Program-made: the position numbers and the translations under genes
Assembly (NCBI GenBank): GCA_963662285.2
Contig: CAXXMV010000002.1
Location: forward strand, 800,001 to 864,000
DNA length: 64,000 nucleotides
Direction of reading: 5' to 3'
DNA from: a bacterium
GTDB taxonomy: Bacteria > Hinthialibacterota > Hinthialibacteria > Hinthialibacterales > Hinthialibacteraceae
In this document: positions 1-64,000 of the stretch, piece by piece
Layout: every line of letters begins with the position of its first letter
How positions within the stretch are numbered: the stretch's first letter is position 1
The notes under the pieces: generated by a model
What the model was told of the DNA's origin: nothing
What the model saw: the letters and a program-made list of their open reading frames with translations, nothing else
Database searches by the model: none

Positions 1-2
1 AG

Positions 3-674
3 ATGAATGATTTCCCCGATTCGTATATCCATAACCTGCCCAAAGGGACCATTAGTGTTTTAGCTCGCTACAATGGCGCTAATATCACTCCCAGGTGGTG
101 TCCGGATGGGCAAAACCTGGTAATTTCGCTCTCATCTACAGGTAATCCTGAGATTTATTTGATCCCAAGATCAGGCAAAAATCCCAAAAGACTGACCAAA
201 AACAAATATCGTGATATTTCACCCGATGTGTCTCCATCGGGAGAGGAAATTGTATATATCTCTGATGGAATAGGCAGCCCCCAAGTATATATGATGAATA
301 TCAATGGCTCTGGGACTAGAAGAATCTCATATATAAACCGGAAATGCGAGTCGCCATTCTGGTCGCCAACTGAAATTGGCGATAGCCTGCGGATTGCTTT
401 TTCGGGCTATTACGACAATAACCAGAGTGATATTTTTACTATAAAACCGGATGGAACAGATGTTCAAATGATTACTGACGAAAAATCAAACAACTTGAAT
501 CCGTCCTGGTCGCCTAATGGCAGATTTATTGCCTTTTCTTCAAACCGGACGGGCAAAAGCGAGATATATATCGCTTCCAGCGATCCAACCCGAACCTTGC
601 CGGGAGGTCAACGTTTTTATCGTGTGACATACGCCTCTGGAGAAAATCTCAGTCCGGCATGGTCGCCTAATTAA
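3..674 (+). CDS. tolB: TolB, C-terminal PD40 beta-propeller (5' truncated by window edge)
   Basis: Repeated PxWSPDG/PD40 motifs (ITPRWCPDG, ISPDVSPSG, LNPSWSPNG, LSPAWSP); directly upstream of pal. Confidence 0.9.
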   Translation: MNDFPDSYIHNLPKGTISVLARYNGANITPRWCPDGQNLVISLSSTGNPEIYLIPRSGKNPKRLTKNKYRDISPDVSPSGEEIVYISDGIGSPQVYMMNINGSGTRRISYINRKCESPFWSPTEIGDSLRIAFSGYYDNNQSDIFTIKPDGTDVQMITDEKSNNLNPSWSPNGRFIAFSSNRTGKSEIYIASSDPTRTLPGGQRFYRVTYASGENLSPAWSPN

Positions 675-839
675 TTTTTATCGCACAAACGCTTACAATG
701 CTTGCAATCGTCTTCTAAATAGGTTAATCTAATAGAGTTTTGACCTTCACTACCCCTTTTAAAGGGATACTGGAGTTGATTTTACGGCAAAAACAGCATA
801 AATTTATTGAAACCTGACAAAACCGGGAGGTTCTGCTTC

Positions 840-1403
840 ATGACTAAGATGACAAAATCCACTTTGAATGGTCTCATCCTTCTTCTGGTGCTCGGCTTAA
901 CTGTTGGATGCGCCTCAACCGGAAAAGGAAAACACGGCGCTCATGTACGCGCAATGAAAACAACCATCTTGCCTACGGACGATACCGATGGTCCACCAAC
1001 TGATCGTGTAGTGCTTGGTGATCCTAGACCCATAACCTCAGGACCAGATTCTGATCAATTTGGCGTGTGTGACCGAATTCATTTCGATTACGACAAATCG
1101 GTCATCAAACCTGAATGGGAAAAATGCTTGAATAACATAGCTAAGTACATCAAGCAAAAAACTCAGTTCCTTCTTCTGATTGAAGGTCATTGCGATGAGC
1201 GTGGGACCGAAGAATACAACATCGCTCTTGGTGAACGACGCGCCCAGACTGCGGCTCAGTTCTTGATTGAACGTGGCGTCAATCCAGAAAGAATCGTTAC
1301 TAAATCTTGGGGCGAATCAAAACCTTTGGCGACTGGTCATAGCGAAGATAGCTGGAAATTAAATCGTCGCGCCGAGTTCTTTATTGTCGAACAATCACGC
1401 TAA
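840..1403 (+). CDS. pal: Peptidoglycan-associated lipoprotein Pal (OmpA-like domain)
   Basis: GGGAGG RBS before ATG840; lipobox LTVGC; IHFDYDKS, IEGHCDERGTEEYNIALGERRA, SWGESKP, NRRAEF. Confidence 0.95.
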   Translation: MTKMTKSTLNGLILLLVLGLTVGCASTGKGKHGAHVRAMKTTILPTDDTDGPPTDRVVLGDPRPITSGPDSDQFGVCDRIHFDYDKSVIKPEWEKCLNNIAKYIKQKTQFLLLIEGHCDERGTEEYNIALGERRAQTAAQFLIERGVNPERIVTKSWGESKPLATGHSEDSWKLNRRAEFFIVEQSR

Positions 1404-1517
1404 GCGATCTGATGGGGATTCTTCTTTATTGGACGAAAAAGGCTAATTGCGCCTGGAAATAAAGTTCATTAAAGATAATCTAACTAATGTGTAGTATTAA
1501 CTAAATTAGGTTCAAAC

Positions 1518-1550
1518 AAAAAGGCTGGGGATAAACTCCTCAGCCTTTTT
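1518..1550. terminator. Intrinsic terminator after pal, potentially bidirectional
   Basis: AAAAAGGCTGGGG-7nt-CCTCAGCCTTTTT. Confidence 0.75.
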
Positions 1551-1626
1551 CTGGTGTATCGTTCACTCACTCACCTGAATGTCTGATGTGAAGCCGCATA
1601 TTTCCCCTTCTGAAATCATGATTCTT

Positions 1627-1657
1627 TTGACAAAACCAGATTTTCGCTTAATATAAT
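1627..1657 (+). promoter_or_regulatory. Sigma70-type promoter of the toxin-antitoxin operon
   Basis: TTGACA 1627-1632; TAATAT at 16-nt spacing or TATAAT (1652-1657) at 19-nt spacing. Confidence 0.5.
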
Positions 1658-1698
1658 GAGTGGAAAAAGCCATCTTCCAGAAAATGGAGAAAAAACAA

Positions 1699-1980
1699 AT
1701 GAAAACCGCTGAAACTATAATCTCGGATATCCAGGAACTATCTCCAGATCAGAAAAACAAAGTCATTAATTATGTAAACTCCATCCAGGATGAAAAAGAT
1801 GCAGAGTTTTTGAATAGGGCTTTAGAAGAAGAGTATGTCGAACAAGAGAATTATTCTCCAGAAGACATCGCCAAACTGGATCGCGCCCAGGAAGACGCCA
1901 AAAAGGGAATCAATATGAGCGGGCCTTTCCATACTACAGAGGAAATTTTTGCTCATCTCGATAGCCTGAAACCAGAGTAA
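1699..1980 (+). CDS. Putative type II antitoxin
   Basis: Small acidic protein; C-terminal GPFHTTEEIFAHLDS resembles RelB/DinJ-like antitoxin ends; GGAG RBS; directly upstream of toxin. Confidence 0.7.
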   Translation: MKTAETIISDIQELSPDQKNKVINYVNSIQDEKDAEFLNRALEEEYVEQENYSPEDIAKLDRAQEDAKKGINMSGPFHTTEEIFAHLDSLKPE

Positions 1981-1982
1981 TA

Positions 1983-2243
1983 ATGCAAGTAGACTTACAC
2001 CGAGATTTTAATAAGGCATACGCTAAACTCTCTATCAAACAAAAGGAGAATGTTAAAAAGGTTATTTTCCTTTTTAAAAATAATCCTCACGATCCCATAC
2101 TAAGAAACCATGCTCTACACGGAAAACATAAAGGACATCGCGCTATTTCTGTTGGAGGCGATTTACGAATAGTTTTTGTTGAAGAAAATAATTATGAGAT
2201 CGTAGAAATACTTAACGTTGGAACCCATACCCAAGTGTATTAA
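1983..2243 (+). CDS. RelE/StbE/YafQ-family mRNA interferase toxin
   Basis: 86 aa; F.KAYAKL, LRNHALHG...GHRAISVGGDLRIVF, VGTHTQVY. Confidence 0.88.
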   Translation: MQVDLHRDFNKAYAKLSIKQKENVKKVIFLFKNNPHDPILRNHALHGKHKGHRAISVGGDLRIVFVEENNYEIVEILNVGTHTQVY

Positions 2244-2261
2244 TCTAAAACAGTAGTTTGA

Positions 2262-3428
2262 TTAAGAATTAACCTGCCCGTTTAGATGTTCGTAGAGTTC
2301 CTCAATATCCTTCACTAGCCGCCGGATGGAGTATTTTTCTATGGTCGCCTTCTGGGCGACTTTTCCCATACTGCGGGTTTTCTCTGGGTCTGCAATGGCT
2401 TTGATTAAACCATCGGCGATGGAGTTGATATCGCCCGGTTCTACGATGTAGCCCGTTTTTCCATCATCAATCAGTTCAGGTACGCCGCCCACGCGGGTGG
2501 AGACGACCGAAACTCCAGATGACAGCGACTCAATAATAGCGACCGGCAATCCCTCATTGGCGGAAGTAAGCGCCACCAGATCAACTGCTTTGTAAATCCT
2601 ATCGAGATCATGATGAAACCCGGCGAAGATGCAGCGGTGAGTAATTTTTAACTCTTCCGCTAAGGCATCCAGATTTGCTCTGCATTCGCCGTCGCCTACG
2701 ATCAGGAAATATGCGTCGGGGTGGGATTGAAGAACTTTGGGGATGGCGTTGAACAGGTCCTGGTGGCGTTTAATCGGAACCATACGGGCAATCATGCCAA
2801 TGACGAACGCATCCTGAGGGATGTTGTATTTTTCACGCAGTTCCTGGCGCGCCCCTGGAATTGGTTCGGCGAAGCGGTCCAGTTCTAGGCCGAGGGGGAT
2901 GGTCTGAACCTTTTCGGGCGTACCGATGCCCAAGTTGAGTATGTCTGTGCGGCATTGGTCGCTGACCGTGATAATGCTCTTACTGAAATAGGCCAGGATG
3001 CGTTCAATGGTGCAGTAGATGATAGTTTCTATTGAACCAAAATAACCATGCAGAACATGGCCGTGGAAAGTATGGATGATAATCGGAACTCCAGCCAGAA
3101 CTGCGGCGATGCGTCCCACAGTTCCCGCTTTGGCGGTGTGGGTATGCACGATGTCTGGTCGTTCGCGACGGAATAGCCGGTAGAGGCGCCAAAGGGTGCT
3201 CAAGTCGCCGATAGGATTCAGATTGCGTCCCAGCCTGGGGATGATGTAAGGAGAGACATTCTTCTCTTCCGCCAGGTGAAGCATGTTGCCTTCATCAGGA
3301 GCTTCCTGACCGGAAATAAGAAGAGTCTCATAGCGTTCCGGATTGAGCATGGATGAGAGCAGAATTACATGTATGGCTGGTCCACCGATATTAAGACGGG
3401 CGATGACGCGGATGATTTTCTTTTTCAT
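2262..3428 (-). CDS. Glycosyltransferase family 4 (GT-B)
   Basis: IARLNIGGPA, DIVHTHTAKAG, EGLPVAIIES, TRVGGVPELI. Confidence 0.9.
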   Translation of the reverse strand: MKKKIIRVIARLNIGGPAIHVILLSSMLNPERYETLLISGQEAPDEGNMLHLAEEKNVSPYIIPRLGRNLNPIGDLSTLWRLYRLFRRERPDIVHTHTAKAGTVGRIAAVLAGVPIIIHTFHGHVLHGYFGSIETIIYCTIERILAYFSKSIITVSDQCRTDILNLGIGTPEKVQTIPLGLELDRFAEPIPGARQELREKYNIPQDAFVIGMIARMVPIKRHQDLFNAIPKVLQSHPDAYFLIVGDGECRANLDALAEELKITHRCIFAGFHHDLDRIYKAVDLVALTSANEGLPVAIIESLSSGVSVVSTRVGGVPELIDDGKTGYIVEPGDINSIADGLIKAIADPEKTRSMGKVAQKATIEKYSIRRLVKDIEELYEHLNGQVNS

Positions 3429-3567
3429 ATTTCCTGGATGATGAAACGGTTATTAAAAATTCGATACTATGTGAACCACTGAATGAGATTATTAGTTATC
3501 ATTCTATAAAGAATGCTGATATAAATCTTTAGTTGTCTCATATTTTGGGGTAAGCGGTATTGTATTC

Positions 3568-3598
3568 ACACCTAGCCTCTCTCAATCTTGGGAGAGGA
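3568..3598 (-). repeat. REP-like palindrome, family A (CCCTCTCCC..GGGAGAGG.TAGG(G)TG)
   Basis: Reverse complement nearly identical to the copy at 10383-10416; a second related copy lies at ~3661-3696. Confidence 0.7.
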
Positions 3599-3796
3599 AT
3601 CTATGTCTATATTTTTGTATAACTAAGTCAAAACAATATATCCGTTTATATCTCCAAAATCCCTCTCCCACAAGTTGGGGGAGAATTCAAGAGGGCCTTA
3701 TCTTAAAGGTTAAAGGTAAATGGGTTGTCTGTAACTTTAGAATTAACAATTGGCGTTTAAATTATAATCGCACTGTTGTTTTTAGGATAAACAACA

Positions 3797-3828
3797 ATCG
3801 GCCCGGTCGTTAAACGAGCCGGGCCGAT
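3797..3828 (-). terminator. Hairpin terminator after secG
   Basis: ATCGGCCCGG...CCGGGCCGAT stem, followed on the minus strand by TGTTGTTT. Confidence 0.65.
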
Positions 3829-3872
3829 AAAATGTTACTATATCGGTCTTAAAAAGACGGATTTGTTTGTCG

Positions 3873-4292
3873 TTACTTAGCTTCCGGCGCGGCGTTGCCC
3901 TCAGCGGGAATTGGCGCTTGAGCGTCAGCGTCAGTGGCCTGACTTTGATCGATCAGGTCTGATACCGATTGAGGTTGATTCATCGCGGCATTATCCAGGT
4001 CTGATACCGATTGTGGTTGATTTAACACAGCGTTATCAATGATTCCGCCGGTTTGAACAGTTGGTGGAAAGATGCCCAGCGATAATGTGGTCAGGACGAA
4101 GACGATGCAAAGACCGATGGTGATCTTGATCATCAGGTTCATGCCGCCTGAAGAGCTAAAAATATTTTCGCCAGCGCCCATTGAACCGAATGCGCCTGAA
4201 AGTCCCATCCCTTTATTTGATTGAACCAGGACGAAAAAGATTAGTCCCACACAAACAACAATATGAATCAAAGCGAGTAGATAATAGAACAT
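3873..4292 (-). CDS. secG: Preprotein translocase subunit SecG with extended C-terminus
   Basis: Two TM helices; VLVQSNKGMGLSGAFG motif; follows pgk. Confidence 0.93.
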   Translation of the reverse strand: MFYYLLALIHIVVCVGLIFFVLVQSNKGMGLSGAFGSMGAGENIFSSSGGMNLMIKITIGLCIVFVLTTLSLGIFPPTVQTGGIIDNAVLNQPQSVSDLDNAAMNQPQSVSDLIDQSQATDADAQAPIPAEGNAAPEAK

Positions 4293-4304
4293 AACTGGTT
4301 CCTC

Positions 4305-5498
4305 TTATTTGTCTGAAAGAGCTGCTAGCCCCGGTAGAGTCTTACCTTCGAGCAATTCGAGCGAAGCTCCTCCGCCTGTACTTATGTGAGATATTTTATC
4401 GCTAATCCCGGCTTTGTGAACCGCTGAGACCGAATCTCCCCCACCAACGATGGATACGGCGCTGGAATCTGCTACCGTATGGGCGATTTTCATGGTCCCT
4501 TCGGCGAATGCAGGAATCTCAAATACGCCCATGGGGCCGTTCCAGACGATGGTTTTGGCCTGGTTAATTTTGGCCTGATAAAGTTTGACAGTTTCCGGTC
4601 CGATATCAATGCCTTTGAGTCCAGCCGGGATATCGACTCCAGCGATGATTTGCGCTTCTTCGCCATCTTTAACTTCTGCGACCGCTTTGTGGTCGATAGG
4701 CAGCAGGAAATCAACGCCTTTTGCTTCGACTGCTTTTATTACGTCACGGGCCACGTCAAGTTTAGATTCTTCGACGATGGAATCGCCGACTTCGACGCCT
4801 TTAACTTTAAGCAGAGTATAAGCCATGGCGCCGCCGATGAGGATGGCGTCTACTTTATCCATCAAACTCTGGATAACGTCGATTTTGCCTGATATTTTCA
4901 GTCCTCCCAGAATGGCGATGAATGGCTTCTCTGGCGCTTGAATAGCCTGCACCAGATACTCAATCTCTTTTTTCATCAAGTAACCGGCCACGTTAGTATC
5001 GAAGAATTTTGTGACTCCTTCGGTTGAAGCATGAGCGCGGTGCGCGGTTCCAAAAGCGTCGTTAACGTATAGATCGCCTAACTCAGCCAATTGTTTGCAG
5101 AATTCAGGATCGTTTTTCTCTTCTTCAGGATGGAAGCGAAGGTTCTCTAATAGTACAACATCGCCGTCCTGCATTTTATCAACATCCGCTTTAACCTGGT
5201 CGCCAACGCAATCCTGCAGAGCCGGAACCGGCTTTCCGAGTAGTTCGGATAATTTAGCGGCAGCTGGAGCAAGGCGGAATTCTTCTTTGACCTGCCCTTT
5301 AGGACGTCCAAGGTGAGACATGAGGATTACGCGTCCGCCGCGATCTATCAAAGATTTGATAGTAGGAAGTGCGGCTCGGATGCGCGTATCGTCAGTTACG
5401 TTTAGATTTTCGTCCAGTGGAACGTTGAAATCAACGCGGACCAGCACGCGTTTGCCTTTAGGATCGATATCATCGATAGTTTTTTTATTCATGATCAT
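4305..5498 (-). CDS. pgk: Phosphoglycerate kinase
   Basis: [52 protein letters not shown]. Confidence 0.99.
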
Positions 5499-5561
5499 TA
5501 TCCTCTGCTACGGAGTTGTTTCGGTCATCGGGAGACATAAGGCCGCCGCGAACCGAATGTC

Positions 5562-5590
5562 ATTGTAGGCTTTCACTGCATTCAAGGCAA
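5562..5590 (-). promoter_or_regulatory. Internal sigma70 promoter for pgk-secG
   Basis: Minus strand TTGCCT-17nt-TACAAT, downstream of the gap terminator. Confidence 0.55.
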
Positions 5591-5627
5591 TCCGTTCAAA
5601 CAGATCTACGGGATTCCCTGATCCGTG

Positions 5628-5662
5628 AAAAAAAGCAGGGTGTCCGTAGACGCCCTGCTTTT
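5628..5662 (-). terminator. Intrinsic terminator after gap
   Basis: Minus strand GCAGGGCGTC-TACG-GACACCCTGC followed by T7. Confidence 0.8.
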
Positions 5663-5685
5663 CCTGTTTCGATAATTTACATTGC

Positions 5686-6768
<1,083 letters not shown>

Positions 6769-6991
6769 TTATTATGCTAAATACTCTAAAACAGGCTCTT
6801 GTTATAGCAAAATCCCGACGTAAATACGTTTAGAGATAATTTTTCCTATTTCACCAAAAGAAACCTGTATCTATACCGTATCATATCTTCTTGAAATGGT
6901 TTCTCAAAGGTTTGCAGTTGGGTTGATTCTTAATGATTTTGGTCAATTAATTGGTTGACCAAAAAAAGGCTTATTATGCTTAATATAAGGA

Positions 6992-8500
6992 TTAAATGCT
7001 TAACATTCCTCGCACAAAGACCGGATTTGTGAAAGCCAATAGTTGATCGAGAGGACGTCCATAGCGGTATATTTCTACCCGGAACCATTGAATATCAGCT
7101 GTTGCATGTTCATAGAATTTCAGGTTGGTATCATGGATTGAAGAGAGGGGCATTTCACAATAAATGCCATGGTTGGTTTTTATTCGAATGAAAGCGCGTT
7201 CTAATTGAGTAATATCAATATATAAGGCGAAGACTGAATCTACTGGAACGCGCAATTCATCGCCGATAAAAGCTCCGCCATGCTCTGAATCGAGTCTCAT
7301 GGATATCGCCGGTTCGCTGGTTGAATAAAAATGCCCTTGTTTCAGGGCGGAAAGCAGTTGGGTTTCTGATGCTCCCTCGCTCATAACCAGGCTTTTAGGG
7401 CATTTTTCGAGGATATCATATTGGGCTGGTTGCACTGAACCTTTGCCGCAGACTCCGTATATCCGATGTCCCGCATTGAGCAGCGTGTCCCATAAGTCAA
7501 AAGATTTCAATATTTCAGGGAAACGTTCATTCCACGAACCAGACCATATTTCAATCAGGTCAACGCTGCTCCAATCCATATTTTCGACATGCCATGATGA
7601 ACGGGCGCCGCTTGGATGCAGCCCATGGGGATGTACAACGCATAATAATCCACCCTTTGAGTGAACTGAATGAATGAAATCGGTCATGTGATTGATCGGC
7701 TCGGGATCATCAGGCGCAAACCAATCGTGGACGCCGAGTAGCAGAGCGTGTCCAAATGACCATTGGATCTCCTGTCCCCGGATCAGGGTAATGGGAGATT
7801 TAGAAGCCAGGTTTTTTAGAGGAGGGGTATTGTGGTCAGTCAGAGCAAGAAAGTTGTAGCCGACGTTTTTATAAACATCCAGCGTCTGTTCGGGGCTTAA
7901 TGATCCTTGGCTATGTGACGTATGCTCGTGTAATTCTCCGATATACCAGGCGAGGTTTACTTCGTTAACCAGCATTTGATCTATTGTATAAAGATCAGCA
8001 GGAACTGGAATTGAATCATTCTCTTCAGTTGCCTCAACAATTAAGGTGATTCGACAGTTATTCTTAATAGGTAAAGTTGTATGAATAATAGCCGTCCAGG
8101 CGCCGGAATGAATTTCTCCTGAATTGTATCGTTTTGAAACGTTTATCAGATCAAATTCTTTCCAATCCGTGAACGAAGCATCCCAGCGGCCGCAGAAATT
8201 ATTTTGCGCATCGATAAATATTACAGAAGTTGATTTATTATCTGTAATTAGTAGAGAATCATGTAAAATATCCTGTATAGTCTCTTTTTGAACCGGTGTG
8301 ATAGCCGGGTGATCGAGGTAATGGTCTATGCACTGATTAACCCAAGTAATATCAGTGTTAAATGATTCTATTTCGAGTAAGCACTTAAAGCGTAGACGCC
8401 TTGTTCCATCTGGAATATCGATAGAAACAGGCATGGAAACAGGAACTTGGTTTGTTGGAAGGGCAATTGACTGATTGAATATTACGTTCCATAAAGGCAT
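6992..8500 (-). CDS. PHP-domain (CehA/McbA-like) metallohydrolase
   Basis: GELHEHT, ALTDHN, GQE..GHA, HP motifs; C-terminal YRVE..AFTNPVFV-type tail. Confidence 0.7.
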   Translation of the reverse strand: MPLWNVIFNQSIALPTNQVPVSMPVSIDIPDGTRRLRFKCLLEIESFNTDITWVNQCIDHYLDHPAITPVQKETIQDILHDSLLITDNKSTSVIFIDAQNNFCGRWDASFTDWKEFDLINVSKRYNSGEIHSGAWTAIIHTTLPIKNNCRITLIVEATEENDSIPVPADLYTIDQMLVNEVNLAWYIGELHEHTSHSQGSLSPEQTLDVYKNVGYNFLALTDHNTPPLKNLASKSPITLIRGQEIQWSFGHALLLGVHDWFAPDDPEPINHMTDFIHSVHSKGGLLCVVHPHGLHPSGARSSWHVENMDWSSVDLIEIWSGSWNERFPEILKSFDLWDTLLNAGHRIYGVCGKGSVQPAQYDILEKCPKSLVMSEGASETQLLSALKQGHFYSTSEPAISMRLDSEHGGAFIGDELRVPVDSVFALYIDITQLERAFIRIKTNHGIYCEMPLSSIHDTNLKFYEHATADIQWFRVEIYRYGRPLDQLLAFTNPVFVRGMLSI

Positions 8501-8663
8501 AGGATACTTATCTATATATTACATCTTGTATTGTAAAAGCTGTTCTTATAGGTTGAATTATGCTTTTTTTATGCGATTATTAATAGTACAACGCCTTAGA
8601 TCGGACAGTAAAACCGTTTTGTGATATATCTTATAGTAAGAAAGCGGCTTCCGGGAAATCAAC

Positions 8664-9224
8664 ATGATTAAGAATGCAGAAGCTACCCTGGTCAGTCAAG
8701 TCTTAAGCGGTCGGCGGGAATGCTACCGGCCACTGGTAGAGAAATATCAAATGAAAGTCTACCTGTTAGCGTGCAGTATGGTAGGTAACGCCGCCGAAGC
8801 GCAAGACCTGGCTCAGGAAACTTTCCTGGTAGCATATAAGAATCTGCATCAATTGAAAGATAGAGCGAAATTCGGTTCGTGGCTGTTTGGTATAACACGG
8901 AATTTATCTTATCACGCGTTACGCAAAAGAAAGATCGAACCGGAACCTCTTGATAGCATCTCTTATCAAGATATCCCTAATGTTGTTCCCATAAGACCAG
9001 AGAACGAAGATGGCGAGGATATCCTGACCACACTGATGACCCGGCTGGAAATAATGCCGGAGAAATACCGGGTTTTGTTAAGATTGAAATATTTAGATGA
9101 TTGTTCTTATCAGGAAATATCGGATATGTTGGATATTCCTATTGATTTGGTCCGCTCTAGATTGTTTGAAGGGCGGCGTATGCTGAGAGAAGATATGGAG
9201 AGCGTTCGGAGAAAAAGCCAATGA
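8664..9224 (+). CDS. ECF RNA polymerase sigma factor
   Basis: AQDLAQETFL, FGSWLFGITRN, SYQEISDML...VRSRLF. Confidence 0.93.
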   Translation: MIKNAEATLVSQVLSGRRECYRPLVEKYQMKVYLLACSMVGNAAEAQDLAQETFLVAYKNLHQLKDRAKFGSWLFGITRNLSYHALRKRKIEPEPLDSISYQDIPNVVPIRPENEDGEDILTTLMTRLEIMPEKYRVLLRLKYLDDCSYQEISDMLDIPIDLVRSRLFEGRRMLREDMESVRRKSQ

Positions 9225-10288
9225 GCGCCAATGAAACAATGTGTTATCGAGGATGCTGCACAGAATGGGAGCACGAGATCCTGTTGTATATGGATCACGA
9301 ACTGGCGCCCGACAGTTGTGAACGCGTACAGCGGCACATGGACAAGTGTGAGGAGTGCGCACGGTTTTATCGTATTATCCAACGTGAAGAACAACTGCTT
9401 TGTGGACGTTTGCGTCACCAAGTTGAAATGACCGCCGATCCGGATGATATCGCCGATCTGGTTATGAGCGACATCCCAGCGTTTCAGCCCGTCACATGGC
9501 AGCAACGTCTGGTGGATCATACAACCAATGCCTTTAACTATTTATCAGACCAGAATCGGCGGCATTACTCCCTGGCCGCTTCAATCCTGGTCTGCTTATT
9601 TGGCATATTGTTCACCATGCAGGTGGGTAATGTGGCCGAAGAAGGAGTAATCAACATCGTACGCAGCGGGATTCGCACCCATGTTGCTCCGGGAGAGTAT
9701 ATTGTAGTATCGACCGATGAAGGCGAGTTTATTGAATTGCCGGATCAGTCCGTTGTCTATGCCACACCAGGAACCTACTTTACCATTGAATCGTATTTAG
9801 ACCATAAAGTGGTGAGCGATTCTGAAGGAGATACCATCAATGAAGAACGCCACCTGAATTTGATTTCCGGCGCACTCTGCATTGATGTTCGTTCGAATCC
9901 TGTTAAAACCGGATTCAGCGTCACCTGTTCTAATGCTGACGCTAAAGTATTCGGCACTCAGTTCTATATTCATACTACTACCGGACCGGATAAAGTCACG
10001 CAGGTAGGAGTAAGATCCGGACAGGTTATGGTCGAGAAACGCGGCAAGAATCAGGTGGGTTATACAGTATTAGGCAAACGCGAGATGACCACTGTGACTA
10101 ACTTCAACGGCAATGTCCATCTATTGGCGCCGCGCAATCTCAAACACGATATCAGTAAACTGCTGGAATGCTTCAACGAGCAATTGGATGATCGATCCGC
10201 CCGCCGTATGTTGCCGGTATTAAAGATTATCGGCGAGGATAAAGTTATACTCAGCGATAGCATCCAGCCGCTGAGACCCCTCGAATAA
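9221..10288 (+). CDS. Anti-sigma factor (zf-HC2 + TM + FecR-like domain)
   Basis: ATGA overlap with sigma gene; HMDKCEEC (HxxxCxxC); one TM helix; AKVFGTQF, VRSGQV FecR motifs. Confidence 0.85.
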   Translation: MSANETMCYRGCCTEWEHEILLYMDHELAPDSCERVQRHMDKCEECARFYRIIQREEQLLCGRLRHQVEMTADPDDIADLVMSDIPAFQPVTWQQRLVDHTTNAFNYLSDQNRRHYSLAASILVCLFGILFTMQVGNVAEEGVINIVRSGIRTHVAPGEYIVVSTDEGEFIELPDQSVVYATPGTYFTIESYLDHKVVSDSEGDTINEERHLNLISGALCIDVRSNPVKTGFSVTCSNADAKVFGTQFYIHTTTGPDKVTQVGVRSGQVMVEKRGKNQVGYTVLGKREMTTVTNFNGNVHLLAPRNLKHDISKLLECFNEQLDDRSARRMLPVLKIIGEDKVILSDSIQPLRPLE

Positions 10289-10311
10289 ACCTTCAAAAAC
10301 ATAATCAAACC

Positions 10312-10352
10312 AAAATGCGGTTGCCGGATAAATTCCAGCAACCGCATTTTTT
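10312..10352. terminator. Bidirectional intrinsic terminator
   Basis: AAAATGCGGTTGC...GCAACCGCATTTTTT. Confidence 0.8.
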
Positions 10353-10382
10353 AATTGATTTGATGTAATGAGATTTTTTTAA

Positions 10383-10416
10383 CCCTCTCCCAAGATTGGG
10401 AGAGGCTAGGTGAGGG
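10383..10416 (+). repeat. REP-like palindrome, family A
   Basis: CCCTCTCCCAAGATTGGGAGAGGCTAGGTGAGGG. Confidence 0.75.
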
Positions 10417-10541
10417 TTGATAAGAATCACCTCATCACAAAGAATCCTTCCCATCCAGATTCAGACTTTCATAAAAACGAAATCCGTCGCCGGGAGGTAA
10501 CTGTCTCCTGGCGGCGGGGTACAAATCTTATAACAACTAAA

Positions 10542-10819
10542 TTAGGATATTAGAATGTTAAAATCATTGATGTGTTTGTGCGTGTCCAAGCAGTTCTTGA
10601 ACAGTTCGAATGTCAACACCCGCTTCGACCCATCCCGATGCAGCGCAATGGAGGTGATCGTGGAATCGGCATCCCTGAATATTGGCTTCTTGTCATTAAT
10701 GAACCAAACGATTTCTTGATTTCCCCAATAGGCTTCGTTGCATCTATTGGGGAAAGAAATACATACTTGAATAAACGCGTTGCTTGATCTTACCATTAAC
10801 GGATATTAGAAGTAGCCAT
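10542..10819 (-). pseudogene. Possible degraded tyrosine-recombinase fragment
   Basis: RBS plus MATSNIR*, then a broken frame containing SIALH-[GMGRS, shifted frame]-VLTFE; lies just past the tRNA 3' end. Confidence 0.35.
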
Positions 10820-10925
10820 AAATTCCCTCTTCTGATAAACAATCCAGTTCCCTTTAATCAAAAAAGTCATTATTTTTGGGGATTTAATAAATAAATACTA
10901 TGTTTGGGGGGGGGATTTTTGAAAA

Positions 10926-10999
10926 TGGGCCCACCTGGACTCGAACCAGGGACCTACCGGTTATGAGCCGGTGGCTCTAACCAACTGAGCTATAGGCCC
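10926..10999 (-). tRNA. tRNA with CAT anticodon, most likely tRNA-Ile2 (lysidine); CCA not encoded
   Basis: GGGCCTATAGCTCAGTTGGTTAGAGCCACCGGCTCATAACCGGTAGGTCCCTGGTTCGAGTCCAGGTGGGCCCA; G1-C72 pair and no triple G-C anticodon stem argue against fMet. Confidence 0.93.
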
Positions 11000-11245
11000 G
11001 CAAAGAATATCTACTCTAATCTCACTAATTTTTGCGTCAAGAGATATGTGCTATCATAATCCTTATTATCGTAAGGAATGGTGATTTTTAAGCCGGTTAC
11101 TGGTCTGTTACGATATCTAAATCGAATCCAGCGTTATAGAATCCCTTTGCCTAAATAGAACAGGCGTTTATTATGAATCTACTTATAATAATAAGAATAT
11201 AACCAAAATATTTTGGTTTTCAATACTCAAAGACAAGAGGATGCA

Positions 11246-12166
11246 ATGACCACGCCAAATTTGTTAATCGTCGGCTCAATCGGACTCGATACCATTGAAA
11301 CCAGTTCCACCCGCGTTGATCGCGTACTTGGCGGCGCCGCCTGTTACGCCGCATGTTCATCAAGCCATTTTACCCCGTCAGCCATTGTCGGCGTGGTGGG
11401 TGATGATTTTCCTGAAGAACACGAAAAAATGCTTCTTTCCAAGTCAATCGACCTGACCTGCCTGGAAAAGACGCACGGCAAAACCTTCTTCTGGCATGGA
11501 CGCTATGAAGAGGATATGAATAATCGTGAAACGTTGGATACTCAATTGGGCGTTTTCGCTGAATTTTCTCCCAAAATTCCCGAGTCGCACGCCTCGATGC
11601 CATTTCTATTCCTGGCTAATATTCACCCCCAACTGCAATTGGACGTGCTCGACGCCATGAAGGGCGATCCCCTTACCGCAGCCGACACCATGAACCTGTG
11701 GATCGATACCACCCCTGATCTATTAAAGAAAGTAATTGAACGCGTTGACGTCATGTTCATTAATGACGACGAGGCGCGCATGATAACCGGACAGACCACT
11801 ATACCCAAAGCGGCTCAATCAATCATGGACATGGGCCCCAAAACCGCCGTAATCAAACGCGGTGACGCCGGCGCTATGATCTTCTGTCAGGATGAAGTCT
11901 TCTGCGTCCCGGCTATTCCCATAACAGCCAACGATCCAACTGGCGCAGGCGACACTTTCGCAGGCGGAATGATGGGTTATATCGCCAAACAAGGTGAACT
12001 TACCGCTAAAACAGTTCGTCAGGCGGCTGTGCTTGGAACCGTCATGGCCTCTTATACCGTAGAAGATTTCAGCCTGAACCGTTTGGCGACTATCAATGCC
12101 GCTGATATCCAGGATCGTATAGAGCGCATCCGTCAACTTTCAGCTTTTGATCCCATTTCGCTCTAG
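11246..12166 (+). CDS. PfkB-family carbohydrate/nucleoside kinase
   Basis: VGSIGLD, LGGAA, DPTGAGDTFAGG. Confidence 0.92.
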   Translation: MTTPNLLIVGSIGLDTIETSSTRVDRVLGGAACYAACSSSHFTPSAIVGVVGDDFPEEHEKMLLSKSIDLTCLEKTHGKTFFWHGRYEEDMNNRETLDTQLGVFAEFSPKIPESHASMPFLFLANIHPQLQLDVLDAMKGDPLTAADTMNLWIDTTPDLLKKVIERVDVMFINDDEARMITGQTTIPKAAQSIMDMGPKTAVIKRGDAGAMIFCQDEVFCVPAIPITANDPTGAGDTFAGGMMGYIAKQGELTAKTVRQAAVLGTVMASYTVEDFSLNRLATINAADIQDRIERIRQLSAFDPISL

Positions 12167-12244
12167 AATTCGGATTCTGCGAGTAATTGTTTTACCTATC
12201 ATAAAATAGAATGAGCATAATAGCCGTTTCAAATTGAGATCAGT

Positions 12245-12952
12245 ATGAAATATTCAATCATCATTCCCGCATATAACGAGGAAGCCCGTATCAGAGACAC
12301 CGTCCGCGATTATGCGGTTTTTCTTGAAGAAAATTATCCCGGTGATGATGCAGAACTGATAATTGTCGTCAACGGTTCCATCGACAGGACTGGAGAAATA
12401 GCGCGGGAGTTGGAAGCATCATACTCCTGCGTCCGATCCTGGGAAACGCCGGAACGCCAGGGAAAAGGCGGGGCGGTATTGCAAGGATTTGAGATGGCCC
12501 AAGGCGACATTGTTGCTTTCACCGATGCCGACAATGCCACCATCGCTCCTGAGTTGCACAAGTTGCTGGTTGTGGTCGAACAAGGCGCCGATGCGGGGAT
12601 TGGATCGCGTTGGCTGCCCCAAAGCCATCAAACAGTTAAGCAGCCCTTCTCCAGAAGAGTAGCCAGCCGCGTCTTTAACTTGATTGTGCGTATATTATTT
12701 CAACTGCCCTACCATGACACCCAATGCGGCGCCAAAGCCTTCCGCAAAGAAGCTATCCTGAAAGTGCGCGACGAAATTCATACTACCGGCTGGGCGTTCG
12801 ATGTAGCCCTGATCTGGCGTTTGCGATGTCATGGCTGTAATATAGTAGAAACTCCAATCATATGGAGCGATAACTCTAAATCGCGTTTACGCATGCACCG
12901 GGATGCTCCTGCCATGCTTTGGGAAATGATAAAACTACGTTTGGGATTTTAG
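12245..12952 (+). CDS. GT2 glycosyltransferase (dolichyl-phosphate beta-glucosyltransferase-like)
   Basis: SIIIPAYNEE, GKGGAV, FTDAD, DTQCGAK, GWAFDV. Confidence 0.9.
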   Translation: MKYSIIIPAYNEEARIRDTVRDYAVFLEENYPGDDAELIIVVNGSIDRTGEIARELEASYSCVRSWETPERQGKGGAVLQGFEMAQGDIVAFTDADNATIAPELHKLLVVVEQGADAGIGSRWLPQSHQTVKQPFSRRVASRVFNLIVRILFQLPYHDTQCGAKAFRKEAILKVRDEIHTTGWAFDVALIWRLRCHGCNIVETPIIWSDNSKSRLRMHRDAPAMLWEMIKLRLGF

Positions 12953-12964
12953 AGGATTTCTATT

Positions 12965-14089
12965 ATGAACCTTCAACCATACCGCGACCAGTTTAATTCC
13001 AACCAAAACAGCGCCATCTATCTGAATCACGCGGGCGTCTCTCCCCTGCCGCGCCGTTGCGCCGCTGCCATGCAGCAGGCCATTGAGTGGAATTGCGACC
13101 TGACTCCTGAGAATTGGATCAACTTTATCGGGCGCTTGCAATATTGCCGCGAAGCCATTGCCCGCATGTTGAATGTAGCGCCGTGCGACGTCGCTCTTTC
13201 CCGTAATACCACCGAAGGCATCAACTGGGTGGCCAATGGGCTTGATTGGCGCAAAGGCGACCGCGTGGTCACAGTCGAAGGCGAATATCCCGCTAACATC
13301 TACCCCTGGATGCGTCTGGAAGAGCAGGGCGTTGAACTAATCCGCATCCAACCACAGGATGCACGGGTTCCATTAGAGTTTATTGAACAAGAATTGACTC
13401 CCGCAACCCGCTTGCTATCCATCAGTTTTGTAGAATTCTCCACCGGCTTCCGCTTCGATCTGGAAGAGGTTGGCCGTTTATGCAAAGAAAAAGGCATCCT
13501 GTTTCTAGTCGATTTCATCCAGGGCATGGGAGTCTTCCCGCTGGATTTACCGAAATACAACATAGACTTCGCGGCTGGCGGGGCGCAGAAATGGCTGCTG
13601 GGGCCGCAAGGGGCGGGCTTCTTCTATTGCCCCAAATCCAGTCTGGATTTATTAAAAGTCACCACAGTCGGCGCCACCTCTATCGTAAACTGGGAGCCAT
13701 ACGCCCAATACGATTTCACCTTGCGCGACGACGCTTCCCGCTTTGAATACGGCACTCCCCCGACCTTGCCATTGATCGGCCTGGAAGCATCAATCGAAAT
13801 GCTGTTGGAAGCCGGTATGGAAAACGTGCGCGACCAGGTGAAACTGTTAACCGACGTCTTGGTCGATGGCGCAATATCAAAGAATTACCACTGTCATTCT
13901 CCACGCGGCGAGGGCGAATGGTCGGGCATCGTGATCCTGTCGCATTCCCATAGTTCGCCGAAATCCGTTGTCGAAGCGCTGCAATCATCCGGCGTCACCG
14001 CCGCCGAACGCGAAGGCCGCATCCGCCTCACCCCGCACTTCTACCAAACCGAAGCACAAATGCTACGCGTTATTGACGCCCTGCCATAG
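12965..14089 (+). CDS. Class V PLP-dependent aminotransferase-fold enzyme
   Basis: YLNHAGVSP, NTTEG, DFIQG, QKWLLGPQG; no C-terminal catalytic Cys motif, so probably not a true cysteine desulfurase. Confidence 0.85.
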   Translation: MNLQPYRDQFNSNQNSAIYLNHAGVSPLPRRCAAAMQQAIEWNCDLTPENWINFIGRLQYCREAIARMLNVAPCDVALSRNTTEGINWVANGLDWRKGDRVVTVEGEYPANIYPWMRLEEQGVELIRIQPQDARVPLEFIEQELTPATRLLSISFVEFSTGFRFDLEEVGRLCKEKGILFLVDFIQGMGVFPLDLPKYNIDFAAGGAQKWLLGPQGAGFFYCPKSSLDLLKVTTVGATSIVNWEPYAQYDFTLRDDASRFEYGTPPTLPLIGLEASIEMLLEAGMENVRDQVKLLTDVLVDGAISKNYHCHSPRGEGEWSGIVILSHSHSSPKSVVEALQSSGVTAAEREGRIRLTPHFYQTEAQMLRVIDALP

Positions 14090-14091
14090 TA

Positions 14092-15054
14092 TCAATTATC
14101 AAAAGTCCAATGCGTAGGGGCGGCGCCGCTGACCGGCGCTTTGAAGGTTGCAATGCTGTTTCCTGATAGGCAGCCCAGGTATATGGTTCCTAAATCATCC
14201 CCGCCAAAGGCCAAACTTGATATATTGCGTAGAACCTTGCTTTTTCCATTATCAAAATGCGTTTTGTTCAATCGCCCTGCCAGGAAGGCTCTTTCAACCC
14301 GCTCCACATAATCCATATCGCAATCTTCCATAATGATCTCTTGACCACCATACGCATTAATGCGAATTACCCGGTTGCTGATAATGCTTGTAACCCAAAC
14401 GCCGTCAGCGCTGTCGAAAGCCAGACCATCAGGGTAAACGCCTGCGCCAAATTCCGCAACGGTCTGTTTGCCGCTCAGGTCGCCGTTATCTTCAATTATA
14501 AATCGTGATAGTTTGCGGCTGAATGTCTCGTTGACATAAAGCCATTGCCCGGTGGGATGCACCTGGCACTCATTGGTAAAACCCAGGTTATCAGCAACAA
14601 TGCGCGCCTTGTTATTTTCGACAAGAATAATGAATCCATCGCATGCATCGGGGCGGAAACTGAGGCTTCTGGGTTGCAGGCGGGTGCTTATGGTTATCCA
14701 TACCCTGCCCTGAATATCGAGATGGACGTAATTGGTTGGTGGAAGCGGCTGTCCGTCAATTTCAAGCAGAAATGGAGACAATATCCCATCTCGAGTCAGG
14801 CGGTATACCCCGCCGCTTTCATTCCCCAAATGAGCAATTAAAAAAGAACCATCTTTCAACAGGGCAAGACCGTTTGGTTGTAAGTTAAAACTGCTATCTC
14901 GAGCGATGAAGAGAGATTGACAGCCATGACGGTCAATCATGCTGATCCCGCCGCGCTGATCAGCTGCATATATATTTCCGGCCTCAGTGCACAAAACGCA
15001 TTCAGGACGTTGCAACCCGGAACCGATAAATTTAGCGGTGGTTGGTTCAATCAT
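14092..15054 (-). CDS. SMP-30/gluconolactonase/LRE family protein
   Basis: RPECV, QPNG, FTNE, YVNET, YPDGLAFD, SSLAFGG. Confidence 0.88.
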   Translation of the reverse strand: MIEPTTAKFIGSGLQRPECVLCTEAGNIYAADQRGGISMIDRHGCQSLFIARDSSFNLQPNGLALLKDGSFLIAHLGNESGGVYRLTRDGILSPFLLEIDGQPLPPTNYVHLDIQGRVWITISTRLQPRSLSFRPDACDGFIILVENNKARIVADNLGFTNECQVHPTGQWLYVNETFSRKLSRFIIEDNGDLSGKQTVAEFGAGVYPDGLAFDSADGVWVTSIISNRVIRINAYGGQEIIMEDCDMDYVERVERAFLAGRLNKTHFDNGKSKVLRNISSLAFGGDDLGTIYLGCLSGNSIATFKAPVSGAAPTHWTFDN

Positions 15055-15223
15055 GCTGATTGTTCCTATTAAAAGACTGAAAAAAATAATTCAATTAAGG
15101 TCTTAAAGAATACGAATCACAGGTTGAATGTCAATTGATGTATTTCGATTTCTTCTGTAATATCTATGAGTATAAAAAGTATATCATAGATTTTTTTGCG
15201 TCTTTAACCGGAAGGATTGCGAA

Positions 15224-16258
15224 ATGAATAAAAACTCAAAAGAATCACGCAGGACTTTTCTAAAAACCACCTCAGCGGGTTTTGGCGCTGGTTTAATCGC
15301 CCAAACTGGATCGGCTTCTGAACCGGGACCGGGATCAACCAAATCCCGCAGAGAGATATGGATCGCCAGCATAACCCAGGAACGTCTCGAAGCGAAAACC
15401 GGCGCGCAAATGGTAGATAAAGTTCTTGACCGGATGCGCGAGACGCTGGTCAATCAACCGGATATCATCTGCATCCCGGAAACCTTCCCCTATAACCGAG
15501 TCGATGAAAAACGCACCGCCGCTCAAATCGCGCAGGAAGCCTCAGAGTGGATCATCCCGAAATTCGCTGATTTCGCCCGGCAAAACCATTGTTACGTCAT
15601 CTGCCCGCTGCACACCAAAGAAAACGGCGTTGTCTATAATTCAGCGGTATTGATCGACCGGCAAGGCAAGACAGTCGGCGCCTATCATAAGATTCACCCG
15701 ACCGTAGATGAAATAGAGGGCGGCGCAATGCTCGGACCGCTTGATCCCCCGGTTTTCAAAACTGACTTCGGAACCATTGGCATGCAGATTTGCTTTGACG
15801 CCAACTGGCCCGAAGGTTGGCGGGAGTTGCGTAAGAAAGGCGCCGAAATAATCTTCTGGTCCAGCGCCTTCCCCGGCGGAAGAATGCTCAATGCCCACGC
15901 ATGGTCGAATAAAACGCCTATCGTAACCAGCACATGGGGCGACCCAACCCGCATCATCGATATCACTGGAGAAGAGATCGCCGTCAGCGGACGCTACCAG
16001 CATTGGATATGCGCTCCGGTTAATCTGGAAAAAGCAATGATTCATACCTGGCCTTATACCCAACATATCGAAAAACTTCGCGCCAAATATGGGCGCAGTT
16101 TGAGGGTGACCCGATTGCACAATGAAGGCTGGACCATCATTGAAAGCGTATCTGATGATGTTGATCTGCATTCAGCGCTTAAGGAGTTCGGCATCCCGAC
16201 CCATGAAGAGCACATAAAAACAGCTGACCAATTTCAAAAACAAAAACGCCCTGCATAA
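15224..16258 (+). CDS. Tat-exported carbon-nitrogen hydrolase (nitrilase family)
   Basis: SRRTFLK signal; catalytic triad E (IPE), K (YHKIH), C (ICFD). Confidence 0.88.
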   Translation: MNKNSKESRRTFLKTTSAGFGAGLIAQTGSASEPGPGSTKSRREIWIASITQERLEAKTGAQMVDKVLDRMRETLVNQPDIICIPETFPYNRVDEKRTAAQIAQEASEWIIPKFADFARQNHCYVICPLHTKENGVVYNSAVLIDRQGKTVGAYHKIHPTVDEIEGGAMLGPLDPPVFKTDFGTIGMQICFDANWPEGWRELRKKGAEIIFWSSAFPGGRMLNAHAWSNKTPIVTSTWGDPTRIIDITGEEIAVSGRYQHWICAPVNLEKAMIHTWPYTQHIEKLRAKYGRSLRVTRLHNEGWTIIESVSDDVDLHSALKEFGIPTHEEHIKTADQFQKQKRPA

Positions 16259-16267
16259 AAGTAACAT

Positions 16268-16308
16268 TGTAGGGTGGGCTAAAAGCCGCGAAGCGGCGTA
16301 GCCCACCG
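16268..16308 (+). repeat. GTAG-headed REP-like palindrome, family C
   Basis: GTAGGGTGGGCTA-AAAGCCGCGAAGCGGCG-TAGCCCACC; similar copy at 22755-22788. Confidence 0.8.
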
Positions 16309-16328
16309 GATAACTCGTTAAAACATAA

Positions 16329-19517
<3,189 letters not shown>

Positions 19518-19527
19518 ATCACCTCAT

Positions 19528-20013
19528 GTAGGGGCGTCCCTCGTGGGCGCCTGGTCAGACGTAGTAATCATAGATAAAAAGTTCCCTCTCCCCCCGGGAG
19601 AGGGCCAGGGTGAGGGGTAAATAAGGATCACTTAAGTTATTGATATCGCTGGGTGCCAAGGGCAAGAGCGCATTGCGCTCAGCCCTTGATCAAGCCACCA
19701 CTGATAGGATGAAATTCCTTAACTTAATGACATTGCCCTCGTGGGCGCCCGGGAAGACGTAATAATCATAGATAAAAAGTTCCCTCTCCCCCCGGGAGAG
19801 GGCCAGGGTGAGGGGTAAATAAGGATCACTTAAGTTATTGATATCGCTGGGTGCCAAGGGCAAGAGCGCATTGCGCTCAGCCCTTGATCAAGCCACCACT
19901 GATAGGATGAAATTCCTTAACTTAATGACATTGCCCTCGTGGGCGCCCGGTAAGGCGTAATAATCATAGATAAAAAGTCCCCTCTTCCCGTGGGAGAGGG
20001 CCAGGGTGAGGGG
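19528..20013 (+). repeat. Tandem array of a 198-bp composite REP/MITE unit (~2.4 copies)
   Basis: CCCTCGTGGGCGCC recurs at 19538, 19736 and 19934; units near-identical; each contains family A and D hairpins and CCTTAACTTAATGACATTG. Confidence 0.92.
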
Positions 20014-20051
20014 AATAATTCAATAACCCAAAACCAAAAAGGTGAACCATA

Positions 20052-21431
20052 ATGAATACTTTCAAACGTCGTTCATTCTTAAAAACATCAGCCATAGGCG
20101 CCGCTGGCGTTAGTTTGGGGCTTAACGCCTCACAAGCAATCGCACAGGTTCCAGGCGAACGGCCCGCAGCCAACGATAAAGTTAGCGTATTGAATCCACG
20201 CAACCTTACTCCGCTCAGCTTCATCATCGACGATTCAACTTGTCTGGTGAATCTGGCTTACTATGGGATCCCCCAATTTGCAGAAGTGTTCCCGGATAAT
20301 TACCGGCAGCCCTGGCAATCGCTGCCCCGTGAGATTCCCGATTCCTTCGTGAGGAAGTTCGGTGAATGGTGTCATGAAAACGGCGTCAAAGGCAAGTACA
20401 GCATCGTCCCCTATCCGGCTTGCACCGGATGGGTGGATCGTTTCATCCCCGGATGGACCGAGAAGCAACTAAAAGAAAGCCTCGACCTGGTGCGCACCCT
20501 GATGCAACCCGATTGGGATATCCATCCCGAAATGATTTCTCATACCAGAGTGATCGATACCAAGACAGGTCGTCCATTTCCTGAAGCAACCGAATATTTC
20601 ATGGAAAACTGGCGCTGGACCGATGACAAATCGGCTGATCAACTGGCCGACTACCTCGCGTATGCTCTACGCATCCTGAAGAATGCCGGGCTATACTGCG
20701 AAGGCATCACCACTCCCGGTGGTTTCGCTTCCCGCGTATTGCCAGAGTTATCCCTCGCTACCCTGCAAGCCTGCAAAGACGTCTACCAAACCGAAATCCC
20801 CCATTATTTCCGTCATCTCTTCACCGATGATACCAGCGTTGCGCCGCGCGTTGAGAATGTTTCTGGACTCGATAGCGATGATCCGCAATGCGTCGTCTCC
20901 ATCGTCGGTTGCACTGGCGATTGGTTCGGCGGCTGGGATGGCTTAAACCTCGGCTCTGCTGACCGTTGTATCACCGAAGACCTGAAAGGCGGACGTTTGC
21001 CTGAAGTTATCCAACGCGGAGAACCGGCTATCATAGTCTGCCACTGGCCGGGCATCTATTACAACGGCAAAGAATTCGGCTTCAAAATTTTCCAGGAAGT
21101 CGTCAAGCGTCTTAACGCCGCCTATGATAATCTGATCTGGATGAAAAATTGCGAAATCGCCCGTTACTGGGCGGCTAAGGAATTAACCGCAATACAAAAT
21201 TCAGCGGACGGCATCGACCTCAAAGCGCCTTACGCCTGTCCAGATTTCACCATTCAATTAGAAGCAACCGAAGGTGAACCAATATTCAAAGTCAAAGGCG
21301 AGAACACCCCTCTCCAAAGGGTAGACTCAATGCTCAAACTAAAAAGCGGCGCCTATACGCGCGACGCGAACAAAACCATAGCCTGTTTCGATCTTCCCAA
21401 AGGAAAATCATCACTTGTGTTCGCCTCATAA
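20052..21431 (+). CDS. Tat-exported hypothetical protein (possible deacetylase-like barrel)
   Basis: KRRSFLK signal; IIDDS, HPEMISHT, CHWPG motifs. Confidence 0.65.
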   Translation: MNTFKRRSFLKTSAIGAAGVSLGLNASQAIAQVPGERPAANDKVSVLNPRNLTPLSFIIDDSTCLVNLAYYGIPQFAEVFPDNYRQPWQSLPREIPDSFVRKFGEWCHENGVKGKYSIVPYPACTGWVDRFIPGWTEKQLKESLDLVRTLMQPDWDIHPEMISHTRVIDTKTGRPFPEATEYFMENWRWTDDKSADQLADYLAYALRILKNAGLYCEGITTPGGFASRVLPELSLATLQACKDVYQTEIPHYFRHLFTDDTSVAPRVENVSGLDSDDPQCVVSIVGCTGDWFGGWDGLNLGSADRCITEDLKGGRLPEVIQRGEPAIIVCHWPGIYYNGKEFGFKIFQEVVKRLNAAYDNLIWMKNCEIARYWAAKELTAIQNSADGIDLKAPYACPDFTIQLEATEGEPIFKVKGENTPLQRVDSMLKLKSGAYTRDANKTIACFDLPKGKSSLVFAS

Positions 21432-21447
21432 TACCGGGTAACCAAGT

Positions 21448-21596
21448 TCCCTCATGGGAGAGGGCAAGGGTGAGGGGGAATTTTAAACACCTTAAGATGG
21501 GTGCCAAGGCAAGAGCGCATTGCGCTCAGCCCTTGATCAAGCCACCAAAGATGGGGCGAAATTCCTTAACTTAATGACATTGCCCTCGTGGGCGCC
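21448..21596 (+). repeat. Composite REP/MITE unit (A + D + IS4-like end + half B)
   Basis: Same module order as the 198-bp unit; ends CCTTAACTTAATGACATTGCCCTCGTGGGCGCC. Confidence 0.88.
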
Positions 21597-21652
21597 AGGT
21601 AAAACTCAATAACCATAGATATATTAATCTGACCGGAAACGAGACAACAATC

Positions 21653-22648
21653 ATGATAAAACAAAAATGGATCAAATCACTATTCTCAGCAGCAATCCTT
21701 TCGGTTCTACTAATAGCGCCCAACTCATTCAGCGCAGACCAACAATCTGACAGTTCACCTATGGAAGTGATCGTCTGTAATCCATTGCTTCAGCAACTTG
21801 GCATGAACAGCACTTGGGAAGCCGCCAAGGCGGTTGGCGTCAAGGCTATGGAAATTTCTGTCAAATCTGAGGATCTAAGCTGCGCCTCTTTTTTTGTCGG
21901 ACAAGAAAAGCCTTACCGCCTGGATACTATTGAAAACGCTAAGAAACTCAGAAAAGACGCCCAAGCCAACGGTATCAGAATTCCCGTTCTTTGCTCGCGA
22001 ATTCAGTTAGACGCCCAAACAACAACTGCGCCGGAACTATCCAAAAAGTTAATCGAAATAGCGCCGCATGTAGGCGCTGGTTTAATCTATTTCCCCATCG
22101 TTACTGACAGCTACACCAAGACCACTATCAATGATGATCTATTCGTAAAAAACTCAATTGCAATCCTCAAAGATTTGGTGAAACACGGTGAGAAATACAA
22201 TGTCGACATCACCATAGAAAATCTAAGCGTCTATTGGAACCGCCCCGAAGTGACCCGCCGCGTCCTCAAAGCATTCACTCCTGAGCAGTTCAATCTATGT
22301 CTCGACCCGACAAACATGTATTGGTACGGTCACCCTCGCTCTAAGATATACGATATCGTAAATGAATTCATACCGCGCACCAAACACTTCCACGCCAAAA
22401 ACGTGGCTCATCCATCAGACAAAATAGATGCGGTTCGCCCGGTTGGTTGGGAATACGGTAAAAACTCCGTGCCAGTCGCTGATGGAGATATCGATTTCAA
22501 AACAATCATCCACCAACTGCATAAATCAGGTTATCGCGGCTTTATCAGCATCGAAGACGATTCACTAGGTCATTACCCCAAAGCTAAAAAAGTTGATATC
22601 CTCCGCCAGGATGTCAAATACCTAAACGGAATTATCAATCAGTTATAA
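21653..22648 (+). CDS. Secreted sugar-phosphate isomerase/epimerase (xylose-isomerase-like TIM barrel)
   Basis: Signal peptide; IEN, LCLDPTN, HFHAKN, GDIDF, ISIED. Confidence 0.85.
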   Translation: MIKQKWIKSLFSAAILSVLLIAPNSFSADQQSDSSPMEVIVCNPLLQQLGMNSTWEAAKAVGVKAMEISVKSEDLSCASFFVGQEKPYRLDTIENAKKLRKDAQANGIRIPVLCSRIQLDAQTTTAPELSKKLIEIAPHVGAGLIYFPIVTDSYTKTTINDDLFVKNSIAILKDLVKHGEKYNVDITIENLSVYWNRPEVTRRVLKAFTPEQFNLCLDPTNMYWYGHPRSKIYDIVNEFIPRTKHFHAKNVAHPSDKIDAVRPVGWEYGKNSVPVADGDIDFKTIIHQLHKSGYRGFISIEDDSLGHYPKAKKVDILRQDVKYLNGIINQL

Positions 22649-22704
22649 TGTCGTATAACCAATGTAATTGTGAATAAATAATGAAATCATGAATCACCAA
22701 GTCT

Positions 22705-22844
22705 CCTCTCCCTCCGGGAGAGGGCAGGATGAGGGGGAAAAGAAATCACCAAATGTAGGGTGGGCTAAAAGCGCCAGCGTAGCCCACCAAAATTCCCAAA
22801 GCGCCTTGGCGCCAAGGGCAAGACCGCATTGCGGTCAGCCCTTG
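22705..22844 (+). repeat. Cluster of REP-like palindromes (A + C + D)
   Basis: CCTCTCCC..GGGAGAGGG; GTAGGGTGGGCT..AGCCCACC; CAAGGGCAAGACCGCATTGCGGTCAGCCCTTG. Confidence 0.85.
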
Positions 22845-22992
22845 ATGCGATCACCTACGTATTGCAAAATCACTCCCGGAATATCAGCCCGCTGGATTGA
22901 ATCACCAACCACAAAAATTCCACAGTAACCAAACCCACTTCCTATCCGTTACAAGAACAATAAATCTCAATCCCGTAACCGGAGGAATTAAT

Positions 22993-23694
22993 ATGAATCC
23001 AAAGTGGAAAAAACGCGCCTATGATTTTTGGACGGAATGGGCCAAGCCGGTTTTGATAGTGCTGATAGTGGTTGTTTCTTTCCGTTCCGCTCTGGCCGAT
23101 TGGAACGACGTTCCCACTGGTTCGATGCTTCCCACCATCCTGGAAGGCGACCGGATTTTCGTCAATAAAATGGCCTATGGGTTGCGGATTCCCTTAACCT
23201 CAATGCGCGTATGGCAATGGGATGGTCCACAGCGTGGAGATATCGTGGTCTGCTTTTCTCCCCATGACGGGACGCGGCTGGTCAAGCGGGTGGTCGGCAT
23301 CCCTGGAGATACAATCGAATACCGCAATCAGCATCTCTTCATAAATGGCGAATCAATGAATTATGCAGAGCCTGAACCTGACGCAGTTCCCAAGCATCAT
23401 CTAGGACAGCGCGCCCAAAATAATTTCTCTTCAGAAGAATTAGGCCAACACAATCACCTGATCATGACTTACCCCGAGCCGCGATCAGGCAGGTCATTTG
23501 GTCCGACCTCAATATTAAAAAAGGATCAATATTTCATGATGGGCGACAACCGCGATAACAGTTTTGATTCGCGCTATTTCGGATATGTCGAACGCAGCCG
23601 CATTATCGGCAAAGCAACCGGAATTGTTATGTCGCTTGATCCCGAAATATATTATGCACCCCGCTGGGATCGTTTCTTCAATAAACTGAATTAA
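22993..23694 (+). CDS. lepB: Signal peptidase I
   Basis: GGAGG RBS; VPTGSMLPT, GDRIFVNK, LVKRVVG, MGDNRDNSFDSRYFG. Confidence 0.95.
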   Translation: MNPKWKKRAYDFWTEWAKPVLIVLIVVVSFRSALADWNDVPTGSMLPTILEGDRIFVNKMAYGLRIPLTSMRVWQWDGPQRGDIVVCFSPHDGTRLVKRVVGIPGDTIEYRNQHLFINGESMNYAEPEPDAVPKHHLGQRAQNNFSSEELGQHNHLIMTYPEPRSGRSFGPTSILKKDQYFMMGDNRDNSFDSRYFGYVERSRIIGKATGIVMSLDPEIYYAPRWDRFFNKLN

Positions 23695-23718
23695 TATTTT
23701 ACAAAGGTTTTTGCAACG

Positions 23719-23926
23719 GTAGGGGCGTCTTTCATGGGCGCCCGGTTCTCCCGTCGGCCCGGTCGGGCGCGGGTGCCAAGGGCAAGAGCGCATTGCGCTC
23801 AGCCCTTGATCGAACCACCAACGATAGGGTGAAGTTCCTTTACTTAATGTCATCGCCTTTTATGGGGGCGCCCGGTTCTCCCGTCGGCCCGGTCGGATGG
23901 CAAGGGCAGTGTATTTTCTGCCCTTG
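23719..23926 (+). repeat. Composite REP cluster (B + D + degenerate IS4-like end + half B + D')
   Basis: GGGCGCCCGGTTCTCCCGTCGGCCCGGTCGG duplicated; two CAAGGGC..GCCCTTG hairpins. Confidence 0.85.
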
Positions 23927-23938
23927 TTTGAATCACTT

Positions 23939-24568
23939 CTACAGTTGTTTGATAATCTTTTCCAACTCATCCTGGCTGACAGGCTGGAACATTACCACTT
24001 CTCCGGTCTGCTCGCGAATCTTACGGCTGAAGAGAAAGCGGATGCCATCCATTTCACTTGTTTCAAATTCCGCCTTGCCTGTTTCAAACTCATATACATA
24101 AGAAATCATATCCATTGGTCGGCAAAATGTTTCATCATCGGTCGTTTTAATGTTTAATCGTAATTTTCCTCCAATTTCAGTAGAGGTTTTCCGGCTATCA
24201 GTTTCTTGCTTCATGCCCTCGCCGTTTACTTTTATAAAAGAACTGACCACGGTTCGCTTCAATGTTATTGATACTACATCAATATCAAAAATTAGTTGAT
24301 TCAAGGAAAAAGATGAATCGTCAACGTGGTTGCGGGCTTCTTCCTTTAAATAATTGGTCAGCATGATTTGAATCGAAGGAACCAGAACTTGCTGTGCAAA
24401 TATGGCTTCGATCTCCTCCATCGGGATGCTGAATGTAGTGGATACAATTTCACCAATAGTCCGCTGCGGATGCTCTTTCTGTATCGAAAGTACTTCATCA
24501 AGTTGATCACGCGTAATCAATCCGTGATCAACCAGAACTTCACCAAATGGTTTTGGCCCGTTGTTCAT
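23939..24568 (-). CDS. Hypothetical protein with N-terminal MshEN-like (GspE/PilB-N) motif
   Basis: KPFGEVLVDHGLITRDQLDEVLSIQ..RTIGEI; GGAGGAG RBS. Confidence 0.65.
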   Translation of the reverse strand: MNNGPKPFGEVLVDHGLITRDQLDEVLSIQKEHPQRTIGEIVSTTFSIPMEEIEAIFAQQVLVPSIQIMLTNYLKEEARNHVDDSSFSLNQLIFDIDVVSITLKRTVVSSFIKVNGEGMKQETDSRKTSTEIGGKLRLNIKTTDDETFCRPMDMISYVYEFETGKAEFETSEMDGIRFLFSRKIREQTGEVVMFQPVSQDELEKIIKQL

Positions 24569-24732
24569 AAAACTCCTCCACATAGTAACGCTATTTCTGC
24601 AAATTTACTTAAATACATAATCTATCCACTTATTCACGGAATAACTCTAAAAATTGTTTATTCATTCCTGTATGGTATGTAATTGAATATTGTTTTAGGT
24701 GTACATTCTAACAACTTTCAGAGGAAAATCAC

Positions 24733-25926
24733 ATGCAACCGAATTCTTGTAAGTATTTTATTTTGATCTGCATCACTTTTAGTATCTGTTTTTCATTATC
24801 TTGCGCTTCCAACTCCATCTGTAATTATTCTTCTCAAGACCAGATATCCATTAATAACCAGCGATTATTCCATCAACAGGCCATCTTTGTTTCCGGCCAG
24901 AATGGATATCACACCTACCGTATCCCGGCTTTAACCGTAACGCAACAAGGCGCAATCCTGGCCTTTTGCGAGGGACGCCAAGGCGGCGGCGATTCAGGTA
25001 ATATCGACATGGTTATGCGGCGCAGCACTGATTGCGGCCAGACCTGGGAACCCATGCAGATTTTATGGGATGACGACGGCAATACCTGCGGCAATCCCGC
25101 TCCCGTGGTTGATCGCGACACAGGAACCATCTGGCTGTTAATGACCCATAACAACGGAAAAATCAGCGAACGTGATATCAATCACGGCAAGGGAACCCGC
25201 GACGTCTGGGTAATGCATAGCAAAAATGACGGCCAGGATTGGTCAGAACCAAAGAAAATCAGTCTCCAAACCAAAAATGCCGATTGGCGCTGGTACGCCA
25301 CAGGCCCATGTCATGGCATTCAAATGCAGAATGGTCGAATGATAATCCCCTGCGATCACTCCACCGGACCCGAATTCGACCAATGGAATTCGCACATTAT
25401 ATATAGCGATGATCATGGCCAGACATGGCGCATCGGCGGAATCGAACCGGGCGCCTTCACCAACGAATGCACCATAGTTGAACTGACCGACAACTCTCTA
25501 TATCTCAATATGCGCAGCTACCGGGGAGATCATCGCCGCCAAATTTCAACCAGTAATGACAATGGATTAACCTGGACCAAAGCTCAGGCGGATCAAGCCC
25601 TGATCGAACCGAGATGCCAGGGAGCGGCCATCCGTTATACTTCCAAGCCGGAATATAGCCGGAACCGCATCCTCTTCTCCAATCCAGCCAGCGAAAAACG
25701 CGAAAAAATGACCATCCGCATCAGTTACGACGAAGCCAAAACCTGGCAGACCTCCAAAAGGATTTACGAAGGACCATCAGCCTATTCCGATCTGGCTATC
25801 CTACCGGATGGAACTGTCGCATGTTTCTATGAACGCGGTGAAAAGCACCCCTATGAAACAATAACCTTTGCGCGAATGACTCTAGCATGGCTCACCGACG
25901 GTCAGGATGCTCTAAAATCCCGATAA
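24733..25926 (+). CDS. Secreted GH33 sialidase-like protein
   Basis: YRIP motif; Asp-boxes STDCGQTW, SKNDGQDW, SDDHGQTW, SNDNGLTW, SYDEAKTW. Confidence 0.9.
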   Translation: MQPNSCKYFILICITFSICFSLSCASNSICNYSSQDQISINNQRLFHQQAIFVSGQNGYHTYRIPALTVTQQGAILAFCEGRQGGGDSGNIDMVMRRSTDCGQTWEPMQILWDDDGNTCGNPAPVVDRDTGTIWLLMTHNNGKISERDINHGKGTRDVWVMHSKNDGQDWSEPKKISLQTKNADWRWYATGPCHGIQMQNGRMIIPCDHSTGPEFDQWNSHIIYSDDHGQTWRIGGIEPGAFTNECTIVELTDNSLYLNMRSYRGDHRRQISTSNDNGLTWTKAQADQALIEPRCQGAAIRYTSKPEYSRNRILFSNPASEKREKMTIRISYDEAKTWQTSKRIYEGPSAYSDLAILPDGTVACFYERGEKHPYETITFARMTLAWLTDGQDALKSR

Positions 25927-25952
25927 TCTATCTAAATACTTCAGATTCAGAC

Positions 25953-25993
25953 AAAAAGGCGCCTCTTCCTTAGTAAGAAAAAGAGCCTTTTTT
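25953..25993 (+). terminator. Probable terminator after the sialidase
   Basis: AAAAAGGC...GCCTTTTTT imperfect stem. Confidence 0.55.
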
Positions 25994-26069
25994 CTTCAGA
26001 TAACTATTGCATTGTTATGCTTTGTGTTATAATCCGTTGTATTATGTAATAACCTTTGGAGGTTTATTC

Positions 26070-26543
26070 ATGATTCTATCCCGTGCGAAATTCTTAAGGA
26101 CTTCAGCGGCGGCTATCCTGGCGGCTGTCATCTCACCTATCCCCATCCCCGCGATGCCTCGCTTTGGATTTGGAAGGATTATCGAAGTGAAAGATTTAAC
26201 CCTTGAAACATTTGCTCCTCATGTGAATACCATTTTTCGTATCACCCGGCAGGATGCCAGTGCGTGTGATCTGGAATTGGTGGAAGCAGTGGACCTGTCT
26301 AAACCACATGACTATAGTTCCGGCGCTCCATGTATGGAAATATTTTCTCTATTGTTTCGCTGCCCCGCAGGTGATTATATTCCTCAGGATTCTTATGAAT
26401 TTTCTCATCCAGAGTCAGGACGCTTCACCATATTTATTACGCCCGTTGTTGGTGAAGATACCAAATATCACCATTACCAGGCCTTGTTTAATCGCCTGGT
26501 TTCTGTTCCTGATGACCATTCTACTAATAAGGAGAATCTCTAA
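26070..26543 (+). CDS. DUF6916-like protein with degenerate Tat-like leader
   Basis: GGAGG RBS; SRAKFLR leader; F.PHVN..F, LELVE, FSLLF, PQ..Y...HP, IFITPV, YQALFN pattern. Confidence 0.7.
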   Translation: MILSRAKFLRTSAAAILAAVISPIPIPAMPRFGFGRIIEVKDLTLETFAPHVNTIFRITRQDASACDLELVEAVDLSKPHDYSSGAPCMEIFSLLFRCPAGDYIPQDSYEFSHPESGRFTIFITPVVGEDTKYHHYQALFNRLVSVPDDHSTNKENL

Positions 26544-27052
26544 TGCCTTTTATTGGACAAATTATGCCTTGGGCGCCCAACTTCGCACCTCAAGATTGGG
26601 CTTTTTGTAATGGGCGAGAAATACAAGTTTCTCAAAATACAGCACTTTTTGCTTTAATAGGAAACAAATATGGCGGCAATGGCACATCAACCTTCGCTGT
26701 GCCTGATCTTCGAGGCCGGGTCATCATGGGCGCCGGCAACGGGCCTGGATTGACGCCGCGTCTTTTGGGAGACAAGGGAGGAGTGGAGACCGTTGTTTTA
26801 ACCGAGGATCAATTGCCTCCTCACACGCATACATTTCAGGTTCCCGCCACCTCAGACCGGGCGACTACGGATAATCCGGTTGGCAACGTTCCTGCTAAGG
26901 GGGATATGGATTTATATGCATCTACCGGAACTTCATCACAAAATATGATCTCATCCGCAACCGGGGCTAACAGCCCTGTTTCTATTATGCAACCGTACTG
27001 TGTTATGAACTATATTATTTGTCTGAATGGTTCATTCCCAACACGAAGTTAG
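26543..27052 (+). CDS. Phage tail-collar-domain protein (MdpB-like)
   Basis: FIGQI..WAPNFAP..WAFCNG, ALFALIG.KYGGNG..TFAVPDLRGRV, QLPPHTH, MQPY..MNYIIC..G.FP; TAATG coupling to upstream gene. Confidence 0.92.
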   Translation: MPFIGQIMPWAPNFAPQDWAFCNGREIQVSQNTALFALIGNKYGGNGTSTFAVPDLRGRVIMGAGNGPGLTPRLLGDKGGVETVVLTEDQLPPHTHTFQVPATSDRATTDNPVGNVPAKGDMDLYASTGTSSQNMISSATGANSPVSIMQPYCVMNYIICLNGSFPTRS

Positions 27053-27078
27053 AAACATACACCCAGGGAGGCTTTTTC

Positions 27079-27588
27079 ATGTCTGAGTTTTTATTAGGAA
27101 CTATCATGCCTTGGCCAGTGGATTTCGCTCCGGCAGGATGGGCTTTTTGCGATGGGAGATTGCAGTCGATCTCTCAAAACCAGGCTTTGTACTCACTTAT
27201 TGGAAATATGTATGGCGGCAATGGCATCGTGACTTTCGCTCTACCCGATTTACGGGGACGGGTAATCACGTGCGACAATTCTCTTAGATACATAGGATAT
27301 CTAGGAGGATATGAAATGGCGTATCTGAATCTCCAAAATTTACCTTCTCATTCCCATTCTGCTCAATCTTACACCCCCGACCAAGCGGAAACCAATGATC
27401 CAACAATCGGATCCATAGTCTTTGCCAAATCCGCCCGAAATGCTTATGCAACCTCCGGTCAGCAGGTAATGCAAGCGGGAACTTCGGCGCCTACTGGTCA
27501 GGGACAACCCGTCTCGGTGGTACAACCTTTTATTGCCTTAAACTACATCATTTGTACTCAGGGAGTTTTTCCATCCCGGTTGTATTAA
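27079..27588 (+). CDS. Phage tail-collar-domain protein (MdpB-like), paralog 2
   Basis: GGAGG RBS; FLLGTI..WPVDFAP.GWAFCDG, FALPDLRGRV, NLPSHSH, VQPFIALNYIIC..GVFP. Confidence 0.92.
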   Translation: MSEFLLGTIMPWPVDFAPAGWAFCDGRLQSISQNQALYSLIGNMYGGNGIVTFALPDLRGRVITCDNSLRYIGYLGGYEMAYLNLQNLPSHSHSAQSYTPDQAETNDPTIGSIVFAKSARNAYATSGQQVMQAGTSAPTGQGQPVSVVQPFIALNYIICTQGVFPSRLY

Positions 27589-27625
27589 TCCATTAACATG
27601 TTTTTGCTAATTAGGAGTCAATAGA

Positions 27626-30529
27626 ATGAAACGAACCAGACCATCATTATGGTATTCTTTTATCTTGGTTTTAGCAATATTGTTCTTAAATCCCTTGGAT
27701 GGCTTGGCTCAATTGACATCGGATGGAGACAATTTGACGGTTCAATCCGCCGCTTCGACTATTGCCGGGGAACCACGTGCGGCTATCTCGGACAATAGCA
27801 TAACCGCTCTTGTCTGGGAGCAGGGCGAGACAAACGAGGATGTGTATCTCCGTTTGTATAATGCATCTGCGGCGCCGCTTACAGAATCAATACAAGTGAA
27901 CACAATGACGGCTTCCAATCAATGCGAACCGGATATCGCCGTTAAAGGTAATCTGGCTATTTTCGCTGTAGTATGGGAAAGCATGAATCAAGCAAGCGCT
28001 GCTTCCGGTCTGGATATTGTCTTACGTCTATACGATTCCACTGGTGCGGCTCTCTCCGGGGAAATTGTGGTCAATCAGGTCACTGCAGGTCATCAAAAAA
28101 ATCCCCGTGTGGCAATCAACCAAAAGACTGGCGAGATACTTGTTATTTGGCAATCCGCCGTGAATGGAATTTATGGCATCTACTCTCACCGCTTCTCATT
28201 ACAAGGCGTCAGCCTGGGAGCGGATGAGACAATTATACAAATTGACGAAGACTGCGCCCAACCAGAACTGGCATTCAGCCCTGGTGGAAAGAGCATCATT
28301 ACCTGGGAACAAGGCGCCCGGAATAAACGCACGGTTGCTTTCAAGCGCTATAATGCAGATGGAAGCGCTTTAGACGCCAAACCGCAAACATCAAGTATTC
28401 CATGCCTACCCTATGGTCATGACGTAGAGATGCTCGGCTCCGATCAGATTGTTTTCGCCATGGCCATTGATGGGGAAATTCATTGCAGTTTGATTGACGA
28501 TACGGGCAAGGAACTTTTGAATACCGCCGTCTCTGGCGCCAATGGAAATAGTCCAAAACTGACGGCATTGGGAACGGATGATTTTGTCTTGTCATGGACT
28601 GGCGCCGATAATCTTATTAAATCTACTGCCTATTCAATGGAGTCCACCTCCTTTTCCGACGCTATTACGGTAAGCGCAATTTCTCAATTCGATGGGCTAA
28701 GCGCTATCGCTTCCAATCGCTTCAGGGGAAATATTGGCGTGGCGTGGGAAGCTAGCAATACTGGTGAACCGTTTGGCGCAATCAACGCTCAATTTTATAT
28801 GGGCGATGTTCCTCCTCTTTCTTTTCCGACCAATGTGCTGGAGATTGCGCCCCAGACCGGAGACTTAGCGCATTATGGAAACCAAATGATAAAAGGAATC
28901 ACTCAGGCTTACTCTGATTTGGAGTTCGCAACAAAATTGATTCCGCTTATCGTCAACGATAACATTAGTAATGTTTCTAAGAGCATTGAGTTAGCGCAAG
29001 ACGCCATTGCTGATCCTTCTAATTTGGCGATCCTGGGCGCTGCGGCTTCCAAGAATACATTGGCCATAGCCCAAGAAAATGCAAAAGCTGCTGATCCGCT
29101 GGTGCAATACACATTTTCTTCATCCCAGCAGTTGGATGCCATGTCCCATCTGGTAAAAGTAGCGCCCCTGGATGATTATCAAGTGGATGCAATGGCTTCT
29201 ATCTTGGCCTATAACGGATTGTCCAAGATTTTTCTGATCGTTGAAGATTCCGCCTATGGTATTGGATTTGAACGCCTTAAAAATAAGGAAGGAATCCAGG
29301 TTATTGATGATATCGTCTTCCAGAGCGGCGCCCTTGATACATCACAGATCATAACCAGGATTTCCTCAGCTATTGCAGCAGGAGCGCAGGTCGGCGTCAT
29401 GGCAGGTTATGAATCAGATGCCTCAACTTTATTACAGGCGCTGGCGGCTGAAACCGATACCGGTACTCGTAATTTTAGTTGGATATTCTCGGATGGTATG
29501 ACTACCGATGCCGTGTTGCAAGGTTTACCCTTCGATAAAACACTGTTCTATCACCCGGTTCTAATGGGATTAACGCCAAGTATCACAGATCAATTGCAGA
29601 CCTCCATTAAATTCAAAGCAGATTATCAAGCCGCCAATAATGGTGAGGTTCCAGAGTGGCCCGCCTATTATGCGTATGATACTGTTGCAGCCTTCAACGC
29701 CATGCTGAACGCCTCATCCAGCCAGACCCGCTCCGCATTATGGGAAACTGTTTCCGGACTGCATTTTGAAGGAGTAACTGGCGCCAAATGGTTGGACAGC
29801 AAAGGCTCTCTGCAAAGCGCGATTTATGATGTGAATTATGTAATCTTGGGCAAGTTCAAAATCATCGGTGAAGAACGGGTGAAGCAACCAAATTCATCCA
29901 GTAACGGTGCGGCCAAGGCGGCGGTGCGTCTTACTCCATCAGCGGTAGATGATTCTCTGGTTTACGACAATTATACCTACCGACTATCTGGCGATGATCC
30001 CCTGATCAGCCACGCAGCCGGCGGCCCTGATGGAAACGGCAATTGGATAGCGCAATCCAGGGAACTGGATATGGGCTGGGTGCTAATGGCCTATTACGAA
30101 GACGCCCAACGCAAATTGACATCCGATGGAAAAGCGTTTGGATTCAAGGATGGCAACCAATATACTCTTCAGTTTGAACTCAGCCGGGAAAATCTTTCTT
30201 CTCCCCAACCGGGTGGATCGATTTTAGAGATTGAAATAACTGCACATGCTGAACTAAGCGATGAACAAGGAAACGCTGGATACATTACCCATGTCTTAGA
30301 GGACAAAGTAATTTCATTCACCGATTGGGCGACTCCCGGTCAGTTAGTCGTACAGGTTCCATTTGAGTATCACAGCCAGACTCCTGATTGGTTTCCACCG
30401 GAATACGCCAAAGATCTTTTGAACTGGGAAATACTCCTGCTCAACTCAGCGCATCAAAAGCTGGTATTATCATCCGTCACCATCATCGCAAAAGAAAGCA
30501 CGGGCATCAACGCTTTTATGCTGTATTAA
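27626..30529 (+). CDS. Large secreted mosaic protein (beta-repeat region + type-1 periplasmic-binding-protein domain + C-terminal domain)
   Basis: Signal peptide; QVNT..NQ.EPDIA..FAVVWES repeats; PQTGDLAHYG, ILGAAAS, DSAYG, YAYDTV, FEGVTG (LivK-like); ends ESTGINAFMLY. Confidence 0.7.
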   Translation: MKRTRPSLWYSFILVLAILFLNPLDGLAQLTSDGDNLTVQSAASTIAGEPRAAISDNSITALVWEQGETNEDVYLRLYNASAAPLTESIQVNTMTASNQCEPDIAVKGNLAIFAVVWESMNQASAASGLDIVLRLYDSTGAALSGEIVVNQVTAGHQKNPRVAINQKTGEILVIWQSAVNGIYGIYSHRFSLQGVSLGADETIIQIDEDCAQPELAFSPGGKSIITWEQGARNKRTVAFKRYNADGSALDAKPQTSSIPCLPYGHDVEMLGSDQIVFAMAIDGEIHCSLIDDTGKELLNTAVSGANGNSPKLTALGTDDFVLSWTGADNLIKSTAYSMESTSFSDAITVSAISQFDGLSAIASNRFRGNIGVAWEASNTGEPFGAINAQFYMGDVPPLSFPTNVLEIAPQTGDLAHYGNQMIKGITQAYSDLEFATKLIPLIVNDNISNVSKSIELAQDAIADPSNLAILGAAASKNTLAIAQENAKAADPLVQYTFSSSQQLDAMSHLVKVAPLDDYQVDAMASILAYNGLSKIFLIVEDSAYGIGFERLKNKEGIQVIDDIVFQSGALDTSQIITRISSAIAAGAQVGVMAGYESDASTLLQALAAETDTGTRNFSWIFSDGMTTDAVLQGLPFDKTLFYHPVLMGLTPSITDQLQTSIKFKADYQAANNGEVPEWPAYYAYDTVAAFNAMLNASSSQTRSALWETVSGLHFEGVTGAKWLDSKGSLQSAIYDVNYVILGKFKIIGEERVKQPNSSSNGAAKAAVRLTPSAVDDSLVYDNYTYRLSGDDPLISHAAGGPDGNGNWIAQSRELDMGWVLMAYYEDAQRKLTSDGKAFGFKDGNQYTLQFELSRENLSSPQPGGSILEIEITAHAELSDEQGNAGYITHVLEDKVISFTDWATPGQLVVQVPFEYHSQTPDWFPPEYAKDLLNWEILLLNSAHQKLVLSSVTIIAKESTGINAFMLY

Positions 30530-30659
30530 TCATGGTTCAACACGGACTTTAGTACTTTTAAATTTGTTTCTTGTCTGAATAAGGATATTTAGGAAGAGCA
30601 AGATATCTATGATACGAGAATGCTATGTCCTGTAAATCCTGATTCAGATGTTTTTTAGT

Positions 30660-30718
30660 CCGGAGTTCAGGCGTGATTTTGGTTACAAAATAACACCAAA
30701 ATCACGCCTGAACTCCGG
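30660..30718. repeat. Perfect 24-bp inverted repeat between convergent genes
   Basis: CCGGAGTTCAGGCGTGATTTTGGT-11nt-ACCAAAATCACGCCTGAACTCCGG. Confidence 0.85.
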
Positions 30719-30746
30719 GTTGATAATTGGTTATATTATATTGTTT

Positions 30747-31805
30747 TTACTTAACTTCCAGCATATGATTAATCGCAACCAGCGCTTTTTTGGCAATTTC
30801 AGGGTCAACCGTAACTTCATATACTTCATTCTCAAGACTATAGAGAATCTTTTCCAAGGTAATCAGTTGCATGTGCTTACAAAACATGCTGCATGATTTT
30901 ACGAAGTCAACTTCGGGGTATTCAACCGCCAGATTGGCCGCCATCTCGCATTCGGTGGCCAGATAAACCCGCTTCAGCTGCGGATGATCTTCAATGTATT
31001 TGCACATCTGAGTAGTGCTGCCATAGAAATCCGCTTCTCTCAGAACCTCCGGTGGACATTCCCAATGCACCAGCACCGCAGTCTCGTCGCCGCCTTTGGG
31101 CATCTCGTGCTGTTGTCGGATATCCAAAATCATTTTTCTGGTAAATTTTTCATGAACCTCGCAAGCCGCGAATCGGTTATCTTCCTTACCTGGGTAGATA
31201 ATCTCCAATCCCTGCGATTCCAGGTCGCTCTGTAGATTAGCGCCCATCAACGAATCGGGGAAAAAGATCACCCGGTTCGTCTTGAATTCCCTCGCCGCAT
31301 GTTGCACAACCTTGGCGCCATTGGCCGAAGTGCAGCAATAGTCGCTCTCCGCTTTAATGTCGGCGTAACTGTTAACATAGGTCACCACCGGCGATCCGGG
31401 GTATCGTTTTCTATATTCGCGCACAACTTCCGCCGAAAAAGGCTCCGCCAGACTGCAACCGGCATTGAGATCAGCTATCAGCACCTTTTTGTCTGGGCTG
31501 AGAATCTTGGCGGTTTCAGCCATAAACTTTACCCCGTCAAACAGTATGATGGGTTTATCGGTTTCAGCTGCCCGTCGCGCCAATCCCAGAGAGTCTCCGC
31601 GTTCCTGCTCGCCGGATAACTGGTAAACCAGAGGCGCCATGTAGTTATGTCCCAAAATAAGCACATTTTTGGCTTCTTTTAGTTGGATAATTTTTGCTAT
31701 AAGGTCTTTGTTGGCTTGAAATTCAAGATGCTGGTCAGGTGATGATTGCAAAGCCTGATCGATCTTATCCAATTGCGCGTTATTGAGCTGCGCATGTGCG
31801 TCCAT
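30747..31805 (-). CDS. nadA: Quinolinate synthase A
   Basis: GHNY, GDSL, GVKFMAETAKILSP, AGCSLA, YVNS, CTSAN, CEVH, CKHM. Confidence 0.95.
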   Translation of the reverse strand: MDAHAQLNNAQLDKIDQALQSSPDQHLEFQANKDLIAKIIQLKEAKNVLILGHNYMAPLVYQLSGEQERGDSLGLARRAAETDKPIILFDGVKFMAETAKILSPDKKVLIADLNAGCSLAEPFSAEVVREYRKRYPGSPVVTYVNSYADIKAESDYCCTSANGAKVVQHAAREFKTNRVIFFPDSLMGANLQSDLESQGLEIIYPGKEDNRFAACEVHEKFTRKMILDIRQQHEMPKGGDETAVLVHWECPPEVLREADFYGSTTQMCKYIEDHPQLKRVYLATECEMAANLAVEYPEVDFVKSCSMFCKHMQLITLEKILYSLENEVYEVTVDPEIAKKALVAINHMLEVK

Positions 31806-32168
31806 CGGAACCTCCGGCTAAATAATTGCGGAAAGATTTTTGTTATTACGTTAAATCAACTTGCGCATATTCGAAAATAAGCAGCGAAAACGCGAATTTT
31901 CTTCCCTCGATAACGCAAATTGAATTAACTTTATCCTAATAAATACAGTATACATCATAAGAATTAAAATCACAGAAGAATAAAGAGAAGGAATTAAGAT
32001 TGAAATTTTTTCATCTCTCGGGCTGCAATCCGGTGTATAATTGACCCAGGCTGCATATCAAATAAAGTTCAATTCAAACCATAACCATTGATAAATTTTT
32101 ACAATTGAGCAAAATAAAGCATTCATTCGTGACAACATAATCTTAACTACTACGGTATCTTAAAACCT

Positions 32169-34127
32169 ATGAAAACCAAACATACTAAAACCAACAAGCA
32201 CGGTTTGGCCTTTAAATTATCATTGCTCGTACTGACAAGTACATCATTGATTTTCGTTGCTGCATTCAGTTATAACTACATGTATTCCAGAAAAATTGTA
32301 TTGGAAAATGTTAAAGAAAACGCCAAAAGCATGACAGCCTCAACGGTCAACAAGATTGAAGGGGTTATAACTGGAGTGGAAAAAACGCCTGATTTCCTCG
32401 CCGCACATTTAGAGAATGGTCATCTAGACCAAAAAACATTATTTAACTGCATAGAAAAACTAGTTTCTCTCAACGAAGAAATCTTTGGTTCCACCGTCTC
32501 TTTTGAACCATATGTATATGATCCTGCGGTACGTTTATTCGGTCCCTATTTTTATAAAAAGGACGGCGCCATTGCTTACACGGATTTAAGTAGTAACTAT
32601 GATTATCTAACCCACGATTGGTATACCGAACCAAAAGAATTGAACGCAACAGTCTGGAGCGAACCGTATTTCGATGAAGGCGGCGGAGAGATTATTATGT
32701 CTACTTATTCCGTGCCTTTTTATAGAACCATCGAAGGAAAACGCGGTTTCCAGGGAGTTGTAACAGCGGATATATCACTTGAATGGTTAGTCGGCATCGT
32801 CTCATCCATCTCATTCTTAGACAATGGATACGCTTTTCTGGTTGCTCATAATGGCGTCTTTGTCACGCATCCAGACAATAACTTGATTATGAAAGAAAGC
32901 ATCTTCAGCCTCGCCGATAAACATAGCGATGAGAATCTCCGCGATATCGGCAAAAAAATGGTGCAGGGCGAAGAAGGCTTTGCTCCCTATAACAGCATTC
33001 TTCTTCAAAAGAAATGCTGGATGTATTACGCATCGCTGCCGACTACCGGATGGTCAATCGGCATCGTATTCCCCGAAGATGAATTGTTCGCCAATCTTCA
33101 TTCCTTAAGCCGCACGGTTTTCATCATCGGCGTAATCGGTTTTATTCTGCTATTTATTGTGATTATTTTCATTTCCGGCGCCATTGCTAAACCAATTCGC
33201 AACCTGGCCAATATGACGGCCGATATCGCCAAGGGCAATCTCGACATCGAATTGCCTAAATCATCATCCAGTGATGAGATTGGCGCTTTATCCCACTCTT
33301 TCGAAGATATGCGCGTCGCTCTCAAGGAATACATCTCCAACTTAACCGAAACCACAGCGGCTAAAGAGCGCATCGAAAGCGAATTAAAAATTGCCCACAG
33401 TATTCAGATGAACTTTCTTCCCAAGAAATTCCCGCCTTTCCCGGAAAAGGAAGAATTCGAAATTTACGCAACCCTCGAACCAGCTAAAGAAGTTGGCGGC
33501 GACCTCTATGATTTCTTTCTATTAGACGACGATAATCTCTTCTTCTCCATTGGCGATGTCACCGACAAGGGAGTTCCGGCAGCTCTCTTTATGGCAGTAT
33601 CTAAAACCCTGATGAAAGGCATCGCCGAACAAGGCAAAAAACTGGATTACACTCCAGCCGACGTCCTGATGAAAGTCAATGAAGAATTGGCGCACGACAA
33701 TGAGACCTCGATGTTCGTCACTGTGATTTGTGGATTTCTTAATATCTCAACCGGACATCTGGTTTATTCCAACGCCGCTCATAATCCACCTGTCCTGCTT
33801 CGCGCCAACGGCAAACCAGAGTGGCTTGCACTGCCTCCGGGATTCCTGCTTGGACCAATGGAAGGCACCAAATACCAAAACATGGAATTAACGCTTAATC
33901 CCGGCGATTCGCTGTTGCTTTACACCGATGGGGTTGATGAAGCCATGAATGTTAATGAAGAGTTTTATACCAAAGAAAAAATCCTTCGCACTGTCGAAGC
34001 GAGCCAGTCTGAAACGGCTGAAGGTTTGGTCAAGGATGTTATGACTTCCGTCAAAGAATTCTCAGAAGGCGCCGCACAATCAGATGACATAACATTAGTA
34101 GGCCTGCATTACATCGGTAGAGCCTAA
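32169..34127 (+). CDS. Membrane sensor phosphatase (dCache + HAMP + SpoIIE/PP2C)
   Basis: WYTEP..WSEPYFDEGG, DEIGALS, VGGDLYDF, IGDVTDKGVPAAL, YTDGV, DDIT. Confidence 0.92.
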   Translation: MKTKHTKTNKHGLAFKLSLLVLTSTSLIFVAAFSYNYMYSRKIVLENVKENAKSMTASTVNKIEGVITGVEKTPDFLAAHLENGHLDQKTLFNCIEKLVSLNEEIFGSTVSFEPYVYDPAVRLFGPYFYKKDGAIAYTDLSSNYDYLTHDWYTEPKELNATVWSEPYFDEGGGEIIMSTYSVPFYRTIEGKRGFQGVVTADISLEWLVGIVSSISFLDNGYAFLVAHNGVFVTHPDNNLIMKESIFSLADKHSDENLRDIGKKMVQGEEGFAPYNSILLQKKCWMYYASLPTTGWSIGIVFPEDELFANLHSLSRTVFIIGVIGFILLFIVIIFISGAIAKPIRNLANMTADIAKGNLDIELPKSSSSDEIGALSHSFEDMRVALKEYISNLTETTAAKERIESELKIAHSIQMNFLPKKFPPFPEKEEFEIYATLEPAKEVGGDLYDFFLLDDDNLFFSIGDVTDKGVPAALFMAVSKTLMKGIAEQGKKLDYTPADVLMKVNEELAHDNETSMFVTVICGFLNISTGHLVYSNAAHNPPVLLRANGKPEWLALPPGFLLGPMEGTKYQNMELTLNPGDSLLLYTDGVDEAMNVNEEFYTKEKILRTVEASQSETAEGLVKDVMTSVKEFSEGAAQSDDITLVGLHYIGRA

Positions 34128-34152
34128 ATCACAACGATGCTCGAAACCCCAT

Positions 34153-34352
34153 CTAGGGCGCGCCTCTTATGGGCGCCCCGGCCCACAATCACCGAATATC
34201 AAGCCCGAAACTGGGTGCCAAGGGCAAGACCGCATTGCGGTCAGCCCTTGATGCGATTACCTACGTATCTCAAAACCTCTTCCAGAAAAGAATTTGGGTG
34301 AGAGTGATTTTTGAAATTACTTAAGTTAATGACATAGCCCTTGTGGGCGCCC
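34153..34352 (+). repeat. Composite REP cluster (B-like + D + IS4-like end + half B)
   Basis: GGGTGCCAAGGGCAAGACCGCATTGCGGTCAGCCCTTG; CTTAAGTTAATGACATAGCCCTTGTGGGCGCCC. Confidence 0.85.
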
Positions 34353-34372
34353 GATCCGCAACCACCGAATAT

Positions 34373-34414
34373 AAAATCAAGCCCGAAGCAAATGCTCCGG
34401 GCTTGATTTTTTTT
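34373..34414. terminator. Bidirectional terminator
   Basis: AAAATCAAGCCCG...CGGGCTTGATTTTTTTT. Confidence 0.75.
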
Positions 34415-34442
34415 CCGACCTATTAAATCCACTTACAAGTTA

Positions 34443-35138
34443 TTATTCAATTTCCTTAATTTTAATATTACGGAAATAGATCGGCGCTCCAGCATGTTTG
34501 CCCTGGAAGCCGATATGGCCATGAGTAGCGATTTCAGCTTTAGGTTTGCTCAGCCATTCGGGAATATCGCTGCCATCAGGATTTTTCTTGGCGCTGGTCC
34601 ATTTTTTCAAATCCATCCGGTTAACTCTCTCATTATTGAGCATAACTGATAGTATATTGTCTTTACATCTGACCGTCATACGGTTCCATTCGCCTGGTTT
34701 CTTGACGACGCTTTTCCGTGCGGCTTTATGACCGAAGAACGCAGCGCATTGCCAGGTCTTGTCGGCTTTACCCCACTGCTCGGAATGATCATCCGCAATC
34801 TGAATCTCAACCGAATTGGGAATCCAGTTTTTCATATCGCTGCAATAAACGATAACGCCGCTATTGGTTCCATCAGCGGTTTTGAATTCCAGGTCAAGAA
34901 TGAAATTATCGTAGTCTTTCTTGCTCCAGAGCGCCTGATCTTCGCTGGCGGTAATCACGCCGTCTTCAACGGTCCAGATTCCCTTGGGGAAAATAGCGTC
35001 TGACAGGTCAGGCTTAAATAATGAATCCCACTCACTGACATCTGGGTGTCCCTTTTGCGCAGCGGCTCTGCCCTGGGCTGACGCCACAACTGGCAGTACC
35101 ATGCAGCACAATAAAACAGCAATCAAAATTCTTTTCAT
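34443..35138 (-). CDS. Secreted DUF1080 (3-keto-disaccharide hydrolase) protein
   Basis: Signal peptide; W.VEDG, YDNFILDLEFK, NSGV, EIQI, GEWN, GHIGFQ, FRNIKIKE. Confidence 0.9.
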   Translation of the reverse strand: MKRILIAVLLCCMVLPVVASAQGRAAAQKGHPDVSEWDSLFKPDLSDAIFPKGIWTVEDGVITASEDQALWSKKDYDNFILDLEFKTADGTNSGVIVYCSDMKNWIPNSVEIQIADDHSEQWGKADKTWQCAAFFGHKAARKSVVKKPGEWNRMTVRCKDNILSVMLNNERVNRMDLKKWTSAKKNPDGSDIPEWLSKPKAEIATHGHIGFQGKHAGAPIYFRNIKIKEIE

Positions 35139-35266
35139 AATACCATCTCCTTTTTATACGCTCCAATTACCAAATTAAAGCGTGTTAATACAAATTACTC
35201 CGTCGCTATTCTACCAATATTCGTCAAGGGAATTAAGAAGGATTGAAGATCCGGCGGGATATATTA

Positions 35267-36661
35267 TTAAAATTGAAAATATATAAATGGTTGGAAACCA
35301 ACCGGATGATAGAGCAGAACCAGCCACAACATAACGAAAATAACCACTGGCGAATACCAGGCCTGCATAGGCGCCTCAAGCCACTTCTCTTTCTTCAATG
35401 CATGACAAATATGAGTAATAACCATCAAACCAAGGCATAATAACGCGAATGGATGAATCCAACTTATACCGGCAACCGGCGCAAACATCTGCTTCAACAT
35501 CAAAAAAGCATCCGCAAACGCCGGTGAACGGAATAACACCCAGCTTATTAATACCACCAGCATGGTGCTAAACCATCCCAAAAAACTCTCTATCATCATC
35601 CTGGATTTGTCATTCGCATTCTTCAACATCCATCGGTTAACCGCTAAAGCCGCCCCATGCAAACCGCCCCATAGAACAAAGGTCCACGATGCGCCATGCC
35701 ATAAACCGCCCAGCAGCATGGTGATCATAAGATTGATATAGGTTCTGATTTCACCTTTGCGGTTACCGCCCAGTGAGATGTATAAATAGTCGCGCAGCCA
35801 ACTGGACAACGAAATATGCCAGCGCCGCCAGAAATCCTGAATGCTGGTTGCGATATAGGGATGATTGAAATTGGCTTGAAAATCAAAGCCCATGGTTCGC
35901 GCTAAACCAATAGCCATATCTGAATAGCCGGAGAAATCGCAATATATCTGAATGGCGTAAGCGATGACGGCCAGCCATGTGGTGACGCAATCAAAGGCGC
36001 CCGCATTATCAAACACCACATCAACGAACATGGCCAGCCGGTCGGCGATAAAGACCTTCTTGAATAGACCGAAGACGAACTGCCGCCCGCCCGAGTACGA
36101 CCTGCACCAACTCATTGACCTCGGTGTTTTCAGTTGCGGCAAAAAATCCGCCGCCCGTACTATTGGCCCGGCCACCAATTGGGGGAAGAATCCCACAAAT
36201 AGAGCAAAATCAAAAAAATCATGACAAGGCTCTATGCGTTTGCGGTAGATGTCGATGGTATAACTCAGCGTCTGAAATGTATAAAACGAAATGCCCACTG
36301 GCAATATGATATTCAGTGATTGCAGATTAAATCCCAGCGGCGCCAGCATCAGCGCTGCGGAATCGATAAAGAAATTGCAATACTTGAAGAATCCCAAAAG
36401 CCCCAGATTGGCGACCAGGCTGATGCATAGAAGAGTCTTACGGTTTTTCTGATTATCGGTTTTATGAAGAGTCGCGCCGACTATGTAATCGACTACAGTC
36501 GAAAGAATGATCAAGCCCAGAAAGCGCCAATCCCAATAAGCGTAGAAATAGTAACTGCCCGCCAGCAAAATAATTTTCTGAACGCGAAAGTTTTTAATGC
36601 TCAATAGCAGAATGACCGTAATACAAAAGAAAATTATAAATTCAATTTGAGTGAATAGCAT
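35267..36661 (-). CDS. MBOAT O-acyltransferase (AlgI/DltB-like)
   Basis: LPVGISFYTFQ, FFPQLVAGPI, YCDFSGYSD, FWRRWHISLS, GLWHGA. Confidence 0.93.
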   Translation of the reverse strand: MLFTQIEFIIFFCITVILLLSIKNFRVQKIILLAGSYYFYAYWDWRFLGLIILSTVVDYIVGATLHKTDNQKNRKTLLCISLVANLGLLGFFKYCNFFIDSAALMLAPLGFNLQSLNIILPVGISFYTFQTLSYTIDIYRKRIEPCHDFFDFALFVGFFPQLVAGPIVRAADFLPQLKTPRSMSWCRSYSGGRQFVFGLFKKVFIADRLAMFVDVVFDNAGAFDCVTTWLAVIAYAIQIYCDFSGYSDMAIGLARTMGFDFQANFNHPYIATSIQDFWRRWHISLSSWLRDYLYISLGGNRKGEIRTYINLMITMLLGGLWHGASWTFVLWGGLHGAALAVNRWMLKNANDKSRMMIESFLGWFSTMLVVLISWVLFRSPAFADAFLMLKQMFAPVAGISWIHPFALLCLGLMVITHICHALKKEKWLEAPMQAWYSPVVIFVMLWLVLLYHPVGFQPFIYFQF

Positions 36662-37742
36662 TCTGCGCCTTCTCCAGATGCATACATACCGCCTCAGCGA
36701 TTAAGCGATGGCCCTCTTTATTGAAATGACCTTCAAGCGGAGTGGTGTTGCTGAATCCGCGGGATAGTTTCATGCTTGATTCATATAGCGCTATCAAATC
36801 CGGCGTCAAATCAATCACTCCGGCGCCATGTTTATTACAAATTCGCTTAAACTCCTTGAACATTGCCGCATTGGGATCAGTCAAAATAACTTTACCCTTA
36901 TCAATGCTTGGAACAGCAGGACTATAGACAATCAAAATCGGCTGGTCAGTCTGCGCAGTCAATCCGGTTAATAAATAATCCCAGGCATCTCGATAGAACT
37001 GCGCATCCTCTTTCATAGGCGCTTGTTCTTGTTCAACGACTTGTTCAATTGGACCAAGGCGAAACCTTAGATGTTTAATCTTATTCTTAGTAGATGAAGC
37101 AAAACGGAAAAACGCGTCCGCCCGGAAATAGCGCGCCAGCGTTATGAGTCCGGGATTCTTAATTGGTGGAATTGGATCATCAATTTCAAAATGAAAATCC
37201 GGCTTAGACGCAAACCTGAAGCGGGTAGTAGAGCGATCCGGTAAGGTATCAGCCAAATCATGGATAACGATCACATGGCAGTGTATCGGTTTAAGCGTCT
37301 CCTGATATTTCGGCATCAAAAAATAATAATCAGCGCAATCACGCTCACCCGTTCCAATGCCCAAGCCCCTCAGCTTCAGAGTATGCTTGTCATTCCATTG
37401 CGTGGTGAATTGCTGCGCCATCTTATCGTCATCGTCTACCTGAAAACCTTGCACGAACGAGTCGCCCCAAAAGACCACTTTAGGTTCTTTAACCGCGCTG
37501 ACATCAGGTATGGCGTAAATACCGTGGCGCCCCACCAGCGTCCGCCCCCAACCTTCTGTGCGATGCTGGTGAATAGTCCCCGCTGAGATGACGTAATCGC
37601 CAATGGCTGCATCCCATTCCCAGTTATATAAAGTGGTCGAACAATACAGCGCGATGCACCAGACAATCGCGCAAGCAACCATCAGACCGAACAACCAACG
37701 TATGAGAACTGGAAGAGATTTTGAAAAATAAACGATATTCAT
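36642..37742 (-). CDS. SGNH/GDSL-like partner of the MBOAT (AlgJ-like)
   Basis: N-terminal TM; WGDSF block I; EGHFNKEGH block V; overlaps MBOAT start. Confidence 0.75.
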   Translation of the reverse strand: MNIVYFSKSLPVLIRWLFGLMVACAIVWCIALYCSTTLYNWEWDAAIGDYVISAGTIHQHRTEGWGRTLVGRHGIYAIPDVSAVKEPKVVFWGDSFVQGFQVDDDDKMAQQFTTQWNDKHTLKLRGLGIGTGERDCADYYFLMPKYQETLKPIHCHVIVIHDLADTLPDRSTTRFRFASKPDFHFEIDDPIPPIKNPGLITLARYFRADAFFRFASSTKNKIKHLRFRLGPIEQVVEQEQAPMKEDAQFYRDAWDYLLTGLTAQTDQPILIVYSPAVPSIDKGKVILTDPNAAMFKEFKRICNKHGAGVIDLTPDLIALYESSMKLSRGFSNTTPLEGHFNKEGHRLIAEAVCMHLEKAQNAIHSN

Positions 37743-37835
37743 GTAAATGATTTCTGTGATTTAATTAAGACAACTATATTCAAACCTATATGCAACGAAT
37801 GTATAAAACCACCCAAAAATTACCAATACACCAAA

Positions 37836-37879
37836 GCGTAGGATGGGTCACGCCTCACCGACCCATCAAAAAACCACCC
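37836..37879 (+). repeat. GTAG-headed REP-like palindrome, family C2
   Basis: GCGTAGGATGGGTCACGCCTCACCGACCCATCAAAAAACCACCC, identical to 54172-54215. Confidence 0.85.
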
Positions 37880-37945
37880 CAACAAACCAACCACTCCCCA
37901 CCGACCCATCAAAAATCCACCCAAAGAATCAAATCCCCTCTCTCC

Positions 37946-39763
37946 CTACTCAACGCCAATCTTCTCAAACACGCGGTCAATCCAATTATCATAGGTCCAA
38001 TCCATGTTGACGCGCTTTTGCGCGTTACTGCGGATTTCATCCATCTCGTCCTTATGCCCAAGATAGTATTGGATTTTATCATAGTATTCATCCAGTGATG
38101 AAGCATAAACCATTTCGTGATCCGACTTCAAATAACAATCAAACTGAGGCATATCGCTAACCTCGAAAGCCCCCATCCCGGCTGCATTGAAGAAACGCAT
38201 GTTGGGACCAGTGACATGAGCAATGGATTGAATATTTATAAAAACGCTTCCATGCGAAAAGACTTTGCGCTCTTCCTGGATGGGCAAGCCGCCTTGCAAG
38301 CAATTGCGCAGCAATGAGTTTTCAGAAAGATAATTACCCCAATCACCGCCAAAGAGAGCCAGTCCCAATGGCGCTATTTTTTCTAAAACCGTTTTGCGGC
38401 GGGCCGCGGAAGCCTGACATAGAAGATAGCGGAAGATAGCGTATTGCTCTTTTTCGATATCAACCTGTGGGATCGGATTATCATTCAAATAATCATAAAG
38501 GTTGTTTTGCTGATTGAAGTCGCTCAGATTTCTTTCCGCATTCTCAATGTATTCTAAAAGAACCTGACGTTCTTTCCACTGAGCCTTAAATGCTTCAACC
38601 ACCGGAGGCGCCATGCCCAAAGAGTTGCCCACAAAAACCACCGGAAAACGATGATTGGTTAGCGCCGGTTCAGTCGCTGTATAATCCGCCATCAACGGAA
38701 CAAAATGCACATTACGGTATCCCCGGTTTTGAAAATAAGGCGCCAGCCGCCCATCTATCACAAAGCTATGCTCCCCAGGATATTGAGCATTATCATAATA
38801 AGCAATATTAGTAACCACCTGCACCCAGTGAATATCAAGCGCATCAAAAACTTCCCTCGAAACAAAATGCGGTGCATGATAGCCGAAACTTAAAATCATG
38901 TCCGGTTTAAATTCCCGCACCAGTTGGATAACATGCGATTCCACTATCCTGCCATATTCCAAACCTCCCCCATCAAAGCGGTAGCGGTTTATATTTAATC
39001 TTTGAGTTTTAATATTCCGCTTAGCCAGAAAAGAGTTGATCGCTTGCATGTGAATCTCTTGTGGAGCGTTCACCCAACAATTGATCAGCAAAACACGCTT
39101 GATAACATCTTGCGCCGGGGAACATGATTTCAATTCAGAGATTAATTCGACTCTCTTTGTTTTTGCGCTCTGAACATGTTCAGCATATTTGTTAATCAAT
39201 AATTCTGTATTCACTTTCCCTTGCATCTCTGGAGAGCAAATAACCTTTAGCGATTCAAATTGAAATAAATTCAAAGGTTCAAGTTTTTCGAGAATGCTGT
39301 CTGCATCAAGCTCGCTGACTATGAAATGCAACCGCTCAGTAACCAGGGCGGGTCTGATATCAACAAAAGAAAGACACGCCAGGATTCGGTCAATGGAAGG
39401 CTCAATCACCACAACCCGCAATGCAGGATTTTGTAGAATATACGGGATTATTTCAGCTACTCCATAACCGATAGACGCCCCAAGCAGCAACACGACGCCT
39501 TGCTCTGGAGCAGCGTGGTTAACGCAATCTTTGGCTTGTTGCATCTCGCTTTCGACATCGGAATGACCGATAATCCAATACGATGAGTCGCCATCCCTTC
39601 GGCAACGGATATTCCCGTTCACAGACTGAAAAACCAGCGATTCCGTAAGCGGCGAATTGTTTAACAAATAAGCCAACTCATGCTGCCTGGTATTGATATA
39701 CTCAATCGTCGCCTTACGCTTCGGAGTATCCAAAGAAGCCAGCGGAATCCACGGATTATCCAT
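37946..39763 (-). CDS. MAF/DUF115-like N-terminus + CgeB-like glycosyltransferase
   Basis: LLGASIGY..VVIEP N-terminus; FVGN, LFGGDW, INI, PNMRFFNAAGMGAF C-terminus. Confidence 0.7.
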   Translation of the reverse strand: MDNPWIPLASLDTPKRKATIEYINTRQHELAYLLNNSPLTESLVFQSVNGNIRCRRDGDSSYWIIGHSDVESEMQQAKDCVNHAAPEQGVVLLLGASIGYGVAEIIPYILQNPALRVVVIEPSIDRILACLSFVDIRPALVTERLHFIVSELDADSILEKLEPLNLFQFESLKVICSPEMQGKVNTELLINKYAEHVQSAKTKRVELISELKSCSPAQDVIKRVLLINCWVNAPQEIHMQAINSFLAKRNIKTQRLNINRYRFDGGGLEYGRIVESHVIQLVREFKPDMILSFGYHAPHFVSREVFDALDIHWVQVVTNIAYYDNAQYPGEHSFVIDGRLAPYFQNRGYRNVHFVPLMADYTATEPALTNHRFPVVFVGNSLGMAPPVVEAFKAQWKERQVLLEYIENAERNLSDFNQQNNLYDYLNDNPIPQVDIEKEQYAIFRYLLCQASAARRKTVLEKIAPLGLALFGGDWGNYLSENSLLRNCLQGGLPIQEERKVFSHGSVFINIQSIAHVTGPNMRFFNAAGMGAFEVSDMPQFDCYLKSDHEMVYASSLDEYYDKIQYYLGHKDEMDEIRSNAQKRVNMDWTYDNWIDRVFEKIGVE

Positions 39764-39805
39764 GCCATTATCCTTTCTCAAACTCTTCGCCCAAACCTAT
39801 ACATT

Positions 39806-39830
39806 GTAGGGGCGCCTCTCGTGGGCGCCC
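39806..39830 (+). repeat. GTAG-headed REP-like palindrome, family B
   Basis: GTAGGGGCGCCTCTCGTGGGCGCCC; intact version of the motif found split beside IS4-like ends. Confidence 0.85.
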
Positions 39831-39933
39831 AATACGCCCCCATCACTTTAGACAATATACTTACATGCCAAAAGTCGCAATTTAAAAAAATATTCACAAA
39901 CCAAGTTTATAGGAGTTATATCACAGATATTGG

Positions 39934-40614
39934 CTAGGCGGTAAGGTCGACCTTTTGCCCGGTGGGAAACATGGGTTTTATCTCAGGGAAAATCACTACA
40001 TGCGCATTGCCGCCGCCAACAAACCGCTCTCCAGTGGCTGGATCAATGCGGTTGTGAACCGTAACCGAAGCCAACACGCGCTGCCCATTCAAGATCGCAT
40101 CGCTGGTTTCCCGCCGTACATGAGACAGTTCATGCTGCCGCACCGCAAAGGGCGCCTGCGCTGATCCGACTGGCTGAGAATACTGAAACGATACGCCGGA
40201 GTCGCTTGAACCATCCGCATAGGAAACCGTATCCCGCTCCAAAGGCTGGTTTGGATCAATCCCCTGCGCCTCACTGGCCGGGATTTGTCCGGATTCGTCA
40301 TTGCCCTCAGGAGCAGTTGAGGCTTCTTTTTCAGGCTGAGCAGTTGGATCAGCCGGAGAAATTGGATCAGCGGTTTCTTCCGCAATTTTCAACGCTTCTC
40401 TGGCGATACGTTGCGCATCAATCCCCTTGCCAGCCGAAACATTCTGCTTGGCCTGAGCAAGCATATTGACGACGCGCATGGCTTTGGAGCCGGTGACATG
40501 GTTTTGATTAAGCAGACGCATGGCTTCAGCGATAGAGCGTTGCGTTTTGCTCGACGCTGGATCGTAAGGTTTAATGGGGTTGCTGGCTTGCACCGGCCCG
40601 ATAGCATCAACCAT
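39934..40614 (-). CDS. Hypothetical protein, SprA-related-like (HExxH)
   Basis: VRQHELSH and DPATG.RFVGGG.A.V resemble the SprA-related family; low-complexity linker. Confidence 0.5.
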   Translation of the reverse strand: MVDAIGPVQASNPIKPYDPASSKTQRSIAEAMRLLNQNHVTGSKAMRVVNMLAQAKQNVSAGKGIDAQRIAREALKIAEETADPISPADPTAQPEKEASTAPEGNDESGQIPASEAQGIDPNQPLERDTVSYADGSSDSGVSFQYSQPVGSAQAPFAVRQHELSHVRRETSDAILNGQRVLASVTVHNRIDPATGERFVGGGNAHVVIFPEIKPMFPTGQKVDLTA

Positions 40615-40678
40615 CTTCTTCCTCTACAACTCATACAAACATACATGTCTCAACCAGGAATGCCGTATAACCAAAATT

Positions 40679-40713
40679 CCCTCTCCCTCCGGGAGAGGGC
40701 TAGGGTGAGGGGG
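40679..40713 (+). repeat. REP-like palindrome, family A
   Basis: CCCTCTCCCTCCGGGAGAGGGCTAGGGTGAGGGGG. Confidence 0.85.
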
Positions 40714-40794
40714 AATCTAAAAACACCCCCGGCAAACCAAGTTGATAAAATTCCAAATTCTCTTGACCGGTGAATATATTATATCGAAATAATT

Positions 40795-40831
40795 AAAAAC
40801 CGGCAATAGCATTTACGCTATCGCCGGTTTT
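40795..40831. terminator. Intrinsic terminator
   Basis: AAAAACCGGC.ATAGC...GCTAT.GCCGGTTTT. Confidence 0.7.
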
Positions 40832-40856
40832 GCTGTTAATTCCTAATTTCTTGAAC

Positions 40857-42539
40857 TTAATGACTATTCTGCTTCATCATCCCGCCTAAAACCGCGTTCT
40901 TAACCGCTGTAATCTCTTTAACCGGAATTATCAGGCGCGAAACCATGTCGCCGTTTTCAACATAAGCATCTATCGTAAGCCCAGGATTATCTGCATCTTT
41001 GGGAACTTCAATCATCAACAGGGGATTAATCCCACCTTTGAAAAATCTGGCCATTTGCGCTTTAGCGAAATTGATGCCTTCCAGAACATTAATTCGCGCC
41101 CATACGAATGAATCCGGCGTGATCATCTTTTTCACATCAGCCGTATCTATATTTTCCATAAGCCGGTCCAAAACCTTGGGCATGTCTTCCGACGTAAAAA
41201 CCAGCAAGTCTTTATATATAGCATAATAATAATCAACATTTTGCAGTTTCATCATCTCCGCTATAGGAGATTCCGGGTCATCCGCTTTGTATCTGAGACC
41301 GAGTTTCGAATAGGCGATATCTTTATAGGTTCCAATATTCTTTTCTTCTTTAACTTCGAGTTTGATGCCCGTTGCCGGTTGCATCATTCCCGCAGAGTTT
41401 TGGATAATCTCATCCATACTATCGAATATTGCCAGCGCTTTTTTTGTATCTTTAATTTCTATCAACTCAGTAAGCGCCATAGGATTTACAGATTGTTCAG
41501 CCGCATTCATAGTCAATCCGATTGGACCCGCATAGACGTCTTCAATATCCTCCATAATCTTCTTGAGTCCATCGAGAGGCATATCTAGTTTTTCAAAATC
41601 ACTCATAAAGCGTTCTTTTGTCATTTCATAAAGTTTTGGATCAATATTCATAACCGCCGACACAAAATCGCCGGGCTTAATTAGAGATATAACTTTTGAT
41701 ATATCAACCATCTTCGCGATATTTATATATTCAGCGAAAGGCGTTCCCGGCTTAACCGAGACGCGTTTGCGCAATTGGGCTTGTTCTGCAGAAAGCTGGA
41801 TATCAAGCCGTGTAATGCTGATCTGGTCCATCAGATCCAAAATCCAACCCACCTCTATTTCCAGCATAGGAACTACATTAGCTGACATAAAAGGCGCCAT
41901 GCTCATGGTTTTAGAAAAATCACCAATCATCTCTTCAGATAATTCTTTCAGAACTGGAGTTAATTTATCATTATTAATCCACAAACTCAGGTCTTCCTCC
42001 GGGTCTGCTGGCCAGTTAGTCAGTTTATCTAAATCAACGCTTAAAAACCAATTTTTCGCTTTTTCTGGCATTTCCCCATCATATACCAGCAGCGCATTAT
42101 CTCGAAAAATAAGGGGATGTCTCTTTTTATTATATATACCCGGTTCAACTTCCTCTAATTCTGATTTCTCAATTACCATATCTTTATCAAGAACTGGCGC
42201 AATCAACGCTACTTTTACATCGTCATCACCGTCCAAAGATACTAACAACCAGATAGGTTTGGTTTTATCGATTCCATCAAGCGTTTTCACTTGAAGCGCA
42301 TCTATTGCAACAGTTTCCAATTCACCGCCCAGGGGAAGACCAGCTGCGGGAAGTAGAAAATCGTTCATATGCTTTGAACCCTGCTCTATCCCGGCAAGGC
42401 GGGCCACCGCAATAACATCATCCGGTAAAAGTGAAAATAACTGTTTCATTTCAGGTGATTTAACCTGCTCAGATGCAAATGTAGCCGAAATAGTTACCGT
42501 CAAAACTAATCCAGCAATAAAAAGCGACCTTTTCAACAT
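40857..42539 (-). CDS. Secreted hypothetical protein
   Basis: AAGGAG RBS; signal peptide MLKRSL...ATFA; long ORF with no recognised catalytic motif. Confidence 0.7.
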   Translation of the reverse strand: MLKRSLFIAGLVLTVTISATFASEQVKSPEMKQLFSLLPDDVIAVARLAGIEQGSKHMNDFLLPAAGLPLGGELETVAIDALQVKTLDGIDKTKPIWLLVSLDGDDDVKVALIAPVLDKDMVIEKSELEEVEPGIYNKKRHPLIFRDNALLVYDGEMPEKAKNWFLSVDLDKLTNWPADPEEDLSLWINNDKLTPVLKELSEEMIGDFSKTMSMAPFMSANVVPMLEIEVGWILDLMDQISITRLDIQLSAEQAQLRKRVSVKPGTPFAEYINIAKMVDISKVISLIKPGDFVSAVMNIDPKLYEMTKERFMSDFEKLDMPLDGLKKIMEDIEDVYAGPIGLTMNAAEQSVNPMALTELIEIKDTKKALAIFDSMDEIIQNSAGMMQPATGIKLEVKEEKNIGTYKDIAYSKLGLRYKADDPESPIAEMMKLQNVDYYYAIYKDLLVFTSEDMPKVLDRLMENIDTADVKKMITPDSFVWARINVLEGINFAKAQMARFFKGGINPLLMIEVPKDADNPGLTIDAYVENGDMVSRLIIPVKEITAVKNAVLGGMMKQNSH

Positions 42540-42768
42540 GTTTAACTCCTTCTGTTTAGTAATCATCATAGGGATATTACGTCTCTTCTCATTATAACTA
42601 TACGAATATTAGACTATTTATATTCAACGCATGTTAATCTGTATTCATAACATTTCAAGCGATTGTCAAAAATATTTTCGTTTATTGTCACGTTTGGTCT
42701 TCGAACAAGCCAATCTTTTCTGGCTTGTTCGTCGGGCGCCAAGGCGCCAATAGCAAGACCACAATAAC

Positions 42769-43527
42769 TCACAACCACAATCCACCATCAACATTAATAA
42801 CGCTGCCATTGCAATAAGCGCCCAGTTCGGAATGGAGATATACCACCGCGCCTGCGATATCAGACGCCTTACCCAAGCGATGCAGGGGAATGTTTTTTAT
42901 CAGTTCTTCGCGCCGCTCTTCGGTCGCCCAGCCTCCTGCGATAGCGCCGGGATTAATAACATTAGCGCGTATTCCATTAGGACCTTCTTCACGCGCTAAT
43001 GTCTTGGCCAACAATACAATGCCGGTTTTGGTAATTCCATAAGCCCCTGCATTATGTCGTGCGCGGGTGGAATCGGCTTTGACTGAACCGATGAAAACAA
43101 AATGTCCAGTTTTCCTTTTTTTCATATGGGGCAGAGCGGCGTTGATGCAATAAAAGGCGCTATCCAGATTAGTCGCCATCATACTATGCCACTCATCAAC
43201 CGAGGTCTCAGCCAGCGTTTGCAACGCAAACAGCCCCACATTATGAACCAGCAGATCGAGTCGGTTGAAATGAGAATAGGCCCAATCAATTAACGCTTTG
43301 ACCTCTTCCGGCCGACTGACGTCGGCTTGCAGTGTTATCGCCTCGCTTCCGGCATTGCGAATCTCTTCAGCGGTTTTTTCAGCTGCCTCCTGACTGCTGT
43401 GATAATTGACAATAACCGTGGCGTTGCGCCGCGCCAGTTCTACTGCTATCTCGCGTCCGATACCCTGCGATGATCCTGTTACCAGACAAACTTGATTATC
43501 AAATTTTAATTCTTTTGAGTTATTCAT
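42769..43527 (-). CDS. Short-chain dehydrogenase/reductase (FabG-like)
   Basis: TGSSQGIG, YGITK, NVINPG, NVDGG. Confidence 0.92.
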   Translation of the reverse strand: MNNSKELKFDNQVCLVTGSSQGIGREIAVELARRNATVIVNYHSSQEAAEKTAEEIRNAGSEAITLQADVSRPEEVKALIDWAYSHFNRLDLLVHNVGLFALQTLAETSVDEWHSMMATNLDSAFYCINAALPHMKKRKTGHFVFIGSVKADSTRARHNAGAYGITKTGIVLLAKTLAREEGPNGIRANVINPGAIAGGWATEERREELIKNIPLHRLGKASDIAGAVVYLHSELGAYCNGSVINVDGGLWL

Positions 43528-43542
43528 AGGGATATTTAAGAG

Positions 43543-43575
43543 CAAAAGCCCTCCACAGAAAAGTAGAGGGCTTTT
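43543..43575. terminator. Intrinsic terminator
   Basis: CAAAAGCCCTC...GAGGGCTTTTG. Confidence 0.7.
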
Positions 43576-43621
43576 GTTTTAATGTAATAATTTTTATCAA
43601 GTTATGTCGTATTATCACAGT

Positions 43622-44845
43622 TTACAACGTAATATTTACATCAAATTTCTGGTTAGATTCAATCATCTCATCCCAGGTCACTTCACGTTTTTCATAAGCG
43701 GCCATCCGTCCCAGAATCGAAGTCATAGTGCTTTCGGCGCCTTGCTTGGTCTGGTTCTGATATTTTTTGCTGTAGATGCTCTCAACAAAGGCTTTGATTT
43801 TGTTCTCTTCCGTGCCCGATAGAGGACTGGTGGTTTCCGCTTGATAAGCATTGTCGCCCGTAATCATGGGATGACCTGAGTAGGCTGTATCAGCTACGCC
43901 CTTGGTTCCAAACAGGCGGTTGCGGCAATCGCCCCAACCTTTCAGGAATTGGCTGGAACTAAAGTCTATTATTGCGCCGCAGGGATACCAGTATGTGCAG
44001 ATGAAGTGATCCCAGCAATCGCCTATGTCAGTGCGGGCTTTACGGCCGCCAGTACCATATGCTTTAACCGGATGGCTCTGCATATACCAGTTGGATACGT
44101 CGAGAACATGGATGTTCTGCTCGACAATAATGTCGCCGGATAATTCGATATCGAACACCCAGTTGCGCAGACGGCTTTCCATCTCGGATTCACCCTTTAC
44201 CGAACGGTCGTCTAAACGGCCGGCATGATAATTAACCATCCCGCTGACGATCTTACCGATGGCGCCATTGTGCACCCGGTCAACGATCTCTTTGTATCCA
44301 TCGCTGTAGCGAATCTGGAATCCAACCGATATGCTCTGTTTGCCATCAGCTTTTTTGCCGATCTCGATAACTCGTTTGGCGCCTACAACATCAGTAGCGA
44401 CCGGTTTTTCCATATAGACATGCTTGCCTGCGTCAACAGCCGCTTCCAGATGGAGAGGATGATAATAAGGTGGACTGGTAATCAAAACCACATCAAGCTC
44501 GGATTGGAGCATATCTTTATAACCTTCCATACCCTTGTAAAAGCGGGATGGATCAATCTTGGGACGATCCTGAACTTCCAGAAGTTTATCAAATGCCCCT
44601 TTGGCTGCTTCCATGCGATCCTGGAAACAATCAGACAATGCTACTATTCGGGTGTTTGAATGACGTATAAACTGACTGGCGTCATTAGTCCCTCGTCCAC
44701 CACAGCCAATCACGCCCATCTGCAACGCCGAGTTGGCCGATGATCCAAAAACTGTTTCTGGTTTCGCTAAAATCAAACCTGCCCCGGCAGCGGATGCTTT
44801 TACAAAATTACGGCGAGAAAATGATTTGTTAGTATTTTTACTCAT
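43622..44845 (-). CDS. Tat-exported Gfo/Idh/MocA oxidoreductase
   Basis: SRRNFVK; IGCGGRG; GKHVYMEKPVA; EQNIHVLD. Confidence 0.92.
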   Translation of the reverse strand: MSKNTNKSFSRRNFVKASAAGAGLILAKPETVFGSSANSALQMGVIGCGGRGTNDASQFIRHSNTRIVALSDCFQDRMEAAKGAFDKLLEVQDRPKIDPSRFYKGMEGYKDMLQSELDVVLITSPPYYHPLHLEAAVDAGKHVYMEKPVATDVVGAKRVIEIGKKADGKQSISVGFQIRYSDGYKEIVDRVHNGAIGKIVSGMVNYHAGRLDDRSVKGESEMESRLRNWVFDIELSGDIIVEQNIHVLDVSNWYMQSHPVKAYGTGGRKARTDIGDCWDHFICTYWYPCGAIIDFSSSQFLKGWGDCRNRLFGTKGVADTAYSGHPMITGDNAYQAETTSPLSGTEENKIKAFVESIYSKKYQNQTKQGAESTMTSILGRMAAYEKREVTWDEMIESNQKFDVNITL

Positions 44846-45034
44846 TAAAGAATCTCCCATTCCAATTATTTTCCAATGTAATAATTTTATATCTCTTGAT
44901 ATTATTAAACAATACCTTGTTAATCTGAAGAAATATACTGTTCAACGCACGATAAAACAGTAATATGAATTTCCTGAACCTTTTTCATTGCTACTACCTA
45001 AAACGGTCTGATCAATGCCGATATTCTGCATCGG

Positions 45035-47086
45035 TTATGAAAGTAAAATCGAGGGACGCCTGCCACTCCCATGACAATGAGGACAGGTGTAGGTCAGGCG
45101 TTTGGTTAAACTCTCTCCTGAGCGCTGCCGGGTTATTTGAATTAAGCCCAAATCGGTGAATTCCTGAATATCCGAAGGAGTACGGTCTTTTTCCAACTCG
45201 CGAACAAAGGTATTATATACTCTGTCACGATTCTTTTTGTAGCGCATATCGATAAAGTCTACAACGATAATGCCGCCAATCTGCCGTAGCCTTAACTGTC
45301 GCGAAATCTCTAAAGCCGCCTCGATATTGGTTTCAACGATAGTAAGTTCCTGGGTTTTGCCAGTAACATTCTTTCCTGTATTTACATCTATGGCGGTCAA
45401 TGTTTCCATCTCTTCGATAATAATGAATCCACCACAGTTTAACCGGACCCGGTTAGTGAAGAGTTGATCGATATCGCGGGTAAGGTTGTATTTACTCCAA
45501 ACCGTACGATCCTGATCAGTATGAAATTTAATCCGGTCATCAGCTCTGCTGCGCGGCGCGATTATCTTCATAAAACTGGATATACGATGCTTCAACCGAG
45601 GATGATCGATAATGATTTCACTAATATCGTTGTCAAATTGGTCACGCAATACGCGTTCGAAAAGTTCAATTTCCTGATGAATCCGTTTAGGGCTATCGCC
45701 GTCTTCATATTCTTGCCGGATGCGTTTCCAGGTGCGGGTCAGGTAGTCAAGATCATTTTGAATGTCACTGATGCTTTTTCCTTTTGAAGCTGTACGTAAA
45801 ATCAAGCCGCCCTTTAATGTGAACTCTTTTTTTATCAATTCGCGAAATCTGGTTTTATCTTTATCGCTTAACATACGTGACATGCGAATGGCGTCAGCAT
45901 CGGGCATGTATACCACAAAGCGACCGGGGAGAGAAATTTTCCCGGTAAGTGATGGTCCTTTATCTGCTATGGCCTCTTTGGCCATTTGTACAAGAACTGT
46001 ATCACCGGTTTTCAACGCTGATTCGAATCGGTTTCTGGAAGAAGAAGGTCTTTTCTGAGACCTTTGCTCTGGACTAAGGTCAGCCAGGCTGAGGAAACCA
46101 TCCTTCTCCAAACCAATATTAACAAAAGCTGCATTCAACGCCGGAAGAACGCGCGATATGACGCCGCGGTATATATTGCCTGAAGTACCCTTGTCGTATG
46201 TTCTCTCTTCTTCGATCCAGAAATCCGTAATTTGGTGATCATCCGCAATAACCGCAACAGAATAGCCCGCTTCGTTGGCGAAAATCATACGTCGAGTGGC
46301 TTTTGCTTTTGACGATAAGGATATTTCTTCCGAAAAATCGTCTGATGCATAATCTCTTTTATCAGAAGGTATTATCTTATGTTTTGAAGAGTCGCCTTGA
46401 GTATCTTTGCGCTCTTCTTTACGTTCATTTCCCGGTTCAGTTGAGGGACGTTGAGAAGGCGAACGACGCTGGTTGCTGCTCTTGCGGCGCGTTCCGGTTG
46501 ATGACGCTGTTTCACTACGTTCGTTTTTACGTTCATCTATCGGTTCGCCTACAGGTTTATTTGATGGACGTCGGGAAGAAGAACGGCGCTGGCTGCTCTT
46601 GCGGCGCGTTCCGGTTGATGACGCTGTTTGACTACGCTCATCTTTATGCTCATCTTTATGCTCTTCCACTGGTTTAGCAGGTGGACGTCGGGAATATGAA
46701 CGGCGCTGGCTGCTCTTGCGGCGCGTTCCGGATGATGACGCTGTTTCACTACGCTCATCTTTACGCTCTTCTTTATGCTCTTCCACTGGTTTAGCAGGTG
46801 GACGTCGGGAAGAAGAACGGCGCTGGCTGTTCTTGCGGCGCGTTCCGGTTGATGACGCTGTTTCACTACGCTCATCTTTACGGTCATCTTTATGTTCGAC
46901 TACTGGTTTAGCTGATGGACGTCGGGAATACGAACGACGCTGGTTTGTATTTTTGCGACGCGTTCCAGGTGATGGTGAATTTTCTTCGCTCTGTTTGTTA
47001 CGCTCATCTTTTTGGTCAGTTGATGGATGACTGGAAGAAGAGGCTTCTTCTGAAACGGAAGGTTTTTTTCTCTTAAAAAATGCCAT
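45035..47086 (-). CDS. Ribonuclease E/G with long N-terminal disordered repeat extension
   Basis: GNIYRG (S1), AAFVNIG, LTAIDVNTGK, RQIGGIIVVDFIDM, CPHC Zn-link. Confidence 0.93.
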   Translation of the reverse strand: MAFFKRKKPSVSEEASSSSHPSTDQKDERNKQSEENSPSPGTRRKNTNQRRSYSRRPSAKPVVEHKDDRKDERSETASSTGTRRKNSQRRSSSRRPPAKPVEEHKEERKDERSETASSSGTRRKSSQRRSYSRRPPAKPVEEHKDEHKDERSQTASSTGTRRKSSQRRSSSRRPSNKPVGEPIDERKNERSETASSTGTRRKSSNQRRSPSQRPSTEPGNERKEERKDTQGDSSKHKIIPSDKRDYASDDFSEEISLSSKAKATRRMIFANEAGYSVAVIADDHQITDFWIEEERTYDKGTSGNIYRGVISRVLPALNAAFVNIGLEKDGFLSLADLSPEQRSQKRPSSSRNRFESALKTGDTVLVQMAKEAIADKGPSLTGKISLPGRFVVYMPDADAIRMSRMLSDKDKTRFRELIKKEFTLKGGLILRTASKGKSISDIQNDLDYLTRTWKRIRQEYEDGDSPKRIHQEIELFERVLRDQFDNDISEIIIDHPRLKHRISSFMKIIAPRSRADDRIKFHTDQDRTVWSKYNLTRDIDQLFTNRVRLNCGGFIIIEEMETLTAIDVNTGKNVTGKTQELTIVETNIEAALEISRQLRLRQIGGIIVVDFIDMRYKKNRDRVYNTFVRELEKDRTPSDIQEFTDLGLIQITRQRSGESLTKRLTYTCPHCHGSGRRPSILLS
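46430..47010 (-). repeat. Intragenic 117-bp (39-aa) tandem repeat, ~4-5 copies
   Basis: ATGACGCTGT recurs at 46501, 46618, 46735 and 46852; degenerate flanking copies. Confidence 0.9.
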
Positions 47087-47540
47087 TTAAATAATCCATA
47101 TTCGAGTTAATCTTGGTGTTGGTTATTTCCCTTTTAATTATATCATCATAGTGATTATTGCTTTTTAGTATAATTTATTAAAAAATATGTAATTGAAAGC
47201 ATAGAAATCTTATAAATGAAGATGCTCGCAGCATTTCATCGTAACATGCCTGCGCCGGGATTTATAGGAATTACATTAATTGTAATTCTCGCTTAATAGA
47301 ATAGTACTCGTTTTTATTGTTCAAGGAAAGAAGATTTTGTTTTAATTTTATTAAATTCGGTGTTATGGTGTTATGCAGAATAGTTATAAAACAGAAGAAT
47401 CGGGCGCTCAAATCATCCATATTGAAAGAGTTGGGTTGATTTTGAGAATGATTCTACCTTATATTAAAGATTATAATTATTTTTTTTAGCATAATTTCCC
47501 ATTTTTTTTAAGGAAATTTCGTCAATGAAGCATTGTCTGA

Positions 47541-47569
47541 TTGACAGATAGAAATTTGCTTGGTATTGT
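47541..47569 (+). promoter_or_regulatory. Sigma70-type promoter for the bactofilin gene
   Basis: TTGACA-17nt-TATTGT. Confidence 0.55.
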
Positions 47570-47662
47570 TGGCAAATCTATACTTTGTTTATGATGAATA
47601 GAAAAATGTATTTATTTGAAAAATATAAGACTGAATAAACGGTTTTAGGAGGAAAAGCGACC

Positions 47663-48136
47663 GTGGACATCCTTCGTAATGAAAGATCAGGGCAAGTAGC
47701 AACATCGCATACGGCTCCAGTATCCGCACCAAAAAATGAGAATCCTTATACAACATTAGGGAAAGATACGGAATTTGAAGGTACTCTTCAATTCAAAGAG
47801 GGTCTGAAGATAGAGGGCAAGTTCAAAGGCGATATTACCTCTGAAGGTTACTTAATCATTGGAAAAACAGGCGATGTTACTGCAGAGATTAACGTTGGCA
47901 GCATCATTGTTGAAGGTAAAATTACCGGTAATATCATTGCTGATGACCTTGTCGAACTTCGAACTTCAGCCCAGATGCGGGGTGATATAACCGCAGCCAA
48001 GATGAAGATTGAAGAGGGTGTTCTTTTTGTTGGTAAATCTGACGTCCAACCCCAGAATAGCCGTAAGGATTCTTCCAAGCAGCCTATTAAAGTTGCCGAG
48101 GAAAAAAAAGATAAAATCCCAGCTGGCGGTAAATAA
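47663..48136 (+). CDS. Bactofilin (CcmA-family polymer-forming cytoskeletal protein)
   Basis: AGGAGG RBS; TTLG..TEFEG.L....LKIEG.F.GDI....L.IG..G.V beta-helix pattern. Confidence 0.92.
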   Translation: MDILRNERSGQVATSHTAPVSAPKNENPYTTLGKDTEFEGTLQFKEGLKIEGKFKGDITSEGYLIIGKTGDVTAEINVGSIIVEGKITGNIIADDLVELRTSAQMRGDITAAKMKIEEGVLFVGKSDVQPQNSRKDSSKQPIKVAEEKKDKIPAGGK

Positions 48137-48172
48137 TAGTAATTTACCTGGAATAATTAATTTGTTAAACTC

Positions 48173-48224
48173 ACCCTTTCCTGTTCGCTCTTTTTAAGAG
48201 CAAGGAAAGGGTTTGTTTTTTTTT
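48173..48224 (+). terminator. Intrinsic terminator after bactofilin
   Basis: ACCCTTTCC...GGAAAGGGT followed by a long T-run. Confidence 0.75.
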
Positions 48225-48313
48225 ATTCTATTTTTATTGCTCAATAGAGCGGTTTTCTAAGCCATATTACAGACTTCTGTCAGATATATTCATGAGAAAG
48301 ATTGAGATCGATC

Positions 48314-49330
48314 ATGTTTAAGTTTCCACCTAAAATTAATATCGCCCAACTTCCGACGCCTATACATCATTTACCATCCTTAAGTGAAGAATGGGGCATT
48401 GACTTATGCATCAAGGAGGATGACTTGACAGGTTCTGGTTTGAGTGGAAATAAAATCAGAAAACTGGAATATTTACTTTCGGATGCTATCCAACAGGGAT
48501 GCGATTCTATAATAACCTGCGGCGCAACTACATCTAATCACGCCAGAGCAACAGTTATCGCTGCAAAACGTTTGGGTCTAAGTTCTTCTTTGATTCTTGC
48601 CGGTGATAAACCAGAGAGAGCGCATGGCAATCTTCAACTGGACTTGCTGGCTGGCGCATGCGTGAAATATATAAGTTCGCATGATTATACTACAAATATT
48701 AAAGCCATCTTACAAGACGAGAAAAAAATTCTCGAACGTCAAGGAAAAAAACCTTACATCATACCAACTGGCGGTTCAAACTCTATAGGTTTATTGGGAT
48801 ATGTTGAAGCTGTAAAAGAGATAAAAGAACAATGTGATAAATCAGGATGGAAAGCTGATATTATTATTTGCGCATTCGGCTCCGGCGGAACATATGCCGG
48901 TCTTTATCTGGGTAATCATATTTTCTCAGTAGCAAGTAGAATCTTAGGCGTTTTGGTCTACGGTTCTATCGAGCCTGCCAGGCAAATAGTTATCAATGAA
49001 ATTAATGAATCATGCAAGCGCTTTATAAATCCGGCGCCATCTTTCGACGCTATCGAGATAATTGACGGTTACTATGGCGAAGCTTACGCCAAAACGAATT
49101 CTGAACAGCTGCGGTTTATTCGACATGTAGTGGAGAGTGAAGGAATTATTCTTGATCCTGTTTATACCGGTAAAGCTATGTTCGGATTGCATGGAGAAAT
49201 CCAAAAGGGACATATACCTAATAACTCCAAAGTTCTTTTCATTCATACTGGTGGAATATTCGGATGGTCGGCATTTACCGAAGAAACGAGCCATGTGTGG
49301 GATTCGCTGGAGCATTGGGATGACTTATAA
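48314..49330 (+). CDS. D-cysteine desulfhydrase/ACC-deaminase family PLP enzyme
   Basis: PTPI, SGNKIRKLEY, SNHAR, GSGGT, LDPVYTGKA, FIHTGG. Confidence 0.92.
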   Translation: MFKFPPKINIAQLPTPIHHLPSLSEEWGIDLCIKEDDLTGSGLSGNKIRKLEYLLSDAIQQGCDSIITCGATTSNHARATVIAAKRLGLSSSLILAGDKPERAHGNLQLDLLAGACVKYISSHDYTTNIKAILQDEKKILERQGKKPYIIPTGGSNSIGLLGYVEAVKEIKEQCDKSGWKADIIICAFGSGGTYAGLYLGNHIFSVASRILGVLVYGSIEPARQIVINEINESCKRFINPAPSFDAIEIIDGYYGEAYAKTNSEQLRFIRHVVESEGIILDPVYTGKAMFGLHGEIQKGHIPNNSKVLFIHTGGIFGWSAFTEETSHVWDSLEHWDDL

Positions 49331-49513
49331 AATCCATTAATTGGGAGCGCATATTCATTAAAAAAAAGCATGAATAAACAATTACGGACAATTTGGAAGC
49401 GCAGTTTATATAAACTTAGTTATATAAACTGCTTGCGCATCTCAAAATTTCAAAAACGCGACAATAAATATAGCAAATATTTCATTAAGCTGCATATTAT
49501 TACTCGAAAACCA

Positions 49514-49542
49514 TTGACAAATTGCAAGATCGAATCTATGTT
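49514..49542 (+). promoter_or_regulatory. Sigma70-type promoter for the dksA-like gene
   Basis: TTGACA-17nt-TATGTT. Confidence 0.5.
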
Positions 49543-49702
49543 TCTACACCCAAAATCGGAAATTATTTTTCGATAAAAAGCATTGGGATTAAAAACGATG
49601 GATAGAGTTATATTTTGTGTAATCGGTTGTATAAATACTAATCTTGATCATTCTGATTCAACGATGAATTATTTGTAATCGGACATCGAAGGACCAAAGA
49701 TA

Positions 49703-50287
49703 ATGCCGACATCAAAAACCAAAACAACAACTAAAGCATCGGGAAAAACTGGTAAGAAAAATCAAAAGCCGACAAGCGCAGCTAAAAGTACTTCGCAGAA
49801 ATCCGCCAAAGCCGCGTCAAGGAAAAGTACCACCAAAAAATCTACTATGAAAGATATAAAAAAGACTACCGTAAAAAAATCCCTGGGTAATAATAAGGCT
49901 GCAAATAAATCTCCGAACAAGAATTCTAATAATACCATGACAAAAAAACGAGTGGCTCTTATTGCTGATATAAAAGTTAGGCTTGAAGAACAAAGGATCA
50001 ATCTGCTTCAAGGATTACATCAAAAAGAGCATGAAACAGAAGTAAGTTCTCATGGCGATCTTATTGATCAGAGTCAGAACTTCAGTGAACATGAAGTAAT
50101 GTTAGGGCTGGCGGAACATGACCGGAATCTATTGCAAGAGATTAATGTTGCTCTGGATAAAATCGATCAAGGTAAATACGGTATTTGCGAAATGTCGGGC
50201 GAATTGATTTCCGACGAACGCTTGATCGCCATGCCGACCGCCCGGTATAGTATGGAATGCCAGGCGAAAATTGAAAGTTTCAACTAA
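49703..50287 (+). CDS. DksA/TraR-family protein with Lys-rich N-terminus
   Basis: GDLIDQS coiled-coil tip; ALDKI..G.YG.CEMSGE.I..ERL.A.PTARYSMEC. Confidence 0.88.
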   Translation: MPTSKTKTTTKASGKTGKKNQKPTSAAKSTSQKSAKAASRKSTTKKSTMKDIKKTTVKKSLGNNKAANKSPNKNSNNTMTKKRVALIADIKVRLEEQRINLLQGLHQKEHETEVSSHGDLIDQSQNFSEHEVMLGLAEHDRNLLQEINVALDKIDQGKYGICEMSGELISDERLIAMPTARYSMECQAKIESFN

Positions 50288-50449
50288 CTAATTCATTAGT
50301 ATTTGTTATATAGTTGTAAATTGGGGGAGGGAAAGTCCTCTCTTGTCCTATGATACTGTCAAAAATATTGAATATTTTTGTCCTACCTAAAAGATATTTA
50401 TAATCATCGCGGAATATCCGCGTAATCCATTTGATGATATCGGATCGTT

Positions 50450-53023
50450 ATGATGGAAATTGATTTTCTACGCCATTATGGTTTTTCCTCATTAATGATA
50501 GATATTCTTGTTTCAGATTACGGCGAATATCTTCTCCCTTTGCAAGAGCGAATTATAAAAGATGGATGCCTGTTTGAAGGAAATAACCTTCTGGTATGCG
50601 CTCCAACCTCATCTGGCAAGACCTTTCTGGCAGAACTGCTTTTTCTGCATCATACGCTTAAAAATCGTAATACGATTCTGCTGGTTCCTACTAAAGCGCT
50701 GGCTAATCAACGTTTTAGAGAACTTAAAGAACGATATGAAAAGCATGGCTATCAGGTTCTCTTGTCAACCAGGGATCACCCTTTCCATGACAAACAAATT
50801 ACCGGAGGCCATTTCCATCTTGCCATCGTAATATATGAGAAGATGCGCACGTTTTTATCAAACAATAATGGGCTTCTGGCCATGGCGGGAGCATACATCG
50901 TCGATGAGATTCACTACCTGCATCATCCAACCAGAGGGCCTGACCTTGAGATTCTTCTAACCCGGCTGCGCGAGGAGCAATCGTTGCAAATATTAGGATT
51001 GTCGGCCATGCATTCCAGCCCTGAAATGTCCCGGTGGCTTGACGCCAGGATTATTGTGGACCAGAAACGTCCGGTAGATTTACGCCAGGGCGTTTTATGT
51101 AAGGGGCGGTTTTCTTATAAGGAATTTAATTCTGGAGAACAAGGCGTCGAACAGTTGTTTGATTCGGAAACCGATGATGAAGGGGAGGCCATGCTGGAAG
51201 CCGCCCGGTATTTCGCCGCCAAGGGAGAGACGACACTGCTCTTTTGGCCGCAACGCGACCAATGCTATACAGCTGCCAGAAAACTGGCTGCGCAATATGA
51301 ATGCGAAGAAGGCGTTGATTTCCCTGAACTTGATAACTTAGAACCGACCGCCATGCGGGATTTCCTGCTTGGTTTGCTGCCTCGAGGGATTGCGGTTCAT
51401 TCCAGCGATTTGTCAGCTCAAGAACGAAATCTGGTGGAGCGCCTGGCTAGAGACGGTAAATTAAGGCTGATTTGCGCTACCAGTACGCTGGCCGAAGGGA
51501 TTAATCTGCCAGTAGTTAATGTGCTAACTACCCGGCGTATGTATGCATCTCAACCGGGACGCTCCAAACAAAATTTAGCTCCAGCCTCTATACCTATCAG
51601 TAAAGATCGTTTGCTGAACATGATCGGACGGGCTGGACGGATGGGATTAAGTGATTTCGGAAGAGGCATCATCATCACTACCTTTCCCGGAGATGTGGAA
51701 GGCCTTCTGGCGGCTTATATGGACTCGCGACAAGTTGCTCTTCCTTCAATACTTAACCAGATTTCATTTGAGGAAATAGTTCTAAAAACGATGGGCTTTT
51801 GTGGATGCTTTACGGTGGAATCATGTAAGCAAACCTTGAATCAAACCTTATGCGGTCATTTGGGATTATTGCCTAAAGAATTGGATAATCTGCTAAACCA
51901 GACGTGCGAAGAACTCACCCAAAGAGGATTCCTTAATCTTGAATCAGAAAGGTTTTATCTGACTCCGCTGGGCGAGGCGATCACTAAGTCGGGATTATCA
52001 GAGCATTCAGCCCGACGGATCAATGATTATATTTTACTCAACATCTCAGAGGTTCCAGAGATATTGGATGTACTGGTATTGATTTGCGCTTTGCCGGAGA
52101 TGGGAGATATATTCATCCCGGTTTCGCGCAATGAAATTCAAGCGCATCGTTGGAGCCGGGCCATTACGCAAAAAACAGATGAATCAGCGATATGCGCCGG
52201 TTCTTATTTAGGTCAATTAATAGCGGAACCAGCCCGATTGCGTGCTGAGCATCATTCCGCTTTTAAGAAATCCCTGTTGCTTTGGGATTGGATTGCGGGA
52301 TATCCTGCGTCAGAATTGGAAAAGCGGTACGGCGTTTATTCTGGAACCATATACAGGATAAGTGAGGAATCCAGCTGGCTGCTGGGCTGTTTGAGTGATA
52401 TCGCGGCATCTCATGCGTTGCCAGAGCAGTGGACCGGCCGGATTACTACGCTCAGAGACCGCATACAGCAAGGTTTACCAGGCGAAAGCTTAGCGTGGGC
52501 GGATTATATCAGGCGAGGTGAATTATTACGTAGTAATGTATTAGCATTGATTGGGATGGGTTTCGAATCGCCGTCCAGGATCAGCCATAAAGACCGGGAG
52601 CAATTAGCATCCCTGCTTTCAGAGGATGCGCTTGATAAAATTATTCAACCGATAAATGAATCTCTTGGCAATGCTGATGAAAATCTTGCAGAAAAAACAG
52701 TTTTCCTGGTTGAAATTGATAAGAGGCAGCCTAAACGCATCCGCGTAAATGAAAAGGAAATAACCTTAACTCCACTGCAATACCGACTTATAAAAACTCT
52801 TGCCGGACAAACTGAATGTTGCGTCTCTTATGATATTATTCTTGAACAATTGTGGCCGGAGAGCATAGGTGATAGAAAACAAATATCACGGCAAAAAACG
52901 AATTTTATCAAAAAAATTGAAAAAACTTTGGGAATCCCTTGTTCAGATATTATAGAATCGGTTGCGGGAATGGGTCTGATATTACACGCTAAAGTAAATA
53001 TCATAGACACTCTAAGAGAATAA
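50450..53023 (+). CDS. Ski2/Hel308-like DExH helicase with C-terminal OmpR-type winged helix
   Basis: APTSSGKT, VDEIH, GLSA, ATSTLAEGINLP, NMIGRAGR; C-terminus ITLTPLQYRLI..LA.....VSYD.ILEQLWP...IESVAGMG. Confidence 0.85.
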   Translation: MMEIDFLRHYGFSSLMIDILVSDYGEYLLPLQERIIKDGCLFEGNNLLVCAPTSSGKTFLAELLFLHHTLKNRNTILLVPTKALANQRFRELKERYEKHGYQVLLSTRDHPFHDKQITGGHFHLAIVIYEKMRTFLSNNNGLLAMAGAYIVDEIHYLHHPTRGPDLEILLTRLREEQSLQILGLSAMHSSPEMSRWLDARIIVDQKRPVDLRQGVLCKGRFSYKEFNSGEQGVEQLFDSETDDEGEAMLEAARYFAAKGETTLLFWPQRDQCYTAARKLAAQYECEEGVDFPELDNLEPTAMRDFLLGLLPRGIAVHSSDLSAQERNLVERLARDGKLRLICATSTLAEGINLPVVNVLTTRRMYASQPGRSKQNLAPASIPISKDRLLNMIGRAGRMGLSDFGRGIIITTFPGDVEGLLAAYMDSRQVALPSILNQISFEEIVLKTMGFCGCFTVESCKQTLNQTLCGHLGLLPKELDNLLNQTCEELTQRGFLNLESERFYLTPLGEAITKSGLSEHSARRINDYILLNISEVPEILDVLVLICALPEMGDIFIPVSRNEIQAHRWSRAITQKTDESAICAGSYLGQLIAEPARLRAEHHSAFKKSLLLWDWIAGYPASELEKRYGVYSGTIYRISEESSWLLGCLSDIAASHALPEQWTGRITTLRDRIQQGLPGESLAWADYIRRGELLRSNVLALIGMGFESPSRISHKDREQLASLLSEDALDKIIQPINESLGNADENLAEKTVFLVEIDKRQPKRIRVNEKEITLTPLQYRLIKTLAGQTECCVSYDIILEQLWPESIGDRKQISRQKTNFIKKIEKTLGIPCSDIIESVAGMGLILHAKVNIIDTLRE

Positions 53024-54025
53024 ATTCCACGAGATCATTTTCAGGTTATCTTTCATACTGCAATTCAATCCAAATGCTATGCTCGGTTCAAATCCGGAGT
53101 GGATTTTACATGTAGCGCAACGGGGATCATTACCCGGTCCAAGCGAATCCCAATCGGTTTTATCCATCAATTCGTGAAATGTCTGGTAGTAGCCATCATC
53201 GAGAACATAGCAGGGCTTTTTCCAGCCATGAACCGTTCTGGTCGGGCTGCCCCAGGGAGAACAGGGTATCTCACGCAATCCTCTTAGAAATTCAATATAC
53301 AATGGAGAATTATCCAAGGGGTATTGTTTGGGATTGCCGTTTGCTCCGAATATCTCCTGGAAAATCGCTTCCAGTTTCGCTCTTTCCTTAAAACCGACGT
53401 CGCCCTTGGCGCCTTCCTGTGGATAAGCGCCGGAAATGAGGATTCCGTCAATATCAATTTGCTTCAGATAATCCATCATTTCAATGATTTCCTGCGGCTT
53501 TGATCCGTTAAATAAAGTAGTATTGGTTGCGACCCGGTATCCTCTTTTTTTCGCTTCTTCGATGGCTGCTGAAACCTGTTTGAAAGTCCCCGGACGGTCA
53601 ACCGCCCAATCATGCCCCTTTTCCATGCCATCAAGATGCACGCTCAAACATAGCCGGTTATGGGGAGGGATTTTGACCCAGAAACGATCCAGAAAAATAG
53701 CGTTTGTACAAAGATAAACGTACTTTTTCTTTTCGATTAACGCATTAATCAACTGGTCAACCGGCTTATAAACCAACGGCTCCCCGCCGCATACCGAGAC
53801 GATTGGCGTTCCGCATTCATCTACTGCGTCGAGGCATTGCTCCACCGTCAGATCAGCGACAGGATTGGCGTGATGGTCAGCGATACGCCCGCAACCTACG
53901 CAATTAAGGTTGCACCTCAAAGTAGGCTCCAACATTAAAACCAGGGGAAAACGCTTGTTTCTCGATATAAATTTACCAGCTAGATATTTGATGATTGTAC
54001 TATATAAAACAACGGGAAATCTCAC
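53012..54025 (-). CDS. hpnH: Hopanoid adenosylhopane-forming radical SAM enzyme
   Basis: RFPLVLMLEP..RCNL.C.GCG, GGEPL, C.PWG.P, PCY, DPRCATC..HSGFE; near shc. Confidence 0.9.
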   Translation of the reverse strand: MRFPVVLYSTIIKYLAGKFISRNKRFPLVLMLEPTLRCNLNCVGCGRIADHHANPVADLTVEQCLDAVDECGTPIVSVCGGEPLVYKPVDQLINALIEKKKYVYLCTNAIFLDRFWVKIPPHNRLCLSVHLDGMEKGHDWAVDRPGTFKQVSAAIEEAKKRGYRVATNTTLFNGSKPQEIIEMMDYLKQIDIDGILISGAYPQEGAKGDVGFKERAKLEAIFQEIFGANGNPKQYPLDNSPLYIEFLRGLREIPCSPWGSPTRTVHGWKKPCYVLDDGYYQTFHELMDKTDWDSLGPGNDPRCATCKIHSGFEPSIAFGLNCSMKDNLKMISWNLFS

Positions 54026-54084
54026 TCTTTATTCCTTTATACATATATTTAAGTTTTTAAAAATCATGATAATGCTTCCCCCAT

Positions 54085-54266
54085 GCGTAGGATGAGTCAA
54101 CGCTTCACCGACTCATCAAAGAACCACCTTCATCAAAGAACCACCTTCATCAAAAATCCACCCTACCCAACGCGTAGGATGGGTCACGCCTCACCGACCC
54201 ATCAAAAAACCACCCACTCGCTTCCAAGTCACCTCTCCCACCGGGAGAGGGCTAGGGTGAGGGGGC
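54085..54266 (+). repeat. REP cluster: two C2 copies, a 17-bp tandem and one family A copy
   Basis: GTAGGATGAGTC..GACTCATC; CATCAAAGAACCACCTT x2; GTAGGATGGGTC..GACCCATC; CCTCTCCCACCGGGAGAGGGCTAGGGTGAGGGG. Confidence 0.85.
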
Positions 54267-54388
54267 ATAGCAGAAATGTTATTATAGAAATTATAACAAC
54301 AGCGAAGCTTATCAAGAAGCATTACAGCATGGAAGTAAGCATGAAGAACACTATATCATGGATTAATAGTGCGGGGAATATCATAGTG

Positions 54389-54733
54389 TGGGGAGCATCG
54401 GCTTCTAGCCGGTGTGTCAAAGCAAGAAAAACTTTTCCCTCAAAACCACCTCCGTAGAGTCCCATCGGGATCACGGTTGATACATGAGTGGTTTTGATGG
54501 GACACGCTTCCAGGGTGGTTGAAATGGAAAGAATGGCAATTGCTTTGTCCCATCCTACTTCACTGGTTATTACCCAAAATCCCTCTCCCCCAAGTTGGGA
54601 GAGAATAAAAGAGGGGGTTGTTTCCTGAAACTCGATATTTTTCAATTAACTTTAGAATGATAATCTAACTGCCGTTTTTAAAATAAAGATAATCGAAGAG
54701 ATTGGCGCACCGGCTAGAAGCCGATGCTCCCCA
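54389..54733. repeat. 26-bp perfect inverted-repeat pair (REPIN/MITE-like)
   Basis: TGGGGAGCATCGGCTTCTAGCCGGTG at 54389-54414 and its reverse complement at 54708-54733. Confidence 0.85.
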
Positions 54734-54803
54734 TTTTCGATTTTCCCTGATTATAGGTAGAGTGTTTTTTTCAGTTTATCAGGGGTAGGTGCATGTTTCA
54801 ATT

Positions 54804-56762
54804 TCAGCCTTGGGCAAGCGATTTATATTTACCCAGCGCCATCAGGGGGAAATAATTCCGGTATCCTGTATAACGTAAATAAAAGACTCTGGGGAAGCCG
54901 GTGCCGGTGAATTCGTCTTCATCCCACCCGCCATCAGGTTTTTGGATTTCGGTCAAATAGGCGAAGCCCCGCTTGATTACCGGGTGGTCAATCTCAATAC
55001 CGCCAATCATTAATCCCATTAACGCCCAAGCCGTTTGAGAGGGGGTTGAAGGAGCTTTAGTATTATGCGCAGAAGCCTGATATGATTCACAGGATTCGCC
55101 CCAACCGCCATCGTCCTGCTGTTGATCCAGCAGCCACTTGACGCCCTTTTGGATGCAGGCATCTTTGGATGAAACGCCGATTGCCGCCAATCCAGTAATA
55201 ACCTGCCAGGTTCCATAAATGTAATTGACGCCCCACCGGCCATACCATGAACCATCCGGTTCCTGTTCTTTTCTTAGATATCTGATGGCCCGCGCTGCTG
55301 GTGAATATTTCTCATTGAAACCAAACTCGCCGAACATCTCCAGGATGCGGGCGGTTACGTCAGCCGTGCTGGGATCCAGCAGAGCATTATGATCCGCAAA
55401 AGGGATCATATTCAAAAGTTCTTTATTATTATCAACATCAAACGCGCCCCAGCCGCCATCGGAACTCTGCATTGATAAAAGCCAGTCAATGCCGCGCTGG
55501 ATGGCGCTAAGCCGACGGTTATCAAGCGGAATGCGTGGATCTTTGATCGCCATCAATACCATAGCTGTATCATCGGTATCGGCGTAATAATCATTATCAT
55601 ATTCAAAAGCCCATCCGCCAGCCGGGCCGTAGGGATTCTTGATCTGCCAGTCGCCCTTGATTTGAATCTCCTGATCCACCATCCATTCCACCGCCTGGGT
55701 AATAGCCGGGTGGTTTTTTGGCATACCAGAGCGTTGCAGAGCAGCCAACACCATAGCCGTATCCCATGTGGGAGAAAAACAGGGTTGAAACCAAAGCCGG
55801 TCTTCCTCTTCCACCATCAATTCCATAAATGCATTTAATGCTTGTTGGAATACCGAATCCTCGTGATCATATTTCAGGCAGTCGAGCGCGATGATCATAT
55901 TCATCATGGCCGGATAGATAGCGGCCAGACCACCGCCCCGCCGACTATGCTCCAGCATCCAGGCTTCAGCTTTTCTCAAGGCTTCACGGCGGGTAAAAGG
56001 TGAATAAAAGCGATCCGAGCGTTTCACAATCGCATCCATGGCATTGAAAAAAGTTTTCCATGATACGGTTTTACGAAATTTCTTATTATTTTCCTGTAAT
56101 GATTTCGGCAGCCACCATCCGCTGCAATCAACCGTAGAAGGAGGCGCTTTGATAGGGGTGTGAGACCATATAATGCTCAAAGGTACAACAATGGCGCGGG
56201 ACCATGAAGAAATCTCGTAAATATTAAAATAAAACGATGTCGGCAGGAACATCAATTCCGGCGGCATTGATACAATTTTATTCCACGGATATTGACCATA
56301 AAGACCAAGATAAAAACGGGTATAACTATTAACATTATCCAGTCCACCCAATCGAAGCAGACATTCTTCCGCCTTTTTCAAGGCTTGGTTGTCATTGGTC
56401 AACCCGGCTAGTTGCATGGCGAAAGCGCATTTTACCGTAGCGTTTAACTCGCTAGGGCCGCCATGATATATATTCCAGCCTCCGTCTTCCAGTTGAGTAT
56501 CCAAAATCCAACGGATAGCTTTCTTTTCCAGTTTAGGATCAACATGGCCGATATAATGCATAAGCATGATGTAATCCGCAACAAGGGTTGAATCAGCCTC
56601 TAAGGGAAAACACCAATAACCTGTTGATTGTTGGTTAGATAAAAAGAAAGTATGGCTGTTTTCTATAGCCTGTTCTATTGCTTGATCTAACGATTTAATT
56701 CGTTCTTGGGCAATATTATCAAGAGTTTTCTCTATTTCGACTTGCTTGGATTCCAAGACCAT
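54804..56762 (-). CDS. shc: Squalene-hopene cyclase
   Basis: DTDDTA catalytic motif; QW repeats (QLEDGGW, QSSDGGWGAFD, QEPDGSWYGRWG); GTGFPRVFYLRY. Confidence 0.97.
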   Translation of the reverse strand: MVLESKQVEIEKTLDNIAQERIKSLDQAIEQAIENSHTFFLSNQQSTGYWCFPLEADSTLVADYIMLMHYIGHVDPKLEKKAIRWILDTQLEDGGWNIYHGGPSELNATVKCAFAMQLAGLTNDNQALKKAEECLLRLGGLDNVNSYTRFYLGLYGQYPWNKIVSMPPELMFLPTSFYFNIYEISSWSRAIVVPLSIIWSHTPIKAPPSTVDCSGWWLPKSLQENNKKFRKTVSWKTFFNAMDAIVKRSDRFYSPFTRREALRKAEAWMLEHSRRGGGLAAIYPAMMNMIIALDCLKYDHEDSVFQQALNAFMELMVEEEDRLWFQPCFSPTWDTAMVLAALQRSGMPKNHPAITQAVEWMVDQEIQIKGDWQIKNPYGPAGGWAFEYDNDYYADTDDTAMVLMAIKDPRIPLDNRRLSAIQRGIDWLLSMQSSDGGWGAFDVDNNKELLNMIPFADHNALLDPSTADVTARILEMFGEFGFNEKYSPAARAIRYLRKEQEPDGSWYGRWGVNYIYGTWQVITGLAAIGVSSKDACIQKGVKWLLDQQQDDGGWGESCESYQASAHNTKAPSTPSQTAWALMGLMIGGIEIDHPVIKRGFAYLTEIQKPDGGWDEDEFTGTGFPRVFYLRYTGYRNYFPLMALGKYKSLAQG

Positions 56763-57079
56763 ATCGCTATTCGCTGTTCCTTAAACCGAAAATAATCTAG
56801 ATAATTTAATAGTAAAATACAATTTATGATACAAATGTATTCTATCAAGTGTAATCATTCAAGTCTTCTTATTTTTTTTGCAGGCGTATAAATCAAGAAA
56901 TCTACTCTCACCGCCGCCAGAAGCCATTTCTTTTACGTCTCTGCAACTTATACTGAACATTGAATTAACCATAATTCACTGTGAATTGCTATGGTAAATC
57001 CCTTTAACTCAACAATTCACTGCGCAGTGCAGCGCGTATAAAAGAGTAGTTAATTACCCCTTTTCCGGAGTCTGGCTAA

Positions 57080-57850
57080 ATGGCATCAGAAAAACGTTTT
57101 GGTTATGAATGGTCAAAATACCGCGAACTGAATCCTCTTTACGAAAACCAGTTCAAGCAATGGTTAGGCCCCGTTTCTCCTGAATTCATCAAAGGCAAAC
57201 GCATATTAGATGCCGGATGCGGTATGGGACGTAACAGTTATTGGTGCTTGAAATGGGGAGCGGATCAGGTTGTAGCCTTTGATAATGACGAACGCACTGT
57301 TGAGGCGGCGAGAGACACCCTGGCTGAATTCCCTAATGCAACCGTCGAGAAACAAAGCATTTACTCCATCCCCTACCAAAATGAATTCGACATAGTCTTC
57401 TCCATTGGAGTCGTTCAGTTATTGGAAAACCCAGCAGATGCGGTCGAGCAAATGATTGGCGCCTTGAAACCGGGCGGCATCCTGGCGCTTTGGCTTTACG
57501 CCAAAGAGGGCAATGGATTCGTATTAAATGTGATAGATCCCATACGCCGCTATTTCACCTCCAAACTCCCCCCCCGCGTGTTGGATTGCTTCACCTACTT
57601 GCTTTCGGCGCCGCTTTACGCCTACATCAAATTATTCCGCCCCAAGTCTGAGTATTATCAAACGCTGCGTCAGTTCCCTTTCAGAAACATCCACCTGATC
57701 ATATTCGATCACCTTCTTCCAACTGTGGCGTGGTATTTCACCAAAGAAGAGGCCTTGGATTTGATAAGTAAATTAGAAGACAAAACCGCTGACTATATCA
57801 ACAACAATAGCTGGACGGTTACGGGAATCAAACCGGCTGCGGATTCGTAA
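57080..57850 (+). CDS. Class I SAM-dependent methyltransferase
   Basis: ILDAGCGMGR, FDIVFSIGV, LKPGG. Confidence 0.9.
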   Translation: MASEKRFGYEWSKYRELNPLYENQFKQWLGPVSPEFIKGKRILDAGCGMGRNSYWCLKWGADQVVAFDNDERTVEAARDTLAEFPNATVEKQSIYSIPYQNEFDIVFSIGVVQLLENPADAVEQMIGALKPGGILALWLYAKEGNGFVLNVIDPIRRYFTSKLPPRVLDCFTYLLSAPLYAYIKLFRPKSEYYQTLRQFPFRNIHLIIFDHLLPTVAWYFTKEEALDLISKLEDKTADYINNNSWTVTGIKPAADS

Positions 57851-58040
57851 GCATCAGGCGCTTCAAATGACAGTTACTGAAAATCCGTCAAGCATTCCAG
57901 AACTCGTTACAGGCCGGAATCGGTTGCGCAGTAGTATTTCTCTGTATTAATGTTTTAGTGAACTACCAATTCTTTTATTGGAATAACCTTTTAAAGATCA
58001 ATCATCCAGATTAGCATCAAGAGTAGATATTGAGGAAAAG

Positions 58041-58784
58041 ATGATGGAACAAGTAGGCTGCGGACGGATATGGGGCGGCAATAAAAATACCGATCTCGAC
58101 TTATGCACCAATACGCTTGAAACCAGCGTTAGATCCATCGCCTGCAATAGCGGCAATGGGGGCGACTTTTATTACTACAGCGTTTGTGGAGAAGGTACGC
58201 TAAGCCGTATAATATTGGGCGACGTGGTCGGTCATGGCGACGAAGTAAGCCATATCAGCCGATGGGTCTATGATTTAATAAAGAAAAACATCAATAAACT
58301 CGAAGGCAACAACATACTCTCAGACTTGAATGATGAAATTCAAAAGCGTGGATTAGACGCCATGACTACGGCGGTGGTTATCGGGTACTACACCGGAGAT
58401 CATAATTTCTACTTTTCCTATGCAGGCCACTATCCGGCTTTGATTCGCAGAAAAGGTGAAAAAGAATGGTGGACCGCCTATATCGATGCGAATTATGATA
58501 ATCCAAACTTGCCGCTTGGCATCAGAAAAAACATACCCTACGACCAATGCCATATCCCTCTTTCGTCAGGAGACTGCATCTTCATCTACACTGACGGCAT
58601 CATAGAAGCGACCAATGCGGAAAACCAAATGTATAACGTCGAAAGCCTGATAGCCTGCCTGGACGCGATTCCGGAAAATGATCCCCAGATCATCAAAAAC
58701 GCAGTGTTCAATGATCTGAATAAATTCTGCAACGGACGCATGGAACACGATGACGTAACGGCTATCGTCGTCAAAATCCATTAG
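58041..58784 (+). CDS. Stand-alone SpoIIE/PP2C serine phosphatase
   Basis: GGDFY, LGDVVGHG, AGH, YTDGIIEA, DDVT. Confidence 0.9.
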   Translation: MMEQVGCGRIWGGNKNTDLDLCTNTLETSVRSIACNSGNGGDFYYYSVCGEGTLSRIILGDVVGHGDEVSHISRWVYDLIKKNINKLEGNNILSDLNDEIQKRGLDAMTTAVVIGYYTGDHNFYFSYAGHYPALIRRKGEKEWWTAYIDANYDNPNLPLGIRKNIPYDQCHIPLSSGDCIFIYTDGIIEATNAENQMYNVESLIACLDAIPENDPQIIKNAVFNDLNKFCNGRMEHDDVTAIVVKIH

Positions 58785-58812
58785 AGTGTTCAGCGTCAAT
58801 GCATACTGATAC

Positions 58813-58844
58813 GGGCGCCAAGGGCAGTGTATTTTCTGCCCTTG
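58813..58844 (+). repeat. Family D' palindrome
   Basis: GGGCGCCAAGGGCAGTGTATTTTCTGCCCTTG; core identical to copies at 23901 and 62208. Confidence 0.8.
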
Positions 58845-59050
58845 ATTGAGTCACTTCTTATTTCCAGAATTCCCACCTGTATTCAACGCGGAAGCCAGAA
58901 TCATAAAGTGATTTTATTTATCAATGTTGATCCTTCAAGGGCAGCGTTCTTTATACTTGTCTAAATTTCCGCAATAACGCTTTGCCTGTTTTTATTAAAG
59001 GCGGTATGATTTATACGGATAACATTTATCTCATCGAAAAGAGAAATCAG

Positions 59051-60037
59051 ATGAAACATAATTTACTCAATATTCTTTATGCTTTAGTAATCACAATGGC
59101 AATTTCCCTTGCTTCATACGCTGCGCCTATTCCGGTTATATTTGATACTGATATCGGCTCGGATATTGATGATACCTGGGCGCTGGCTTTATTGCTCAGT
59201 TCTCCAGAAGTGGATTTAAGAATGGTGCTTACTGATAGCCAGGATACTACTGCACGAGCCAAAATCGCAGCCAAATTTCTTGAACAAGTACGGCGCACGG
59301 ATGTTGCGGTGGGCATCGGCGTTAAAACTGAGAGTAAAAAAATCCCTCAAGCCAAATGGGCTGAAGAGTATGACCTAAGCAAGTATCAGGGCGCAGTGCA
59401 TCAAGACGGCATCCAGGCGGCGATTGATATTATCAAAAAAGCAACCGCAACGGTTCATTTGATTGTGGTCGGCCCCTGCCCCAACATTCCGGTCATGCTG
59501 CAACGCGATCCAACCATCGTCAAAAAAGTAAAGGTATTCGCCATGAGCGGCAGCGTGCGCAAAGGGTATAACAACCGTCCTTCGCCCAGTCCGGAATATA
59601 ATGTCCGCGAAGATGTACCGGCATCCCAGAAACTTTACACAGCGCCTTGGGATTTAACTATAACTCCACTCGATACCTGCGGGATTGTTTCAATAATAGA
59701 CCTGCAATATCAAGGGCTAATGCAAACGCAGAATAGACTTATCAAAACTCTCCTTGAAAACTATATAACCTGGGTCGAAGAAGGTAAGCACAAAATCGAT
59801 CCCAATAGCCGCAGCACTACCCTATTCGATACAGTGGCGGTCTATTTATCGATTGCCAATGATTTGTGCAAAATGGAAGACTTGCGATTAAGAGTTGACG
59901 AGAGAGGTTACACCATTATTGATAAGAGCAGCCCGGAAGCCCGTATAGTTCGTACTGCAACCGAGTGGAAAGATCTGCCCGCATATAAAGAATGGATAAT
60001 TAACCGGCTCCTGAAAGGAGTGGTTAATCCGCAATAG
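59051..60037 (+). CDS. Secreted inosine-uridine-preferring nucleoside hydrolase family protein
   Basis: Signal peptide; DTDIGSDIDD, GP.PN, EYNV..D, LFD. Confidence 0.85.
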   Translation: MKHNLLNILYALVITMAISLASYAAPIPVIFDTDIGSDIDDTWALALLLSSPEVDLRMVLTDSQDTTARAKIAAKFLEQVRRTDVAVGIGVKTESKKIPQAKWAEEYDLSKYQGAVHQDGIQAAIDIIKKATATVHLIVVGPCPNIPVMLQRDPTIVKKVKVFAMSGSVRKGYNNRPSPSPEYNVREDVPASQKLYTAPWDLTITPLDTCGIVSIIDLQYQGLMQTQNRLIKTLLENYITWVEEGKHKIDPNSRSTTLFDTVAVYLSIANDLCKMEDLRLRVDERGYTIIDKSSPEARIVRTATEWKDLPAYKEWIINRLLKGVVNPQ

Positions 60038-60084
60038 AGTAGTTGTCATAATAATGTTCTGGAGAGGGTTACATAAAAAATAAA

Positions 60085-60477
60085 ATGGATTCTGATCGTA
60101 CAAAAATCCTGGTTGTGGACGACGATGCGCAAATCAGGGATGTTTCCATTAATGTTTTTAAGATGCTTGGTTATGAAGCCTGTTCCGCCAAAGACGGAGC
60201 CGCCGCGATTGAATTATATAAACAGGCGATGGACGCCAACCAAAGTTTCGATGTCGTAATCATGGATTTAACTATACCTGGCGGTATGGGAGGCAAGGAA
60301 ACAATCATCGAGTTGAAAAAGATTAATCCGAAGGTAAAAGCGATCATATCAAGCGGTTCATCCTGCGATCCAACCATACTTGAATATAAGAAACATGGAT
60401 TCTGCGCCGCTATAAATAAACCATATAGAATTAAAGAGATAAAGCAAGTTCTTTTGCAAGTGCTTGAACAAGAATAA
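60085..60477 (+). CDS. Single-domain response regulator
   Basis: ILVVDDD, VIMDLTIPGGMGG, SSG, KPY. Confidence 0.92.
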   Translation: MDSDRTKILVVDDDAQIRDVSINVFKMLGYEACSAKDGAAAIELYKQAMDANQSFDVVIMDLTIPGGMGGKETIIELKKINPKVKAIISSGSSCDPTILEYKKHGFCAAINKPYRIKEIKQVLLQVLEQE

Positions 60478-60486
60478 GAGTTAGCG

Positions 60487-61389
60487 CTATATCAATAATA
60501 CACTACGGGTTGAATTACCCACCTTACCATCCGGCGATAATCCATGTTGTTTCTGAAAGGCTATTACCGCATCTTTAGTATCCTGGCCAAACGCACCATC
60601 AGCCGTGACGCTGAAACCACGGTTGATCAATGCCTGTTGAATCTCTTTAACGTCATCACCCCTCATAAGTGGTGATGTTAATTTCAATAGGCGTTTATAT
60701 ACGCCGTTGAGAGCATTCTCATCAATAATCACCCCGCGCACGGATAAGGGCAACGCCAAATCCCATTTATCCAACCCAATCAATTCATTGAAAGCATCCA
60801 TCCGGTAGACCGTCGCATGAAGCGCTGGATTAGAATTAGTTGCCAGCCACTCGCGGCGTACTTTCACGTAATCTTTGATCCATATTTTTTCACCGATATC
60901 GCTTACGACGCCGTATGCATCATTGGTTTTATTGGATATTTTTTTTAATGCACCCTGGATGTTTCCATCATAGAAAACCGTAATACCCAAACTGGTTGTA
61001 ATGTTATTTTTACTCGCAGTCTTTACTGATGGATTCCAAAATTCACTATCCAGATAGTTATCCTGGGCGCTCTGCATCACCGGATCAATGCTGGCTTCGT
61101 TGAGCAGACTCTTGAATGAGTTATCATGATCAAGGTTTAAGTCAGGCTGCTCCATCCGGGGGAGATAAGGGGAAAGAGCATCAGCGTACCGGGCGCCTTG
61201 ATTTTCGCAATAGGCCTTGATCAGGCGATATAGATTCCCACTGGCTAAGGTGACTTGAGAACGGCCATAGGATAAATGTCCACTATCGCCTTTTATAACT
61301 GTAACTTTACCATAGTCGCCAAGTACTCGGCCTGTTTCAAAAATGTTGATGATGGCCTGGGCGGTTTTCTTTTGCAGTATAGTAATCAT
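60487..61389 (-). CDS. Chitosanase/lysozyme-like (GH46-like) hydrolase + peptidoglycan-binding domain
   Basis: IINIFETG...GD.GHLSYGRSQ; C-terminal GDDVKEIQQAL..ADG.FG..T..AV.AFQ..HGL..DG.VG..T; the longer ORF start at 61509 runs through a repeat. Confidence 0.78.
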   Translation of the reverse strand: MITILQKKTAQAIINIFETGRVLGDYGKVTVIKGDSGHLSYGRSQVTLASGNLYRLIKAYCENQGARYADALSPYLPRMEQPDLNLDHDNSFKSLLNEASIDPVMQSAQDNYLDSEFWNPSVKTASKNNITTSLGITVFYDGNIQGALKKISNKTNDAYGVVSDIGEKIWIKDYVKVRREWLATNSNPALHATVYRMDAFNELIGLDKWDLALPLSVRGVIIDENALNGVYKRLLKLTSPLMRGDDVKEIQQALINRGFSVTADGAFGQDTKDAVIAFQKQHGLSPDGKVGNSTRSVLLI

Positions 61390-61407
61390 TTCAATATCCT
61401 TTTTTGC

Positions 61408-61499
61408 ACCCCAAATCCTTTTCCAAGTTTGGGGGGAAGATAACGAAGGGCTTGTTATATCAAACCCTCCCCTAGCCCCTCCCAAAGTTGGAAGGGGAA
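61408..61499. repeat. Two family-A-like palindromes
   Basis: CCCTCCCCTAGCCCCTCCCAAAGTTGGAAGGGG plus a degenerate upstream partner. Confidence 0.6.
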
Positions 61500-61501
61500 T
61501 T

Positions 61502-62065
61502 TCAGACAAAAAAGGGATTGCAGTTTTTCTCGATACCCACCGTGGTTACCGGGCCGTGGCCGGAACAGATCAAGACATCATCGGGCAAGCTGAATATCAC
61601 GCGGCGGATATTATCCTGCTCCTCCTTTTGCAAATCCGGGTTCGACGTCCCGCCGATAGAGCCGGCGAAAAGCGCATCGCCCACGAAAGCGAAACGGTTC
61701 TCAACCACAAGAGTCATTGAGTCTGGAGTATGACCGCTGGTTTTGAAAACTGATGCGCTTAATTTCCCCAAGGGAATAGAGTCGCCTTCGCTAATGGCGG
61801 TTCCATTGGGAGTCGCTCCATTCATGGAATAGACCGCCGCATCGTATTTCTGCAAGATTGATGCCAATCCGCCGTCATGATCCCAATGGGCGTGGGTCAG
61901 GAATATCCCCGTAAGCCGCATGTTGTTGTCATTGAGATACTTATCAAATTCCGGGGTATCCTCGCCCGCATCAACTAAGATGGCTTCGCCAGTTTCAGGG
62001 CAGCCAATAATATAGGCGTTGGCCTCATTAGCTTCTTTAAGAAAAAAAGGTTGAAAATTAACCAT
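61502..62065 (-). CDS. MBL-fold metallohydrolase (glyoxalase II-like)
   Basis: THAHWDHDGG, GHT, GDALF, GHG, EK..NPF. Confidence 0.9.
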   Translation of the reverse strand: MVNFQPFFLKEANEANAYIIGCPETGEAILVDAGEDTPEFDKYLNDNNMRLTGIFLTHAHWDHDGGLASILQKYDAAVYSMNGATPNGTAISEGDSIPLGKLSASVFKTSGHTPDSMTLVVENRFAFVGDALFAGSIGGTSNPDLQKEEQDNIRRVIFSLPDDVLICSGHGPVTTVGIEKNCNPFFV

Positions 62066-62108
62066 AATCTTTTCCTTGCGGTTCTTTCGTCAATCCTATG
62101 TAAGTAGG

Positions 62109-62280
62109 CAATGTCATTAAGTTAACCGCGTTGTCCCCTCTCCCACCTGGAGAGGGTTAGGGTGAGGAGGATACTACAATAACTTAAGTTAATAACATAT
62201 CGGGTGGCAAGGGCAGTGTATTTTCTGCCCTTGATCAAGCCACTTACGATATGTTGAAATTCCTCAGCTTAATAACATTA
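62109..62280. mobile_element. MITE-like element with IS4-like ends enclosing family A and D' palindromes
   Basis: Left CAATGTCATTAAGTTAA; internal CTTAAGTTAATAACATAT; right TCAGCTTAATAACATTA; no transposase. Confidence 0.6.
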
Positions 62281-62336
62281 CAAGAAAAACGACCCTACAA
62301 TTACCCAATTAGCGCTATCATTATCTAACTGATGCT

Positions 62337-63731
62337 TTATTGCTTAATCAAAATGGGAGATTCAAAATCGCTCTTCATAATTGGTGGAAGCAGATAGGCG
62401 CCGGAGCCTTCTTTATCGGTAAAATAGAGTTGTGAGATCGAAGGCTTCAAGGCGTCGCCATCAGCCCAAAAAGCATAGAAATCTGGATTAGCATTAACTG
62501 GACGTCGCGCATAGGTGTGGTTTCTTGGGCTATCACTGGTGAGTTGTTTTATTTGCTTCCAGGTTGCGCCGCTATCCTCGCTGAGAAGCATGACCATCTC
62601 GCCGCCAGTACAGTATTCTTGCGGACCATCCAGGATTGGAGCGATTACGCGCCAGACGCCATCATCCTCAATATATAGCGATCCCATATCATAGTTATGA
62701 TCGGATTCTGCAACTTTTTTGTACTGCCATTCTTTTCCACTCCAATGAGCGCACATCCAGATTCGGGCGCCATTATCCGGGCCGGATTCATATCCCCGGC
62801 TCAGAATATAGAGGATTACAGGATTGCCCTTTTTGTCATAATCAATGTCTTTCATATAAACCAGCAAACCTTCTTTTTGGTATTCACGAACCATAGCCGG
62901 GTTATAAGAGGAATCGAGTGGAATCTGCAATTTTTCCCCATCAACGGTTTGCCATGTTTTACCGAAATCAGTCGATTCCATGTAGTAGAGGTTGGTGCGG
63001 GCATTGAGTCCACCTTTGGGGGGATGCCAGTTCCATGCGGTTCCGCGTTTATTCTTGTATTTGCCGCTGATTTGATAATGTCCACCGAAGCCCACCAGTT
63101 TGCGGTCTTTCGCAGGATCAAAATTATCGATGCTGGTGCTTATATATGATTCCCGACCGCCAGTGTATTTAGTAAATAGTAACTGTATGCCTTCGCCTTC
63201 CATGAATCGCGGTTGAGGATAGGTAAATGGTTTCTTGCAAACCAATGAGAACGAATCAATAGAATATGGCTTATCACTTTTCCAGATAAATCCGTCATTG
63301 CCGCCATGGGCGCTGGCGAAAATCCAGATGATTCCCTTATCATCAATACAGATGGCAGGATTGTGGTGCGCATCTTCGGTGCCTTTTTCCATGACGATAA
63401 CTGGTTTCGGAACCATCCCGGTTTCATGATCGTAATATGAGGCCATGATAAGCAATGGCGTTTCCTCGCCTAAACCTTTGGTTCCGCCAAAGACGAAGAA
63501 GGTTTTGTCGGCTTCGGGAGCATATTGGGCATGGGGGAAATGCTTGGCGCAATAGGTGCCCAATCCTCCGCTATACTTATAGACATACTTATCCTTCGAT
63601 GGTTGGTTGCTATACCAGACGCCTTGGTATCCATCGGCGCGGGGAAAAGACTTGGTCTCCGCATCAGAGCAGTTTGGCAACAAAAATAGACCGCATACTA
63701 AAATACTAACAATACTCAAAACATGTTTCAT
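62337..63731 (-). CDS. Secreted BNR-4 repeat (beta-propeller) protein
   Basis: Signal peptide; DAHHNPAI, TYPQP, STDFGKTW, SEDSGATW. Confidence 0.8.
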   Translation of the reverse strand: MKHVLSIVSILVCGLFLLPNCSDAETKSFPRADGYQGVWYSNQPSKDKYVYKYSGGLGTYCAKHFPHAQYAPEADKTFFVFGGTKGLGEETPLLIMASYYDHETGMVPKPVIVMEKGTEDAHHNPAICIDDKGIIWIFASAHGGNDGFIWKSDKPYSIDSFSLVCKKPFTYPQPRFMEGEGIQLLFTKYTGGRESYISTSIDNFDPAKDRKLVGFGGHYQISGKYKNKRGTAWNWHPPKGGLNARTNLYYMESTDFGKTWQTVDGEKLQIPLDSSYNPAMVREYQKEGLLVYMKDIDYDKKGNPVILYILSRGYESGPDNGARIWMCAHWSGKEWQYKKVAESDHNYDMGSLYIEDDGVWRVIAPILDGPQEYCTGGEMVMLLSEDSGATWKQIKQLTSDSPRNHTYARRPVNANPDFYAFWADGDALKPSISQLYFTDKEGSGAYLLPPIMKSDFESPILIKQ

Positions 63732-63747
63732 GGTAATAACTCTCCTT

Positions 63748-64000
63748 TTACATTTTGGCGCCAGTTAAATCGGCGCGATCAAAGTTGGCAGTCCCGACCG
63801 CTTCAGCCAGGTTAGCGTTTACTAATTTAGCCCGCCGGAAAATAGCGCGGTTTATATCCGCTCCAGAAAAATCAACCCCGGAGAAATCCGCATTGCCCGG
63901 ACGTGAATAAAAGAACTGCGTCCTGCGGCATGAGGCGCCGCGGGCAATAGCTCCAACCAGATTAGAGCGCTTTAAGTTGGCGCCATCCATTATGGCGTTT
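63748..64000 (-). CDS. Pentapeptide-repeat protein (5' end probably outside window)
   Basis: A(D/N)(L/F)xx repeats: ANLKR SNLVG ADFSG VDFSG ADINR AKLVN ANLAE ADLTG. Confidence 0.85.
   Translation of the reverse strand, partial: NAIMDGANLKRSNLVGAIARGASCRRTQFFYSRPGNADFSGVDFSGADINRAIFRRAKLVNANLAEAVGTANFDRADLTGAKM

Follow-up and report, generated by a model that had tools for sequence, protein, structure and literature searches.

Phage-type tail-collar genes can sit in a bacterial chromosome with no phage around them, which raises the question of what the encoded proteins do there. We addressed this at an operon in which two such genes lie between a gene for a DUF6916 protein and one for a large exported protein. 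The operon lies in the window, a 64,000-nucleotide stretch of a 7.29-Mb, 92.5%-complete source genome (G000), and proved to be a reduced, lineage-specific but conserved form of a widespread cellular cassette.

A four-gene operon in housekeeping DNA

The DUF6916, collar A, collar B and 967-aa protein genes are tightly packed on the same strand (Table 1). The ORF coordinates and the sequence confirmed the original prediction of four co-oriented, closely set genes with ribosome-binding sites and a TAATG overlap: read directly, the DUF6916 stop codon overlaps the collar A start codon at 26540-26544 and Shine-Dalgarno-like GGAGG or AGGAG precedes all four starts. The mechanical ORFs of the DUF6916 and collar B genes open earlier, at a TTG at 26007 and at 27019, respectively; the ATG codons given in Table 1 were taken as the starts.

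Table 1 Features of the operon and its borders, in window positions
Feature	Coordinates	Strand	Description
Sialidase-like gene	24733-25926		upstream of the operon
Weak hairpin, then U6 run	25949..25995	+	RNA fold -10.7 kcal/mol
Candidate promoter TGTTATAAT	26025..26033	+	fits extended -10 box (TGnTATAAT), read by eye
DUF6916 gene	26070-26543	+	157 aa from ATG after GGAGG
Collar A gene	26543-27052	+	169 aa
Collar B gene	27079-27588	+	169 aa from ATG after GGAGG
Large exported protein gene	27626-30529	+	967 aa
Perfect 29-pair hairpin	30655..30723		RNA fold -47.3 kcal/mol
nadA	30747-31805	-	convergent with the large gene

Both of the bounding hairpins that had been predicted are present. The weak upstream one, which was not among the sites listed by the consensus terminator scan, is probably the terminator of the sialidase-like gene and thus the 5' boundary of the operon. 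The downstream one sits between the large gene and nadA, and its 16-base arm seeds have no second site in the genome; it is probably a bidirectional terminator and so forms the 3' boundary. The sequence TGTTATAAT, 36 bases upstream of the first start codon, is a candidate extended -10 promoter that the sigma-70 scan, which requires a -35 hexamer, did not report.

The surroundings are housekeeping DNA. Among the 50 scanned window ORFs of at least 100 aa no phage, CIS or T6SS family was found except for the two collars, and the claim that the window holds no such structural gene stands for those ORFs. Elsewhere in the 92.5%-complete genome there were zero matches to Baseplate_J, Phage_sheath_1, GPW_gp25 and TerL_ATPase, and the portal match was only sub-threshold. 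One Terminase_6N gene was found, on contig C8 next to a transposase, and no capsid, portal or tail gene was seen in the 18 scanned ORFs around it. The proposed check for a cognate prophage or CIS outside the window therefore turned up no contractile element and no prophage with tail genes in this genome assembly.

The encoded proteins

The DUF6916 protein (Pfam PF21880, E 2.1e-22) consists of a small beta-barrel preceded by an export-type leader that is conserved. In its AlphaFold2 model (pLDDT 80.7) the leader is disordered and a six-stranded beta-barrel occupies residues 45-144. The leader preceding the barrel (MILSRAKFLRTSAAAILAAVISPIPIPA) is conserved in two other family genomes, G009 and G015, and reads LSRAKFLRTSAAAILAAV, which is Tat-like but has SRAKFLR in place of a twin arginine. 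The resemblance to a Tat signal that had been noted thus stood, but in this clade it is not a canonical one, the RR now being RA. The source genome encodes TatC and 38 canonical [ST]RRxF[LI] leaders, against which DUF6916 has the only convincing single-R version of the pattern; Tat routing of the protein, and hence export of a folded complex, is doubtful. A leader was present in 8 of 16 DUF6916 proteins of relatives (with RR in two of the eight). In other phyla 8 of 32 have a canonical RR leader and 24 are leaderless, so export through DUF6916 cannot be how the cassette works in general.

Both collar proteins are complete fibre-tip modules, collar plus head, that have neither shaft nor signal peptide; signal peptides were likewise absent from the collar proteins of every phylum examined, as predicted for the window pair. 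Collar A and collar B match Pfam Collar (E 6.2e-27 and 6.5e-28); collar A also matches T4 gp12 (1ocy, E 2.7e-9), PHROG tail families over residues 5-161 and, below the cut-off, Gp10_C (E 6.7e-4). The expected HxH motifs are HTH in collar A (PPHTHTF) and HSH in collar B (PSHSHSA), and P-x-H-x-H is invariant in all 22 aligned cassette collars. The Pfam matches together with the tree bear out that the two are paralogs. Collar B orthologs form a clade (100/99) on a 0.46 stem nested inside the A+B clade, and the pair arose by a duplication within this lineage; the two do not correspond to the three ancient positional paralogs. Collar B is the faster-evolving paralog and has a differing head region: A and B share 50-60% identity across the core and 25-36% across the head. 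The two heads are unlike each other, yet each is conserved among its orthologs, only slightly less so than the cores.

The 967-aa protein had been described as a mosaic receptor-like protein, and its domains agree, the Sec-type leader (residues 1-29) being read by eye only. Residues ~38-400 are modelled as a 7-bladed beta-propeller (pLDDT 81.4, pTM 0.87), and CylK (7ron_A) gave the best match by structure (Z 37.0, rmsd 3.1 over 341 residues). A type-I periplasmic-binding (PBP1) domain follows at residues 404-736, with Pfam matches at 407-736 to ANF_receptor (E 9.3e-21) and Peripla_BP_6 (E 6.8e-17), and a further beta-rich C-terminal domain spans residues 745-967. The suggested HMM searches for Collar, DUF6916 and Peripla_BP_6 thus all returned matches, with the E values given here. 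The N-terminal repeat of the protein reaches 28 copies in other proteins, which can be as long as 7,923 aa, and is also seen together with DUF4347, RTX and Big_9/cadherin domains; it links the window partner to the giant neighbours of the general cassette.

A conserved unit within a widespread cassette

The four genes are conserved as a unit. In a comparison of 20 family genomes the block was present in three (the source genome, G009 and G015), in identical order and with different flanking genes in each. In each of them the DUF6916 stop codon and the collar A start codon overlap by one base, and the large-protein orthologs at the matching place are 72% (G009) and 56% (G015) identical to that of the window. 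The linkage of the large gene to the cassette therefore holds in 3 of 3 family genomes that have a full-length ortholog, always directly after DUF6916 and two collars. A fourth genus (G016) has DUF6916 with an IRRDFLS leader, two collars and then a frameshifted gene whose product has a hydrophobic N-terminal segment (by eye), the repeats of the large protein and also a GEVED domain. As this partner keeps the repeats but lacks the PBP domain, the propeller is the linked part. The pairing of collars with the large protein rests on these four genera of one family; DUF6916 itself was found, patchily, in 10 of the 20 genomes.

Beyond the family, 601 of 602 pattern matches in species genomes encode collar relatives, and 80 loci from many phyla were retained for the survey. 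DUF6916 lies within 4 kb of 23 of 33 three-collar runs and a GNAT of 20 of 33; blocks of at least three collars adjoin a co-oriented ORF of at least 1000 aa in 17 of 30 cases, compared with 24 of 463 control genes. These counts fit the predicted usual composition of three collars, GNAT and DUF6916 near a large secreted protein. The 22 scanned large neighbours include Big_9/cadherin, DUF11 and beta-helix proteins, and the surface anchors that they carry suit the phylum. Three loci have T9SS C-terminal domains; two of these are titled Bacteroidota-type and the third Cytophagales. The anchor in Paenibacillus is SLH, and the DUF6916 ORFs there show no Tat-type leader. Two-collar blocks in other phyla had an adjacent giant ORF in 0 of 10 cases. 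Literature searches returned no paper treating the cellular tail-collar cassette as a system.

These data support the view that the window operon is a phage-free, GNAT-less member of this MdpB-like cassette family. The general form is composed of three fixed-order MdpB/COG4675 paralogs, DUF6916, a GNAT and a giant protein of the cell surface. The window operon has in common with it the stand-alone collars of ~170 aa with their invariant PxHxH, the DUF6916 gene, the large exported protein encoded next door in the same orientation and the phage-free context. Four features are new. There are only two collars, from the lineage duplication. No cassette-type GNAT was found in the operon or anywhere else in the source genome, in line with the predicted two-collar, GNAT-less copy. 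The single DUF6916 protein has the RR-less leader described above. Lastly, the partner combines its leader, CylK-like propeller, PBP1 and C-terminal domains and is not an Ig/beta-helix giant; no homolog of it was found at any of the 80 loci.

Possible function of the operon

In T4 gp12 the HxH motif is said in the structure paper to hold a metal ion on the threefold axis. The window collars also contain an HxH motif and have collar-domain homology to that short tail fibre (PDB 1ocy, 1pdi, 5iv5), but they are encoded in a cellular context and start at the collar, without the N-terminal shaft and baseplate-binding part. Closer in gene arrangement is virophage DSLV2 (Aquatic Virophage 1 lineage), in which three consecutive PF07484 proteins of similar length co-purify and run at ~55 kDa on a native gel as one heterotrimer that has a variable head patch and binds Synechococcus cells (PMC12724248). 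The DSLV2 system is viral and capsid-attached and has three genes but neither DUF6916 nor a large partner. Non-phage collar-domain proteins also occur in small operons as RhiB (Rhizobium rhiABC(D)) and MrpB (Microcystis mrpAB(C)), the related extracellular glycoprotein MrpC being implicated in cell-cell contact (PMC13133039, PMC3328848). Neither is reported to have a partner of the DUF6916, propeller or PBP1 kind. The mosaic adhesive trimer (MAT) fibres of Bdellovibrio are, as described, likewise cell-encoded, phage-fibre-like surface trimers with diverse binding tips, but are long single-chain fibres (PMC10769870).

Our preferred reading, held tentatively and at less than even confidence, is that the operon is a cut-down cellular collar cassette in which a mixed collar knob and the large protein act outside the cytoplasm. 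Heteromeric mini-fibres of collars A and B are plausible by analogy: as in DSLV2, the two would assemble into a mixed trimeric knob whose HxH core holds a metal and whose variable head surfaces are of two kinds. This knob and the large protein would jointly form a binding device for a glycan or for some other ligand, either dissolved or on a cell surface, with the propeller as the cassette-facing part and the PBP1 domain adding a small-molecule pocket. In Tat hitchhiker export, for example of hydrogenase-2 HybO/HybC, a partner with a Tat signal takes along a subunit that has none. The small leader-bearing DUF6916 protein, adjacent to and translationally coupled with a signal-less collar, resembles this arrangement, and some relatives and other phyla have canonical RR leaders on it; unlike hitchhiker carriers, the window leader has no second arginine and most DUF6916 proteins are leaderless. 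DUF6916 would be the sole export route that the sequence offers the collars, as a folded complex, and the loss of the second arginine makes this the weakest step of the model. Overall, the original prediction stood as to a phage-free MdpB-like cassette, the large-gene linkage and the lack of a cognate phage in the assembly; its Tat-like leader is not a canonical one, and chaperoning or piggy-back export by DUF6916 and docking on the large protein found no support. Weighing on the model are the signal-less collars in every phylum examined, the leaderless DUF6916 proteins, the two-collar blocks elsewhere without a giant, the 80 loci without a homolog of the large protein and PBP paralogs that have no collars beside them.

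It is possible, though unlikely, that the collars, alone or with DUF6916, build no surface structure and instead work from the cytoplasm on the exported protein encoded beside them or on its expression; they might hold, modify or sense that protein before export. GNAT proteins are taken to be cytoplasmic. As most DUF6916 proteins of other phyla are leaderless and the usual cassette includes a GNAT, the ancestral module may act inside the cell, and the signal-less collars and the leaderless DUF6916 ORFs beside SLH-anchored proteins lean the same way. At the window, however, the GNAT is absent, the export-type leader of DUF6916 is conserved across three genera of the clade, and the fold has no known cytoplasmic activity; the only known role of collar plus head is that of a receptor-binding tip that faces outwards (T4 gp12, 1ocy; DSLV2).

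Somewhat less probable is that the large protein works by itself in the periplasm, as a solute-binding protein or a sensor, co-transcribed with the cassette but physically and functionally uncoupled from it. A homolog with 68% identity carries the name 'amino acid ABC transporter substrate-binding protein' in its source, and branched-chain amino-acid binding proteins are among the matches of the PBP1 domain (LIV-binding protein 3td9, E 1.9e-5). Moreover, PBP-plus-C-terminal paralogs occur elsewhere in G000, G009, G013 and G015; the G000 copy (C2:1815992-1817698) cannot adjoin collars, since the only two collars of that genome are in the window operon. Against this, the block order is constant in three genera while the surroundings change, the fourth genus retains only the propeller-type partner, ABC permease or ATPase genes were found in 0 of the 50 scanned window ORFs, and neither the propeller nor the C-terminal domain belongs to transporter binding proteins.

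A role as an anti-phage or inter-bacterial device, in which the cassette would either mimic a phage receptor-binding tip as a decoy or release a bacteriocin-like binder, is improbable. Such a role would suit the phage receptor-binding module, the strongly divergent heads of the paralogs and the patchy distribution of the cassette, but PADLOC models match 0 of the 4 operon proteins, the operon has no toxin, nuclease or lysis gene, and the degree of conservation of the heads among orthologs is unlike that of an arms race. Least probable is a prophage or tailocin remnant, or a source of fibres in trans for some phage-like particle whose genes lie elsewhere: the nearly full-length matches of the collars to phage tail-fibre PHROGs and the lone terminase are outweighed by the failure to find the phage genes named above in the 92.5%-complete genome, the housekeeping surroundings, the lack of a shaft or attachment region on the collars and the conservation of the cassette with cellular partners across phyla.

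Layout and genomic setting of the operon

The operon comprises four genes, encoding a DUF6916 protein (PF21880), two tail-collar proteins (A and B) and a large protein. Their coordinates and strand agree with the original prediction, and the Collar, DUF6916 and Peripla_BP_6 profile searches proposed with it all gave Pfam matches. GGAGG or AGGAG was found 6-8 bases 5' of every start codon. The DUF6916 gene lies directly upstream of collar A, with which it shares a TAATG stop/start overlap, and the co-oriented large gene starts 38 bases past the end of collar B. None of the four proteins was matched in NCBIfam or by PADLOC, and neither the DUF6916 protein nor the large protein was matched in PHROGs. 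Neither of the hairpins that flank the operon was listed by a consensus terminator scan. The downstream hairpin falls in the gap where the large gene and nadA converge, and the seeds of its arms are unique in the 7.29-Mb genome. Note that it exceeds the usual length of a terminator.

Features of the operon and window ORFs lacking a Pfam family
Feature	Position	Strand	Evidence or remark
DUF6916 gene	26070-26543	+	ORF; Pfam DUF6916 (PF21880), E 2.1e-22
Collar A, 169 aa	26543-27052	+	Pfam Collar, E 6.2e-27; PF07484 at residues 5-61
Collar B, 169 aa	27079-27588	+	Pfam Collar, E 6.5e-28; PF07484 at residues 7-63
Large gene, 967 aa	27626-30529	+	Pfam ANF_receptor, E 9.3e-21, and Peripla_BP_6, E 6.8e-17; residues 407-736
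Upstream hairpin	25949-25995		-10.7 kcal/mol (weak), then six U
Downstream hairpin	30655-30723		Perfect 29-pair inverted repeat, -47.3 kcal/mol
ORF, 502 aa	6992-8500	-	No Pfam family at E 1e-5
ORF, 459 aa	20052-21431		No Pfam family at E 1e-5
ORF, 214 aa	23939-24583	-	No Pfam family, tested at E 0.01
ORF, 570 aa	40857-42569	-	No Pfam family at E 1e-5

By Pfam, the other 44 window ORFs of at least 100 aa include housekeeping and carbohydrate genes (PGK, GAPDH, SecG, LepB, NadA, RNase E/G, squalene-hopene cyclase and glycosidases are examples), and no phage, CIS, T6SS or ABC-transporter gene was found among them. The window was thus phage-free as predicted, in that the collars themselves are set among no phage, CIS or T6SS structural gene. 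The source genome (G000; 7.29 Mb in 8 contigs, 92.5% complete, with the window at 800001-864000 of contig C2) has only the two collar domains of the operon and only one copy of DUF6916. The case that had been named as contrary to the prediction, a cognate prophage or CIS elsewhere, was not found in this 92.5%-complete assembly, because Baseplate_J, Phage_sheath_1, GPW_gp25 and TerL_ATPase gave no match and the only terminase lacks structural neighbors. That single Terminase_6N gene (C8:864703-865326; 18077-19666 of locus L200) adjoins a transposase, and 0 of the 18 ORFs scanned around it were capsid, portal or tail genes. One sub-threshold match to a phage portal was obtained in the genome. 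Also near the terminase gene are two glutamine-amidotransferase-like genes, for which the PHROG matches are of unknown function.

The cellular collar cassette and its reduced form in this lineage

A search of a species-genome collection with an alignment of 22 collars gave 602 pattern matches, 601 of which were confirmed as collars, indicating that the collar cassette is widespread in many phyla. The best 80 loci of the 601 were kept and annotated using HMMs built in this analysis. These were from Bacteroidota, Chloroflexota, Myxococcota, Acidobacteriota, Actinomycetota, Bacillota, Pseudomonadota and others, including Cyanobacteria, Verrucomicrobia, Kiritimatiellia and Armatimonadota. Among these best 80 loci, DUF6916 was present within 4 kb of 23 of the 33 three-collar runs and a GNAT within 4 kb of 20 of the 33. 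A co-oriented ORF of at least 1000 aa abutted 17/30 blocks with three or more collars, 0/10 two-collar blocks and 7/41 single-collar blocks, versus 24/463 control genes of the same loci located at least 3 kb from the cassette. These data bear out the usual form of the cassette given with the original prediction: three collars plus a GNAT and DUF6916 near a large protein. When 22 of the large neighbors were scanned, 21 had Pfam matches, with Big_9/cadherin types in 11, DUF11 in 6 and Beta_helix in 4. T9SS C-terminal domains were present at three loci (titled Lutibacter, Aequorivita and uncultured Cytophagales bacterium) and SLH domains in the large neighbors at two Paenibacillus loci. None of the 80 loci had a homolog of the window's large protein, and therefore this partner seems peculiar to its lineage. 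In a viral-contig collection (78 loci, as labeled) most collars were inside longer fiber proteins, and DUF6916 was found in one locus and the cassette GNAT in four; a few of the contigs have tandem collars resembling those of the cassette. The DUF6916 clusters of the Atlas are commonest in Verrucomicrobiota.

The operon resembles the cellular cassette in its tandem stand-alone collar proteins of ~170 aa that begin at the collar domain, in its DUF6916 gene and in having next to it, in the same orientation, a gene that encodes a large exported protein (leader read by eye). It differs in having two collars rather than three ancient positional paralogs of fixed order, and in the lack of a dedicated GNAT. 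Pfam detected no GNAT in the operon or its flanks, and the best tblastn match of five cassette GNATs to the source genome was 35% identical over 63 aa (E 8.5e-6). Two collars and no GNAT had been noted for this copy, and both points hold. The locus is well supported as a version of the cellular collar cassette that is reduced to two collars, lacks the GNAT and has a partner of a new kind.

DUF6916 was found in 14 of 41 genomes (the source genome plus 40 relatives), and collars were also present in 11 of the 15 DUF6916 regions outside the source genome. Full-length orthologs of the large protein were restricted to three of the 20 family genomes: the source genome, G009 (72% identity) and G015 (56%). 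In all three the large gene directly follows DUF6916 and two collars, and so the expected linkage of this gene to the collar cassette holds in the relatives. The three operons also share the one-base overlap of DUF6916 and collar A. The flanking genes are a sialidase-like gene and nadA in the source genome, an aldo-keto reductase and a penicillinase-repressor-type gene in G009, and a glycosidase plus GNAT and a GFO/IDH/MocA oxidoreductase in G015, the GNAT of which is still just upstream of the ortholog block. As these flanks differ, the four genes form a conserved unit.

In another family member, G016, a pair of overlapping ORFs that differ in frame comes after DUF6916 and two collars (L029 9733-12223, contig C21 of G016). 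The pair reads as one frameshifted gene that encodes a hydrophobic N-terminal segment (by eye), the same repeats and a GEVED domain; the split reflects either a frameshift in the assembly or loss of the gene to a pseudogene. No periplasmic binding protein (PBP) domain was detected in this partner. Because it keeps the N-terminal repeats without the PBP domain, the repeat region seems to be the part tied to the cassette. In a further relative a GNAT comes immediately after DUF6916, and the surrounding 18 kb that were covered have no collar (L035 8424-9380, G011:C64); thus the DUF6916-GNAT pair can stand alone.

Collar proteins and the large partner protein

Collars A and B can be aligned over their full length with 20 cassette collars, and P-x-H-x-H, W19, C22, GG44-45, P54 and R59 are invariant in all 22 sequences. 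A tree of 40 collars was built from these 22 plus three collars from each of six cross-phylum three-collar loci (L046, L061, L075, L085, L087 and L096), the other three-collar loci being left out. Positions 1, 2 and 3 formed separate cross-phylum groups in the cassettes of Pseudomonadota, Acidobacteriota and three relatives (G028, G029 and G033), a pattern that fits an old triplication with fixed gene order. The A and B collars of the source genome, G009 and G015 formed a clade of their own (100/95) outside the sampled position-1, -2 and -3 groups, and the stem that leads to the B orthologs is long (0.46). Lineage-specific collar copies are also present in G016 and G017. Identity between collars A and B is 50-60% in the core of the collar and 25-36% in the head, whereas head identity between orthologs is 56-69% for A and 41-59% for B. 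Thus A and B have distinct heads, both of which are maintained.

Both collars match T4 gp12 (1ocy, E 2.7e-9) and phage tail-fiber PHROGs (residues 5-161, down to E 5e-25). Although the collar domain is homologous to that of phage and tailocin fibers, the two collar proteins of the operon start at the collar and lack an N-terminal shaft or attachment region. They also differ in setting, with no phage genes in the window and no baseplate, sheath, gp25 or TerL_ATPase match in the 92.5%-complete genome. The classical non-phage collar proteins, RhiB and MrpB, are given as of unknown function in passages of PMC13133039 and PMC3328848. The nearest experimental precedent for a mixed collar trimer is the DSLV2 virophage, for which passages of PMC12724248 (2025) describe three consecutive PF07484 proteins that co-purify as a complex of ~55 kDa, appear as 16-nm fibers and bind Synechococcus cells. 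Complex prediction using two copies of collar A, one of collar B and DUF6916 residues 36-157 as partner gave scores of 0.79, 0.01 and 0.00 (mark, 0.32), a result that favors neither binding nor its absence.

Residues 28-405 of the large protein, modeled using 11 sequences, gave a seven-bladed propeller (pLDDT 81.4, pTM 0.87). Its nearest structural match was the propeller of CylK (7ron_A; Z 37.0, rmsd 3.1 over 341 residues), which scores 7 units above the next entry; Foldseek returned 7roo at E 8.1e-13. The predicted likeness to the seven-bladed C-terminal domain of CylK is one of fold and need not extend to activity. The seven N-terminal repeats were first seen by eye and confirmed by the structure model; self-BLAST of the region gave no internal repeats. 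The repeat is typical of giant secreted proteins. It is present in 13,794 library proteins at E <= 0.001, with as many as 28 copies and protein lengths that reach 7,923 aa, and co-occurs with DUF4347, RTX, Big_9/cadherin, Calx-beta and T9SS domains. For one homolog the source gives Candidatus Omnitrophota as the taxon.

The middle domain has a type-I periplasmic binding fold (74.7 bits with a curated cut-off of 25.4 and 62.6 bits with one of 31.7) and also matches 3td9 (E 1.9e-5). The last ~220 residues (745-967) had no Pfam match, and Atlas leads, all below 0.8, were to carbohydrate-binding-module clusters. A paralog in the source genome (C2:1815992-1817698, a 963-aa ORF) has the PBP and C-terminal part only, with 40% identity over residues 402-967, and is not near collars, since the only collars of the genome are those of the operon. 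A 1039-aa ORF (C2:1573048-1574061) shares only the N-terminal repeats, and thus each half of the large protein has a paralog of its own at another site in the genome.

One of the two main rival explanations is that the large protein is an independent binding protein merely co-transcribed with the collars. We consider this unlikely. The name that one homolog bears in its source implies work with an adjacent ABC importer, but 0 of the 50 window ORFs of at least 100 aa that were scanned encode an ABC permease or ATPase.

DUF6916, its leader and a candidate mode of action

The DUF6916 model (pLDDT 80.7) has a six-stranded barrel at residues 45-144 preceded by a disordered leader. Neither PDB nor BFVD gave a Foldseek match at E <= 0.001. 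The best VIA matches were PilZ/YcgR-N-type barrels (Z 7.9 to 6.7), with many phage neck and tail barrels at about Z 5. These scores are within the tool's range for common arrangements, and hence neither a PilZ/YcgR-N nor a phage-barrel identity was adopted and no fold family was assigned.

The original prediction gave the DUF6916 protein a Tat-like leader. The leader stands and the genome encodes a Tat translocase (TatC at C2:1806278-1807096, E 2.9e-67), but the leader has no twin arginine, as it reads L-S-R-A-K-F-L-R and departs from the S/T-R-R-x-F-L-K motif. The G009 and G015 proteins likewise have a single arginine, whereas those of G016 and G026 have two; overall, 8 of the 16 DUF6916 proteins of relatives have a leader, with RR in those two and a single R in six. 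Among 32 DUF6916 ORFs of the 80 loci, the leader is of the canonical RR type in eight and absent from 24. A pattern search of the source genome gave 38 ORFs with [ST]RRxF[LI] leaders and two with a single arginine, these being the DUF6916 gene and an ORF that is not leader-like. Given the RR forms of G016, G026 and other phyla, the single arginine of the window clade and the 38 RR leaders of the genome, the window leader appears, from its sequence, to derive from a Tat signal through loss of the second arginine, and this form is conserved. The very uniform leaders, at least 38 by this simple pattern, make up a large Tat-type repertoire.

The second main rival is that the signal-less parts act in the cytoplasm. 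The 24 leaderless ORFs speak for such a role, which we nevertheless consider improbable, to about the same degree as mere co-transcription. Five loci (L062, L078, L083, L106 and L114) have both an RR-leader and a leaderless DUF6916 gene, suggesting that exported and cytoplasmic forms of the family can coexist.

We tentatively favor a binding device located outside the cytoplasm, with a mixed A/B knob that would act alongside the propeller-PBP1 protein. In a bolder version, collars A and B would form a mixed fiber-tip trimer, which the DUF6916 barrel would carry in folded form across the inner membrane by way of the atypical single-arginine leader and which would then dock on the large protein at the propeller. 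Through the PBP1 pocket, tip binding or release would depend on a small-molecule ligand. The complete scheme, a minimal self-contained ligand-gated adhesin or sensor of the surface or periplasm derived from a domesticated phage receptor-binding tip, is quite doubtful. The weakest link, of the favored reading too, is collar export through DUF6916, owing to the missing RR here and the leaderless state of most DUF6916 proteins elsewhere.

Titles and passages retrieved using DUF6916, COG4675/PF07484 and tail collar/microcystin-dependent protein contained nothing on the cellular cassette. No paper was found for DUF6916, nor was a test of cassette function found in the titles and passages retrieved by family and domain names. 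The window's version may be the most tractable cassette so far, as its four genes span 4.5 kb, it has only two collars and lacks an acetyltransferase, and its partner is of 967 aa versus a giant of 2,000-3,000 aa. The partner also has a recognizable putative ligand-binding domain that could be screened. This compact form could therefore make the ligands of the tips, and the route by which signal-less tips reach the surface, open to test. Proteins of collar cassettes are abundant enough to show in soil metaproteomes, as indicated by rows of a table in PMC5579227.
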